Positions 1 to 64,000 of a stretch of DNA of 64,000 nucleotides are shown here, in pieces. Source of the stretch: Glaucostegus cemiculus (taxonomy: Eukaryota). The stretch covers positions 5,704,001 through 5,768,000 of the forward strand of contig CDPCPM010000344.1 of the NCBI GenBank assembly GCA_976551045.1. The letters are read 5' to 3'. Positions within the stretch are counted from its first letter, which is position 1; the number at the start of each line of letters is the position of its first letter. The notes under the pieces were generated by a model that did no database searches, had not been told where the DNA came from, and saw nothing but the letters and a program-made list of their open reading frames with translations. A program made the position numbers and the translations under genes.

Positions 1-474
1 GTGACAATAATAAACTAATTTACCAAATTATCCCCCTGGTTTTATCTTTCCAGAGACATCTCTCTCCCCCACTGTCTCTGCATCTTCTGCTGTCTCCTTC
101 ACAGGGATGAAGGGTGTTCAACCTGAAACGTTAACTCTGCTTCTCTTCACACAGATGCGGCCTGACCTGCTGAGCATTTCCAAAATTTTCTGTTTCTACT
201 TGAGTTAAAGTGGGTGTGCTATAAGATTACCTAGAAGTTCAGATAAATCCAAGGAGAAATAACCTTTCGATGAACTCAGGAAGTGCATTTGTGTTGCCTA
301 ACAAGTCAATGTCAACCATCAGGCACTAAATTATACCATGAGGTGGTCACCCACCTGCCATTGTCACCCAGCTCCACCCCTGCCCCCATCCCCTATCTGG
401 CACTACCTGCCTGTCATCTTACATCCCTCCTCAGTCTACCAACCACCTCGGACTCCTTTCTTGCCACTCTCTTT

Positions 475-795
475 GGTATTGGTATTGGTTTATTATTGTC
501 ACTTGTACCGAGGTACAGTGAAAAACTTGTTTTGCGTACTGATCATACAGGTCAATTCATTACACAGTGCAGTTACATTGGGTTAGGACAGAGTGCATTG
601 ATGTAGTACAGGTAAAAACAGTAACAGTACAGAGTAAAGTGTCACAGCTACAGAGAAAGTGCAGTGCAATAAGGTGCAAGGTCACAACAAGGTAGATTGT
701 GAGGTCAGAGTCCCATCTCATTGTATAGGGGACTATTCAGTAGTCTTATCACAGTGGGGTAGAAGCTGTCCTTAAGTCTGGTGGTATCTGCCCTC
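475..795 (-). mobile_element. Rex1/Babar-like LINE 3' end, inserted in a Penelope relic
   Basis: (TTGGTA)n tail with TTTATTATTGTCAC terminus; similar to copies at 9335-9815, 44275-44790 and 53830-54215. Confidence 0.6.
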
Positions 796-1091
796 ATCTC
801 CCCTCTCAGTCCTGACACAGGGCTTCAGCCTGAAATGCTGACAGTTCTCGACCCGCTGAATTCTTCCAGCAGATTGTTGTCCCAGTAATACCAACCATAT
901 ACTAATCCCATCTTATTCTCCTCACATTCCTGAATTCATAAGCCCAATAACATGAGTGAACTCTGAAGGTCTGTGATGTCATGGCTGGTCTTTGTAAAAT
1001 TATAATAGAGCTGCAGACTTAAAGTAAGCCAAATGACAGCACCTGTTCTTATTCATGAACCTTTCTGCCAATGCTAACATTTATGTCCAGA

Positions 1092-1339
1092 TGCGGTAGC
1101 GTACCTGTTAGCGTAACGCTATCAGTCGTCCCAGTGTCTGTACGTTCTCCCAGTGTCTGCAGGTGCTCTGGTTTCCTCCCACATTCCAAAGACGTACAGG
1201 TTAGGAAGTTGTGGACATGCTATGTTGCCGCTGGAAGCGTGGCAACACTTGCGGGCTGCCCCCAGAACACTCTACACAAAAGGTGCATTTCACTGTGTGT
1301 TTCGATGTACATGTGACCAATAAAGATATCTTATCTTAC
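1092..1339 (+). mobile_element. tRNA-derived V-SINE, tail type A (internally deleted)
   Basis: V-domain GGTTTCCTCCCACATTCCAAAGAC and tail ...GTGACCAATAAAGATATCTTATCTT. Confidence 0.8.
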
Positions 1340-2454
1340 CCCTCCAAACATGGAGTCTCATCGCACAAACCTAATCCAGTCCCTGATATGTGCACTTCCA
1401 GTTCTGGAGGCTCAGTGTCAAAGAAGAAGTTACTGTCAAGGTGGACGTAAGATTAAGATTGATCCTTCTGTGGGCAGACAACAGGTAGCAGGAGCTTCTC
1501 AGAAATGGTGAAAAGGGGACTGGGCGACAGGGTAACTTGTGTACAAACACCCGGACAAAGCCTGGAATTTTTTTTTGTTAAATATGTTCATTGTAAGTTT
1601 CTAGAGATGTGCCCTCCTGTGCTCACTATATTCTAACCAGGTCCTACTCCAGTGAAAACAACACCCTCACTGCATTAACAATTCTTCCTGTCTTTGAGTG
1701 AGAGAGCCAATTTATTCCAAATTATACCCATTTTTTTTACACTGTTGGTTTGTGCTCAGTAGGAATGGAGGTGAACTTCACATAACCTTTACAGCTGACA
1801 GAGAGAAAGCAGTCTTTTGCCTCATCACACAGGACTATATTGGTAGTCAAATCCCAGAGGACTGTTCTAATGTAGTATGTCTCTCTGCCCCTTGCTGGGT
1901 CTGTATAATTTAATAAAATCACATTGCTTTCCAGGAGCGTTGAAGAACTTTGAAAGGAGGCTTTTTATTATAATTTGACATTTGAGATTCAGATGGGATC
2001 AATCAAAAATCATCAACAATAGATTCATGAGAATAAAAATGCTTCATTATCTCTGCTGATTGTACACAGCCCCAAACCATGCGGGGTAGGGAAAATTAAG
2101 GGCATGTTCCCAGTTGCATTTTCAGAAATAGTTAAGGGCACGATTGTCCACATTCCCAATGCATTAATGAAGTCAATAAAACTGAGCTGTTCAAAATGGC
2201 TACTTAGTCAATAAATCTTGCTGTAAGTGTAGCTATAGATTCTGTGCTAATTACTTGTTGTTGCAGAGTTTCCGATAGGGGTTACATTACTCGATCAGGA
2301 ATCCGGATTAAAAATCTAGAGAAAGTGAATTCAAATCTCACCCTGTAAATTTTCTGGGTCCTGAACAAAGAACAACCCAGGTTCAAATCGTGGGTGTGTG
2401 TTCAAATGGCATGGATTCCCGGTACTAATACACTACATCCTGCAGTTATATAGG

Positions 2455-3110
2455 ATCTTAGAATCATAGAGCTATACAGCACAGAAACAGGCCCTTCAGC
2501 CCAACTCATCCATGGCAACCAAGTTTCTACCTGTACTAATCCCATTTGTCTGCATTTGGCCCACATCCCTCTAAATCTTTCCTATCCACGTACCTGTCCA
2601 AGTGCCTTTTAAATGTTGTAATTGTACTTGCGTCAACCACTTCCTCTGGCAGCTCGGTCTATATACTTACCACCCTCTGTGGGAAAAAGCTGCCCCTTGG
2701 ATCATTTTTAAATCTTTCTCCTCTCTTAAACCACTGCCCTCCAGCTTAGGACTTCCCTAGTCTGAGGAAAAGACGAAAAACACAATGACGTTGGAGGAAC
2801 TCAGCAGGCCAGGCAGCATCCGTGGAGAAAAGCAGGCGGTCAACGTTTCGGGTCAGGACCCTCCACCAGTCCCGAAGAAGATGCTGCCTGGCCTGCTGAG
2901 TTCCTCCAGCATCATGGTGCTTCTCACCTAGATTCCAGCATCTGCAGTCTTGTGTTTCTCTGGGGAAAAGACATCAGTCTTTCACCTTATTTATGCCCCT
3001 CATGATTTTATAAACCTCTATAAGGTCACCCCTCAACCTCCTAAACAAAGAGCCTATCCAGCCTCTCCTTATAACCCAAGCCCTGTAGTCCAGGTAACCT
3101 CCTCATAAAC
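2455..3110 (-). mobile_element. CR1 LINE 3' end, interrupted by a Penelope-derived insert
   Basis: CR1 3' UTR (ACAGCACAGAAACAGGCCCTTCAGCCC) followed by RT C-terminal sequence on the minus strand. Confidence 0.75.
2775..2958. mobile_element. Miniature Penelope-derived inverted-repeat insertion
   Basis: 29-bp perfect inverted arms at 2792-2820 and 2880-2908; ~14-bp TSD (TCTGAGGAAAAGAC / TCTGGGGAAAAGAC). Confidence 0.7.
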
Positions 3111-3320
3111 CATTGGAAAGATGTGGCTAAGGGAACAATCAGTGCAAGACTTTGATCTTCCAGAATTCTCACAAAATTCAGGAGTATTCCCTACTGCTGT
3201 AAGATAGCAATGATTTGTTGCTGTCCAGTAATCTTGACATCAGTGATATGGAACATAAAACAATCTATTATCATGGATATGGTAAGTGTCACCTTTTAGG
3301 TCATAACATTGACAAGTAAA

Positions 3321-3725
3321 TGTCACAGGCTCTTGTGAGGTAGGTATCAGAGCAAGCTCACAAAGAACCCAAATGCAGCACACTGGTACAAGACTGGAGT
3401 CAGGATACTTCCTCAGGACCAGACACAGACAACACTGGAAGGAATCTTGCCTCAGAGATCTGGATAGTAATCCCAACACAAACTGAATCTTCAAGCAGGA
3501 CTAGAGAATGCAGGACTGCTCTAGAGTAGACCACTCTAAGCAGCTAAAAGCCAAAGTAAACCCGAAGGTTGACCAATACTCTAGCAACTAGTGCTACAGA
3601 AACCCAGTTACTTATGCTAGGCCCCTGATGGGGCTCAGGTGTGTGTCATTATGCAATCAGTCCAGCATGGAATCCATGTGCTGTACAAGGAACCAAATCA
3701 AGGGCCAGTACTCAGAATCATGACA
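3321..3725 (-). mobile_element. Solo LTR, family A (Gypsy-like)
   Basis: TGTCA...TGACA termini; reverse-complement match to 55785-56192; degenerate TSD GTAAA/GTAGG. Confidence 0.8.
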
Positions 3726-6679
3726 GTAGGGGCTAGAAGGCAGTGCAGTAAGACACCAGGAACACATACTTATAAAATGACCTCCGCAATGTAGACATGA
3801 TCTGGGAGCCAATTCATCCATTTTTCATATCACTCAATCACAAAGCTGAAAATCAGTGCTAAATTAAAGCCATATTGATTCACAACACACATACCTTCTG
3901 AGATTTTAGCTCTCAAGTCGTATTTTGTCTGGGATTATCTGAAGGCAATGTTCAAAATTCTGAAAAGTTTGCTAATTGGGAGACACCACCACCAATTAAT
4001 AAGCTGTAAATGAGAGGGTACAACAAGGAATCAATGTGGATTTCTGGAAGAGAAATTATGTTTCACAAAATCTTAAACTTTCGTGAGGTTGCAACTAGCA
4101 GGGTAAATCAGGAGGAACCAGTGGATGTCGTGTCTTTGAAGTTTTAAAAAGCATTGAAAAGATTCATGGAATTTGTATAAGGTATTAACATGGTTTCAGG
4201 AGTAGTTATTGAACACAAAACAGTAAATAAAGTTAAAGGGGCTTTATAGAAACATGGAAATAGGAGCAGAAGTGGGCAATTCAACCCTTTGAACCTGATT
4301 CTCCACTTAATACAATCATAACTGCTCTTCCTCAGTTCTATTTTGCCACTCTCTGCAGAAGGACTGCCGTGATTCAGGGCAGTGAATCACCACCATCTAT
4401 TCAAGGGCAAATGAGGATGGGCAATGTAGGCTGAACATGACAGTGATGCCCAGTTAGTTCCTGGAAAATGAATAAAGTTCCAGCTTCTTGACTCAGATAA
4501 GGGGATCCCTTGCAAATGTACATGTGATTAATAAAGATCTTATCTTATCTTATGCGTGTGTTAATAATACAAATTGAAGTGGAAAAGAGGAAGGAACCCT
4601 GTGATGTAGACCAGTTAGCTGATTTGCAAAGTTATAGCAGATGGAATGTAATGCAGAGATACCTGGTTCTTGCATCAGCTGGAGATATATGGAGAAGCAG
4701 AATTTTGTTTTTAATGGCTACAAAGTGGAATATGTTTATCTTCAGTTGGTATTGGACGCTCTCGTATATGGATCATAGATATAACATAATGGTACATTAG
4801 TCTTTATTAGAAAGAAATTTTCCTATTTTCTTACAACATAGGAGGCCATTTTGGCCCATTAACTCTATCCTGGCTCACTGAACAATGCTATTCCCCCACT
4901 CATTTTCCCTGTAACTTATTCTCCCCCAAGGCTCTATCACTCACCTGCACACTAGGGACAATTTACAGTGACCAATTAACCGGCAAACCTGCACATCTTT
5001 GGGACGTAGGAGGATGCGCAAACGCAGACAGCACCCGAGGTCGGGATTGAACCTGGGTCACTGGAGCTGCGAGGCAGTGACTCTGCTAGCTGTGCCAGTG
5101 TGCCACCTGCTGGAGTCTGAGTGGATAAATCTTATTACAATTGTACAGGGGCTTGGTGAGACTGTAATTGGAATTAATGTGTAAATGTTCGGTCTCCTTA
5201 CCCAAGGAAGGGTGTACCTACCTTCGAGGGAGTGCAGTGAAGGTTCACTGGACTAATTCCTGATGAAAAGGGATGCCTTATAAGTAAAGATTGATTACGT
5301 TTGGCCTAACCTCCTCAAGTCTTAGAAAAATGGGCGATGAAACATAAAATCACCTCAGTGGCTTGTCAGGGCAGATGCCGGGAGGATATTTCAGCAGCAC
5401 AGAAACTGAAAGTCAGTCTCAGAATTAGCAATTTAAGGATGAGAGACTCAGTCTTTTTAATTAAGACTAACAATTGTGCAATGTTGTTAGATCGGCTAAA
5501 CATTCTGCTTGCTGTTTCATTTCTCTCAACTGAATAGCCTTAAAATCATCCTGGAGGAAATCTTCATGAAGGAAAAGGAAAATTATTTTCAAACTTCATT
5601 CCCTTTTCTCCTGAAACCCCCTCTGTTTTTTGGTTCTGCAGCTCTGAACAAAGAGACCCTCTCGATTCCTGTCAGAGCCAGCACAGGCCCAATGGGCCGA
5701 TTGGCTTCCTTCTATCTCGCAGAGAAATATGGAGCATGAGACACAGTAGACGTGACTTCACTTCAGAAAGTAACTTGCAGTAAAAGTTCTTTGGGATTCT
5801 TTAAGGATGTGGTAGAACACTATAAATGCAAATTCTTTCTTCCAGATGAATTTCTGTTGGCCTGAGGGAAATGCGTTGAGGAAGACAGGTTGCACTGTTT
5901 CCCATCGAACTCCATTTATACCATCAATGCCATTTCCTCCCACAGATATGTGGGTGAGAGTGAACAAATAATCACTATTTTTTGTCAAGATTACACCTTG
6001 GAAGGATCTAACAAGGATAATAGGTTGCTTTCTTTATCTCGTCTTAAGATTTTGGACCAATTAGATGACACTGCATCATCCAGTTGCTAATGGTGATAGT
6101 TAATTAGTGCCACTTGCTGCAAGGAAAATGCTAATTACACTCCCACAAAACCTCTGATGAGATCTAAATTGGGTTTGTCACCACGTTCCCGAAACACATT
6201 GTGGGATTTAATCCAGATTTGAAAACTGGAAATGTTTAGAAAGCCCATGATATACAATTTATCACAATTAAGCACCTTCAGAGACTTCATGAGAAATTAC
6301 GTTTTTGACAAGCAATGAAAAATAAGATGACAAGAAATTGGGCATCTTACTACATTAAAATGGTAATATAGTGGTTAAACTGCAGCAGAAGAAGGGCAAA
6401 GACTTGAGTTACAGCCTAAAAGTTTGGAACTTTGAGTTCTAAATCTCATGAAGCTAGTTGGAAAATTTAAATTCAGGTAGTTACATAAATTGGAATTTAA
6501 AGAAATGGTGGTACCAGTGATGGTGACTAATTTAGGGAAGGAAAACTGGTCTCCTTGTCCAACAAAGCATCTCCGTGATGGTTCACTCTCAACTGGCCTC
6601 TGAAGCAAGCAAATCCCTGTGACAAACAGTAATAAGAATAAAAATGAATTGCAACCTGGATTTTTACTCTGTACATAGC

Positions 6680-6930
6680 GTAGCACGATAGCGTAGCGGT
6701 TAGCGCGACGCTGTTACAGCGCCAGCGATTGGGGTTCGATTCCCGTCACTGACTGTAAGGAGTTTGTACGTTCTCCCGTGTCTGCGTGGGTTTCCTCCGG
6801 GTGCTCCAGTTTCCTCCCACATTCTAAAGACGTACGGGTAGGTTAATTTGGGGGTTTAGAATGGGCGGCGCGGACTCATTGGGCTAAAAGGGCCTGTTAC
6901 CACGCTGTAAATAAAATTTAAAATTTATTT
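6680..6930 (+). mobile_element. tRNA-derived V-SINE, tail type B (CR1-derived tail), young
   Basis: A/B-box-like head (GGTTCGATTCCC), V-domain, CpG-rich, tail GGGCCTGTTACCACGCTGTAAATAAAA. Confidence 0.85.
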
Positions 6931-8283
6931 ACATTAATGATTTGGATTATGGAGTAAATGGTTTTGTGACTAAGTTTGCAGATGACACCAAGATAGGTGG
7001 AGGAGTAGGGAATATTGAAGAAACAGGAAGGTTGCAGAAAGACTTAGGTAGTTTAGGAGAATGAGCAAAGAAATGGCAGATGAGATTCAATGTTGAGAAA
7101 TGTGCCATTATACACTTTGGAAAAAGAAATAAACAGGCAAATTATTATCTAGATGGGGAGAAAATTTAAAGTACAGAAGTACAAGGGAACTTGGGGTACT
7201 CATGCAGGACACCCTAAAGGTTAACCACAAGGTAGGATCGGCGGTAAAGAAAGCGAATGCTCTGTTGGCATTAATTTCGAGAGTTATAAAGTATAAAAGT
7301 AAGGAAGTGTTGATGAAGCTCTACGGGGCACTGGTGAGGCCTCATTTGGAGTACTGTGTGCAGTTTTGGGCCCCTTATCTTAGGAAGGATGTACTGATGT
7401 TGGAGAGGGTTCAGAAAAGATTTACGAGGATGACTCCCGGAATGAAAGGGCTTACTTATGATGAGCGTTTGTTAGCTCTTGGACTGTCTTCTCTTTACAC
7501 TCTTGCTGTCTGGAAGAAGGCTCAAGTGCATCAGGGCGAGAACAACTAGACTGTGTAATAGCTTCTTCCCGCAAGCTATTAGATCTGTGAATTCCCTCAC
7601 CCCTCCATCTCTCCCGCAAACACTAAAGGATGCTAGGCGTACAGAAACGTACCTGCACTTTAAATGTCTGCTACCAGATCGTTCACTTTAAGATTATTTA
7701 TTTAAGTTGCATAATTTAATTTCGTGGTTCTAATGTTTTCAGTGTCTTTCTGTCTTGTATGTCTCTTTTGTTTAATGCTTAATGTGACGTGCATCTGTGA
7801 AGTATGGTATCTCGCTCCTGTGCATACTGTGTGTGTATATGGTTGTGACAATAAAACTGATTCTGATTCTGATTCTGGTATTTGTTGAACACAGAAGAAT
7901 GAGAGGGGACCTCATAGAAACATTTAGAATGTTGACAGAGTAGATGTGACTAAGCTGTTTCCCCTGGTGGGTGAGTCGAGGGCTAGAGGGCACAATCTTA
8001 GAATTAGAGGGCACCGGTTTGAAGCAGAAATGAGGAGAAATTTCTTTAGCCAGAGAGCAGTGAAATTATGGAATTCTTTGCCATGTACAGCTGTGGAGGC
8101 CTGATCTTTGGGGGCAGTTAAGGAGGGGATAGATAGGTATCTAATTAGTCAAGGTATCAAGGGATATGGGGATAAGGCCGGAAATTGGGACTAGATAGGA
8201 ATAGTTTTAGTTTAGCTCATGGAGCAGATGTTGGGTCGAATGGCCTATTTCTGCTCTTTTGTCTTGTGATCTTGTGATCTTAT
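6931..8283 (+). mobile_element. CR1 LINE 3' fragment (RT C-terminus and 3' UTR), split by a Rex1 insertion
   Basis: KFADDTK motif and LVRPHLEYCVQFWAPY...LERVQKRFTRM; in-frame stops; (TCTTGTGA)-type tail. Confidence 0.9.
7488..7877 (+). mobile_element. Rex1/Babar LINE 3' end with (ATTCTG)n tail
   Basis: LLSGRRLKCIRARTTRLCNSFFPQAIR peptide; GACAATAAAA(CTGATT)n tail. Confidence 0.85.
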
Positions 8284-9334
8284 GACTGCCACAATCACTG
8301 AACACAGCAAAGACACATTCAATCCAGACAACTCTACAAAGGTCTCAAGTATCTGGGACTGGGGTCTGAAATGAGACAGGATAGTCAAGCAACAGCCTGT
8401 TATGTTCATTCTCACCGCATCACAGTCTTTGCCATCAGCAGTTGTGTGAGATTCCTGTCCCACTGACAGGGCAGACCCACCAGATGTGGCAAGGGTAGTA
8501 TGTAGCAGGAGAAAAGCCTCCAGGAATCCTGGGACCACAGAATGCCTCGTGGCATCAAAGCAAACATGGGCATCAAAATCTTGCCACTGCCCTCGGATGA
8601 GAAATCACAGAATCAGGGAGTCGGTAGTGATTCGGCATAGACAAGGTGGGTCCAAGGCCTTGTTTCTGTGCTGCACTGTTCTATGTTCTATCCAGCTTTT
8701 CCCTCAGCTTCCAGCTTCCTTTGAAAGCCTCATCTTGTGGCATCTATTGAAACAGCCCAATCTTCCATATGTCATTTTTGGTTTTCCCAATCAACTTCAT
8801 ACTATCGGCCCTGGCTCTTCACCCTCTGCCAGAAGGAACACTTTCTCTCTCTGTCTTCTATTTATCTCATTCATAATTTCAAATGCTTCGATCAGAACCC
8901 GTCACACTTTCCTCTTAATGTCATCTAAAGTGGCCTTCGGTTGACCAATGATCATAGCAATAATCGAGGACTGCAGCTATCTATGTGGATAGAACACTGA
9001 CTGACTAATACAGCTTTTACAACAGTTTGGCAGCTGTCATGGTAATGTTTTCTGGTACAGGTCCTCGACCACTGAAGCTTTGGTCAGAACTCCAGAAGTG
9101 AGAATTACGGCCCTTGTTATCAAAGCAACAAGAACGCCTGGTGAAACTGAAGTCAAAGAGAAAGCACCTCATTGATTGGAGTCATCCCTCATACAATAGA
9201 AGATGGTTGTAAGAGGTCAATCATCCTTTCCCAAGATATTCCTGTGGGCCTCCTAGGCCGAACCATCTACAGCTGCTTCTTCAATGACCTTTCCATTATA
9301 AGGTTAGAAAGTGGGACGTTCACTGATGATTGCA

Positions 9335-9815
9335 CAGGTTGGTATGGCAACTGTTCTGTCCGTGACCACAAAAAATTGCAGTGAGTTGTGGACACAGCCC
9401 AGTCCATCACAAAAACCAGCCTCTCCTCTATGGACTCTGTCTACACGTCTCACTGCCTTGGAAAAGCAGCCAACATAATCAAAGACCCCTCCCACCCCAG
9501 ACATTCTCATTTCCCCCTCCTCCCATCGGGCAGAAGATACAAAACCTTGAAAACAAGCACCACCAGACTCTGTCCTGCTGTTATAAGACTCTTGAACAGA
9601 TAAAGATGAACTCCTGACCTCGTCATGGCCCTTGCACTTTAGTGTCTACCTGCACTGGACCTTCTCTGCAGCTGTAACTGTAACTCTGTTCAGTTGGTTC
9701 TTTCCCCTTGCACGACCTCAAAGTATTTATGTTTTGAAATGCTCTGTATGGATTGCTTGCAAAACTGAGTTTTTCACTGTATCTGGGTACATGTGACAAT
9801 AATAAATCAATTCCA
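9335..9815 (+). mobile_element. Rex1/Babar-like LINE 3' fragment
   Basis: IIKDPSHPRHSHFPLLPSGRRYKTLKTSTTRL peptide; GTGACAATAATAAA terminus. Confidence 0.8.
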
Positions 9816-10029
9816 ATGCTCAGTTCCAATCACATTCCTCAGCAGTCTACATCCACATGCACCAAGAGTATGCACATGCCGTCTGATGTGGCAAATAACA
9901 TACGTACCTCAGGCAATGACCATCTCAAACAAGTAAGGTCACCACCTACCTTTAATGTTTAATGACAGTGCCATTGCTAAATCAAACTCCCTCTCTCACA
10001 CTGGGGTCACCATGGATCACAAGCAGAGA

Positions 10030-10295
10030 TCAGATAAGATATTTATCTATTAGTCACACATACATTGAAACATACAGTGAAATAGATCTCTTTTGCACTG
10101 CTAAGAAAGTTCTGGGGGCAACCCGCAAGTGTCGCCACTCTTCCAGTGCCAACACAGCATGCCCACAGCTCCTAACCTGTATGCCTTTTGAATGTGGGAA
10201 GAAACCAAAACATCCAGAGGAAACCCACGCAGACACGGGAAGAACATACAAACTCCTTACAGACAGCAGCGGGAATTGAACCCAGGTCGCTAGCA
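10030..10295 (-). mobile_element. V-SINE, tail type A, 5'-truncated
   Basis: Reverse-complement match to the SINE copies at 17845 and 62821. Confidence 0.85.
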
Positions 10296-11484
10296 TAGAT
10301 CACAAAGTACGTCAGAAGTTGCACATCCTCTGGCAAGTGGCTGATGTCCTGACATTTCCAAGTCTTTCCACTCTCCAGAAGACATGTTGGGAGCAGTGGG
10401 GCAGGGGTGCAAGGTGGAATATTCTCCATTGGTCTGGATGAGTGCAGCTCCAACAGCACAGAATAAACACGGGACCATCAGGGCAAAGCCCACTGAACTG
10501 GCATCCCATCCACCACCATAAATACACATACACCCCACCACCGCTGCACAAGGGCTGCATTAGTGCACTGTCCACAAAATGCACTGCAGATAGTAACCTT
10601 GGCTTCTCTGCCAGCACGTCCTAAACCTACGATGAAGATGGACAAAGGCAGCAGGTGCACGGGGATGCCAGCACTTACAAGTAACCTTCCACGATGCGTA
10701 CTATCCTGAGCCTGAAAATTCTTGCTGTTCCTTCATCGTCATTGAGTCAAAAGTCTGCAGCCTCCCACCTAATGGCATAATGGGAGTACTTTCTTCAGAA
10801 GGATGGCCACTGTTTAAGAAGGTGGCTCTCCACCACCTTTTCAAAGGCGCTTAGGGATTCAATAAATGCCAGCCGTGCTGGTGACACCTACTTTGCACAA
10901 AAAGAATAAATGGAAAGAAAGAAGTCAAATTTATAGACCAGTTTTACAACTTGATGGTGGTATGTGGTCATTGGCTTGTTGGATCCACATCATAATCAAC
11001 AGTCCCTTCTATCCACTGCATAGAACCAAATCGCACGCCATTGGTTCCCCCATGGAGGAAGTAGGTTATTGCTGAAATCCTTTTTTTTCCCATCACCAGG
11101 AAAAACTGAATGATGGCAATTATTTATTACCTCTTCCAATCGCACTGTTCCTTAAAACAAAGGCAGGAGTCTGAAACCCGTCATGTAGTCTGTGTGGTGT
11201 ACAATTGATTTGTGAATGTCATGTTTCATATGCTTTGTCTGGTACAGTTCCAGATCCATTAGATTGAAGAATTAAACAGCTTATTCATTTGTAGCTACTT
11301 AAACTGAAATTTAACCCTTGGCACAAATGGCAGAACTGCTTTGAGCTCTATATTTGCATCTTCTTTGCTTAGATCCTAAAAGACAAACTCCCAGAGCAGA
11401 GACAAATTATATTCATGGCTCGAGTTCTGAGGTTTGATTTTCTGTTGATAAAACCTCACCAGAAACCTTAAGAACAAATCTTTG

Positions 11485-13120
11485 AACATAAGAAATAGGA
11501 GAGCAGGTGACTATCTGCCCCTTTGAATATGCTCTGCCATTCAACAATGTCACAACTGATCTTTTACTCCAATACCATCTTCCAGCACTATACCATGCCT
11601 CTTCATTCTCTTACTGTTTAGAAATCTATCAGTCTGTGCCTTGAAAGAACACAGCTCTGTGACCGAGTCCCCCAGGATAGACAATTGCAAAGATTCACCA
11701 GCATCTGACTGATGGAATTTTTTCTTCATCTCAATTTTATTCGGAGATTATGGCCTCTGGTCCCAGACTCCTCCATCAGGAGAAACAGCATCCCTGCATA
11801 CTGCCTGTTAAACCCTGTAACAATGTTGTACATTTTGATAAGATCTCCTTTCATTCTTCTGAGCTGTAGAGGATAATCCCAATCTACTCAAACTTCCCTC
11901 CATCCCTGGAACCACTCCAGTGAATCTTTGCTCACCATCCTAGAGCAAGGCATCCCTTCTTAGATAGAGAGTGACCAATGCTACATGCAATACTTCAGGT
12001 GCAATCTCATCAGGACGCTGTAAACAAGTCTTCCTTACTGAAATAAAAACAGAAATAGTGGATAAACTCAGCCAGTCAAGCATCCTCTGCAGAAAGAGAA
12101 ACAGTCAATGTTTCAGGTCAAAGACCCTTCATCAGAAGTGAGTGATCTGCAGAGTTTTTCCAGCGTTTCCTGTTTTTATTCCAGATTTCAAACATCTACA
12201 GTTTTTATTTGATTTTCAAGACTTCCTTATTCCTGTTCAAATTCTCCTGTAATTTACAATCTCGCTAATTTATGATCTGTCCTGCTAATTGCTTGCTGCT
12301 GCTGCATGTCGGCCTTCAAGGGACTTGCACGCAAGCCTCTTGGTCTCTTTGGGCATCAACACTACCCGATCTCTCACCATTTCACAATATTCTGTCTTCC
12401 TGCCATTTACAGGTGATAATATGTTTCCGCATTATATACCATCTGCCTTTTTCTTGCCCATTCGCTTAACTTGCCCATTTCAAACTGAAGCCTCTTTGCA
12501 ACCTCCTCCACAGTCACAACCCTACTTAGTTTAATATCATCAGCCACTTTGGAAATATGTCATATCATTGATATACAGTAAATGGAGAACTGCTGTGGCC
12601 CAAACATTGATCCCTTTACTCACAGTTTGCCAACCTGACAACAACTAAATTATTGCCACTCCTTTCTTTCCGTCTGTTAGCTAATTCTCAATACATGCCG
12701 GTTTATCACCTTTAATCCCTTGTGCTCTAATCTTGTTACCCAACCTCCTTTGTAGGACTTTAGTGAAACTCTTCATGAAATCCAAATACTTCATATCTTC
12801 GTGCCTGTGACGCTGCTGTAAGCAGGGTTTTCATTGTACCTGTAGCTCTCTGTATTTGTGGATATAGCAATTAAATCAACTTGATTTGACACTAGTTCTT
12901 CCTTACCTGCTTTACCAGTCAGATCCGTAAAGAACTCTAGCAGGTTGGTCAGGTGTGATTTTCCATCATAAATCCTTGTTGAGCCTGCTCAATCCTATCA
13001 TTTTTTTTTAAGGTGTTCTGATGTTACATCTTTTATTATGGATTCCAACATTTTCCCAACAACTGCTGTTAGGCACATGGGTCAATAGTTCCCTGATTTC
13101 TCTCTGTCTCTCTCTCCTTT
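11485..13120 (-). mobile_element. Old, decayed CR1 LINE with small nested insertions
   Basis: CR1 3' UTR AACATAAGAAATAGGAG followed by degenerate RT-coding sequence on the minus strand. Confidence 0.6.
12104..12135 (-). ncRNA. Minimal hammerhead ribozyme core in a Penelope-derived repeat
   Basis: Minus strand reads CTGATGA-A-GGGTC-TTT-GACCT-GAAAC: both catalytic boxes flank a 5-bp stem II. Confidence 0.55.
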
Positions 13121-13129
13121 CTTATCTGA

Positions 13130-13735
13130 GAACATTGAAATCTAAAGTAAGGTATAACGGATAACAAACTGGCCACTTGCACATCACCAGACTCCAGTCC
13201 TGCCCCAGCCTACCTACTGTTGAATCCCTTGTCTATTCTGCTGTTCCCGTGACCTATCTTCCACCTTCTACTCCACATAAACTGAGGCTCATCCAAAGCC
13301 CTGCCAACACATTAATTCTTTCTCACTGATTGTCCTTGTGTTTGATGACACAACTAGTTCATATACTGACAATGCTTCAGTTTTATAATTGTCTCCTTTG
13401 ATCTCAAACTCTTCCCTACCCACACCTTCCTGGTATCTGAAATGTCTTTCTGTTTTACAAGCCTTTGAGATCTCTTCTCCCATCCTGACATCACTGCTGA
13501 TACTTGTATTTCATCAGTTCTGAGACAAATCTCTTGAATTCCTTCCCTAGATCTCCCCACCTGTCCCTTATCCCTCCTATAATGCTCCTAAATACCCATT
13601 CCTTTGACCAAGCTTTTGGTTGGATGACACATTTCAAGTGCGAGGATGTCAAAATTTTTATTGAAGATATTCTTGTAAAACTACTTGGGACATTTTGTTA
13701 TTCTAAAGATGCTTTATAAATGCAAATTATTGTTC
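13130..13735 (+). mobile_element. Old L2-like LINE 3' end
   Basis: Degenerate L2-type 3' sequence (CTTTGACCAAGCTTTTGGT ... GCTTTATAAATGCAA). Confidence 0.45.
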
Positions 13736-15036
13736 TTAGATTTTTATATTAGTAAAACTTTAAAATTTGCACAAGAAGAGAGCTAGGGACTCACAAAGAA
13801 AAATATTTATAGATCCAGAACTAGTTGAGAAGGCTGTTAAATAAAAGCGTGTGAGATCGTAAGCTTTATAGAGATAAATGTAGATGAACAGCCACAAGGA
13901 AATGAAAGCAAACATCCAGAAATCAGTGGTTAAGCCTCTCTCGCAATATCTTGTCTATCACTGAGCCCCATGTTTTAGGAATAATATCGAGGGCTTGGAG
14001 TGAGTGCAGATAAGATTCACCAGAGTTATTCCAGTGATAAAAGATTTTGGCTATGTGAAAGATTTAATATGAATGATTCTGTTTCTAAACACAGAAAGTG
14101 CACATATTATATTTCAGAGATTCAGCTTCAGAACCAGATTCGTGGTTGAACGCAATGGCAGATCAATTGATAAATCAAAAGAAACCATAAGGACTGATGT
14201 TAGTGGTCTATGAGACTTAGTGTTCCACTGCACGACACATTACTCAATGAACCAAAGAGCAACGGGTCTGGACTACCAAACCTGTAACATATTACATTGG
14301 GATGAAGGGCAACTCAGAGACACCAACAAAGCTCTCTCCCATTCTAAATCTAGGTACTAGAGGCAACTATTTATATGCTTTCACTTTATGAGGGATTAAG
14401 ATCATACAAGATAAATAATTTTTAAATTCTTAAACTGATAGAACGTATTTATCAGGTCATGACTTCTCAAGTTCTTGTACACTGAGTGTATCAAAGGCAA
14501 ACAAATGGGAACTTGATGATGTTTGCCAATGTTCTCTGATCCCTCACTTTTTTACAATCCAAATCCTTTCCATTATCTACAAGGCACAAGTCAGGAGCAT
14601 GATGGAATGATGTCTGCTCGCCAACAACACTCAAGAAGCTCGACGCCATCCAGGACCAAACAAGCTGCTTGATTGGCAGCCCATTCAACATCCTAAGCAT
14701 TCGTTCCCTTCACCATGAACCATGTCCGCAATGTATTCCATCTGCAAAATGTTCTTGAGTTACTTACCCAGGCTGATCCTACAACTACTCCCAAATCCAC
14801 AACCTCTACAACTAAGAAGGACGAGAACTACAAGTGCTTGAAAACACCAGTACCTGCAGATTCCATTCCAGCTAGACACCATCCTGTCTTGGATATACAT
14901 TGTTGTTCCTTCACCATAGCAGGGACAAAGTCCAGGAACTCCCTACCAGGAGGGGACCTTCACCATCAGGTGCAGTGGTCAAGAATGTGAAAGTTTTATG
15001 AATAAATATTGGCCTTGCCAACAACGTCCACATCCT

Positions 15037-15399
15037 TTCTTTTTCAATCTTTTTTATTGATAACAAATCAATACAGGTTAAGATATATAACAACAATGTT
15101 TACACATGTATTATAGAAATATCAAGTAACAATCATAGGTAATCATAAAAAAAGCAATAAAGTATAATATATATAAAAGAAATAGTTCCAACGATCTCTT
15201 GGTTCATAAGTGTAATGTAAAAGATAGAAAAGAAAAAGATTTGTTATATAATTAGAAAAAAAAGACCCAAATCAATAAAAAAAAATCATAATAATATAAA
15301 GTAAACTAAACCAAAAATGAATTAAAAAAGAAAAAAAAACAAAACAAGGAAAAAAACTGGGCTAAAATTTTCAATAGAAATAGAACAATATGATGTTGT
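15037..15399 (-). mobile_element. 5'-truncated L1-type 3' UTR insertion
   Basis: 18-bp TSD CAACAA(C/T)GTCCACATCCT at 15019-15036 and 15400-15417; poly(A)-like tail and AATAAA on the minus strand. Confidence 0.75.
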
Positions 15400-15479
15400 C
15401 AACAATGTCCACATCCTAAACACGGAATTTAAACAAATCAAGTCAGTAACTGGACTGGAAAAGCTTAACTGCTTTGACA

Positions 15480-17600
15480 GTTCTCTTCTACTCCATCCTG
15501 TGCTTGGCTAGCTTTGTGCACCCTGTCATTTGAAGTCCTGTCGAGACCGTGATACTGATTCCCTTGTCCTCTCCAATGTACTTGTATTGTGTTGGCAAAT
15601 GTGTTTGGCCATCTTGTGGTGTGTCCAAGTTATTGCTCCTTCTGTCATCACACAAACTCTAAGAAATTGTTAGTAGTAATTTCTTGAATGACTTGTTGCT
15701 TGGCAGAGTCATTGGGCAGATGCACAGTAATTAGGCAGTCATTTCCAAGGAAAGCTCACCTCAGTTTTGTATGATGACTTTTTGTACAATGTTCATTTTT
15801 CACAGCCATCATTCATCTTAGGAATTACAACTGCACAAGGCAGATCACACACAGCACGAATTTACCTTCTGTTAAATATTGTTGTCTGCACAGATCTTCA
15901 TCATCTTTCATAGCTTGGTGTTAGCTATGACTATTCTGATCTTGATGCACTTGACAGATGTTTTTTTCTGTAATGACATTTCCTAGATACATAAAGAACG
16001 CCGTGTTTCCTCATTTTTTATTCATTTCCAATCTTCACAAATAATATCAATAATTTTGGAGGTTTTCAACTCTCTTCTTCCCTTGCCATCTGTTTCCATT
16101 CCATTGCTCTTTGCGGTGTTTGCCAGCGTTCTTTCATTCTTAAGGTTCTTCAGTTGTCCTGACTCGCAGATTGTGGTCATCAGCAAATTACAGGCTGTTA
16201 ATCTCCTCCCTTTGACAGTTTCTGTGAAATTCTTTAAGGTTTGCCTGGGAAAGAAAGAACTTGTAAACACTAGAGCTGAAGTGTCTGAAAATGCAAAAAA
16301 AAACATGCCCTGCTTTCCTTCAGGTAGGTATGATGGAGATCGCTACCGTTCCGCAGTTCAACTTGTTTTTCTCTGCACAAGAGCTGTCTGACCTTCTGAG
16401 TCTCGCCATCACTTTCTGTTTTCATTTTGAATCTCCAGCATCTGCATTCTTCTGTCCTTGTATCGTTCTGCTGTAATTCCTCTGGTGCCATGTTAATTCC
16501 AAATGGGACTCTTCTCCAGCGACGTCTACTAAATGGCTGTCAGAATAGATTAACTGCAAACTCTTCTCATCAAGCCCCATATGCCAGAACCCATTACTTG
16601 CATTCAGTAAACTGAATGTTTTTGCCAATGCTCGGCTGATTGTCTTGCACCAATGTCCTGGTGCAGATAGATCTAGCGGGTGTTCTTTTTGCAAATTTGA
16701 GCTGGTTTGCCCCAGGTATAATGTTTTCATTTAGCACTCCAAATCTGATCCTGCCTCTGCCCTTCATCTCATCCTCCCCATAGATTTCAATGGCCCAAGT
16801 TTCAAGTTTCAAGTAAGTTGCTGTCATAGGCATACATACACAGGGTATAAATGCTATGAAAATTAGCCCTCAGCATACATTCATTGCAGAAATAATTTTC
16901 TGATCCACATTGCACACATTGCTGCCCATCCACAGGAACAGTTCTGTTTCAACTGCTCATGTTTCCATCCACAACACCTGGAACACCTGTGCTGTCCTTT
17001 CACTGATCTACCTTTTGTCTTGTGCTTCACGGCATGTTGTTGGCCATCCAACATTTCTAGCCTGGCTCCAGACAATTCCAAAGCTTTTCATGTCTGCGTA
17101 CACTTTTCTTGAGTTAACTCTGTTTCACTTATCAACCATTCCCTCGAGCTGATTCCACAGATTCCACAGATAACCTAAAGTCTAATGAGCAAGCCTTTCA
17201 AATCTGTGAAATTGTAATTATCAGCTCATAATCTGACTTCTATTCAGGAAGTATCAGAGGATTCTCCTTGCTGCTGTTTGCATGTAAAGAATCAGCAACA
17301 GTGGACTTCTTCTCTCCATAAAGCTTCTAATGCACTTTCCAAGGTCTCATCTGAGAGGTTTATGGTATGATAAAATTCTCTGTCCCTGTGACCAATGAGG
17401 TATAACATCTTCGGTGTCAGCTGCACTGTTATCTGCCATAGCCAGCTCAATATACAGTGGAAGCTCTTCTTTCCAATCTTTCTGTTCTTTGAACAATTTA
17501 CTTGCTTGGAAATCCAATGGCTCAGGCAACTTCATTTGTTCCATTGTGCATTCTCCCAGTTGAATTGCACATCTTGCTGTCTTGTGGCACACATTTATGT
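15480..17600 (-). mobile_element. Decayed, deleted Gypsy (Mag-like) LTR retrotransposon internal region
   Basis: Gag-like start MEQMKLPEPLDF; Cys/His knuckle relic ~16890-17000; RT relics AKTFSLLNASNGFWHMGLDEKS and RVPFGINMAPEELQ, with frameshifts. Confidence 0.7.
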
Positions 17601-17844
17601 GTTATCTCAATTAGTAGAAAGAGCACCTGGTGTTCAGTATTTGGATTCAGGCACAGCTAAATGTCATAAATTCATCAAAAAAGCATTTCTGAAGCAATGT
17701 TTTGTTATGTCCTTTTTCTGCTCTCTAATTTACTGGAAATAGTAACTAAAACTATTAATAAAGCTACTTTATTGATGAAAATATTTAATTGTGATTTTAT
17801 TTCAAATAAACTGCCAATGGAATTTTATTCAGTAAATATTGTGT

Positions 17845-18137
17845 GGCATGGTAATGTAGCAATTAGCGTAATGCTATTACAGCACCAGCGATCCAAGTTC
17901 AATTCCCGCCTCTGTCTGTAAGGAGTTTGTACGTTCTCCCCGTGTCTGCATGGGTTTCCTCTGGGTGCTCCGATTTCCTCCCACATTCCAAAGGCATACG
18001 GGTTAGGAAGTTGTAGGAATGTTATGTTGTCACCAGAAGCGTGGCAACACTTGCGGGCTGCCCCCAGAATACTCTACTCAAAGATATATTTCACTGTGTG
18101 TTTCAATGTACATGTGACTAATAAAGATATCTTATCT
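17845..18137 (+). mobile_element. V-SINE, tail type A
   Basis: Full head, V-domain and tail match to other copies. Confidence 0.85.
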
Positions 18138-18989
18138 GTTGGACAGCATTTAGTCACAGGATACTTGACACAATTCTTAAAAGGTGATAGTAATTAAGGA
18201 AAAAGTATCATCCAAGGACACACAAGATTGCCAATTACTCAGATTATGTATGTAACACAAAATTTGAGCACATAACATTGTAGATGATAGTGAATTTGTC
18301 TCTATCATATCAGTAAATAAATAATGATGAAGAAATATTTGATCGTTGGCATGGAGAAGGTGAGCAGAAAGATCTGTTCTGTGGTGTAGGATCCTACGTT
18401 TTCTGATGCAAGGTCTTTGACCTGAAACCTTGATTTAAAACTTCCGCCTCCACAGATGCTGCCTGACCAGCTGTGTTGTTTCAGCAGTCTGTTTCCTGTG
18501 GAAGAAAGCAGTTGTTATACTGAAGGCTAGCAACTCCTCACCCAACCTCTGCATCGAAAGTAAAGCTCTGGATAAATCGGTGTCTCAACTCAACTCTTAC
18601 CAACTCATTTTTCCTTGACAGACAACTTGATGTGAAGCTCAACAAAGCCTCTGTTACCTTCAGCAGTACAACACTGTTGGCACAGAACAATAATCTGCTG
18701 ACCCCAGACAGAAAGGTTTCTCAAGGTGGAACCTTCAGCACCATTCCTCAAGGCTTCTATACTCCAGTCTTCCACCTTTGAGCTCAGTTATTTTGTTTTT
18801 CCAGAATTTGCAGTTGTTTTTAGTTTCATTTAAATTAGATTGTCACATTGCCTCCTCTGCCTGTTCAGCGTTAAAGCCAATTCAAAGAATCAAACCATAG
18901 TTTGAAGTGCCATTAGTATTACACAAAGCTCGAGAAAGTTTCCTCTGATACGATTTTCAACAAGAATTACAACTAAAAATGCAAAAACG

Positions 18990-19402
18990 TCAATGTCCTT
19001 GTAATACTTGTGGAGGATCCTGTTCCCTCTGGAGAATGAGGGGTGACCTGATTCAATCATGTAAGATCGTAAAGGTAGGTGTTGAGGGGTTCTCACTGGT
19101 GGGAGAGTCTTGAACAAGGGGCATAGCTGGAAAATAACTTGCTGCTCATTGGATACTTCAGTGCAGAGCAATTTTTCTCTCAGAGTGTAGTAGATCTCTG
19201 GAATTCTCTGCCCCCGAGGGTGGTGGAGGTCAGATCATTGGATGTACATAAGGTGGAGACAGATAAATATTTGAAAGATCAAGGAATCGAGGGGTAATGG
19301 GGAACTGACACAGAAGGGAAGTTGGGGCCAGCGTAGATCAGCCATGATCGTTTTGAATGGCAGAGCAGGACTGAAGGTACTGCTGCCCCTGTTCCTCTTG
19401 TC
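18990..19402 (+). mobile_element. CR1 LINE 3' end
   Basis: AGAATGAGGGGTGACCT...TGGAATTCTCTGCCCC...GATCAGCCATGATC. Confidence 0.7.
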
Positions 19403-19542
19403 NNNNNNNNNNNNNNNNNNNNNNNNNNNNNNNNNNNNNNNNNNNNNNNNNNNNNNNNNNNNNNNNNNNNNNNNNNNNNNNNNNNNNNNNNNNNNNNNNN
19501 NNNNNNNNNNNNNNNNNNNNNNNNNNNNNNNNNNNNNNNNNN
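19403..19542. other. Assembly gap
   Basis: Run of N. Confidence 1.
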
Positions 19543-20038
19543 TGTATGTCTGTATTTGAGTTCGTGTGTGTGTTCTGAGTGTGTGTTCATGTGGGTGTAT
19601 GTCTGTCTTTGAATGTGTGTTCTGTGTTTGAGTGTGTGTGGGGGGTGTGTGTGTATCTGTGTTTGAGTGTGTGTGTATTCTGTGTGGGATGTATGTGTTC
19701 TGTTTGTGTGTGTGTCTGTGTTTGAGTGTATGTGTTCTGTGTTTGAATGTGTGTGTATGTGTGTCTGTTGGGGGTTGTGTGTGTGGGGGGGATGTGTGTG
19801 TCTGTGTTTCAGTGTGTGTGTGTTCTGTGTGTGAGGGGTGCATGTATTCCGTGTGTATTTGTGTGTATGTGAGTGTGTGTGTATGTATTCTATATAGGGG
19901 GATTGTGTGTGTTCTGTGCTTGAGTGTGTGTGTGTGTGTGTGTTCTGTGTGTGTGTATTCTGTGTGTACGGGGTGTATGTGTTCTGTGTGGGTTGGTGTG
20001 TATGTGTGTGTGTGGGGGGGGTCAGTGTATGTATGTGA
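19543..20038. repeat. Degenerate (TG)n low-complexity tract
   Basis: About 500 bp of TG-rich repeats beside the gap. Confidence 0.95.
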
Positions 20039-21664
20039 TCCTACCAGACAAGAGAATCATGTACAGTGCCTGATATGCATAACATAACATTGTCCTACCG
20101 CCTGTAGCATTCAGTTTGCACCAATTGCTTGGAGACTGAACATGTATAAGTGTGCCGTCAAACAAATAAACATTACCCCTTTGGATATATTTGCGCAATT
20201 GCATATTAATGTTCACATTATAAAATTTTAAGAAACATTTCCCCTACTGCTTTATATTTTGAGGACTTATGGAAGCAATATCTTTAATTGAAGCCACTGA
20301 GCTAAGATTCTCATCAATTTATCTTGTCAAGAGTTTAATGAGGCACATTATTAAGTGACTTTCCCATGACATCCTATGTCACCATTAAATTTATTATTAA
20401 TATTGTCTTAATTTTGAAGGTAAAAGAATGCTTGAGTTTGATTCCAACAATCAAAAGACATTTAATAATCTTCTGTGGGTGGGTTATGATTATTTGGCTT
20501 TGAACAGTAAAGAAATGAATTGAGAGGATGCAAACCATTGCAGTTGCCTGCTGCTTTTTGATTTATTTTATTCATTCCCAGTGCGTGGGCATCAGCAGCA
20601 AGGCCACTGTTCATTGTCTGTTCCTTGTTGTCCTCAAGAAGATGATGATGAAGATTTCTAGATCTAGGGTAGTGCCACTTCAATAAGCAAGGTAAAAAGC
20701 ACCCTGTCAAAGTTCCCTACCAACCCACACACCAGCCCACTCCAAACCCACAGTTCAAATGATGAATGCAATGCTTGTGTGATCACAGAAGTCTATTTGT
20801 CAAGGATGAATCTCTCTTCTGTATTGGATTGGGATTAACTAGTTTGGGACAACAAATCATTCCAGACCTACTTGGAAGTTTCCCTGGGTTTCACTAGCCT
20901 GAAGGACACTGGTGGTTCTACACAAGATTTACATGGGACAATGTGGTCACTTAATGCAAAAGGGTAAGTCAAATCCATCTCTGCTGTTCAAATTTACACA
21001 AGGATTTATGAAGGATAAATTCAGTGCACTTGTAATCCCAGTATCTATGTAAGGTTGAGGTTTATATGACAATGAAAAGGATAACTTATTTTCGCGGTGA
21101 TAGCTTGTTCCAATTAAACAGGCTAAGAAGGTGCACGGTACCATATTAATTATAAGATGTTTTCCCAGAACATAGTGGGCAGGCTGTCGGTTCTTGTGAT
21201 GGACGCTGTGTGCTGGACTTATTTCTGGCCATGACTGAGATCACTCAGACCAAGCCTTAGTTGGTGGATGACAGTTATCAGGGGCACACAGGGTGGAAAC
21301 AGACCTTGTGGACCAATGAGCTTCTGCCAACTATCAAGCACCCAGTTATACTAATCCTTTTTATTGTCCATAGATTCCCGTCAACTTGCCCTGGATTCCA
21401 CCACTCACCTGCACACTAGGGGTAGTTTACAGTGGCCAATTAATCTACCTTGGACATTAACAACTTTGGATCTTAACCACCACTCACATTTTCATGTGTA
21501 ACATGTTCTGAACCCAAGCCACTGGGAGTACAGAAGGTGTGGACCAGCGCTCGGGCGAAGTGATCCCTTATTGGTAGATAGTCAACAGCTCGATCCTCTT
21601 CCCTGGGCCCTGCCTTGTTCACATTCTCAAGTGTTTGCACTTTTACAGGTTCAGAGTTCCCACT

Positions 21665-22905
21665 TTTAACCCGCTCTAAGATCTATCTAACCCTTCCCTC
21701 CCACATACCCCTCCATTTTTCTGTCATCCACGTGCCTATATAAGATTCTCTTAAATGTCCCTAATGCATCTACCTCTACCAACACCCCTGGTAGTGCGTT
21801 CCACGTACCCACCACTCTCTGAGTAAAAAACGTACCTCTGATATCCCCCGCTGTACTTTCCTCCAATCACCTTAAAATTATGTCCCTTGTGTTAGCCATT
21901 TCTGCCCTGGGATAAAGTCTCTGACTGTCCACTCGATCCTCTTATCATTCTTGTTCACCTCTATCAGGTCACCTCTCATCCTCCTTCACTCCAAAGAAAA
22001 GAGCCCTTGCTTACTCAACCTATCCTCATAAGGCATGCTCTCCAATCCAGGCAGCATGCTGGTAAATCTCCTCTGCACCCTTTCCAAAACTTGCACAACC
22101 TTCCTATAATGAGGCAACAAGAACTGAACACAATATTCTAACCAGAGTTTTACCTCACAGCTCTTGAACTTAATCCATCCGCTAATGAAGGCCAACACGC
22201 CATACACCTTTTTAACAACCCTATCAACTTGCATGACAACTTTGAGGGATCTATGGACTTGGACCCCAGGATCCCTCTGTTCCTCCACATTTCTAAGAAT
22301 CCCACCATTAACCTTGTATTCTGCCATCAAATTCGATCTTCCAAAGTGTATCACTTCACACTTTTCTGGGTTGAACTCCATCTGCCACTTCTCAGCCCAG
22401 CTCTGCATCCTATCAATGTCCCATTGTAACCCTCGACAACCTTCTACACTATCCACTACCCCACCAACCTTTGTATCATCAGCAAACTTACTAACACACC
22501 CTCCACATCCTTGCGCAAGTCATTTATAAAAATCACAAAAGAGCAGGGGTCCCAGAACAGATCCCTACGGAACACCATTGGTCACTGATCTCCAGGCAGA
22601 ATACGCTCCATCTACAACCCCCTCTGGCCTTCTATGGGGAAGCCAATTCCAAATCCACACAGCCAAGTTTCCCTGGATTTCATGCCTCCCAACCTTCTGA
22701 ATGAGCCTATCGTGGGAACCTTATCAAATGCCTTACTGAAGTCCATGTACACCACATCCAGTGCTCTACCCTCACCAATACGTTTGTCACATCCTCAAAG
22801 AACTCACACAGACTCACGAGGCATGACCTGTTGCTCACAAAGCCATGCTGACTGTCTCTAATCAGCCTATGCTTCTCCAAATGCCCATAAATCCTGTTCC
22901 ATAAA
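21665..22905 (-). mobile_element. CR1 LINE 3' fragment (RT domain and 3' UTR)
   Basis: WAEKWQMEFNPEKCEVIHFG and LERVQRRFTSMLPGL peptides; KFADDTK upstream; disrupted. Confidence 0.9.
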
Positions 22906-23118
22906 TTTGTTCCATTGATAAAAGCAATGCTGAGATTCAGAGCATTCAGTGGAGATAAAAATGAAGTTAATATCTCAGGTTACAGACCTGCCATCAAAAT
23001 TATTTTGTTTTATTGCTTCTCTTATTTTTTTTTGCCCATTTTGCCTTTGTACCATGCCTTGATTTGTTGTCAACAAATCACTTCCGCCTTTTTCTCTGTC
23101 TTGCAATCTTCCCTACCT

Positions 23119-23226
23119 CTCATCTCCCCTCCTTCCTCTGCCCACCCACTCCCACTCATCTCCCCTCCTTCCTCTGCCCACCCACTCCCACTCATCTCCC
23201 CTCCTTCCTCTGCCCACCCACTCCCA
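23119..23226. repeat. Perfect 36-bp tandem repeat, 3 copies
   Basis: Unit CTCATCTCCCCTCCTTCCTCTGCCCACCCACTCCCA. Confidence 0.95.
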
Positions 23227-24077
23227 GGCCACCTAAGCTCCCACTTCCTTCCTCTGGTTCAGTACTTCCTGACGACCATCCCCTCCCAGTCCAAATAAAG
23301 GATTGAAAAGCAAAATACTGCACATTGCAGGAAATCTGAAATGAAAACAGAAAATGTGGGGAATACTCCACACATCAGGCAGCATCTGTGCAGAAAGAAA
23401 AACTGTTGAGGAAGGATGAAAAGATCATTGGCCTGCAATACTAATACTGTTTCTCTCTCTGCACGTTCTGTGTGACTTTAAATGTCTTCTGACATTTTCT
23501 TTTATTTTAGAGGAACTTAATCTTGATAGTGGACTCCGTGCAGGCTCCGGGGCCTCAGTTTAAGCCTGTGGTCTTTGTAGAAGCAATTCACTTATGAGCC
23601 CGGAGTTCCCCTGCTGAGGCTCGTCAGATTAAAGAGGAGAATTTCCTTCAGTTCCCCCAAACGGATTCACTAACTGAACATGGATGAAAGCAAAGAGATT
23701 CAGAATCAACATGATATAAATAAAGACACGGCTTTGATCATAATTACTGGGTTGGTAAGGGATACATTACTCAAAACATTGCCCAGGGAATACAGCCTCA
23801 GTGCTACAACTGGTATTAGAGTACAGTATTGGTTCTGGGGCCCCAGGCAATGTTTGGGTTGCCATGACGTTTGGTCTGTGTGTTTCTATTCATAGCCCAG
23901 CCAGTTAGGAGGCATTGTCTGAGCTCAACTGAATATTCCCCTGTACCCCTGCCTAAAGAGTGTGAGTCTGTGCTGATGGGACGTACGGCTGTTCCCTGCT
24001 TCCTGAAGCAAGTGAGAGAGTGTGAGTGAAGTGGGACTCTGAACGGGAACAGACAGGAGCATCTGCAGCAAGTACAT

Positions 24078-24510
24078 TATTTTTTTTAATTTCAAAATAT
24101 ACTTTATTCAGAAAAAAAACTATATACAAAAATAATGAGAGAAACCGTTCACACCATTGCATTCGTGTACAGATCCATTCTTAGTGTTACCTTTTTATAT
24201 GTACAGAAAAAAAAACAGCACCGATGCCACCCGTGTGGCTCCCTGGGGTGATACCCCAATCACATATTTACAACACTTGAGGGGCTTTCTTGCCTGACCC
24301 CGCCCCTCCCTCTCCTGTGGCAGAAAAACCCTAGACTGACGTCCTTCCCCACCGAGCCCTTGCGCTGGCTGCGCCAAGCCTCAGTGTGTCCCTCAGCACG
24401 TACTCCTGCAACCTGGAATGTGCCAGTCGGCAGCATTCCTCTACGGACATCTCACAGTGCTGGGAGACCAACAACTTTCGGGCAGACCAAAGGGCGTCTT
24501 TCACCGAGTT
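24078..24510 (-). mobile_element. Tx1/L1-clade LINE 3' end
   Basis: Poly(T) plus CTTTATT terminus; coding end matches a second copy at 35158-35650. Confidence 0.65.
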
Positions 24511-24695
24511 GATGACCCTCCAGTGACATTAATTTTTCCCTCATGTTTATTCTCTTGGCTTCTTCCTCCAACCCAACTAAGCTGCTGGGTCTTTCTGAAT
24601 CTGGCCACTTCAGCTGATGGTGGTTGCTACCAAACTATTCCTCATGCTAGACATTCAAATCTCCCACCCAGAGCACAATCGTCGTGCCTTTCTAC

Positions 24696-25151
24696 TGTTG
24701 GATTCGACTGTTTTAAGCAGTTTTTTTTAACATGTATAGAATTTGATACACCTCAAGTGGCTGTACAGGGAATGGCCACTCCTTAGTTTATTGGTTCATC
24801 CATCAAGTGAATACGTCTTTTCTCATTGGTTGGTTTTGCCACAGGTATCTAATAGGTTTTCTGATTGGACTATTGTTAGCTAAGGAGCACCTCTTACCTC
24901 AAGTATAAAAGGTGTTTCTTTTTTTGTTAATCTCTCTCTTGCTCTCTTACCCCTCCCCCCTCCCCTTAGCTCATTTTTAGTTCCTTTTGTCTCGGCTCAT
25001 CTCCCAGTAGTAAAGCTAGTGCCGTGTGCTCTGCGACTGTTTCTTTGTTTTAAACTTTTCCAATAAAACTTTGTGAAGCACCAAATTATTTTCAACTCAT
25101 TCCTGGACTCCTGAAAGAACCCGCGTATTAAAAAAATAACTGGATCTGACA
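24696..25151 (+). mobile_element. Solo LTR, family B (456 bp)
   Basis: TGTTGGATTC...GGATCTGACA inverted termini; TSD CTAC/CTGC; ATTGG boxes, TATAAAA at 24904, AATAAA at 25062. Confidence 0.8.
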
Positions 25152-25484
25152 CTGCTTTCAATGCTTCTTCAAAATCACATGGAAGCTAGAGTAGTGAAGG
25201 AGCAATATGATCCAGAGAGCACAGTTCTAAAGTTTGTGTTTTCTAACATGTGGAAGACCATGGACAAACGGCTATCTGTATCCCCATCAGCACCTCTCCG
25301 CAGATTCTGTTGATGACGAAGATTGTCCTTGAGAATGGGGGCAGGGCGAGTGCATGGGGTGATGGTTGAAGCACAAATGGATAGAGGCACAAGGGCTGGG
25401 TTAGGCCATGAGGTGACACTGGTCCGTGTTGGGAGGGCTAGGAAGCATGCTCTTGGCTGAGAAGTGTGTCACGAAATTTCAGGG

Positions 25485-25865
25485 GTCAAAATAGGCTAGC
25501 CACTAACACCCATTACAAGCCTCCTAACTCCCACAGCTATTTTAACCATTCTTTGTCCCACCCTGCCCCCTGTAAGGACTCTGTTCCAATCTCCCAGTTC
25601 CTCTGTCTCCATCGTATTTGCTCCAATAATGAAATGTTGCATACAGGTGGTTCTGAAATGGCTCTGTTCTTTCTGAACCACGGTTTCCCCTCAACCATTG
25701 TCAACAAGGCCCTTGACCGCATGACATCCATTTCCCCTGCCCCTGCTCTCACCCTCTCTCCTCTGGGATGGAACAAGGATAGAATTCCCCTGGGTCTCAC
25801 CTTCCACCCCACCAGCCTCTACGTTCCACGGATCAATGCCAGCCATTTCCACCACCTTCAAAGAG
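25485..25865 (+). mobile_element. Penelope-like element RT C-terminal fragment
   Basis: YKPPNSHSYFNHSLSHPAPCKDSVPISQFLCLHRICS...RIPLGLTFHPTS peptide. Confidence 0.85.
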
Positions 25866-28639
25866 TGTTGGCAGTGTTGCACTGTGAATACGGAAAGGTG
25901 TAGGGTGAGCTTTGCAATGATGGGATCTCATGTTCATTCAGAAGGGAATAGACATTTTCCAAGTGATTTATCTGGATTTTGCCTCCAGTGTTTCCAAAAT
26001 TGTTTCTCCACTTCAGGCAAACTTTGGGTCAGTCAGTGCTTTATCCAGCCATCGCCAGGCTCATCTCTGTACAGTTCCTGTGGCTTCATCTTTAGCTGGC
26101 CCGCAAGTCTGATCAAGCGGAGAGGTCCCTGCTGCGGCTGCTCCCTGTGGTTGTGTGGGCTTTGAGTCACACCTGGGCCTTGGGGGGGATGACTCACTGC
26201 TTCTCCCAAAATGTCCTAATGGCCTTTTGACAAACCTTGGGCCTCTGTTCAAATGGATTTCGTTTTAAAAAGCTTCAAAACAACTTTAAGTACTAGAGAT
26301 TAGTTAAAAATCTTTAAGATTAAGTAAAGGAAAACAGAAAGAAAACAAGGATGACTTGTCTACTCTTACTTTGCAGTCAAGTGACCCCATTGAAATGAAT
26401 CTTCCTCTACCGCATGCACCAGCTCTCCCCAGTGTCAAGCTGAGGGGCCAGGTGTGAAGTACATTTGACTCCCTCAGCTCAGGATGCTTGCACACCATCC
26501 CTGATCACTGCTGAGTCCAACGGCATATCAGAGGCTATGATACACTGGCACCCAATCTCCAACTAGAAGCCAGCCTGTATCTTTACAGAAACAGCTGTTC
26601 AGGAGCAGTATGGCTGGGCTCCAGTCCAATGGATCCCATTACCACACATTACTGGGATCACCCCTCAATATTTGGTACTCAAAAAAGTAAAAATCAAGTT
26701 GAACTAATCTACCTGTTTAATTCAAATCATATGACAAACAGGAGTGAGAAACAACATCTAGGGGAAGCTCATTAAACTGATGAAAGAAAGAAAAAGAAGG
26801 CGATGTTAATGGTTTAATGAAAAGCGTGGTGAGAAAACAATAATATGAAGCATAACCACCTCCGTGGTACGCGATGGTCTTTTACAATTTAATCCTGCAT
26901 GATGGCTGCCATTGGAATAAAACAACAGCCTGTGTGTCGGTGAAAAAAGAAGGAATAAGATTGAATTAAGGCAACACAAACAAAATTAGAATCTGATACT
27001 CAAAATAAGGATAAAAATTGGTCCAGTGCCTGGAAGCAGTCTCACGGTTGTTTTTAAAACTGAACCCTAACCATTGATAGTGTTCATGGAGCAATCCTAG
27101 TGTGGCAAGGTTTGGAATTTAATCAGATGCTGGTAATGATATTGATATATAATTACAGCAGTGATTGCACTTTATTGAGATTTATAAAGGAGAGCGATAC
27201 CAGAACCCGGGAGCCTGAGGCGAGCAGTGGTGATAAAAATTGTCATTAGAAATTATGTTGAATTCCCTGTTGGAAGCAAAAGTACTGATTAGTGTTGCTG
27301 TGGATTTAGTGTGACTGTTCTGACTTGTCTCTGCAGTGTGGCAAATGGAAACACTAATTAAGCACTCCGAGGAGATTTTAATAACTTGCTGTGCTGTGTT
27401 GGTCTGTACTCAAGACTGGTCATTGCCCTTTTAATCCCTATTGTATCTCATTTTATAATAGCTGTGATCAATTTTCACAAAATGAATGTGCTTTTAATTA
27501 GTGCTGCTGGTGCTGTTTTAAGTCTGTACATGCCTGTTACTTGCTTCAGGTTTCTTCAGTGGGCTAAGCACCTCATGTCTTTTCTGTTGCTTCCTACATT
27601 CTGTGTCATAAATGCTTTCTTTCTTTCATTTGTGTGAAGCTAATGATACTCATTGCAGGCACCCAGTGTCAACATCAAAGAAAAATATAGCTCTGTGCAG
27701 CAGTACTTCAGATAGTACAAAGCCAGGTAACGGTGTACAGCGGTGTAGCAGGTAAGTTGCTGGAGGATGCTGTCAGAATGCCGGACAATCGATCCATAGA
27801 TACAAACTCAGGTCCTAGCAGGGCAGGTGGGAATTTAAATCCATCACTTTTGTATATCCTCAGTAACAATAACCATGAATCCATCCTGCTGTTGTCAACA
27901 CCCAGCTGAGTCATTAACATTCGTCAGCGATGGCACAGCAGAGCAGCAGTTTGTACTGCTGCCTTACACCTCCAGTGGCCCAGGTTCGATCCTGACCTCG
28001 GGAGCTGATTGCGTTGAGTTTTCACGTCGTGGGTTTCCTCTGTGTGCTCCAGTTTCCTCCCACATCCCAGAGATGTACTGGTAGGTTAATTGACTACTGT
28101 AAAATTATCTCCAGGGTAGGTGGGTGACAGGAAAGGTAAGGTGGGGTTGATTGGTGTGTGTGAGGGAGGGAATGGGTTACAGAGAAATAAGTGGGGGAAT
28201 GGGACTGATGAAAATTCTCTGAGAACAGAATGGGTTCTCTGTCTATGGCATGGGAAATATAAGAAATGAAATCCTTTATCCTTGGTTGGTCTGGCCTACA
28301 TGTGACTCCAGACCCACCAAGTTCAGTGTCATTTAGGGACAGACAATAAAACACAAGGCTCAGATCCTGGGAATGAGGAAGATGTGAGGAAGGTGAAGAG
28401 AGGCTTCGGGGGGGTGGGGGGGATACAGGCAGCCAGAGACATGATGATGGAGTATAACGGAGAAAAAAATAGAAGTGTAGTGTATTTTGTAAACGGTGAG
28501 GCACCCACTGATTGTTGAATGTTAACCTGCAGGTGCATCAGTCAACTTACTCCTGGTAAAACTGATTCTGCATGTGACTCGAAAATGGGTGCTCGTTATC
28601 GGGCTTCATTGCAGTACTTCAATAGAATATGAAATAAGA

Positions 28640-29820
28640 GTAACAAAGGATTGTAGATGCTGGAATCTAGATGAGAAACACTATGGTGTTGGAGGAACTC
28701 AGCAGGTCAGGCAGCATCCGTGGAGAAAAGCAGGCGGTCAACGATTCAGGTCAAGACCCTTCTTCAGGACTGAAGACAGGACAAGGGGAAGCCCAATATA
28801 TAGGAGGGAAAAGCAGAGCAGTGATAGGTGGACAAAAGAGGGGAGGCTGGGTGGGCACAGGGGTAGATGCAGATAAGAGATAGTGATGGGCAGGTGCGGG
28901 GGGAGCAGATCCACCAGGGGATCGGTAAAAGGTGAGGAGAGAGAGGGGAAAAAAGGCGAGTAGGAAGAAGAGAAGTATGGTGGGGGGAGGGTTGTGGGGA
29001 AGTAGGGGTTGTGGGGGAGGGGGGAAGGGTGTGGGGATTACCTAAAGCAGGAGAATTCAATGTTCATGCCGTAGGCTGCAAGGTTACAAGATGGAAAATG
29101 AGGTACTGTTCCTCCAGTTTGCAGTTGGAATTCTCCGGGCAGTGGAGGAAGCCGAGGACTGACATATCAGTGATAGTGTGGGAGGGGGAGTTGAAGTGGC
29201 TGACAACGGGGAGATGCAGATCGTTGTTACAGACAGAACGCAGGAGTTCTGCTAAACAGTCAGCTAGTCTGCGTTGGGTCTCGCCAATGTAGAGGAGGCC
29301 ACACTTGGAGCACCGAATGCAGTCGATGATGTTAAGGGAGGTGCAGGTGAATCTCTGTCTCACCTGAAAGGACTGTTTGGGTCCCTGTATGGAGGTGATG
29401 GAGGTGGTGCAGGTGATGTAGGGGCAGGTGTTTCACCTATGGCGGAGGCAGTGGAAAGTTCCTGGGGTGGGAGCGGGTGGGTTGGGGGGGGGGGAGGGGG
29501 AGGAGTGAACGAGGGAGTCATGGAGAGAACAGTCCCTGCGAAAGGCAAAAAGGGGTTGCGGAGGGGAGAGAGAATGATATGTTGGATTTGTAGGCTGGTG
29601 GGAATGAAATGTGAGGACAAGGGGACCCTATCCCTGTTGGGTGAGGATGAGAGAAGAGGTACAGGAAATGGCAGAGAAACGGGTGCGAGCTCTCTCAAGC
29701 ACAGTTGGGGGCAAGCCCCAGTTAGAAAAGAAGTTGGACGTCTCGGATGCCCTGGAGTGGAAATCCTCATCATGAGAGCAGAGAGATTGAGAAAAAGGGA
29801 TACCATCCTTACAAACCCCA
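28640..29820 (-). mobile_element. Penelope-like element 3' part (GIY-YIG endonuclease and pseudo-LTR)
   Basis: QRFTCTSLNIIDCIRCSKCGLLYIGETQRRL...HFNSPSH peptide; HHR-like motif at 28738-28770. Confidence 0.9.
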
Positions 29821-32627
29821 ACAGATTGGCTCCTGACTCACCAGGGTAATGTTTGCAGCACCTTCTTCCACTCACCAGGACTCTGGTTTCTGCACTCCCT
29901 TCCGACTTGCTGGGGCCAGATTCCAGCGTTGCCCACCCATTGAAGTTAAAACGAGAGAGATGCGGATGGAGAGTGGCACGGAAAGGACTATTTGCTACTT
30001 ATTGAAATATATTTATGGGTCGAGAGTCGAAGTGTGGAATTCAGATGGACCACAAGGTGCACTGAGGGACTGCGAGAAGGAAGGTCCCAGTCAACTCTCC
30101 GGGGCTCCAGTTCCCATTTTCTCATTCAACCGACCTGATTCTGTACTCTGTTCCCTAGATTCCCTTTAAACTTATCTGGTTCAGTGGAAAATCTTTGTTT
30201 AATGTGTAACACCTTACAAAAATATTTTGAAATACTAATATGAATAACATCCAATAGCCTGGTAAATTTGCTAATCGACTCTCCAAGGTTCTGAGCATGC
30301 TGGATTATCAGACTTTTAAAAAGAAAGCAAACAGTATTGTTTAAAAGCATGAACCCATTGACACTGAAGGCTTAGATACATAAACAAAGCAACACAGGTA
30401 ACATATTTAAATCGCAAACCTGCAATGCAAAATAGCAGTATATTAAGGTTTGAATAAAACTCTGTTCAGCATACGTATTGTATTCTGCTAACATGAACTT
30501 TGAAGCATTTGTTTCAATCCATTTAAGAGTTCCATAATCATCAGGAGTCTGGCGGACAACAGGTGCTTCTATAGAGTGTATCCAGACCTGAGATCACTTA
30601 CCGTGTATTAGTGTACTGTCAATAGGCTGAAGCTTTGTCTTCTGCACTTACCTGCACTAAACTTGGTCCCGCTGTCCTTGAACTACAGTAGAGCAACAAC
30701 AACTATGAGTTACTGGGAGCCAGGTCTGCCATTGACCTGATTATGAACAAAAGTGCTCAGTCTTTGGTTTGCTTATTGCTTCATCCTTGGACCAAATGTG
30801 CTCAATCTGGAGCTCCCTGAGTAACTCCAGATTAATAATCTCACAATAGGAGTCACCATCCATGTCCTCTTAAAAAAAGACATTGGAAACACTCAACAGG
30901 TCGGACAGCATCTTAGGGAAGACAAATGCTTCAAGCCAAAGACCCTTTTGTCAGACCTACAACTTTAACTATGTTCTTCTTCCAGCAGATGCTGCCTGAC
31001 CTGCTGAATGCTTCTGTCGTTTCCTGTTTTTATTCAAGAAAGTGACTAAATGTTTTGGATCACCACGTGGCTTGGTATAGGAGCAAGTCAATACTTTGAA
31101 GCAGGAATTACAGTGAGTCTCAGCAGCTGGGAAATCCAATAACAGAGAGAGAGAGCTGCTCAAGAAGAAGATTCCATCGCCTTTCATTGCTCTTATTTCC
31201 ATCATGCTTTATTGCCAATTTTCTGCTTGCTCTAGAGTGTAAACTTTTGCCCAACCTGAAGTTCTTGCCACAATTTCCAGCACTGCCTCCATTCCTGTGG
31301 CCCATTGATATTTATTTCAGATTTCCAGCGTCTGTAGTCTTTTGACTATCATTCTCTACCTCCTGACTCATCTACTGATTGCTCTAGCATTTCCTAAAGA
31401 TCAATCACTGGCCTTGTAAAACCTTTAGCTCCACCTGATGACTTAATTCTGTTGGTTTAAGCTCATACCCTAGAGAAAATGTTGCCTATTTTGTTGACCT
31501 TAGTGTCTGCAACTTTCCAAATGCAGCTTTTCCTCACAACAGTATCCAGAGCTACTCCCCTACAAGTTCTCACTCTCCTTTCCTTGCTGAGTTAGAGTTA
31601 ACTTAATTTCACTCACAGCAGCTTCACTGTATAAAAACAAGACTGACAGTGCAACCACTCCAGCCTCTGTTTCAATGATTTACTGTTTAAAGTTTGACAC
31701 TAGTGTTTCTTATTCTTTGAGGCAATTCACATCATTTGGTAATTGAGCTGACTGCTCAGACAGTTATCCTTGTACTTCACTTAGTGTAACATTTTTCAAA
31801 TTTGTTTGATACTCCAAAACGTTTAGTTTCCTGACAAACGGCTCTTTCACAGAGTTTCCTGAACCAAGATCTGACTCCAGCTGAGATTGTTCCAATAATC
31901 AGCCTCTTGATTTCATTATTTCATCTTATTTTGAAGTGGCCTGATTTTGAAGACATTTATTTCAGACATGGTATAACATCAGCTGCTCCTCATGTGTTGA
32001 ATCAGTCTCCTTCTCATTGGACTGTTTCCTTCTGCAGATCCTCGAAGCCACCTGACAACTGAGGTGACATCCTGACTGTGCATTGTCAGATGCAGTGTTA
32101 GGGACTCGCCATTTTCTTTGTGTTACCATCAACGTCACAGAGATTCACCGAGCCATACAACACAGAAACAGGCCCTTTGGCCCACCGAGTCCATGCTGGC
32201 CATTTAAACTAATCTCATTTTAATCCCTGCACATCCCCCTCAAATTCATCCCAGATTCTACCATTCATCTACACACTAATGGCAATTTACAATGGCCTAT
32301 TGACCAACCAATTGGCTCACCCTGTGGTCATAGATAGAACATGCAAACTCCACACAGACAGCACTGGAGTTCAGGATTGAACACAGGTCTCTGGAAATGT
32401 GAGGCAGCAAATCTATTGCAGCTTAAAATCTATACAGTATACCTTCCTGTAGGTAGTCTTCCATATTTCTGGAAATATTTAGTATAATGATAAATCTATG
32501 TGAACTGCTGATCTCCTGACAAAGTGCACCTTTTTCCCTGGTCCTGATGAAGACATTGGCAGTGCTATTCTGCATGTACCAGCTGTGCTTTCTAGTGCTT
32601 TGTCAAAATGGTTGATTTGTCAAAATG

Positions 32628-32916
32628 GCAGGCACGGTAGAGTAGCGGTTAGCATTTACAACGCCAGCAACCTGGGTTCAAACCTGGCCACTGTCTGTAA
32701 GTTTGTATGTTCTCCCCGTGTCTGCGTGGGTTTCCTCCAGGTGCTCCGGTTTCCTCCCACATTCCAAAGATGTACGGGTTAGGAAGTTGTGGGCGTGTTG
32801 TGTTGGTGCTGGAAGCGTGGCGACACTTGTGGGCTGCCCCCAGAACATGTCACAAAAAGATGTATTTCACTGCGGTTTCTATGTACATGTGATTAATAAA
32901 GATATATTATCTTATT
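32628..32916 (+). mobile_element. V-SINE, tail type A
   Basis: Full-length match to family copies. Confidence 0.85.
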
Positions 32917-35157
32917 CAGTAAGTTCATCAAAAGGGCCCCTGGTTACCCTTGAGGCACAAGAGACTTCAGATGCTGGAAACCGAACCAAAAAATAAACTG
33001 CTGGAGGAACTCAGTGGGTCAGGCAGCATCTGCGGAGTGAAAGGGATGGTTGATGTTTCATTTTGAGACCCTGCATCAGGACTGAAGTGTGGAGGGAAGG
33101 TAGCCAGTATAAAGAGGTAAGGTCACCCTCAACCCTCCCTCTCACCTCCACCTATCACCTCCCAGCCTCCATCACTATCTCCACCCTTCCCTCTCCCACC
33201 TGACTCCATCTCCCAATCAATCCCTCCTCAACTGATGGTCATCAGCCTTTGCCTGTGGATCCCAGCCTTTGACCTAATCTTCTTGCAGCAGAACCTGCGT
33301 AGAACTTCATCCTCTGGGAAACTGGTACCTGGGCCACCCTATCACCCCTGCCCAAGCTGCAGCTCATTCACAGCACCCAGACCCCCAGCTCTCCACTACA
33401 AGTGTTGGCACGTTCTAGTGTCAGAAATGTTGGCCAAAGTATCAGAGGGTGCCTTGGACCTTGGTCACCTGAAAGGAGAAAGGTTGTGGGAAGGAAGTGA
33501 AGGGCAGGCTTACATCATCTGCAGCAGTTACAATGGGGACATGGGAGAACTCGATTGAGACAAGCCTCTGAGTCAACTGTCACCGTCAATGATCACTATG
33601 CCATCACTGGGCCACAGAGTGTCATGGCAACTCCAATAACGGCTGTCTATTTTCCCTCTAGAGGGCTGGGATGTTGGAGGTGGACTCATACCTTGCTTGC
33701 TTGTTGTTGGTGGTGATGTGGCACCTTATACCAGCAGGAGGAAGTGTGAAAATGAATGACTTGCAATGCGCCTGACTGATGTTCTGCCTTGGTTGAAAAT
33801 CTAGCAACATGTGTAGGATGAATATAAGGCCTGGAGTAGTGCTAAATGTGTATGAGTGTACATGTTGAGCACAAGGATTGAGTCAAAGAGTCTTGGAGAG
33901 ATACAGAACAAAAACAGGCCCTTCAGCCCACTAGTCTGTGTTGACCATCAAGCACTCATTTTTACACTAATTCTGCTCATTTTATGTCCCCATATTCCCA
34001 CCAGCTCCCCCTCCCGATTCTATCTCTCATCTACACACTTGGGTCAATTTACAGCGGTCAACTAACCCACCAACCCACATGACTTTAGGATGTGGGAGGA
34101 AACTGGAGCACCCAGAGGAAACCCACGAGGTCACAGGGAGAACATGTATGCAGACAGCACAGGGATTGGGGTAGAACTTGTCTGCTGGAGCAGTGAAGCA
34201 GCAGCTCTACCAGCGGTGCCACCGTGTCACCCCAAAGGTTAGATACAAATCCAGACTGACGATGATTGTCGGCAGGTGAGTGACAGGACTGTAGCGCATT
34301 GTAGTGTGTGAGCCTGGAGGTGTATCTGGTGGGAGATAGGATTGAAGAACCCTTTGCTGATGCTGATTGCTTGTGTGAGGTTATACTTAAAGCCATGTCT
34401 ATATTCTAGGACTGGACTCCTTGATATAGGACTTCTACCCAATTGCTTCCAATTGCTTGCACTTGCCTAGAGAGATCTGAAACCCTGCTTCTACCTTCTT
34501 CTCCACTGTCCACTGAGGCTTCCAGTGCTGAGCTGGAAAATCTGGATGTCCATCTACTGAAGACACTCCACAACTGAGTTCAGCACTGGTTCCAACCATA
34601 CAACTCCTCCACTTTAACAGTTGTGGGCTGCCTTTATTTGAAGCAAGCCAGGCTGAAATGGTGTTAGCCACTCCAGAACCTATGCCCACGGCGATATCCC
34701 CCAGGGTAATCGACAAAGCACTTACACCATCTGGTTGGGGAAATCATAATAAGTAACAGGTGACAGCAACCTTGAGTGCTGCCTGCAGTAGGTGACTATG
34801 AGCTGGCTTGTCAACCTTATCTGACCCCTGGACAAACTTATTTTGTCATCTGGTTTGACATGTGTTGTGGATCCTATCCCTCAGTGCGGAATTCATGCGG
34901 TGTTTCCAGCTTTCCATTGCCTTCATTCTGTCACCTGTCCTCTGGCCCTGGATAATTCCACTGCTGGGACTCCTTCCAGGCTGTTAGTTCCCACTTAGCT
35001 GCGGGTTTCCCACAGGGACAAGCTGAGCATGGAATGTGCATTAACGCTGTGACAGCCAAGTTTGGAAACATCTGTCAGGTCGATGTGCTCCATACTGTGT
35101 GGTAGAGCTGCAATAAATACTCAGTGGGTTCATTGTTCCTATTCACATGAAGATAAC

Positions 35158-35650
35158 ATTTTTTTTTATTTCAAATACATAAAAAGTACATACAGGAAAT
35201 GCAATGCAATTAGTCAAGATTGTCCAGATGAAGGGTCTCGACCTGAAATGTCAACAGTCTATTACCCTCCATAGACGCTGCCTGACCTGTTGAGTTCCTC
35301 CAGCGCTTTGTGTGTTGTAATACATTCAGTACGTGTCTTTCTTTAAATTCATTTTGCCATCAATCAATTGTGCCGTTAAAACAGTGCACACTCTTACAAA
35401 GCATCAGTGTCGTTCGTGATTCCTCTTCAAACGATACACCCATGAAGTGTTTTACACAGGACCCAGCCCCTTAACGTTCAGGACTTTTAGACTGTCATCC
35501 ATCGCTACAGAGCCTTTGTAATGGCTGCACCAAGCTTCAGTGCATCTCTCAGCAGGTACTCCTGCACCCTGGAATGTGGCAGTAGGCAGCTTTCGTTGAC
35601 AGACATTTTGTTACACTAGAGGACCAACAAGCTTTGGGCAGACCAAAGTG
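35158..35650 (-). mobile_element. Tx1/L1-clade LINE 3' end with a nested Penelope fragment (~35220-35318)
   Basis: Similar to 24078-24510. Confidence 0.6.
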
Positions 35651-35671
35651 CATTGGGTTTATCTTCCCAAA

Positions 35672-36319
35672 CATATCTTCCCAAACCCCTCAGTCATGAA
35701 ATCCTTCTACAGGGGGACCATTGAGAGCATCCTAACTCAATGTATCTCTGTTTGGTTTGGAAGCTGCTCAGCTGCTGGGCGGAAGTCCCTCCAGAAGATA
35801 GTTAAGGCTGCGGAGTGGATCATAGGTGTCTCGCTTCCATCCCTCGCAGACATATACAAAGACCGTTGTGTGAGGAAGACCAAAAGCATAATGGCCGACC
35901 CCTCTCACCCCTCCCACCACCTCTTCACAATTTTGCCATCAGGGAGGAGGCTTAAATGTATCAGGGCAAGAACGTCCAGGCTGAACAATAGCTTCTTTCC
36001 GCAAGCCATAAGAACTGCAAACTCTCTCATCCCTCCATCTTCCTTTGTTAACACTAGGAGATGCTAGGTGCACAGAAATGCACCAGCACTTTAAATGCCC
36101 GACACCAGCCCGTTCACTTTAAGATCTATTTATGTAAGAACTAATGGGTAATGTTTTGTACTGTGTATTCTGCCAAGTGTGTATGTGTCTCTCTGTTGGT
36201 TATGTTATGTTATTCTTTTTTATGAGACGTGTTCCTGTGGAGGACGGTATCTCGCTCCTATGCGTACCATGTATGTATATGGTTGTGACAATAAAACTGA
36301 TTCTGATTCTGATATTGAT
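35672..36319 (+). mobile_element. Rex1/Babar LINE 3' fragment
   Basis: FYRGTIESILTQCISVWFGSC...LPSGRRLKCIRARTSRLNNSFFPQAIR peptide; (ATTCTG)n tail. Confidence 0.9.
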
Positions 36320-37105
36320 GCTTGTTGTCGCAAGCTGTGGCTCATAAACGACTTCTGTTCTCCTTGGTTTGACAGCCGTTCCTGTTCCCTACCCACCCGA
36401 GTTCCCAACTACCTCCACTGATGTCGAAGTATAAATCTACCACTGGTGCCTCAACCAAAGCTCCGTCCTGCAAATTTAAACCAGGCTGCTGGCTATCCAG
36501 CAGTGATCCCAGTCCTGTTCTCATAGAACATAGAACAGCACAGCACGGGAACAGGCCCTATGGCTCACCATGTTGTGCCAAACTAATTAACCTAGTAAGT
36601 AAATGTCTAACTCAACTAATCCTTTCCCATCAGCAGGCAAGTGTGTGTTTCTAGCAGGAAATGGTGGCTGGCTTTGCAAACAGAAGGTTTAAGTGATGCT
36701 GAATCCACCAACTCCATCCTCAGCAGCCTGAAGGCAGGATCTCTGCAGAGCGCAGTAAAGATGTGAAGTGCAGCCACCAATCATAATGCAGTCAGCCCGA
36801 GATCAGACCACTGAGCATTTTTAGAGAAAACTATCATTCTTATTTTACACAATAACAATGCAAAAAAGATGGCTTTAATTTTGGTTCAGGGGCAAACAAA
36901 ATGAATTTAGTTGCGGCACCTTGCATCAGCGAATAGAACGAGTAATCCCAGTGTAATTTCTTGTTTAACAAGAAACGCAGTTGTTTGCCTGAAGCTAATT
37001 TTTGGAGGCTGTTGACATCTGTATTTGTTGGGAATGCTTTGTAATGGAAACTCTGCCCCCAGCACAATCTACACAAAAGATGTATTTCACTGTGTGTTTC
37101 GATGT

Positions 37106-37269
37106 NNNNNNNNNNNNNNNNNNNNNNNNNNNNNNNNNNNNNNNNNNNNNNNNNNNNNNNNNNNNNNNNNNNNNNNNNNNNNNNNNNNNNNNNNNNNNNN
37201 NNNNNNNNNNNNNNNNNNNNNNNNNNNNNNNNNNNNNNNNNNNNNNNNNNNNNNNNNNNNNNNNNNNNN
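37106..37269. other. Assembly gap
   Basis: Run of N. Confidence 1.
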
Positions 37270-37604
37270 ATAATAAAACTGTAGGGTCATAAAGACATAC
37301 TACTGGGAAACAGGTCCCTCAAAGTCAAAGTTCAAAGTCAAAGTTCAAGATTATTGTCATAGGCATACATACCCAGGGCGTAAGTGTCAAGAAAATTAGC
37401 TTGTTGCATCAGCAGCACAGTACATTACCAACATGACAAACAAAAGTTACATGAATTTAAATTAACATAAATTACAGATAACCTACACAACAAGATTAAA
37501 ACAAAACATAACAACATTAGTGCAAGTTGAGGGAAATACAGTCCGAGGTAGAATTAGGATTTTTCAGGTGGGTTCAAGAACCTGACAGCAGTGGGGAAGA
37601 AACT

Positions 37605-37865
37605 AAATTCTAAAATTCTAAGTTTTATTTTACAGCGTGGTAACAGGCCCTTTCAGCCCAACGAGTCTGCGCCGTCCATTTCAAACCCCCAAAATTAACC
37701 TACCCGTACGTCTTTCAGAATGTGGGAGGAAACTGGAGCACCCGGAGGAAACCCACGCAGACATGGGAGAACATACAAACTCCTTACAGTCAGCGACGGG
37801 AATCGAACCCCGATCGTTGGTGCTGTAACAGCGTCGCGCTAACCACTGCGCTATCGTGCTGCCCA
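37605..37865 (-). mobile_element. V-SINE, tail type B, young, nested in a Rex-like fragment (~37320-38130)
   Basis: Reverse-complement match to 6680-6930; CpG-rich. Confidence 0.85.
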
Positions 37866-38999
37866 ATCTGTTGTTGAACCTTGAGGTGTGGGTCTTGAGG
37901 CTCCTGTACCTCCTGCCTGATGGCAGCATCGAGAAGAGGGCATGGCCTGGATGGTGGGGGTCCCTGATGATGGATGTCACCTCCTGTAGATGTCCTCGAT
38001 GGTGGGGAGAACTGCACCGTGATGGAACTGGCTGAGTCCCACCTCTCTTTGTGGCCTCTTGCATCCCTGTATATTGGAGTTCCCACACCAGACTATGATG
38101 CGACTAGTCAGAATGCTCTCCACTGTATTTTGGTCCACTGAGTCTGCACTGACCATTAACCACGTCAAACATATAAAACAAAATGTGGCTAATAAACTTG
38201 TATACTTTGATGAAATAAAAACAAAAGATGCTGGAAACATTCAGTAGGTCAGCCAGCATCTGCAGAAAGAGAAGCAACGCCAGTGTTTCAGGTCACATGC
38301 CAGACAAAAAGGTCATCTGGCCGACTGAGTGTACACCAGCTCTCACTGCAATCCCATTCCGCTATTTATTTCCCTGAAACCTACTCTCTCTCTCAGTTGC
38401 CTGGCAAAGATAACAAACAGCACACTTCTGATCTGCTGATATCTTGGATCTGACAGGAAACCAGAACACCCAGAGGAAACCCACACATTCACAGGGCATC
38501 CTCTGCACAGGAGGTACCCGGGGTCAGGTTTGAACCCGGGCTGGTGGAGCAGTGTGCCAGCAGCACTAACTGCTGCACCGCAGTGATGTTATATTTTGGA
38601 GAACTTTGTGACCATCAATGAAGCTGACCTTCGACGTGGGACATCAGATTTCTGAAATGCCTTCCTGAACCAATATCACCTGCAGATCAATTCCCATTTT
38701 ACTTCTCGCGATACTTCCCATGCTTTACAGCTCCACCCTCTCCCTGCTTTCCCCTGTAAAAAATTTCAAGCAGTCCCACACTCTTGGAGGAGCTGAGCCA
38801 GCCCTGTCCTTCACACGTAACTGCCATCAGCAATGGAAACATTTCCCATTCAAATGCTCCCAAGGGGAAGATCATCACAAAGTGAAACCCACTGTCCGGT
38901 ATCCACAAATCACAGTGACAAATCTCTCTTCTCATACTTGCCCTCCTTCAGCTGCACTTCAGTGAGACAATTCGATAAAAACTACCTGACAATCTTAGC

Positions 39000-39930
39000 T
39001 CGACAGTGACACTCTCACTTGCAAGCCAGTAGGTTATTGGGTCATGACCCCAGTGCAGCCACTCAACTCCATTGCCTTGGCCAACACTCCTATTTCCGTG
39101 AGTGAATTAACACTGCACTATCTGACTGCTGTCATACGGATGAGATATTCAAGAAAAGCGCTGGTCTCTTGGGCCAATATTTAACTGTCAGCTTACTTCA
39201 CAATTACTTGGCTGTAGACACAAGAGACTACAGATGCTGGAACCTAGAGTTCAAAAAATAAACTGCTGGAGGAACTCAGCAGGTCAGGCAGCATCTGTGG
39301 AGGGAAATGGACAATCGACGTTTCGGGTCGAGACCCTTCAGCATCATTGTGTCTCCATTCTACTACTCCACTGCGACGTCTCTTCAAGGTGTGCCCACTG
39401 CAAAGAAGTTTCCCTCCTCTCTTCAGCGGGAGTTCTGTGAGACCCTCTCTCGCTGCTCCCCCTCCTTAGTTTCTGCTGCTCTCTTGCACAACTACCTGGC
39501 TGTCTGTGACAGTCTGAAATGCAAATATTTCCTTCATTGTAACAGTAACTTCACTTTGAATGTTTTCCTTTGCTTTGAAGTGCTTTGGAACATTCTGAGG
39601 TTGTGAATGGCACTATATGAATGCAAGTATTCTTCTTTCGTTAACCTCACATTACAGATGGAGATCTGCACAGTTTGAGATTCTGTCTTTTAGATGAGGT
39701 GTTAAAATAAAACTCAATCTTGTCTTTTATGTGGGTACCAGTGTTCCCAATACATCCTTCAAAGAGGAAGAGACCAATACTTAACCATTAATATCCATCA
39801 TGATAACAGATTATCCATTTGTTTATAATCATTGATATTCATGTGACACTGTTGTACTCAAAATGGCTGCCACTTCGCTCTTTATTACAACTGTGATTAC
39901 CCTTGGTTGTGAAGTGTTTTGGGGCATCAG
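39000..39930 (+). mobile_element. Ancient DeuSINE/SacSINE-like relics, interrupted by a Penelope fragment
   Basis: Degenerate GATGAGATGTTAAA-type core, AAAATGGCTGCC motif and GTGAATGGCACTATATGAATGCAAG tail. Confidence 0.45.
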
Positions 39931-40178
39931 TATAAGCCTAGGTCATGGTATCAGTATAGATTCAGAATCCTGTCATACCCAGCTTTAAAACTGAATTCAT
40001 TCAACTTTTCAATTAGCGGGCAATCCCCAATAAACAAAGCAGAAGATTGAACATACAAACGAAAGAATGAGGAGAATAAACAGGCCATTAAGCCCCTCAA
40101 ACCAATCATCAGCATCACACCTGATCTTTTACCACGGCTTCATTTTCCTGCACTACTTCCATATCCCTTAATTTGTTT

Positions 40179-40715
40179 TGTTACGAACCAGCAACAAAAG
40201 AAACACACTGAGTCATGATTCAGTGTTAAAAACTACTTTATTAATAACCACTTATGATAATAAGAAAAATAAAAGTAAAAATGTTAGAATGTTAGAAGTA
40301 AAAATGTTAAACCTTGAACATTAACCCCAAAACTAAACTCGTTGTGTGTGTGTGTGGCAAATTTCCAAACCCCAAGTCCAGGAATGGTTCTTAAGGTTCA
40401 GTTCAGCGAGCCGTAAGGTGAAACATGAGCAAAGGCTTCTTCAACAACCACCATTGACTGAAGATAAGACGTAGATGTAGAGAGAAAATAGAGAGTAATT
40501 ACAAAATTCAAATGTTCCATGATAGAACCCAAACGACACCTCAGTGTTTACTCAGTAGTGACTTCCTCACCCCGAAAAGCATCCAAATCATGGCCATCCA
40601 CACAAATACCTGTTTCCTTCTACAAGTCAACAACAAAGTGGACTCCACTGGATTACACAGTTATGTTTCTCATCCACCGATAAAGAAACTAACAAGGTGG
40701 TGTCTCTCGCTCTCT

Positions 40716-40759
<44 letters not shown>

Positions 40760-40887
40760 CTCTGATTGACTCCAACTGACTTCTTCAACAACGTTATTAC
40801 GTCCTTTATCTCCTGTTGACATAAGCACGCCACACACAAAGCCCGATCTGAAAGGGACATTTACCAATAGTAACCTAGTCTGCAACT
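40179..40887 (-). mobile_element. Solo LTR-like element, family C, with (CT)n tract, inserted in a CR1 3' end
   Basis: Starts TGTTACG; GTTT duplicated at both ends; CR1 sequence resumes after it; AATAAA on the minus strand near 40240; the right terminus is degenerate. Confidence 0.65.
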
Positions 40888-42318
40888 GTTTAAAAAATCC
40901 ATCGATCTCAGTTCTGAATAAACTCAGGAACTAAACCTCCACAGCCCTAAAAGGTAGAGAATTGCAAAGTGTTGCTGGCTTCTGAATGAAGATATGTATC
41001 TCTTATCTTAGTCCTTAATAACCTCCCCCTTATTCTGAGACTGTGACTCCTGGTTCTGGATTCCTCAACCAGGAGAAACATCCTCCCTGCATCCAAACTG
41101 TCGCACCCTGTAAAAATGTGTCCGTTTCAATGTGACCACCTGTCATTCTTCTAAGCTCTAGATAATACAGATCCAGTCTATCCATCCAGAAAACCCACCA
41201 TCCCAGAAACCAGTCTAGTTAATTTTTGTTGCACTCCTATGTGGAATATTTTCTTCTCTTAAAGCAAGAAGACCAAAACTGTATACAGCATTCCAGCTCT
41301 GGTCTTACCCAAGCCCTGTGTAACTGCAGGAAGATATCTTTACCCCACTATTGAACTCCTGTAATAAAGTCAATTTGCCTTGCTCCATCTGCATGTCAAC
41401 TGTCCTCTGGAGAGGACAGAAGAGTGGTATTTAAAGTGGAGGGAGATAATTTTTGGAAGATTAGGGAATTCAAGGCTTTGGGGATCTGTAACAGAGGAGG
41501 AATTGAGACCTGCAGCAGATCAGCCACATTTGTATTGACCAGCAGGGTGGGGTTGACGGACCTGGTAAGTTACTCCTGCTCTTATTTTCCTGTGTTCTTG
41601 TTTCTCTCAGAGGCAGCATGGAAACAAGTCTTCTGGCTCATCGGGTCCATCCACACCAACCATCAACCACCTACTGTTCGAGCTGGATTGCTGACCTGGG
41701 TGAGAAGAGTTGAACAACCTCCTTCCACACTGTAACCATTCTGTTATCCTGTGGTTCTGGGAGACATCTGCAGTTGATTGTGATGGGTACACAAAAGAGT
41801 AGCAGCAGCTTACTTACAGCAATAAACAGATTCCAGCCCCTAATATACTGCATGTTTTGTACAGATAACAGAGAATGAATTTCTACATCTTATTGCCCTC
41901 ATAACTACTCCAGCATGGCCATCAATAATAAAGTCTCTTGCCACTAGAAAACTGAATACTGTGCTAAGGGCAGGTGAAGTGGGGAATAAATGCCTCACTG
42001 TTTGAAAGTAAATGCAGTTTGAAAATGGAATAGATTTGTAAAGTACTTCCCATATGGAACTCATAGAGATATGCAGCACGGACGTAAGCCCTTCGGCCCA
42101 ACTCGTCTATGCCAATCAAGATGTCTGTAGCCAGGGACAAGACGTCAAGTATCCCATCAGGCTTTGAGAGGGCACTTTGGGATGGTGGGAATAAAGAGCA
42201 CAATGAGAGAAGGTTACAAGATCAACACTTAGTCAGTTTCAATGTGAGGGAACAGAGTTGTGGGCATTGCCCTGACATTGTGAACTATTCCATTAAGAAA
42301 ATACATCCAGATGTCGGA

Positions 42319-42359
42319 AACTGACATCCAGGATGTTTCTTACATCCTGGATGTCAGTT
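42319..42359. repeat. Perfect 18-bp inverted repeat, 5-nt loop
   Basis: AACTGACATCCAGGATGT-TTCTT-ACATCCTGGATGTCAGTT. Confidence 0.95.
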
Positions 42360-42766
42360 GTGAGCGATGATCAACATTGGTGGGACCCCGGTCTAAGTTA
42401 AGGATGACAGAGGAAAGGAAACAGATGTGTCTCGTTGTTCAGTCTCTGAATGAATGACAGCTTGAACGATTGACTTCAGAATGGTGAGGGTCCTGGGCTG
42501 GGGTAAGAACAAAGAAAGCCTTAAGATTGGAAGAAAAATCATACAAAAGAAGAGGTGTCTGAGACATCGGGAACCACAATCCAGGAACAACCATCGTAAG
42601 AAGGAGGGCTCTGACTTCAGAGCTCAATAGAAGGCTGTAAACCTGTTGGAGCGAACGTGGCCAGTTTTATCTCACGTGGGTAGTACTTGCATCCAGGCTG
42701 TGAGTCTTGTGATTTGTTGGAACAATAAAAGTCAGTGGACGCATGCACATTTAAATAACTTGAGTA

Positions 42767-42844
42767 CTAATAAAGATTAAATTGTATTAAACCTTGGTTT
42801 AGACTCTTGTAAACCAAGGTTTAGTACAACTTAATCTTTATTAG
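42767..42844. repeat. 35-bp inverted repeat (2 mismatches), 8-nt loop
   Basis: Arms at 42767-42801 and 42810-42844. Confidence 0.95.
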
Positions 42845-42989
42845 CTCTTAGATGTGCTAACTATACTACAGGTATCAACCTGTTCGATACATTAATTGGT
42901 ACCCTAAGATGTTAATAGGGTCAACTAGTCATCTAGTCCCATGTGCTTGCTTTTGGCCCATATCCCTCTAGACCTTTTCTATCCATGAA

Positions 42990-43360
42990 GTTGAGGGGGA
43001 ATCTCTTTGAAATCTACTGAATATTGAAAGGCCTGGATAGAGTGGATGTGGAAAGGATGTTTCCAGTAGTGGGAGACTCTGGGACCAGAGGGCACAGCCT
43101 CAGAATAGAAGGATGTCTCTTTGGAACAGAGATAAGGAGGAATTTCTTCAGCCAGTGGGTGGTGAATCTGTGGAATTCATTGCCACAGACGGCTTTGGAG
43201 GCCAAGTCATTGGGAATATTTAAAGCGGAGGTTGATAGGTTCTTGATTAGAAAGGATGTGGGGTTGAGAGGAAAAAATTAATCAGCCACGATCCAGTGTC
43301 AGAGTGGACTCGATGGGCCAAATGGCCTCATTCTGTTCCTATGTCTTATGGTCTTATGGT
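42990..43360 (+). mobile_element. CR1 LINE 3' end
   Basis: KGLDRVDVERMFP...RRNFFSQWVVNLWNSLP peptide; (TCTTATGG)n tail. Confidence 0.85.
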
Positions 43361-44274
43361 CAACCTTCTACACTCTAGGGAGAAAAGTCCCAGCCAATTC
43401 AGCCTCTCCATATAACTTAAGTCCTGCAGTCCTGCTAACAGTTGTAAGTGAACCTTTCCTGCACACCTTCCAGCTTAATGACATCCCTTCTGCAGCTGGT
43501 CGACTAGAACTGCACACAATACTCCAAGTGTCGTCTCACCAACGATTGTACAGAAACCGAAAAGAACTTCTGTTAGCCTCTACTTTCAACAGATTTTAAA
43601 CACTTTCATTACATCTGCCTGAGCTGGAGTTCCAATCCCAAGGCATAGAGGTGAATTTTTAATGTGCAGTTTCCTATTAAACCAAATGTTACTTTGTTTA
43701 CTTGAATGGGAGTAGACTACTTCTGGTGGTTGGGGAGTCACCGCTGAGGGTGACAAGCTGTCATCAATTTAAAGTGTCACCCAGGCAGTGAGCAGAAAGG
43801 TTAGGATAATCTTTCCTTCAGCAGTAGGGTTTTGGAGCATAGAATGCACTACCATAGGGAGTAATTGAGTCAGAGACCATGACATCTTTAAAGACTAAAT
43901 TAGATAAATATTTAAAGCAGTGGAAGAAATGGCTCTGGGGACAGACAGGGGCAATGTGATTAGCAGGAGCTGGCACAGATATCATGAACTGAATGGCTTT
44001 CTTTTGTGCTGTAAGTGTCCATGGTTCAATAATTACTTATTAAGAAGTCACAGTCTCTTCATACTCAAAAGGTTTTTAGAATATGCAATGCATTTACAGC
44101 AATGGCCACAGCAGCTAAGTCAGGTGCAGTGCATGGAAGGAGATGTATTCAAGAAGTTTAGCAAAAAACAAAAACCAAATGAGAATCCATTGGGTAAGAA
44201 AAGTTTATTTGGTTGCTAAATCACTCACTCACATTTGCACCTTCGGTTCCATTGTTAGGAATTCTTTTGGTAGT

Positions 44275-44790
44275 TGGAAATCGGTTTATTATTGTCACGT
44301 GCACTGAGATACAGTGAAAAGCTTTGTTTTGTGTACCATCCAGACAAATCATAAGTACATCAAGATAGCACAAAAGGAAAAAAAACAAAATGCAGAATAT
44401 AATGTTGCAGTTACAGAAGAAGTGGAGTGCAGGTAGACAAATAAGGTACAAGGGACGTGATGAGGTAGAACAAGAGATCAAGAGTTCATCTTTAGCGTAT
44501 AAGAGGTCCATTCAAGAGTCTGATAACAGTGGGATAGAAGCAGTCCTTGAGCCTGTGGTACATGTTCTCAAACTTTCATATCTTTTTCCTGATGGGATGG
44601 GGGGGGGGGAGAAGAGAGAATGTCCAGGTGGGAGGTCCTTGATTATGTTGGCTGCTTTCCCAAGGCAGGGAGAAGTATCGATGGAGTCAGTGGAGAGGAG
44701 GCTGGTTTGTGTGATGGACTGGGCTGTTCTTGAGCAGAAGAGTTGCCATATCAAGCTGTGATGCTTTCTATGATACATCTGTAAAAATTG
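44275..44790 (-). mobile_element. Rex1/Babar-like LINE 3' fragment
   Basis: CLGKAANIIKDLPPGHSLFSP...PSGKRY peptide; TTTATTATTGTCAC terminus. Confidence 0.8.
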
Positions 44791-46104
44791 GTGATTTCAA
44801 ATAAAAGAAGTCTTTATTGATAAACAAATATATGCCGGAAATACAATCAGTACACATCTTTCTTTACTCATTTCCCTGCCAATTCAATACAGTCTCTTAC
44901 AGTCTGTCAATGCTACTCATGTTTCATCTTTGGACAATACCCCCTTGCAGGACCCAGCCCCCCCGTGTCCAGTAGCAGCTGGATCCCAGACGGTGATTCT
45001 TCCTCACAAGCCTTTGCAGTGGATCCCCCAGTGCGAATCTCTGCCGCCTGGAGTGTGCGGATTGGCAGCATTCGCTGACAGCCATCTCATTACACTGGAA
45101 AACCGACAAGTTTTGGATGGACAAAGTGCATCTTTCACTGAGTTGATTATCTCTAAGCATGTCTTTGAAAACATCCTTGAATCTTTTCCCCTGTCCATCT
45201 GGTAATCTCTTCCTGTGACGGAGCTCAGAATAGAGTGTTTGTTCCAGGAGCCTGGTGTCGGTACCATTGATTAGCTGTCCACGGTGTGCCAGCATCAACT
45301 GGGATACCAGATACATCTGCTAAGGACTGGGCGGCTTCTCCTGATGTAAGCCATGGATTTCATTCTGTGTCGTGCGTGGCTTTGATATCAAAGCCGCAGT
45401 TCCTGAGAATTATGCTGATAAAAGGAACCCGTTAAGAGTTTTGGCATGGAATGCACGGTAACCCATCAGGAGAAGTAACTACTCGAAAGCCTGACTGTGG
45501 TTAGCTAAAGCGAACATTATGCCAGCAGCATGCACCTCAGGAAGGACAAAAGATGGTGAAATTGGGTGTTTGCTGGGGTTGATAGTGAGGAAACACACTG
45601 TGTCAGGAAGAGAGATGGATCACCTCAAAGTTCCCAAGGTTGTGTGTGCCTTGGCTGTAAGTTTGAATGAAAGGTATTACAATGAAAATTGTTTTAAGAA
45701 TAGTATTACATAAAATGAAAAAAAAGAAGTTGGGAATGTTTTTGAGACTAACCACTTTGCTTGAGACCCAGCAGCAGGGAAGGGAATAATCCTACTGTCT
45801 CAGATACAGTTTTGTCCTCTGTGTGGTTCCAGAAGAAGCAGAGTATTCACATTGGTTTCACAGGGAGGGTTTAGGCCTCACCAACTGCATCCATCGATGG
45901 TGGGGAATGCCAGTCACTGCTGTCAGGAATGTACCCAAATTACTTATCCATGCTGCAGCCTACCTGCCCAAAATAGTTAGAAGCTGGGCCTATAATTTCT
46001 CATATGTAATTGGTGCTTTGCCAATAAAGAAACATTCACAATTCAAGTACCGGCTGAAAAGGAACAGTGGCAGCATTTCAAGTCCAAGGAATTCTTACCA
46101 TAAT

Positions 46105-46500
46105 TTTCTTCAAGCTTGTCTCCTGAACCTCAGGCAGTCCCTTGGGATTGAGGATGACGTGCTCCCACTTGCAGTCCGTGAGTTCCACATGGCTACTGTG
46201 GGAACCACAGACTCTTCTGCATTGGCTGACACAATGAGCAAGTAGCTGATCTGTGAGGTGGCACACTCCTTCATACACCAGGCTTTCTCATGCTTCAAAT
46301 GCATGCCCATGAGGTTCTCAATGCTATTTCGAATGCTCCTTCTTCACTCTGAGTGGTCGTGGTCCAGAGGTTCCAGGGAGTTCGTGGGGATATTTTGCAT
46401 TTCTACAAGGAGGCTTCAAGCGCATCCTTGAATCTTTTTCTCTGTCCATCCGGTAATCTCCTCCTGTGACAGAGTGTCTGTTTCAGGAGCCTGGCGTCAG
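46105..46500 (-). mobile_element. RTE (BovB-like) LINE 3' end; second partial copy at 45165-45262
   Basis: DTRLLEQTLYSELRHRKRLPDGQGKRFKD-type peptide; RTE-type tail (GTCATCCTCAATCCCAAGGGACTGCC). Confidence 0.7.
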
Positions 46501-46784
46501 CACCATTGATTAGCTGTCCAATGCATGCCAGCTTCAGGTGCTATACTGGATATATCAGCAAAAGACTGGACAGCTTCTCTTGACATAAGCCATGGAGTTC
46601 ATTAAGTGTAATGTACAGGTTTGATATCGGAATAGCAGTCATGTGAAATTGAAGAATCTGTTTAGATGACAGATGGCCTTTATCACTGTCTCTCAGCAAC
46701 CAGAGAGACAGTCACAGAGACTTTTACAGAAGAGGATTTTCAAGGTACAGTCTTTGTTACCTCTGACTTTCTGATTTTAGTTCA

Positions 46785-47316
46785 TGGAAGTCCCTCCAGA
46801 GGATAGTTAGGGCTGCGGAGCGGATCATAGGTGTCTCTCTTCCATCCATCGCAGACATATACAAGGACCGTTGTTTTAGGAAGACCAAAAATATAATGGC
46901 GGATCCTTCTCACCCCTCCCATCATCTCTTTACAATTTTGCCATCTGGAAGGAGGCTCAAATGTATCAGGGCGAGAACGACCAGGCTGAGCAATAGCTTC
47001 TTTCCGCAAGCCATCAGAACTGTGAACTCTCTCATTCCTCCAGCTACTTCATTAACACTAAGGGATGCTAGGCGCACAGAAATGCACCAGCACTTTAAAT
47101 GCCCGCCACCAGCTCGTTCACTTTAAAACTATTTATTTAACCTGCCGTACTTAATTTAAACTTCCGTAGTTTTAATTTTTTTGTTGTTCAATGTGTCTGT
47201 GTGTCTCTTCTGTTTGTTATTTAAATGGGACGAGCACCTGAGGAGGACGGTATCTCGCTCCTATGCATACTATGTCTGTATATGGTTGTGACAATAAAAT
47301 TGATTCTGATTCTGAT
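46785..47316 (+). mobile_element. Rex1/Babar LINE 3' fragment
   Basis: MADPSHPSHHLFTILPSGRRLKCIRARTTRL peptide; (ATTCTG)n tail. Confidence 0.9.
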
Positions 47317-47534
47317 GTTGTGGTGAGATGTATTGAGTCACACATTGGGATCCACAAAAAAAGTAAAGCAGAGTTAGCAACAGCAATTGGCAGGTGTGGC
47401 AAAAGATGAAGATTGTGCTGAACATCATGATCCAGGAGAAATTAAAGTAGTTGAACTTCAAATCTCTGGAAAAGAGCAGAGGCTAAGTTGACTTAATTGA
47501 CATTTTCAAGTTGATTTTTATCCTGGCATTTACT

Positions 47535-47880
47535 GGGGCGGAGCAGTGACACAGCTGGTTCCTCGCGGTTCCAGAGACCATGTTCAATCCTGCCTCTGGT
47601 GCTGTCTGCGTGGAGTTTGCACGTACTCCCTGCGACTGCGTGAGTTTCTCCTGGGTGATTTGCCTTCCTTCCACGTTTGAAAGATGTGCGGGTCGGTGGG
47701 TTAATTGGCTTCAGTAAATTGCCCCTTGGGTCCAGGGGAGTGGTAGAACTTTGGAGGAGTTGATGGGAATGTAGAGAAAATAAAGTGGGATTCATGCAGG
47801 ATTTGTATAAAATGGTTGCTAGATGGTAAACATACATTTGATGGGCCAAAGGGCCTGTTTCTGTGCTGTATGACTCATGA
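47535..47880 (+). mobile_element. Older V-SINE family with CR1 tail (others near 4835-5110, 27930-28260, 32140-32420, 33880-34228, 38330-38585, 59480-59790)
   Basis: GGTGCTGTCTGCGTGGAGTTTGCACGT body; GGGCCTGTTTCTGTGCTGTATGACTC tail. Confidence 0.7.
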
Positions 47881-47961
47881 CCCTTGTTCATTACAATTAG
47901 GGATTTAATTGGAAAGACCATTAGGAAATCCAAAGTGGGAAAATACATCTGGATAACAAAT

Positions 47962-48334
47962 TGTCGTGGAAACTGTTCTATCGCTCAGAATTAACACAGG
48001 CAGAGACATTCAGGGTTCAGCTTCGAGAGATTTATTCATGATATATCACGGAGAGCCTGCTTGGTCCGCACCAAGGCAGAACTCTGCCCTTACAGTGATT
48101 TCGGAGTCAACTTTATACAGAGTAGTAAACAAGTCTCAGATGATTAGTTTAAACCTTGAGACATATAGATTAGATTTTTAGTATATGTGATTAACAAGCT
48201 GCCAGGATGTGTCTGGTTATACTCATGGGATTAATCATTCAGGTCCTTGGTAGCCTCCCAATTCCTGCAGGAGACATAGAACTTCTGCCCTTAGTTTTGA
48301 GAAATAGAAAGAAAGTTAAGAATTTTCCTCCACA
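47962..48334 (-). mobile_element. 3' LTR of the ERV (373 bp)
   Basis: TG...CA ends with imperfect inverted termini (TGTGGAGGAAA / TGTCGTGGAAA); TATAAA at 48112-48117 and AATAAA at 48031-48036 on the minus strand, in U3-R-U5 order. Confidence 0.9.
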
Positions 48335-48346
48335 ATTCCCTCCTTG
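48335..48346 (-). promoter_or_regulatory. Polypurine tract (plus-strand primer site)
   Basis: CAAGGAGGGAAT directly before the LTR TG and 12 nt after the env stop. Confidence 0.8.
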
Positions 48347-48358
48347 TTGATCTATTGA

Positions 48359-50425
48359 TCAACATAAATCTTCAGGGAATGGGGGTTCATACCCCTCTGG
48401 CAGGGGTCTCATCTCTAAACATTCTTCTTCATCATAACTATCGTATCTACTTTTTGCTACCTTTTCCACCCGAGTTTCTACTATCATGGTTCGTCCTTTT
48501 ACTTGAGCAACCAAGCCTAGTACGTTGCCAATCAGTCTCCGTACCTTTATCCACATTACACAGGTTAGTATTAGCAACAACAAGAGTACGAGCCCCATTG
48601 CTACAATAGGGTGTAGAGCCAATTTTAGGACTGCCGAGGCCTTGGGTGACCATCCCGTGAACACATCCCACCAGTGGTGAACAGTAAGGGACGTAACTTG
48701 ATCAGCTATACGTACCAATTGTCCTTCTTTATAACTCATCTCTACCACCAGTTGATTGAGGTTGCGTCCTTGCCTGGCCAAAGCCTCTGATACTTTTTTA
48801 CTGGCTTCAATCAAGGCATGCAGCCTTGTCAAATCCACTACTGGAGGAATGGGATCCATCGCATGTACAGCCAGGTGTTGCTGTACTTGTTTCCAATGCC
48901 CAAATGAGTGGATTTGTTTCGTTTGAGGGTCATATAGAGTGTGTATTCCCTTTACGCATTTATTTATTGGGGGTCTGTATAGAAGGCCATCCAAATATAC
49001 AGGCCAGGTTCCTGAGACGCATACCTCGTTCATCCCTATTTCGGAAATAATTGTGTCATTTGATGGCCGTAATTCCCACAGACATACTCCTACCGAGTGT
49101 TGTATGGAGCAAGGCTCATATACAGCCGTTTGGTATGGGCACACCATCCCAAAAGGCCATCTTACACATCCCTTGGAGGAATGGGTCTGGTTTTCCGTAT
49201 CCACCCACTCTCCTTTAAATACCGGATACCAAAAATTGGAGCCAAACAAATGGGGTAGTACCTGAAACTGACACCAAATCTCTGTTTTTGTATTATTTAT
49301 CATCTCCATAGTTATAATGCATCCTTTCCTATCGCAACTAGTATATTTTTGGCGCGGCCTTATAGTTATATTTGCGGTTTTACCTTTCCGATTAATTCCC
49401 AACATTTGTTCCCATGTTTTCGAGTGGAAGGACAAGACCTTTCTTTCTAGTTCAGCCCTCAGCAGCTGGCGTATTATTTCTTTCATCATGCAATGCATAT
49501 ATTTAGAGTTCAAGGCTGTTTGATTGATCATTTCTTGTTCTATTTCTCTCTCTATGGCCTTATTATGCTGCCACATCATTGTATTGGTAAAATGTCCAGA
49601 TACCTGAGCCTTTTGTAGTCCCTTATTCCATGCATTCCTTACTCTAATGCCTTCTCCTACCAAGCCTCCTACAATTTGTATTTTATTCTGCAGAGTCTCT
49701 ATGTCCATGGAGTTTAAAGCTCCTATCCCTGTCCCTATATCCCCTAACACTGTCCCCAGTGCATCCCTTTTCTTTCTCTCCCTAATTCCGTATTTGTCTA
49801 GCTTTGCCTCTACCTTGGTTACATTACAACTATCCGGTTTTGGGGTGTCGTACTTGATCTGTATTGTCAAATTTAGTATATTAGGGGATCTTACCACCGG
49901 AGTGCAAGTGGAAAACATTCTTCTTAGGTGCCCTAAATTGGTTTCTCCCTTACGTTCACGATTAACTTTTGTCCACTGCCGTTGTGGGCAACTTGTTCCT
50001 TTTCTTCTTTCATTGGTACATTTCATCCAATCACCGTTTTCGCTCTCCAGGGGGAAGGTACACTCTACCTCCCGCTCACACTTGGTTCCATTACTCCCAT
50101 CGCTGTCATTGGTGGGTTTAAAACAGCTCGCATTGGAGATGTTATATATTACAGTGAGATTTACCATATGGGTAGTGTACACAGATACTTCCCTTGACTG
50201 TGGGTGCACCTTAACCCCACATCCTTGAGGGCAAGTCACCACCCAACTTCCTACGTATGTTCTACCGCAGTCAATAAGGCCTGTCCAATTAGTTATCTTC
50301 TCCTGCTTCTGTTCCCAAAACCCTGGCTCTGCTAGGCCCCTTTTTTTTTCCCATTCTGTCTTGCTTTCTATTACTAATCCTAAATTGTCTAAGATCAGAC
50401 AAATTACCCACAGTATCAGTGTCAT
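48359..50425 (-). CDS. env: Intact retroviral envelope glycoprotein, 688 aa, non-gamma-type
   Basis: ATG with A at -3; N-terminal signal peptide; furin site RERKKR (aa 215-220); Gly-rich fusion peptide DALGTVLGDIGTGIGALNS; helical region after it; Cys-rich mid region; membrane-proximal HHWWDVFTGWSP; TM helix ~aa 605-626; ~60-aa tail; 13 N-X-S/T sequons; lies between IN and PPT/LTR. Confidence 0.95.
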   Translation of the reverse strand: MTLILWVICLILDNLGLVIESKTEWEKKRGLAEPGFWEQKQEKITNWTGLIDCGRTYVGSWVVTCPQGCGVKVHPQSREVSVYTTHMVNLTVIYNISNASCFKPTNDSDGSNGTKCEREVECTFPLESENGDWMKCTNERRKGTSCPQRQWTKVNRERKGETNLGHLRRMFSTCTPVVRSPNILNLTIQIKYDTPKPDSCNVTKVEAKLDKYGIRERKKRDALGTVLGDIGTGIGALNSMDIETLQNKIQIVGGLVGEGIRVRNAWNKGLQKAQVSGHFTNTMMWQHNKAIEREIEQEMINQTALNSKYMHCMMKEIIRQLLRAELERKVLSFHSKTWEQMLGINRKGKTANITIRPRQKYTSCDRKGCIITMEMINNTKTEIWCQFQVLPHLFGSNFWYPVFKGEWVDTENQTHSSKGCVRWPFGMVCPYQTAVYEPCSIQHSVGVCLWELRPSNDTIISEIGMNEVCVSGTWPVYLDGLLYRPPINKCVKGIHTLYDPQTKQIHSFGHWKQVQQHLAVHAMDPIPPVVDLTRLHALIEASKKVSEALARQGRNLNQLVVEMSYKEGQLVRIADQVTSLTVHHWWDVFTGWSPKASAVLKLALHPIVAMGLVLLLLLILTCVMWIKVRRLIGNVLGLVAQVKGRTMIVETRVEKVAKSRYDSYDEEECLEMRPLPEGYEPPFPEDLC

Positions 50426-50599
50426 ATTATCGTTTCTGACACGTTATTTTCTTCTAATAGATGTCGGCTGTCTACACCTCCTCAATAGGACTTATAGCAC
50501 TCTTGTACTAGCAAATTAGTATAACAGCAGGCAAGCACAATCAAAGCTATTATTCCCAAATAAAATCCAGACGGATAGGCAAATCAGCTGACCCGTCAT
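50422..50599 (-). pseudogene. Putative disrupted ~58-aa single-pass membrane accessory ORF between pol and env
   Basis: ATG at 50599. Removing one T and reading through one TGA gives MTGQLICLSVWILLGIIALIVLACCYTNLLVQECYKSY*GGVDSRHLLEENNVSETII, whose stop overlaps the env start (ATGA). Needs two repairs. Confidence 0.45.
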
Positions 50600-50619
50600 A
50601 TATCAAAGTCCAAAGTTAT

Positions 50620-51584
50620 TCAGGTGCTATTTGCTTGGGGCCTTTGTTCCTTGTCCGAAAGGTTATCAGGATAAAAGATTTTGCATCTGGTAGCATGCGT
50701 CCAATCCGGGCGTCCGTCTAATTTCAACGCGGTCCTAGTTGTCAGCAGCACTTGATAGGGTCCTTTCCATCTAGGAGAGAAAGATTCCTTAGTTAAAGCT
50801 TTCACTAAAACTTGATCCCCTGGTTTAAAGGGATGCATACTTCCTTCTGTCATTGGAATTTGAGCCTGCCGTACCCTGTCATGCAACTTGGCAGCTACCT
50901 CACTTATGGCCTGTGCAAACTTCAGGGTGATCTCATCATTCCAAATTAAAGCCACTTTTTCCGGCGCCAGGGGAGGTTTTACCCCTGTGGGCATTGGCCT
51001 GCCCATTAAGGCTTCATGCGGTGTTAAACCAGTATTTCGGTTCTTTTGATTTCTCATCATATACATAACAATTGGTAAAGCTTCAGGCCATTTTAATCCA
51101 GTCTCGTGGCATGTTTTATTCAAGGCTGCTTTTATTTCACCATTCACCTGTTTCACCATGCCTGAAGACTGAGGCTGGTAGGGTATATGTAATTTCCACT
51201 GGAATCCCATTGTTTCTATTAATGCACCTACTATCTTCCCTGTAAAATGTGTTCCTCTATCACTATTAATTCCCATAGGTATACCATATCGGGGTATCAA
51301 TTCCTTCAACAATATCTTTACCACTGTTCTAGCATCATCCCTCCTAGTGGAGTATGCTTCCGTCCATCTAATGAACATATCCACAATTACTAACAGGTAC
51401 TTCAACCCGGAGGCCGGAGGCATGTGTACAAAATCAATTTGCAAATTCTCGAAGGGCATACTAGGCTGTGGCAAGTGATCATACTTCGCTGGTGTTTTTC
51501 CTTTATTGTTTTTCTGGCAAATTTGGCATGTTCTAACTACCTTTTCTATTGTGACCGTTATTCCGGGTGCATACCATTGCGTGG
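50620..51584 (-). pseudogene. pol: Retroviral integrase, 5'-truncated, DD(35)E catalytic Glu replaced by Lys
   Basis: CQIC half of the HHCC finger, LQIDF, SDRGTHF, YQPQSSGMVKQ (K exactly 36 residues after the second D), C-terminal PRWKGPYQVLLTT. The first ~20 aa of the listed 343-aa ORF (GTG start) come from host flank beyond the TSD. Confidence 0.92.
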
Positions 51585-53829
51585 TCCACACAAATCCATG
51601 GAGCAGTTCACCAACGCTGAACAATACCAGTGTATATAGACTGTTCCACACACTTCAGCTATTCCTGTGTTGTTGTTCTGTTAGAGTAATAATATAACAC
51701 TTTCCTAAGATGTCAAAACTGTGGAAAATCTTATTCTCTCATTTTCACCATCCCACGGGCCTTTAAACCCAATAGACTGTGATCAGTATTCCTCAACATC
51801 ATCCTGTGGTTTTAAGCAATGATCTGATTATACATCTTCTGAATTAGCCATTTGCTTGGGTTTTACAATTGCAAAGACAGGGGTAATGAAGAAACCTCAT
51901 GTATTGTGACAGTCAGTGGGGATTAAGATCACTCATTTAAATTGGATTGAACTGGGATAATTTTGCCTCAGTGATATAAATGGAGCCAGAGGGCATCTGA
52001 CAATGAGTTCAATCCCTGGCATTGTCTAGCTCTGGGGTATTCGAAGGGGAGACCATTTCCTAACATTCCAGCCTATGGTGTTCGAAGAACTCTGTCCACA
52101 TATTCCATGTCTCATCTGAAACCTCCTTGTCCTTTCTGGGAAGGGAATAAGTTAACAATCCAGGCCAATTAGTCAATCAATTTAGGAAGTCACCTGGGCC
52201 CTGAGTAATGATATGCAGCATCTAACTTGTCTGCAAGATGATGCTTGCTTCCAGCAATAACTTCAGCTCCCATTTGAAAGAGCACATCAAATCAGCATTC
52301 ACTGTGCCTCCTGGTTCGAGTTTAGATAACTTTAGTCCTTTGTCTTCAATAAGCTATTTAATTGACAAAACTATCTACACAAACGTGTCTGGATGTTCAT
52401 CCCCAGATAGCACTAAGCATGTGGTATAATAGAATGAGCATGTTGTACTTGCATTTGAAATTCATTTCAATGACTTCGACTAAATGAACTCCAGAGATTG
52501 AATACAAGGCACTGATGCTCCCATACACCGTGTTTAGCATTACTGACCAAGGATGACTTTGTGCACAACATGGTCTAATACCTTCATTACCTTCAAAAAC
52601 GACCACGGCCACCATTTTATAATTTCACCCTCCTAATTACCCCGTATTTCCATGAAATAAAAAATAAATAGCTAATAAGATTCTAAATAATTGTCTGTAC
52701 AGAATCACAGTACAAAGTGCTGGAGATTAATTATAAAGCTATTTAGATATTAGCTCAATCCTTTTTTTAACTATTATAATTTAGCAAAGTTATTCAGGGA
52801 TTATAAAGTTTGCAACACTCACAGAATAAATTCCATACGTAATGACCCTCTGATGCATATTATCTATATATTCCATCGTTCAATGCCATAATTTAAAATC
52901 AGTCAAATATGTCCCAAAATTATGTGCGTAATTCTCTTTCTATGACAACTGTCTATGCCCCATTTACAGATTATAATATTGCAAAATTACTAAAAGAGAT
53001 GAACTGTCTTCAGTTGCATAATGAATTGGAGCATGAATCTGTCGAGTTGTGGAATTAATGTTATCAAGGGCAGTTTCCTTATGACTGATAGTTGCAGCAG
53101 CTGAACTCAAATTAACATCTTGGATTACAGCTGAGCTTTCTTTACCCTGTATTTCACAGATGACTATATTTGAACAAAATACAAAATGATGCATTGGGAC
53201 GAAACACAGTTTAAGGTTTAACATCCTCTGATTGACTCCTGCTTTGTTACTTTAACAGGAGCGTTAACCCACATAAGGTAATCATGTTGGCACTTCTAAT
53301 CAAGGAGTAGGTGGAAGAAATATCCTGTGATAAACTTGTTCCCTCTGGTGTCATGAACCTTGTTTGACATTATCAGGTCTGATGTTGTGTATAGACCACA
53401 GTAAGCGCAGAGGTTACGACTAGAAATCAGGCACTGCTGAATCCTCCATCAGGGCCATTGGATGGTCAGAGCCTTGAGGCATGGAAGGATGAAATGAGGC
53501 CACAGCATTGTGATGGAGTCCGTCATGGCATCAAAGGGTGAGATTAGGACCTTGAGGGATCATGGCATTAGAGGGCCAGAGTGTAATGTGATTAGGGGAC
53601 AGGGTGGGTGCTCTCTGAGTGCTGTATGATCAGGTGGTCAGAGCCGCAGGTGGTCAGGATATCAGTAAGTTGTAAGGTCAATTACTACGACGGTAGGTGT
53701 TGTAGAGGTTGAGATGGGGGCAGATGTTTCTTTTTGTGCAGTCCCAGTCTGCAATGAAAATACACTTGTCCTGGCAGATTGACTACAGAAAATTGTAATT
53801 AGATTTATGGATGGGCTAAAAAATTATAT

Positions 53830-54215
53830 AAAGTAAAGCAGCCAACATAATCAAGGACTCCTCCCACCCCGGTCATTCTCCCTTCTCCCCCCCTCCCATT
53901 GGGCAGAATATTCAACAGCTTGAGGGCATGTACCAGCAGGCTCAAGGACAGCTTCTGTCCCGCTGTTATCAGACTCTTGATCGGACCTCCCATAGGCTAA
54001 AAGATGAACCCTTGATCTCCCAATCTGCCTTGTCATGGCCCTTGTACTTTGTCTACCTGCACTGCACTCTCTCTGTAACTGTAACACTATATTCTACATT
54101 CTGTTTTCCTTTTTGCTACAACAATGTACTTAGGTATCTGTCTGGATAGCAAGCAAACCAAAGCTTTACACTGTATTTCAATACACACGACAATAATAAA
54201 CCAACATCAATATTA
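53830..54215 (+). mobile_element. Rex1/Babar-like LINE 3' fragment
   Basis: Similar to 9335-9815. Confidence 0.75.
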
Positions 54216-54254
54216 TTAAAAAGGCTGACCTATACTGAAAGTGGATAACTCACA

Positions 54255-55784
54255 TTGTCTAAATGGGTGAATGAGGGAAGTCAGGGAGGAAGTAGCAGGG
54301 GCCCTAGAGATAATCGTCCGAATGTCTAACCCTTTCAGGGGTGGTGCCCAAGGAATGCAAACTTGAAAACACTGCACTCTTGTTCAAAAGAGTGTGTACT
54401 GATAAACTCAGTAACTGCAGACCAGTTTAGCCTCAGTAGTGAGGAATGTCTGAGAAACATTAACCGGTAACAGAACTAACAACCACTCAGACGAGTGTGG
54501 ATTGCTTAGAGAAAGTCACCATGGATAGTTGAAGGAAAATCATGTTGAACTAACTTGATCGGGCTTTTTTTGATGAAGTGACAAAGAGGGTTGATGAGGG
54601 AGATGCTGTTGGTGTTGTATGTATGGATTTGTAAAAGGCATTTAGCAATACTCACAGAATAAATTCCATACGTAATGCCCCTCTGATGCATATTATCTAT
54701 ATATTCCATCGTTCAATGCCATAATTTAAAATCAGTCAAATATGTCCCAAAATTATGTGCATAATTCTCTTTCTATGACAACTGTCTATGCCCCATTTAA
54801 ATAAAAGGATATAACATTGGCTAAGTGACAAGAAACATAATGGTGGTGGAAGGAATTTTATCAGATTGAAGGGAAGTACGCAGTGGAACATAGAACATTA
54901 CAGCACGGTACAGGCCCTTCGGCCCACAATGTTGTGCCAACATTTTATCCTGCTCTAAGATCTATCTAACCCTTCCCTCCCACATAGCCCTCCATTTCTC
55001 TCTGCAAGTGTTGCAGTGAGGACAGTTGCTTTTCAGATATATTTATGATTTAAACCTGGGAGTATGGGCATAATTTCCACATGTGCAGAGGATACAAAAC
55101 TTGGACATGCAGTGAACTGTGAGGACGAATAGTCACAGAAGTACAAGAAAATACAGAGAGGCTGGTGAAATGGTTGGAAAGGTGGCAGATGAAACTTAAT
55201 GCTGAGAAATTTGAATTGCTGTATTTTGACTGGAAGAATGAGAGGTGCCAACGTAAACTAGAGACACCGTTCTAATGGGGGTACAAGAACAGAGAGACCC
55301 AGGGTATTTATGTACGTGGTTTGTTGAAAGTGTAAGGCAGATTGAGAAAGTGATTAAAAAGCATTCAGGGACCTAGTCCATTGGCATTACTACTAGAACC
55401 TTGGTAAAATATTGGTTCAGTCACAATAGGAGTACACTTCAGGGAGGAAGTGAAGATTTTGAAGAGGGTGCGGAACAAACTTAGCAAGATGATTCCAGAG
55501 GTGGAATACTTTAATGATGTGGACAGATTGGAGTTGTGCTCATTGGAACAGAAAGAAGTTACAAAAAGATCTGATGGCGATATTTCAGATCATAAAGGAA
55601 TTGATACAAAGGATGAAGAGAAACTGTTCTCGGTGACAGAAGGCCCAGTAACTAGAGGACATTGAATGAAGGTGATAAGAAAACAGACAAAAAGTTATCG
55701 GAAGCAAAACATTTTTACAAAGTGACTAGCTAGGGTCAGAAATGTGCTGCTAGAGGTGGCAGATTCATTTTGTAATGTTCAAAG
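54255..55784 (+). mobile_element. Old decayed CR1 LINE RT region with nested insertions
   Basis: Degenerate CR1 RT sequence (GGAAAATCATGTTGAACTAACTTG; GCAGAGGATACAAAACTTGG; TGGCAGATGAAACTTAAT). Confidence 0.7.
54645..54799 (+). repeat. 155-bp copy of 52812-52966
   Basis: Direct comparison shows 3 mismatches. Confidence 0.95.
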
Positions 55785-56192
55785 TGTCATGATTCTGAGT
55801 ACTGGCCCTTGATTTGGTTCCTTGGATGCCTCGTTGTACAGCACATGGATTCCATGCTGGACTGATTGCACAACGACACACACCTGAGCCCCATCAGGGG
55901 TCTAGCATAAGTACCTGGGTTTCTCTAGCACTAGTTGCCAGAGGATTGGTCAACCTTCAGGTTTACTTTGGCTCCTAGCTGCTTAGAGTGGTCTACTCTA
56001 GAGCAGATCTGCATTCTCTAGTCCTGCTTGAAGATTCAGTTTGTGTTGAGATTACTACTCAGATCTCTGAGGCAAGATTTCCTTCCAGTGTTGCCTGTGT
56101 TTGGTCCTGAGGAAGTATCCTGACTCCAGTCTTGTACCAGTGTGCCGCATTTGGGTTCTCCGTGAGCCTGCTCTTCAATCAACATTGTGACA
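55785..56192 (+). mobile_element. Solo LTR, family A (408 bp)
   Basis: TGTCA...TGACA termini; perfect 5-bp TSD CAAAG (55780-55784 and 56193-56197). Orientation is tentative. Confidence 0.9.
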
Positions 56193-56822
56193 CAAAGGGG
56201 TTGATGGACTAAGGGGAGAGGGCGGGGGGAAATTTCTCTTGCACAGAGCCAGCATATACCTAAAAGCCCCAATAGTCTTGTTCCTTACTTTAACTATTCT
56301 TTCTGTGAGTCTGTCTAAAATCTCATTCAAATGAGCCCTCTCAAGGCACCACAGTGAAATGCAAGCTTATATTATTATGTCCTTATGTGGGAGTTAAGTC
56401 TGTAATCTTCTGTTATTGAATTCCATATTGAATTAAAGTTCCAGTAAAATAAGTGACTTGTGTTTGTCCTCCAGTCTCTTTATGGAACGGCCCAAGCTAA
56501 TTGACGAGTTCTTCTGATCGACTGAGATCTGAAATTGCTATTGATCACATCCCTTCCGTCTCTGTGGAAGCTGCAGTTTACTTCTGTAATAGGCATTGAA
56601 CAATAAAAGCAACACTTTTTTTATTATAAGTCCCTTTGATATCTTGAAAGAATATTTTCCCAAGAGTGGATGAACAATTTTGACATGAGTTCCTTTAGTA
56701 TATAATAAATTGCAGAGAGTAGTCCAATACATCACGGGCACATCCCTCCACACCATCGGTAGTATCTACAGGAGGCACTGCCTCGAGGCAACACCCATCA
56801 TCCAAGATCCCCACCACCTGGG

Positions 56823-57534
56823 TGAAACGGTTTGTGTGGGTCTTGGGGGTATTAAGAATTCTGGACATAGTTTGGTTTGCTAACAAAGAGAACTTTATTA
56901 TAAGCTACAGATGCAGAACACAGGGCAGGATGGACGGGAACGGGGGTACATTCACTCACACACACTTGGATACCCGCAGGACACGAGAGAGGAATCGCAA
57001 CAGGGGTAAAATACACACACACACACACGCTGATGCACACAGGTAATAAGTAACAGTATACTGCTTCAGACTATAACACTACAGTGCTGGGCCCACCCTA
57101 GCACTGGCTCTAACACTACCCAGAGTTTGAGTGGAACACTCCCTGACCATGTGGCAATGCACTCTTACCAAAGGTTTCTGTAGTGTTACCTCACTACTCC
57201 CAGGTCGTAGAAAGAGGAAGAGCTGGGGTCTCAGCCCTTTTTATGGTGCTGGAAGGCTGGGTGGAGCCTTACTGTTACCATTTGAAAGAGCCAATAGTGG
57301 AGAGGTCAAGGACAAAAGCCTCTGCCACAGCCAATGGTCAAGGGAGGTCAAAGACAAAAGAACTTGTTAGACAGGTTTAGGGTCAAGGGATACTCTCCCA
57401 CCTGAGGGGTGGGTGGAGCTGCACCTTGATTGACAGGAGGATGACTTCCAATTAGAAGGAGCAATCCTGTCTTCTGGTCAGCGGGGGGTCAGTGTTACTG
57501 CTGTCACTGACAGACATGTTGATTTCTCACAACA
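56823..57534 (-). mobile_element. Solo LTR, family D (712 bp), inserted in a Rex-like fragment
   Basis: TG...CA ends; perfect 5-bp TSD CTGGG (56818-56822 and 57535-57539); Rex sequence resumes after it; minus-strand CATAAAA near 57240 and AATAAA near 56896. Confidence 0.88.
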
Positions 57535-59019
57535 CTGGGCCATGCCACCTTCTCACAGCTACCATTGGGCAGGAGGTACCGAAGCTTGAAGTCCCACACC
57601 ACCAGGTTCAAGAACAGCTACTTCCCTTCAACCATTCGGTTCTTGAACTAACCAGAACAACCCTAATTTCTATCTCAGAATAGGAACACTATGCCCATTT
57701 TGATCACCTTGCATTAAAATAGAGCTTGTTTTTTTGTTCTAATTGTGTTTTTCCAGTACGATAATGGCTAACACGAGGGGACATAATTTTAAGGTGACTG
57801 GAGGAAGGTATAAGGGGGATGTCAGGGGTAAGTTTTTTTACACAGCGAGTGTAAAACACACTGCCAGCAGAGGTTGTGGAGGCAGATACATAAGGGACAT
57901 TTAAGAGACTCTTAGATAGATACATGAATGATAGAAAAATAGGGGGCTATGTGGGAGGGAAGGGTTAGATAGATCTTCGAGCAAGATAAAATGTTGGCAC
58001 AACATTGTGGGCTGAAGGGCCTGTACTGTGCTGTAGTGTTCTATGTTCTATGTGTTCTTTCTTGTAAAAATTGTTTAATTTATGTTTTTCTTTTGCATGT
58101 TTCTTATATGATGCTTTGTACGTGTGATGCTGAAGGTTTTCATTACACCGTGCATACATGTACTAGTGCATAGGACAATAAACTCAACTTTACCTTTGTA
58201 AATTTCCCCGTTTTAAAGCTGTGGATCCTTCAGTATTTTCTGTGCAAAGAGAGGTGGCCCATAACCTGGGAGAGGGAGTAGAAGTGTCAGCAACTTCCCC
58301 ACTGCTGATTATTATCCTGCTGTCGAGCAAGTGTCCAGAAGGCACAGGGGTAGGATTTGAGTTTGACTGTGAAACACCATGTGGTCACTTTGTCCACTGG
58401 AACTCGAAAACTAAGCACACAGATGAAGAAAGGCTGTCCACAGGAGAAACTACAGGGCAACTGGCTTTAGTTAATTAATATTCCAGCAACAATAATCTTC
58501 TTTGGGAAAGCAGTTTTAAATATCTTATTAAAACGAGTTTCCATGTTATTACCCAGAGCGTAGCCACCGCTGCTTTTTTGTTGAAGTCACTCAGTAGGAA
58601 AAAGATCTTGTTCAATGTACTCCGGCCCTCGTCTGTCACATCATGGGATGCACTGGGTTGACAACATATTAACTCTTTTAGATTTGACTGGACAAATTAT
58701 CAAAGAACTTAATTTACTGGAAGAAAAACCCTGAGCTAATGGGCATGTTTTTGATTTCTAAGGATTAAATGTCCTTCAAATTTCTCCAGACTTGCTGGAG
58801 CATCAGATACAAAGCCACGGGAACTTGGCAAATCTGTTCAAGAGCTGTCAGTGTAGTTTGGAGGAAGCACGTTGCACTGTTGACTTTCCACAACATGATG
58901 CACAACACAAGCTATGAAAGTGAGAAGTTGAAAGCTTTATTAATCAGCAGTTCTGCCATCAGCACGTGGAGATATTGGAAAAGATGGAAAGTCAAGGTTA
59001 GATACCCAAGGAGAAGAGC

Positions 59020-59310
59020 AGGCATGGTAGCGTAGCAGTTAGCATGACACTTTACGGTGCCAGCGACCCAGGTTCAATTCCATCACTGTCTGTAAGGAGT
59101 CTATATGTTCTCCCCGTGTCTGTGTGGGTTTCCTCCGGGTGCTCCGGTTTCCTCCTACTTTCCAAAGATGTAGAGGTAAGGAAGTTGTGGGCATGCTATG
59201 TTGGTGCTGAAAGTGTGGTGTCACTTGTGGGCTGCCCCCAGAACATTCTGCGCAAAAGATGCATTTCACCGTGTGTTTTGATGTACATGTGACTAATAAG
59301 GGTATCTTAA
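59020..59310 (+). mobile_element. V-SINE, tail type A
   Basis: Full-length family match. Confidence 0.85.
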
Positions 59311-61069
59311 TTAAGACAATCCAAAACCAATATTCTGTTAGTTTTCTTTCTACATTCTTTGCCCCATACTAATCAGATTTGATCTCTTCATTCTCCTTTG
59401 CATTAATTCTTTTGCTCCTTATCAAACCACTTTTAAACGACAAACTGATAATGATACACCATCAAGTTTGCACCAATTGTTAAGTACCCATTTACACTAA
59501 TCCCACTTCATTCTCCCCTGTGCCCCCTCCAGATTCCACCACTTTCCTACACAACAGAGGCAATTTACAGTGGCTAATGAACCTACCAACCCCCATGTCT
59601 TTGTGATGTGAGTGGAAACCAGAACACCCAGAGGAAACCCACAGGGTTACGGGGGGGCGGGGGGGAGGTGGTGGGGGGGTGGTGGTGGAGAGAACATGCA
59701 ATCTTCACACAGACAGCACCGGAGGTCAGGATTGAACCCAGGTCTCTGGAGCTGTGAGGCAACAGCTGTGCTGAGTGCATCACTGTGCCAATCAGACTGT
59801 GAAGCTGTCCTGAGCTTCTTTTTGCTCCTACAGCTGCCAAGCTTTTAACGTCTGAAATTGTCCATTAATATCACTTTATAATTATCTCATTATTATTCTG
59901 ATTTGTTTTAGCGGTATATTGCATGGACAGATTTCCGGTTACATACCACCGCTCTCAGGACAAAGACGTCCAGTGAGTCACTTCACTCTGAGAAGAAATT
60001 TCTACACACCTCGGTTTTAAATGACCAACTCCTTATCTTGTAACCGTGCCTCCTTGTCCATGATTCTTCCATTAGTAAAAATCAATCCTAAGTGTTTCAG
60101 TCTGACCATTTAATTGTTGTTTTTCCAGGGCGATCTTTACCTTTTGTTGTCCATAGCAATAAATGGAAGGGATTACCCTCAGAATTACTGTAAATGATAT
60201 AAGCAATAGATTGTGTTTATGCTTCCTATTCCCTTACTTTGACAGGTGGGTTAAAATGGAAAAAAGTTACGATCTTAAACTATCACCCGGTGATGTCCTA
60301 AAACTTTACTGCTTGCAACATCACTTCCATCCTTAAAAACATGCTGTGGATTATCCCTCTGAGCTTTTCATTGCTCTTGCAATCCATGTTCTCTGTGGAG
60401 AGCCTTGGGCTGCCTTCTAAAGTAAAGTTACTGCAAAAAATAGAAATTACTCCCTCTCTGATGCCATCAGCAGTAATTTTGAGACTGAATATTTTCCAGT
60501 CAGTAGTGTCAGCTTGCATTATTTTTCAGTAAAGTGGGCGAAGAAGAGCCAATTTATATTAAGTAATGAGTTTGGCTCAGTTCAGACAGTATTCTTTGAT
60601 TATCTATGCTCCTTAAGTAACAGTGATTTCTAGCTTTGTTACGATTTTGCACAAAACTGAGAAAAGAGGAATCAGAGGTATTTTTATAACTTGAACGGTG
60701 AAGTGGCAGATTATAAAGCTTTGGTAGGGATACTAATACACAGGTTCTGCTCTGATTGTGTCAGAAGGGATAAAGTCTTTGCAATGTATGTTTTTAAAAC
60801 TGAATACACAGGAATTTAAATTCAACGATTGTCAAATGAAGGGAAAATCCACACATTCCATCTCAGCCCATTCACCAGCAAGTTTGGAAGATGTGGACTT
60901 TGAAACACCACTTTGGCTCCAGGCACATCATTGGCAGTAACACCGCAGAGTAGCACGGGGGACTGAGAGGGTGTTGAGAGGGCCATCTGTCAGTTGAGAG
61001 GTGGTGCCCATCAGGCCTAATTGGTTGTTGAAAATAAATTCTTGAAGAGGAGAAAGTGTGGAAGAAGTT

Positions 61070-61432
61070 TCTCTCCTGGTATCATGACGACATTTCTACC
61101 GGTGTCACGGTAACAGCTCTCCTGGATTAATGGCCTCATTTCACCTGGTGTCATGGAAACACCTTTCCTGATATCACCTCAACATCCCTTCTGCTGTCAC
61201 ACCAACATCACAACATGGGCAATGGTAATACTCTTGCTGGTGGTATGATAAAATTCCTGCAGGTGCTATGACAACTGATTTCATGGTAACGTCCCTCTTG
61301 ACATCATGCTAATGTCATTGAAACACTCCTGCTGGTGTCCTGCTAACATTGCTTCAAGTGTCATGGTAACACTGCCCTTGATCCAACAGTAACAACTCTC
61401 CTGGTGTCACTGGAGCCTTCCATCTGGTGCCC
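61070..61432. repeat. Degenerate ~23-bp minisatellite
   Basis: Recurrent unit close to CTCCTGGTGTCATGGTAACA. Confidence 0.7.
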
Positions 61433-62016
61433 TAGCTAGTGGGGAGGTGGGAACAATGTGCCTGTGAGTGACCTCATGTTAAGAACATAATGAAGTCGGA
61501 GCAGGAGCGGACAACTTAGCTCCTCCTGCTTGCCCTTGCCATTCAATATGATCAGGACTGCTCTGCCTCAGCTCTCATTTCTTCTGCGTCTGTTCCCCAC
61601 CACCCTCAATTCTTCCATCTTTCAAAACTTTATTTCTTTCCTCCATAAATACCCCCAATGATCCAGCGTCCACAATCGTCCAGGATAGAGAATTACAGAG
61701 AGTCTGTGAGAAGAATTTCCTACCCACCCTATGTACTCATTACAAAATGCTCTTGTACCTATTTTCATGACATCAGCAAACTTGGAAACACTCTGCCCCT
61801 ATGTCCAAATCATTACTATAAATTGTAAGTAACTGAGGGAATTGATGTTGGAAATGTCAGAAATATCAGAGGGTGATTTGTTGCGATTCTCAGCCTTCCC
61901 TCCCAGTGAAGTGCCTGTCCTCGCCAGCATGCACTGATACACGTCCATCTCCACCAGTGCCAGCCTCAGAACACTTGCCATGCGAGCAGAGGACACGCCA
62001 CAGCTGCCATTTTAAC

Positions 62017-62433
62017 TTATCAGGGCAAGAACGACCAGGCTGAACAATAGTTTCTTTCTGCAAGCCATCAGAACTGCAAACTCACTCATCCCTCCATCTT
62101 CCTTTGTTAACACTAAGAGATGCTAGGTGCACAGAAATGCACCAGCACTTTAAATGCCGACACCAGCCCGTTCACTTTAAGATCTATTTATTTATTTACT
62201 GGCCACTTTTAATTTAATCTGCGTAATAATTCAATTTCAATCTCCATAGCTTCTAATGTGTAATGTTCTGTACTGTGTATTCTGCCAAGTGTGTATGTGT
62301 CTCTCTGTTGGTTGTTATGTTATTCTTTTTTTTTGTGGGACGAGCACCTGAGGAGGACGGTATCTCGCTCCTATGCATACTATGTATGTATATGGTTGTG
62401 ACAATAAAACTGATTCTGATTCTGATTCTGATT
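62017..62433 (+). mobile_element. Rex1/Babar LINE 3' end
   Basis: Close match to 35960-36319; (ATTCTG)n tail. Confidence 0.85.
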
Positions 62434-62820
62434 ATTTCCTCCCACTGTCCCGGAACATAGGACATAGAACCGTACAGCCCAGAAGAAGGCCCGTCAGCCC
62501 ATGGTGTCTATGCTAAACATGATGCCAAATTAAACTAAATCCCTTCTGTCTACACACGAGCCATTTCCCTCCTTCTCCAAATATCCATGTGTCTGTCTAA
62601 AAGCCTCTTAAACATTACTTACCAGCTTCCACCACCACCCTTGGCCATGTTTTCCAGGCACCCACCACTCTCTGTGTAAAAAACTTGCCCTGTACAGCTC
62701 CGTTAAATTTTCCTCTACTCACCTTAATGCTCTGCCCTCTAGTTTTCTACATTTCTACCCTGGGAAACAGATCCTGTCTTCTATCTGTATCTCTCATAAT
62801 TTTATAGACTTTTATAAACA

Positions 62821-63125
62821 CGGCAGGCACAGTAGTGCAGTGGTTAGTGCAACGTTATTACAGCACCAACAACCCGGGTTCAATTCCGGCCACTGTCTGT
62901 AAGGAGTTTGTGCGTTCTCCCCGTGTCTGCGTGGGTTTCCTCCGGGTGCTCCAGTTTCCTCCCACATTCCAAAGATGTACGTGTTGGGAAGTTGTGGGCA
63001 TGCTATGTTGGCATTAGAAACATGGCGACACTTGCGGGCTGCCCCCAGAACACTCCACGCAAAGATGCATTTCACTGTGTGTTTTGATGTACATGTGACT
63101 AATAAAGATATCTCATCTAATCTCA
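62821..63125 (+). mobile_element. V-SINE, tail type A, nested in a minus-strand CR1 3' end (~62455-63285)
   Basis: Full-length family match. Confidence 0.85.
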
Positions 63126-63435
63126 TAAAATTCTATCAGGTCTCCCCTCAGTGTCCCATGCTCCAGAGAAATCAAAATTTGTTCAACCTCTCCTTATAGC
63201 TCACACACCCTAATCCAGGCAGCATTTCGGTAAATCTCCTCTGCACCCTCTCCGAAACCTTCACGCCCTTCCTGTGATGGGGAAACAAACTTTTATTTTG
63301 GATGCAGCAGTAATTTAGTTCTATTTCTTCATATTTATTCCCCACTGCATTCATAACTCACTGGGGAATCCAAATGCAGATTGAATGACTCTTTAGCATG
63401 CATTTCCATTCACTTCACAAGGCTGATTCCAAACC

Positions 63436-63709
63436 NNNNNNNNNNNNNNNNNNNNNNNNNNNNNNNNNNNNNNNNNNNNNNNNNNNNNNNNNNNNNNNNN
63501 NNNNNNNNNNNNNNNNNNNNNNNNNNNNNNNNNNNNNNNNNNNNNNNNNNNNNNNNNNNNNNNNNNNNNNNNNNNNNNNNNNNNNNNNNNNNNNNNNNNN
63601 NNNNNNNNNNNNNNNNNNNNNNNNNNNNNNNNNNNNNNNNNNNNNNNNNNNNNNNNNNNNNNNNNNNNNNNNNNNNNNNNNNNNNNNNNNNNNNNNNNNN
63701 NNNNNNNNN
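63436..63709. other. Assembly gap
   Basis: Run of N. Confidence 1.
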
Positions 63710-64000
63710 GGGCCTAGCATAAGTACCTGGGTTTCTCTAGCACTAGTTGCTAGAGGATTGGTCAACCTTTGGGTATACTTTGGCTCCTTGCTGCTTAGAG
63801 TGGTCTGCTCTAGAGCAATCCTGTGTTCTCTCGTCCTGCTTGAAGATTCAGTTTGTGTTGGGATTACTACTCAGATCTCCGAGGCAGAATTCCTTCCAGT
63901 TGCTGCCTGTGTTTGGTCCTGAGAAAGTATCCTGACTCCAGTCTTGTACCAGTGTGCCACATTTGGGTTGACTGTGAGCTTGCTCTTCAACCAACATTGT
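63710..64000 (+). mobile_element. LTR, family A (5' part in gap, last bases beyond the window)
   Basis: Close match to 55898-56188. Confidence 0.88.

Follow-up and report, generated by a model that had tools for sequence, protein, structure and literature searches.

A predicted F-type envelope on an MLV-like endogenous retroviral backbone in Glaucostegus cemiculus

The window analysed here, a whole stretch of 64,000 nucleotides (64 kb) of Glaucostegus cemiculus DNA, holds an endogenous retrovirus (ERV) envelope gene of atypical proportions, and the question that it raises is to which class of fusion proteins its product belongs. A sequence-only reading of the region 48548-49783, which corresponds to Env residues 215-626, had noted that cleavage after residue 220 would leave ~200 aa of SU and a 468-aa TM subunit with a ~385-aa ectodomain, that an immunosuppressive domain (ISD) of the LQNRxxLD type and a CX6CC motif are lacking, and that the layout resembles the F2/F1 layout of paramyxo- and pneumovirus F proteins. 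As discussed below, we consider, with a probability of about 0.85, that the window env is an open gene of a young, 5'-truncated ERV copy with an MLV-like (class I) polymerase and that its protein, as judged from predicted models, is of the F type (class Ib), with a likely mode of entry like that of paramyxovirus F.

Layout and predicted fold of the envelope protein

The env ORF (48359..50425, on the minus strand as are all the features given below) starts with the ATG at 50425, stays unbroken up to the stop codon at 48359-48361 and encodes 688 aa. Its hydrophobic N-terminus, residues 1-20 (50366..50425), is a likely signal peptide as judged from hydropathy alone, and is followed by an extra beta-domain that is predicted for residues ~50-146 (49988..50278) and is a putative receptor-binding module. 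The F2-like segment, residues 162-220 (49766..49942), was delimited by the alignment with F2 and by the furin motif RKKR at its end. This motif, at residues 217-220, is the sole RxK/RR site in a scan of the whole protein, and a cut there would give a mature SU of ~200 aa, a TM subunit of 468 aa and a TM ectodomain of 384 aa, the atypical proportions being thus recovered from the ORF. Immediately after the cleavage site comes the putative fusion peptide, residues 221-243 (49697..49765), assigned from its position and its conservation, which bears the motif GxGxGxLNxxDxE; the segment is Gly-rich and weakly hydrophobic, with all 19-residue windows there at or below 1.2. The model secondary structure then has a long HRA-like helix together with a central helix, residues 240-331 (49433..49708), and, further on, HRB-like helices, residues 533-580 (48686..48829); between them, the predicted model and the fold alignments place Cys-rich beta domains similar to F domains I/II, residues 350-510 (48896..49378), with pLDDT mostly >85. 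The membrane-proximal motif HHWWD...GWSP, residues 583-594 (48644..48679), was recognised from the sequence and from homolog conservation, and hydropathy indicates a membrane anchor at residues ~605-628 (48542..48613), after which a 60-aa tail remains. The protein has 13 N-glycosylation sequons.

In a pattern scan of the 688 aa no QNRxxLD (ISD), CX6CC or CxxC was present, and the Pfam search of the protein gave 0 families at E<=1 and hence no TLV_coat, so that the lack of ISD and CX6CC noted before is confirmed. Among solved structures, phmmer with Env gave 0 matches in PDB at E<=10 and the PDB profile search gave coiled-coil noise only.

By contrast to these sequence searches, comparison of the predicted model with PDB by Foldseek at E<=0.001 gave 53 matches, the best 39 of which are all paramyxo- or pneumovirus F, and in a fold search independent of Foldseek the top 6 of 48,161 chains are F proteins or foamy Env. 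The F alignments are collinear from Env residue 162 to ~512, taking in the beta domains besides the helices, and in nearly all of them the F2-like segment pairs with the very start of mature F2, at chain residues ~22-35. Residues 162-191 are confidently modelled as strands aligned to the start of F2, which implies that the N-subunit supplies strands to the predicted fusion core, and in the predicted model the beta-rich domains I/II lie between HRA and HRB of the C-subunit, as is characteristic of class Ib. Gamma-type Env is absent from every fold-match list among the matches listed, and for the N-terminal domain there is no usable Atlas match. Based on these results, the fold of Env is predicted to be an F-like core (residues 162-510) with an extra N-terminal beta-domain. 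The suggested F2/F1-like layout is therefore retained for the fold, whereas the SU is not a plain F2, being composed of the extra beta-domain and a ~60-aa F2-like piece; neither model nor profile searches placed the protein among ordinary gamma-type Envs.

Paramyxo- and pneumovirus F proteins are thus the best solved-structure matches, the alignment running collinearly from where F2 starts to domains I/II, while the window Env differs from them in the additional ~100-aa N-terminal beta-domain, in the shorter F2 part and in having no sequence similarity to them. A separate ORF for an attachment protein, as is present beside F, was not seen in the ERV copies examined. An F-like foamy Env of class Ib has been published (PMC11468914). 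Its leader peptide bears a second membrane anchor, it is cleaved twice, and its RBD is inserted between the subunits. The window protein, in contrast, has what is likely a plain signal sequence, one cleavage site and a small N-terminal domain, and is accompanied by a class I Pol. It is also noted that a fish filovirus glycoprotein (Wenling thamnaconus, BFVD A0A2P1GML9) ranks 2nd-3rd with both the full and the core models (E 1e-7 and 2e-6); since fish filoviruses are described in PMC11521997 as lacking a retrovirus-like ectodomain, this glycoprotein may be F-type.

A family of related envelope proteins

With phmmer against 1.84 billion representatives, 103 homolog clusters were obtained at E<=0.001 and 39 at <=1e-10. 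The conservation counts below come from an alignment of 59 homologs (A1), with the rows covering a position as denominators. Conservation in the family peaks at the cleavage site, at the Gly-rich motif (G231 in 36/39 rows, N238 in 37/39, D241 in 35/40), at a near-invariant Cys set at 385-490 (C420 in 47/47, C439 in 49/49 and C448 in 50/50 being invariant) and at the Trp motif (W585 in 41/43, S593 in 38/40). The candidates for an inter-subunit disulfide are C174 (36/38 rows), C200 (21/25) and C312 (31/45). ISD occurs in 0/103 homologs, the CX6CC pattern in 2/103 and in neither at the gamma-type position, and TLV_coat is not among the families listed for 60 homologs. Across 12 homologs compared, the cleavage site lies anywhere at residues 149-471, while the distance from cleavage to WW is 354-385 in 10 of the same 12. 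Thus, the two motifs GTGxGxLNxxDxE and HHWWDxxxGWSP hold as marks of the family, whereas the short SU does not.

The named homologs, which make up ~23 of the 103 clusters, are from sharks, bichir, pipefish, frogs, turtles, birds, koala and Bufonid herpesvirus 1, with sawshark (65%) and horn shark (43-47%) as the closest named relatives, which by themselves point to a cartilaginous fish as the probable host; one Env homolog carries a fused integrase. In a 32-row Env tree the window protein groups with two shark proteins (support 100/100). Five predicted proteins of koala (P0017 cluster) belong to the family, which hence reaches mammals. The Bufonid herpesvirus 1 protein (P0102, YP_009552989) groups with frog Env homologs (support 100/99) and is likely an env captured by the herpesvirus; the top BFVD match of the Env models, a 928-aa unnamed entry, is probably the same protein.

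The bird and reptile homologs that had been suggested do exist, and one of them is chicken LOC422926 (P0033, 873 aa; phmmer E 9e-15; BLASTP 22% over 251 aa, E 2e-15), which is Ovex1 ORF3 (PMC2717909). There, Ovex1 ORF3 is described as lacking ISD and CX6CC and as related to TERV and GGLTR11, its envelope identity being left uncertain and no fold being assigned. It shares with the window Env the sequence homology over TM, both motifs and the lack of ISD or CX6CC, and it differs in the longer N-subunit, with cleavage at 430. Ovex1 also differs from the window element in that no signal peptide and no homologous LTRs are reported and in that its Pol is near SnRV and spumaviruses (PMC2717909). In the 32-row tree Ovex1 falls among bird and turtle sequences (support 98/99). 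As judged by this homology, the window Env belongs to the Ovex1 ORF3/TERV Env-like family, and the relatives from sharks to birds and koala, Ovex1 ORF3 included, likely form a widespread, overlooked envelope class.

Provirus, polymerase backbone and alternative explanations

Besides env, the window copy retains a 3' part of pol, namely an integrase fragment (50620..51585) identified by Pfam (rve, E 1.6e-16; MLVIN_C, E 5e-16, 58.6 bits vs a cut-off of 29.2) and by comparison with sister copies, and a 3' LTR of ~373 bp (47962..48334) with TG...CA ends and a purine-rich tract before it. The provirus breaks off at 51585, with nothing further 5' within the 64-kb window, and a simple pattern search found no splice-acceptor-like tract between integrase and env. 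Short frames at 46767-47126 and 43021-43281 resemble, by eye, RT tails of non-LTR retrotransposons, and many dispersed SINE-like repeats are likewise visible in the window.

In the 2.85-Gb genome, the TM ectodomain query gave 51 matches from 68 candidates, including 10 full-cover matches at 96-100% identity, 5/10 of which have an internal stop. All of the 12 sister loci fetched have paired LTR sequence (~96-100% identity), and most of them, with varying decay, retain gag, pol and env in the layout LTR-gag-TAG-pol-env-LTR; gag and pol are in the same frame, split by one TAG, in 6/6 copies checked. The PBS (L011-L014, L021 and L022) matches host tRNA-Ser(AGA), and the target-site duplications are of 5 bp at 4/5 distinct insertion sites and of 4 bp at the fifth. 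Sister copies in which the two LTRs are 98.7-99.5% identical share ~99% identity with the window env. With L022, a near-duplicate of L021, omitted, env dN/dS is 0.26-0.56 against 11/12 loci, with a binomial p of 9e-10 for one pair and of 0.002 for another. The env is thus under purifying selection, which fits spread by reinfection. This Env class is also represented by a second, degraded lineage (L026, G000:C363:3635050-3636560; 30-49% identity), for which the 10 kb examined gave no pol or gag match. A second, frog Env query of the genome found almost only the same ERV family, a floor because of its stricter first pass.

For one sister copy, RT-RNase H reaches 504-508 bits vs p80 RT/RNase H chains, which are gammaretroviral, and 184 vs foamy Pol; by these similarity scores both RT-RNase H and isolated RNase H are best matched by gammaretroviral chains. 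The best PDB match of the whole integrase is foamy IN, which counts against a clean class I call, as does an RT tree built from 33 database homologs that include neither named viruses nor an outgroup. The closest database Pol relatives are from sawshark (77%) and teleost ERVs (~59%), and no RT relatives were found in IMG/VR. Taken together, the sequence comparisons point to a class I, MLV-like polymerase as the backbone. In the Pol P0007 of one sister copy (L020, G000:C1), residues ~125-335 hold an insert of ~200 aa that separates protease from RT. It contains two HxT motifs, whose His are retained in 13/16 and 12/16 aligned fish and amphibian homologs. The insert has no match in Pfam or PDB and presumably resembles a 2H phosphoesterase; a domain of this type occurs in fish retroviruses. 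Note also that one predicted Pol of Scomber japonicus (P0177), with 59% identity and in an adjoining clade, terminates in an ISD-bearing TLV_coat fragment, which hints at gamma-type Env on close backbones, i.e., at env exchange.

We now consider where else such an Env could have come from. Epsilonretroviruses have a non-gamma Env and a class I Pol (PMC9967133), so the protein could be a compact member of the Env lineage of walleye viruses (WDSV, WEHV), native to an epsilon-like virus, which the class I backbone would fit and the distinctness of the WDSV/WEHV Env, described in PMC9967133 as without gamma-type hallmarks, would also favour. With the full model against BFVD, the WEHV1 Env indeed appears at E 2.3e-7 (rank 3), the WDSV Env at 1.4e-5 (rank 15) and feline foamy Env at 3.2e-3. 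With the core model, however, WEHV1 is found at rank 34 with E 2.7e-3, about level with foamy Env, which precedes it at 1.9e-3, and WDSV is not among the best 50 matches. Moreover, the BFVD walleye Envs, with 1317 aa (WEHV1) and 1159 aa (WDSV), are about twice as long as the 688-aa window Env, and no walleye virus is among the 23 named of the 103 homologs. A search for longer homologs, confined to proteins of 1625-4640 aa, a range unsuited to reach walleye, snakehead or foamy Env, gave 0 of 2877 candidates. We therefore regard this origin as possible and rather doubtful: the walleye Envs look F-like in predicted models, a special kinship with the window Env being at most conjectural. That the element is a lokiretrovirus, or has taken its Env from that family, is quite improbable. 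The Env of lokiretroviruses, which sits on a vertebrate LTR element, is likewise of the F-like kind, has a coiled coil and is cleaved at RXKR (PMC7947760), whereas the lokiretrovirus backbone is sister to all retroviruses, its RH grouping with foamy and its IN with CGIN1 (same source). Here RT/RNase H resembles gammaretroviral enzymes much more than those of foamy viruses or Ty3, and IN has MLVIN_C. In addition, HHWW, WWD and GWSP have 0 occurrences in the examined part of the supplement of PMC7947760, where, by eye, four loki Envs have an N-subunit of ~120 residues and a fusion peptide that is hydrophobic. We reject this identity, what is common to the two being an F-like Env at the fold level only.

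The remaining alternatives concern the protein itself and its present role. A gamma-type (class Ia) Env, highly diverged through the loss of ISD and CX6CC and the gain of an insertion, could match F merely through coiled coils and generic beta-sheets; this is scarcely credible, and is rejected, for the F alignments are ordered over 162-~512 with the beta domains included, the family-wide ISD count is nil, and CxxC and TLV_coat are lacking as well. Host domestication of the window copy for a cellular function would account for an env frame that is open although the copy is without its 5' half, and conservation across birds is on record for the homologous Ovex1 ORF3 (PMC2717909). Against this, the near-identity of env to sisters with closely similar LTR pairs indicates that the copy is simply young, and the open frame of a young copy calls for no further explanation. 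Domestication of this copy is thus rejected as highly improbable.

Proposed entry pathway and implications

In class Ib proteins the N-subunit takes part in refolding, and modules that bind receptors are attached N-terminally or lie between the subunits (PMC11468914). If the analogy with F and foamy Env holds, the window Env would be cleaved by furin at RKKR, after which the F2-like strands would remain woven into the TM subunit rather than be shed as free SU, the F2-like piece being probably disulfide-linked to TM through C174 or C200. The protein would trimerise, and its small N-terminal domain would probably bind the receptor. Upon triggering, the helix 240-303 is expected to extend and drive the Gly-rich peptide into the target membrane, and the helices 533-580 would then zip back, completing a bundle of six helices. 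The HHWW segment, rich in Trp, may act at the membrane surface. By such entry the ERV family likely spread through germ-line reinfection.

The suggestion that this is a little-studied Env class needs to be qualified. F-like Envs of retroviruses have been described before, in foamy viruses (PMC11468914) and in lokiretroviruses (PMC7947760), and an F-like Env is also published for invertebrate errantiviruses (10.1101/2023.10.26.564294, PMC13524379), with a vertebrate ERV analysis by Chary and Hayashi announced to appear separately (PMC13524379); what is left as little studied is a separate family on a class I backbone. In the literature covered, mostly non-subscription, no F fold is assigned to Ovex1 ORF3, epsilonretrovirus Env or class I ERV Env, and the family is not described in the available parts of PMC12583693, PMC13709493, PMC12287698, PMC12690878, PMC11521997 and 10.1101/2021.11.23.469661. 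The F fold is thus known in retroviruses; no publication was found that combines it with a class I backbone, describes its spread across vertebrates or makes the assignment of Ovex1 ORF3. A survey of fish and amphibian Envs used gamma- and beta-type queries (10.1101/2021.11.23.469661), and all non-foamy amphibian retroviruses found were said to have gamma-type Env (PMC12690878); by such queries or such a conclusion the family would have been missed.

Finally, we lean slightly towards a broader proposal, namely that these proteins are a third class Ib Env family, spread across jawed vertebrates on orthoretroviral backbones and apart from the foamy and loki ones, which was recently infectious in cartilaginous fish, domesticated in birds (Ovex1 ORF3) and captured by a frog herpesvirus, with a fold common to the walleye epsilonretrovirus Env. 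Orthoretroviral Env has been placed in class Ia, the F-like fold serving to separate foamy viruses (PMC11468914); if the proposal is true, this proposed rule would be wrong. Moreover, Ovex1 ORF3, long unexplained, would gain a testable identity as a co-opted F-type protein, and a fold would be offered for the unclassified epsilonretrovirus Env. The compact architecture of F plus a small tip would lie between paramyxovirus F and coronavirus spike, and the family would bear on whether the ancestral retroviral envelope was of the F type.
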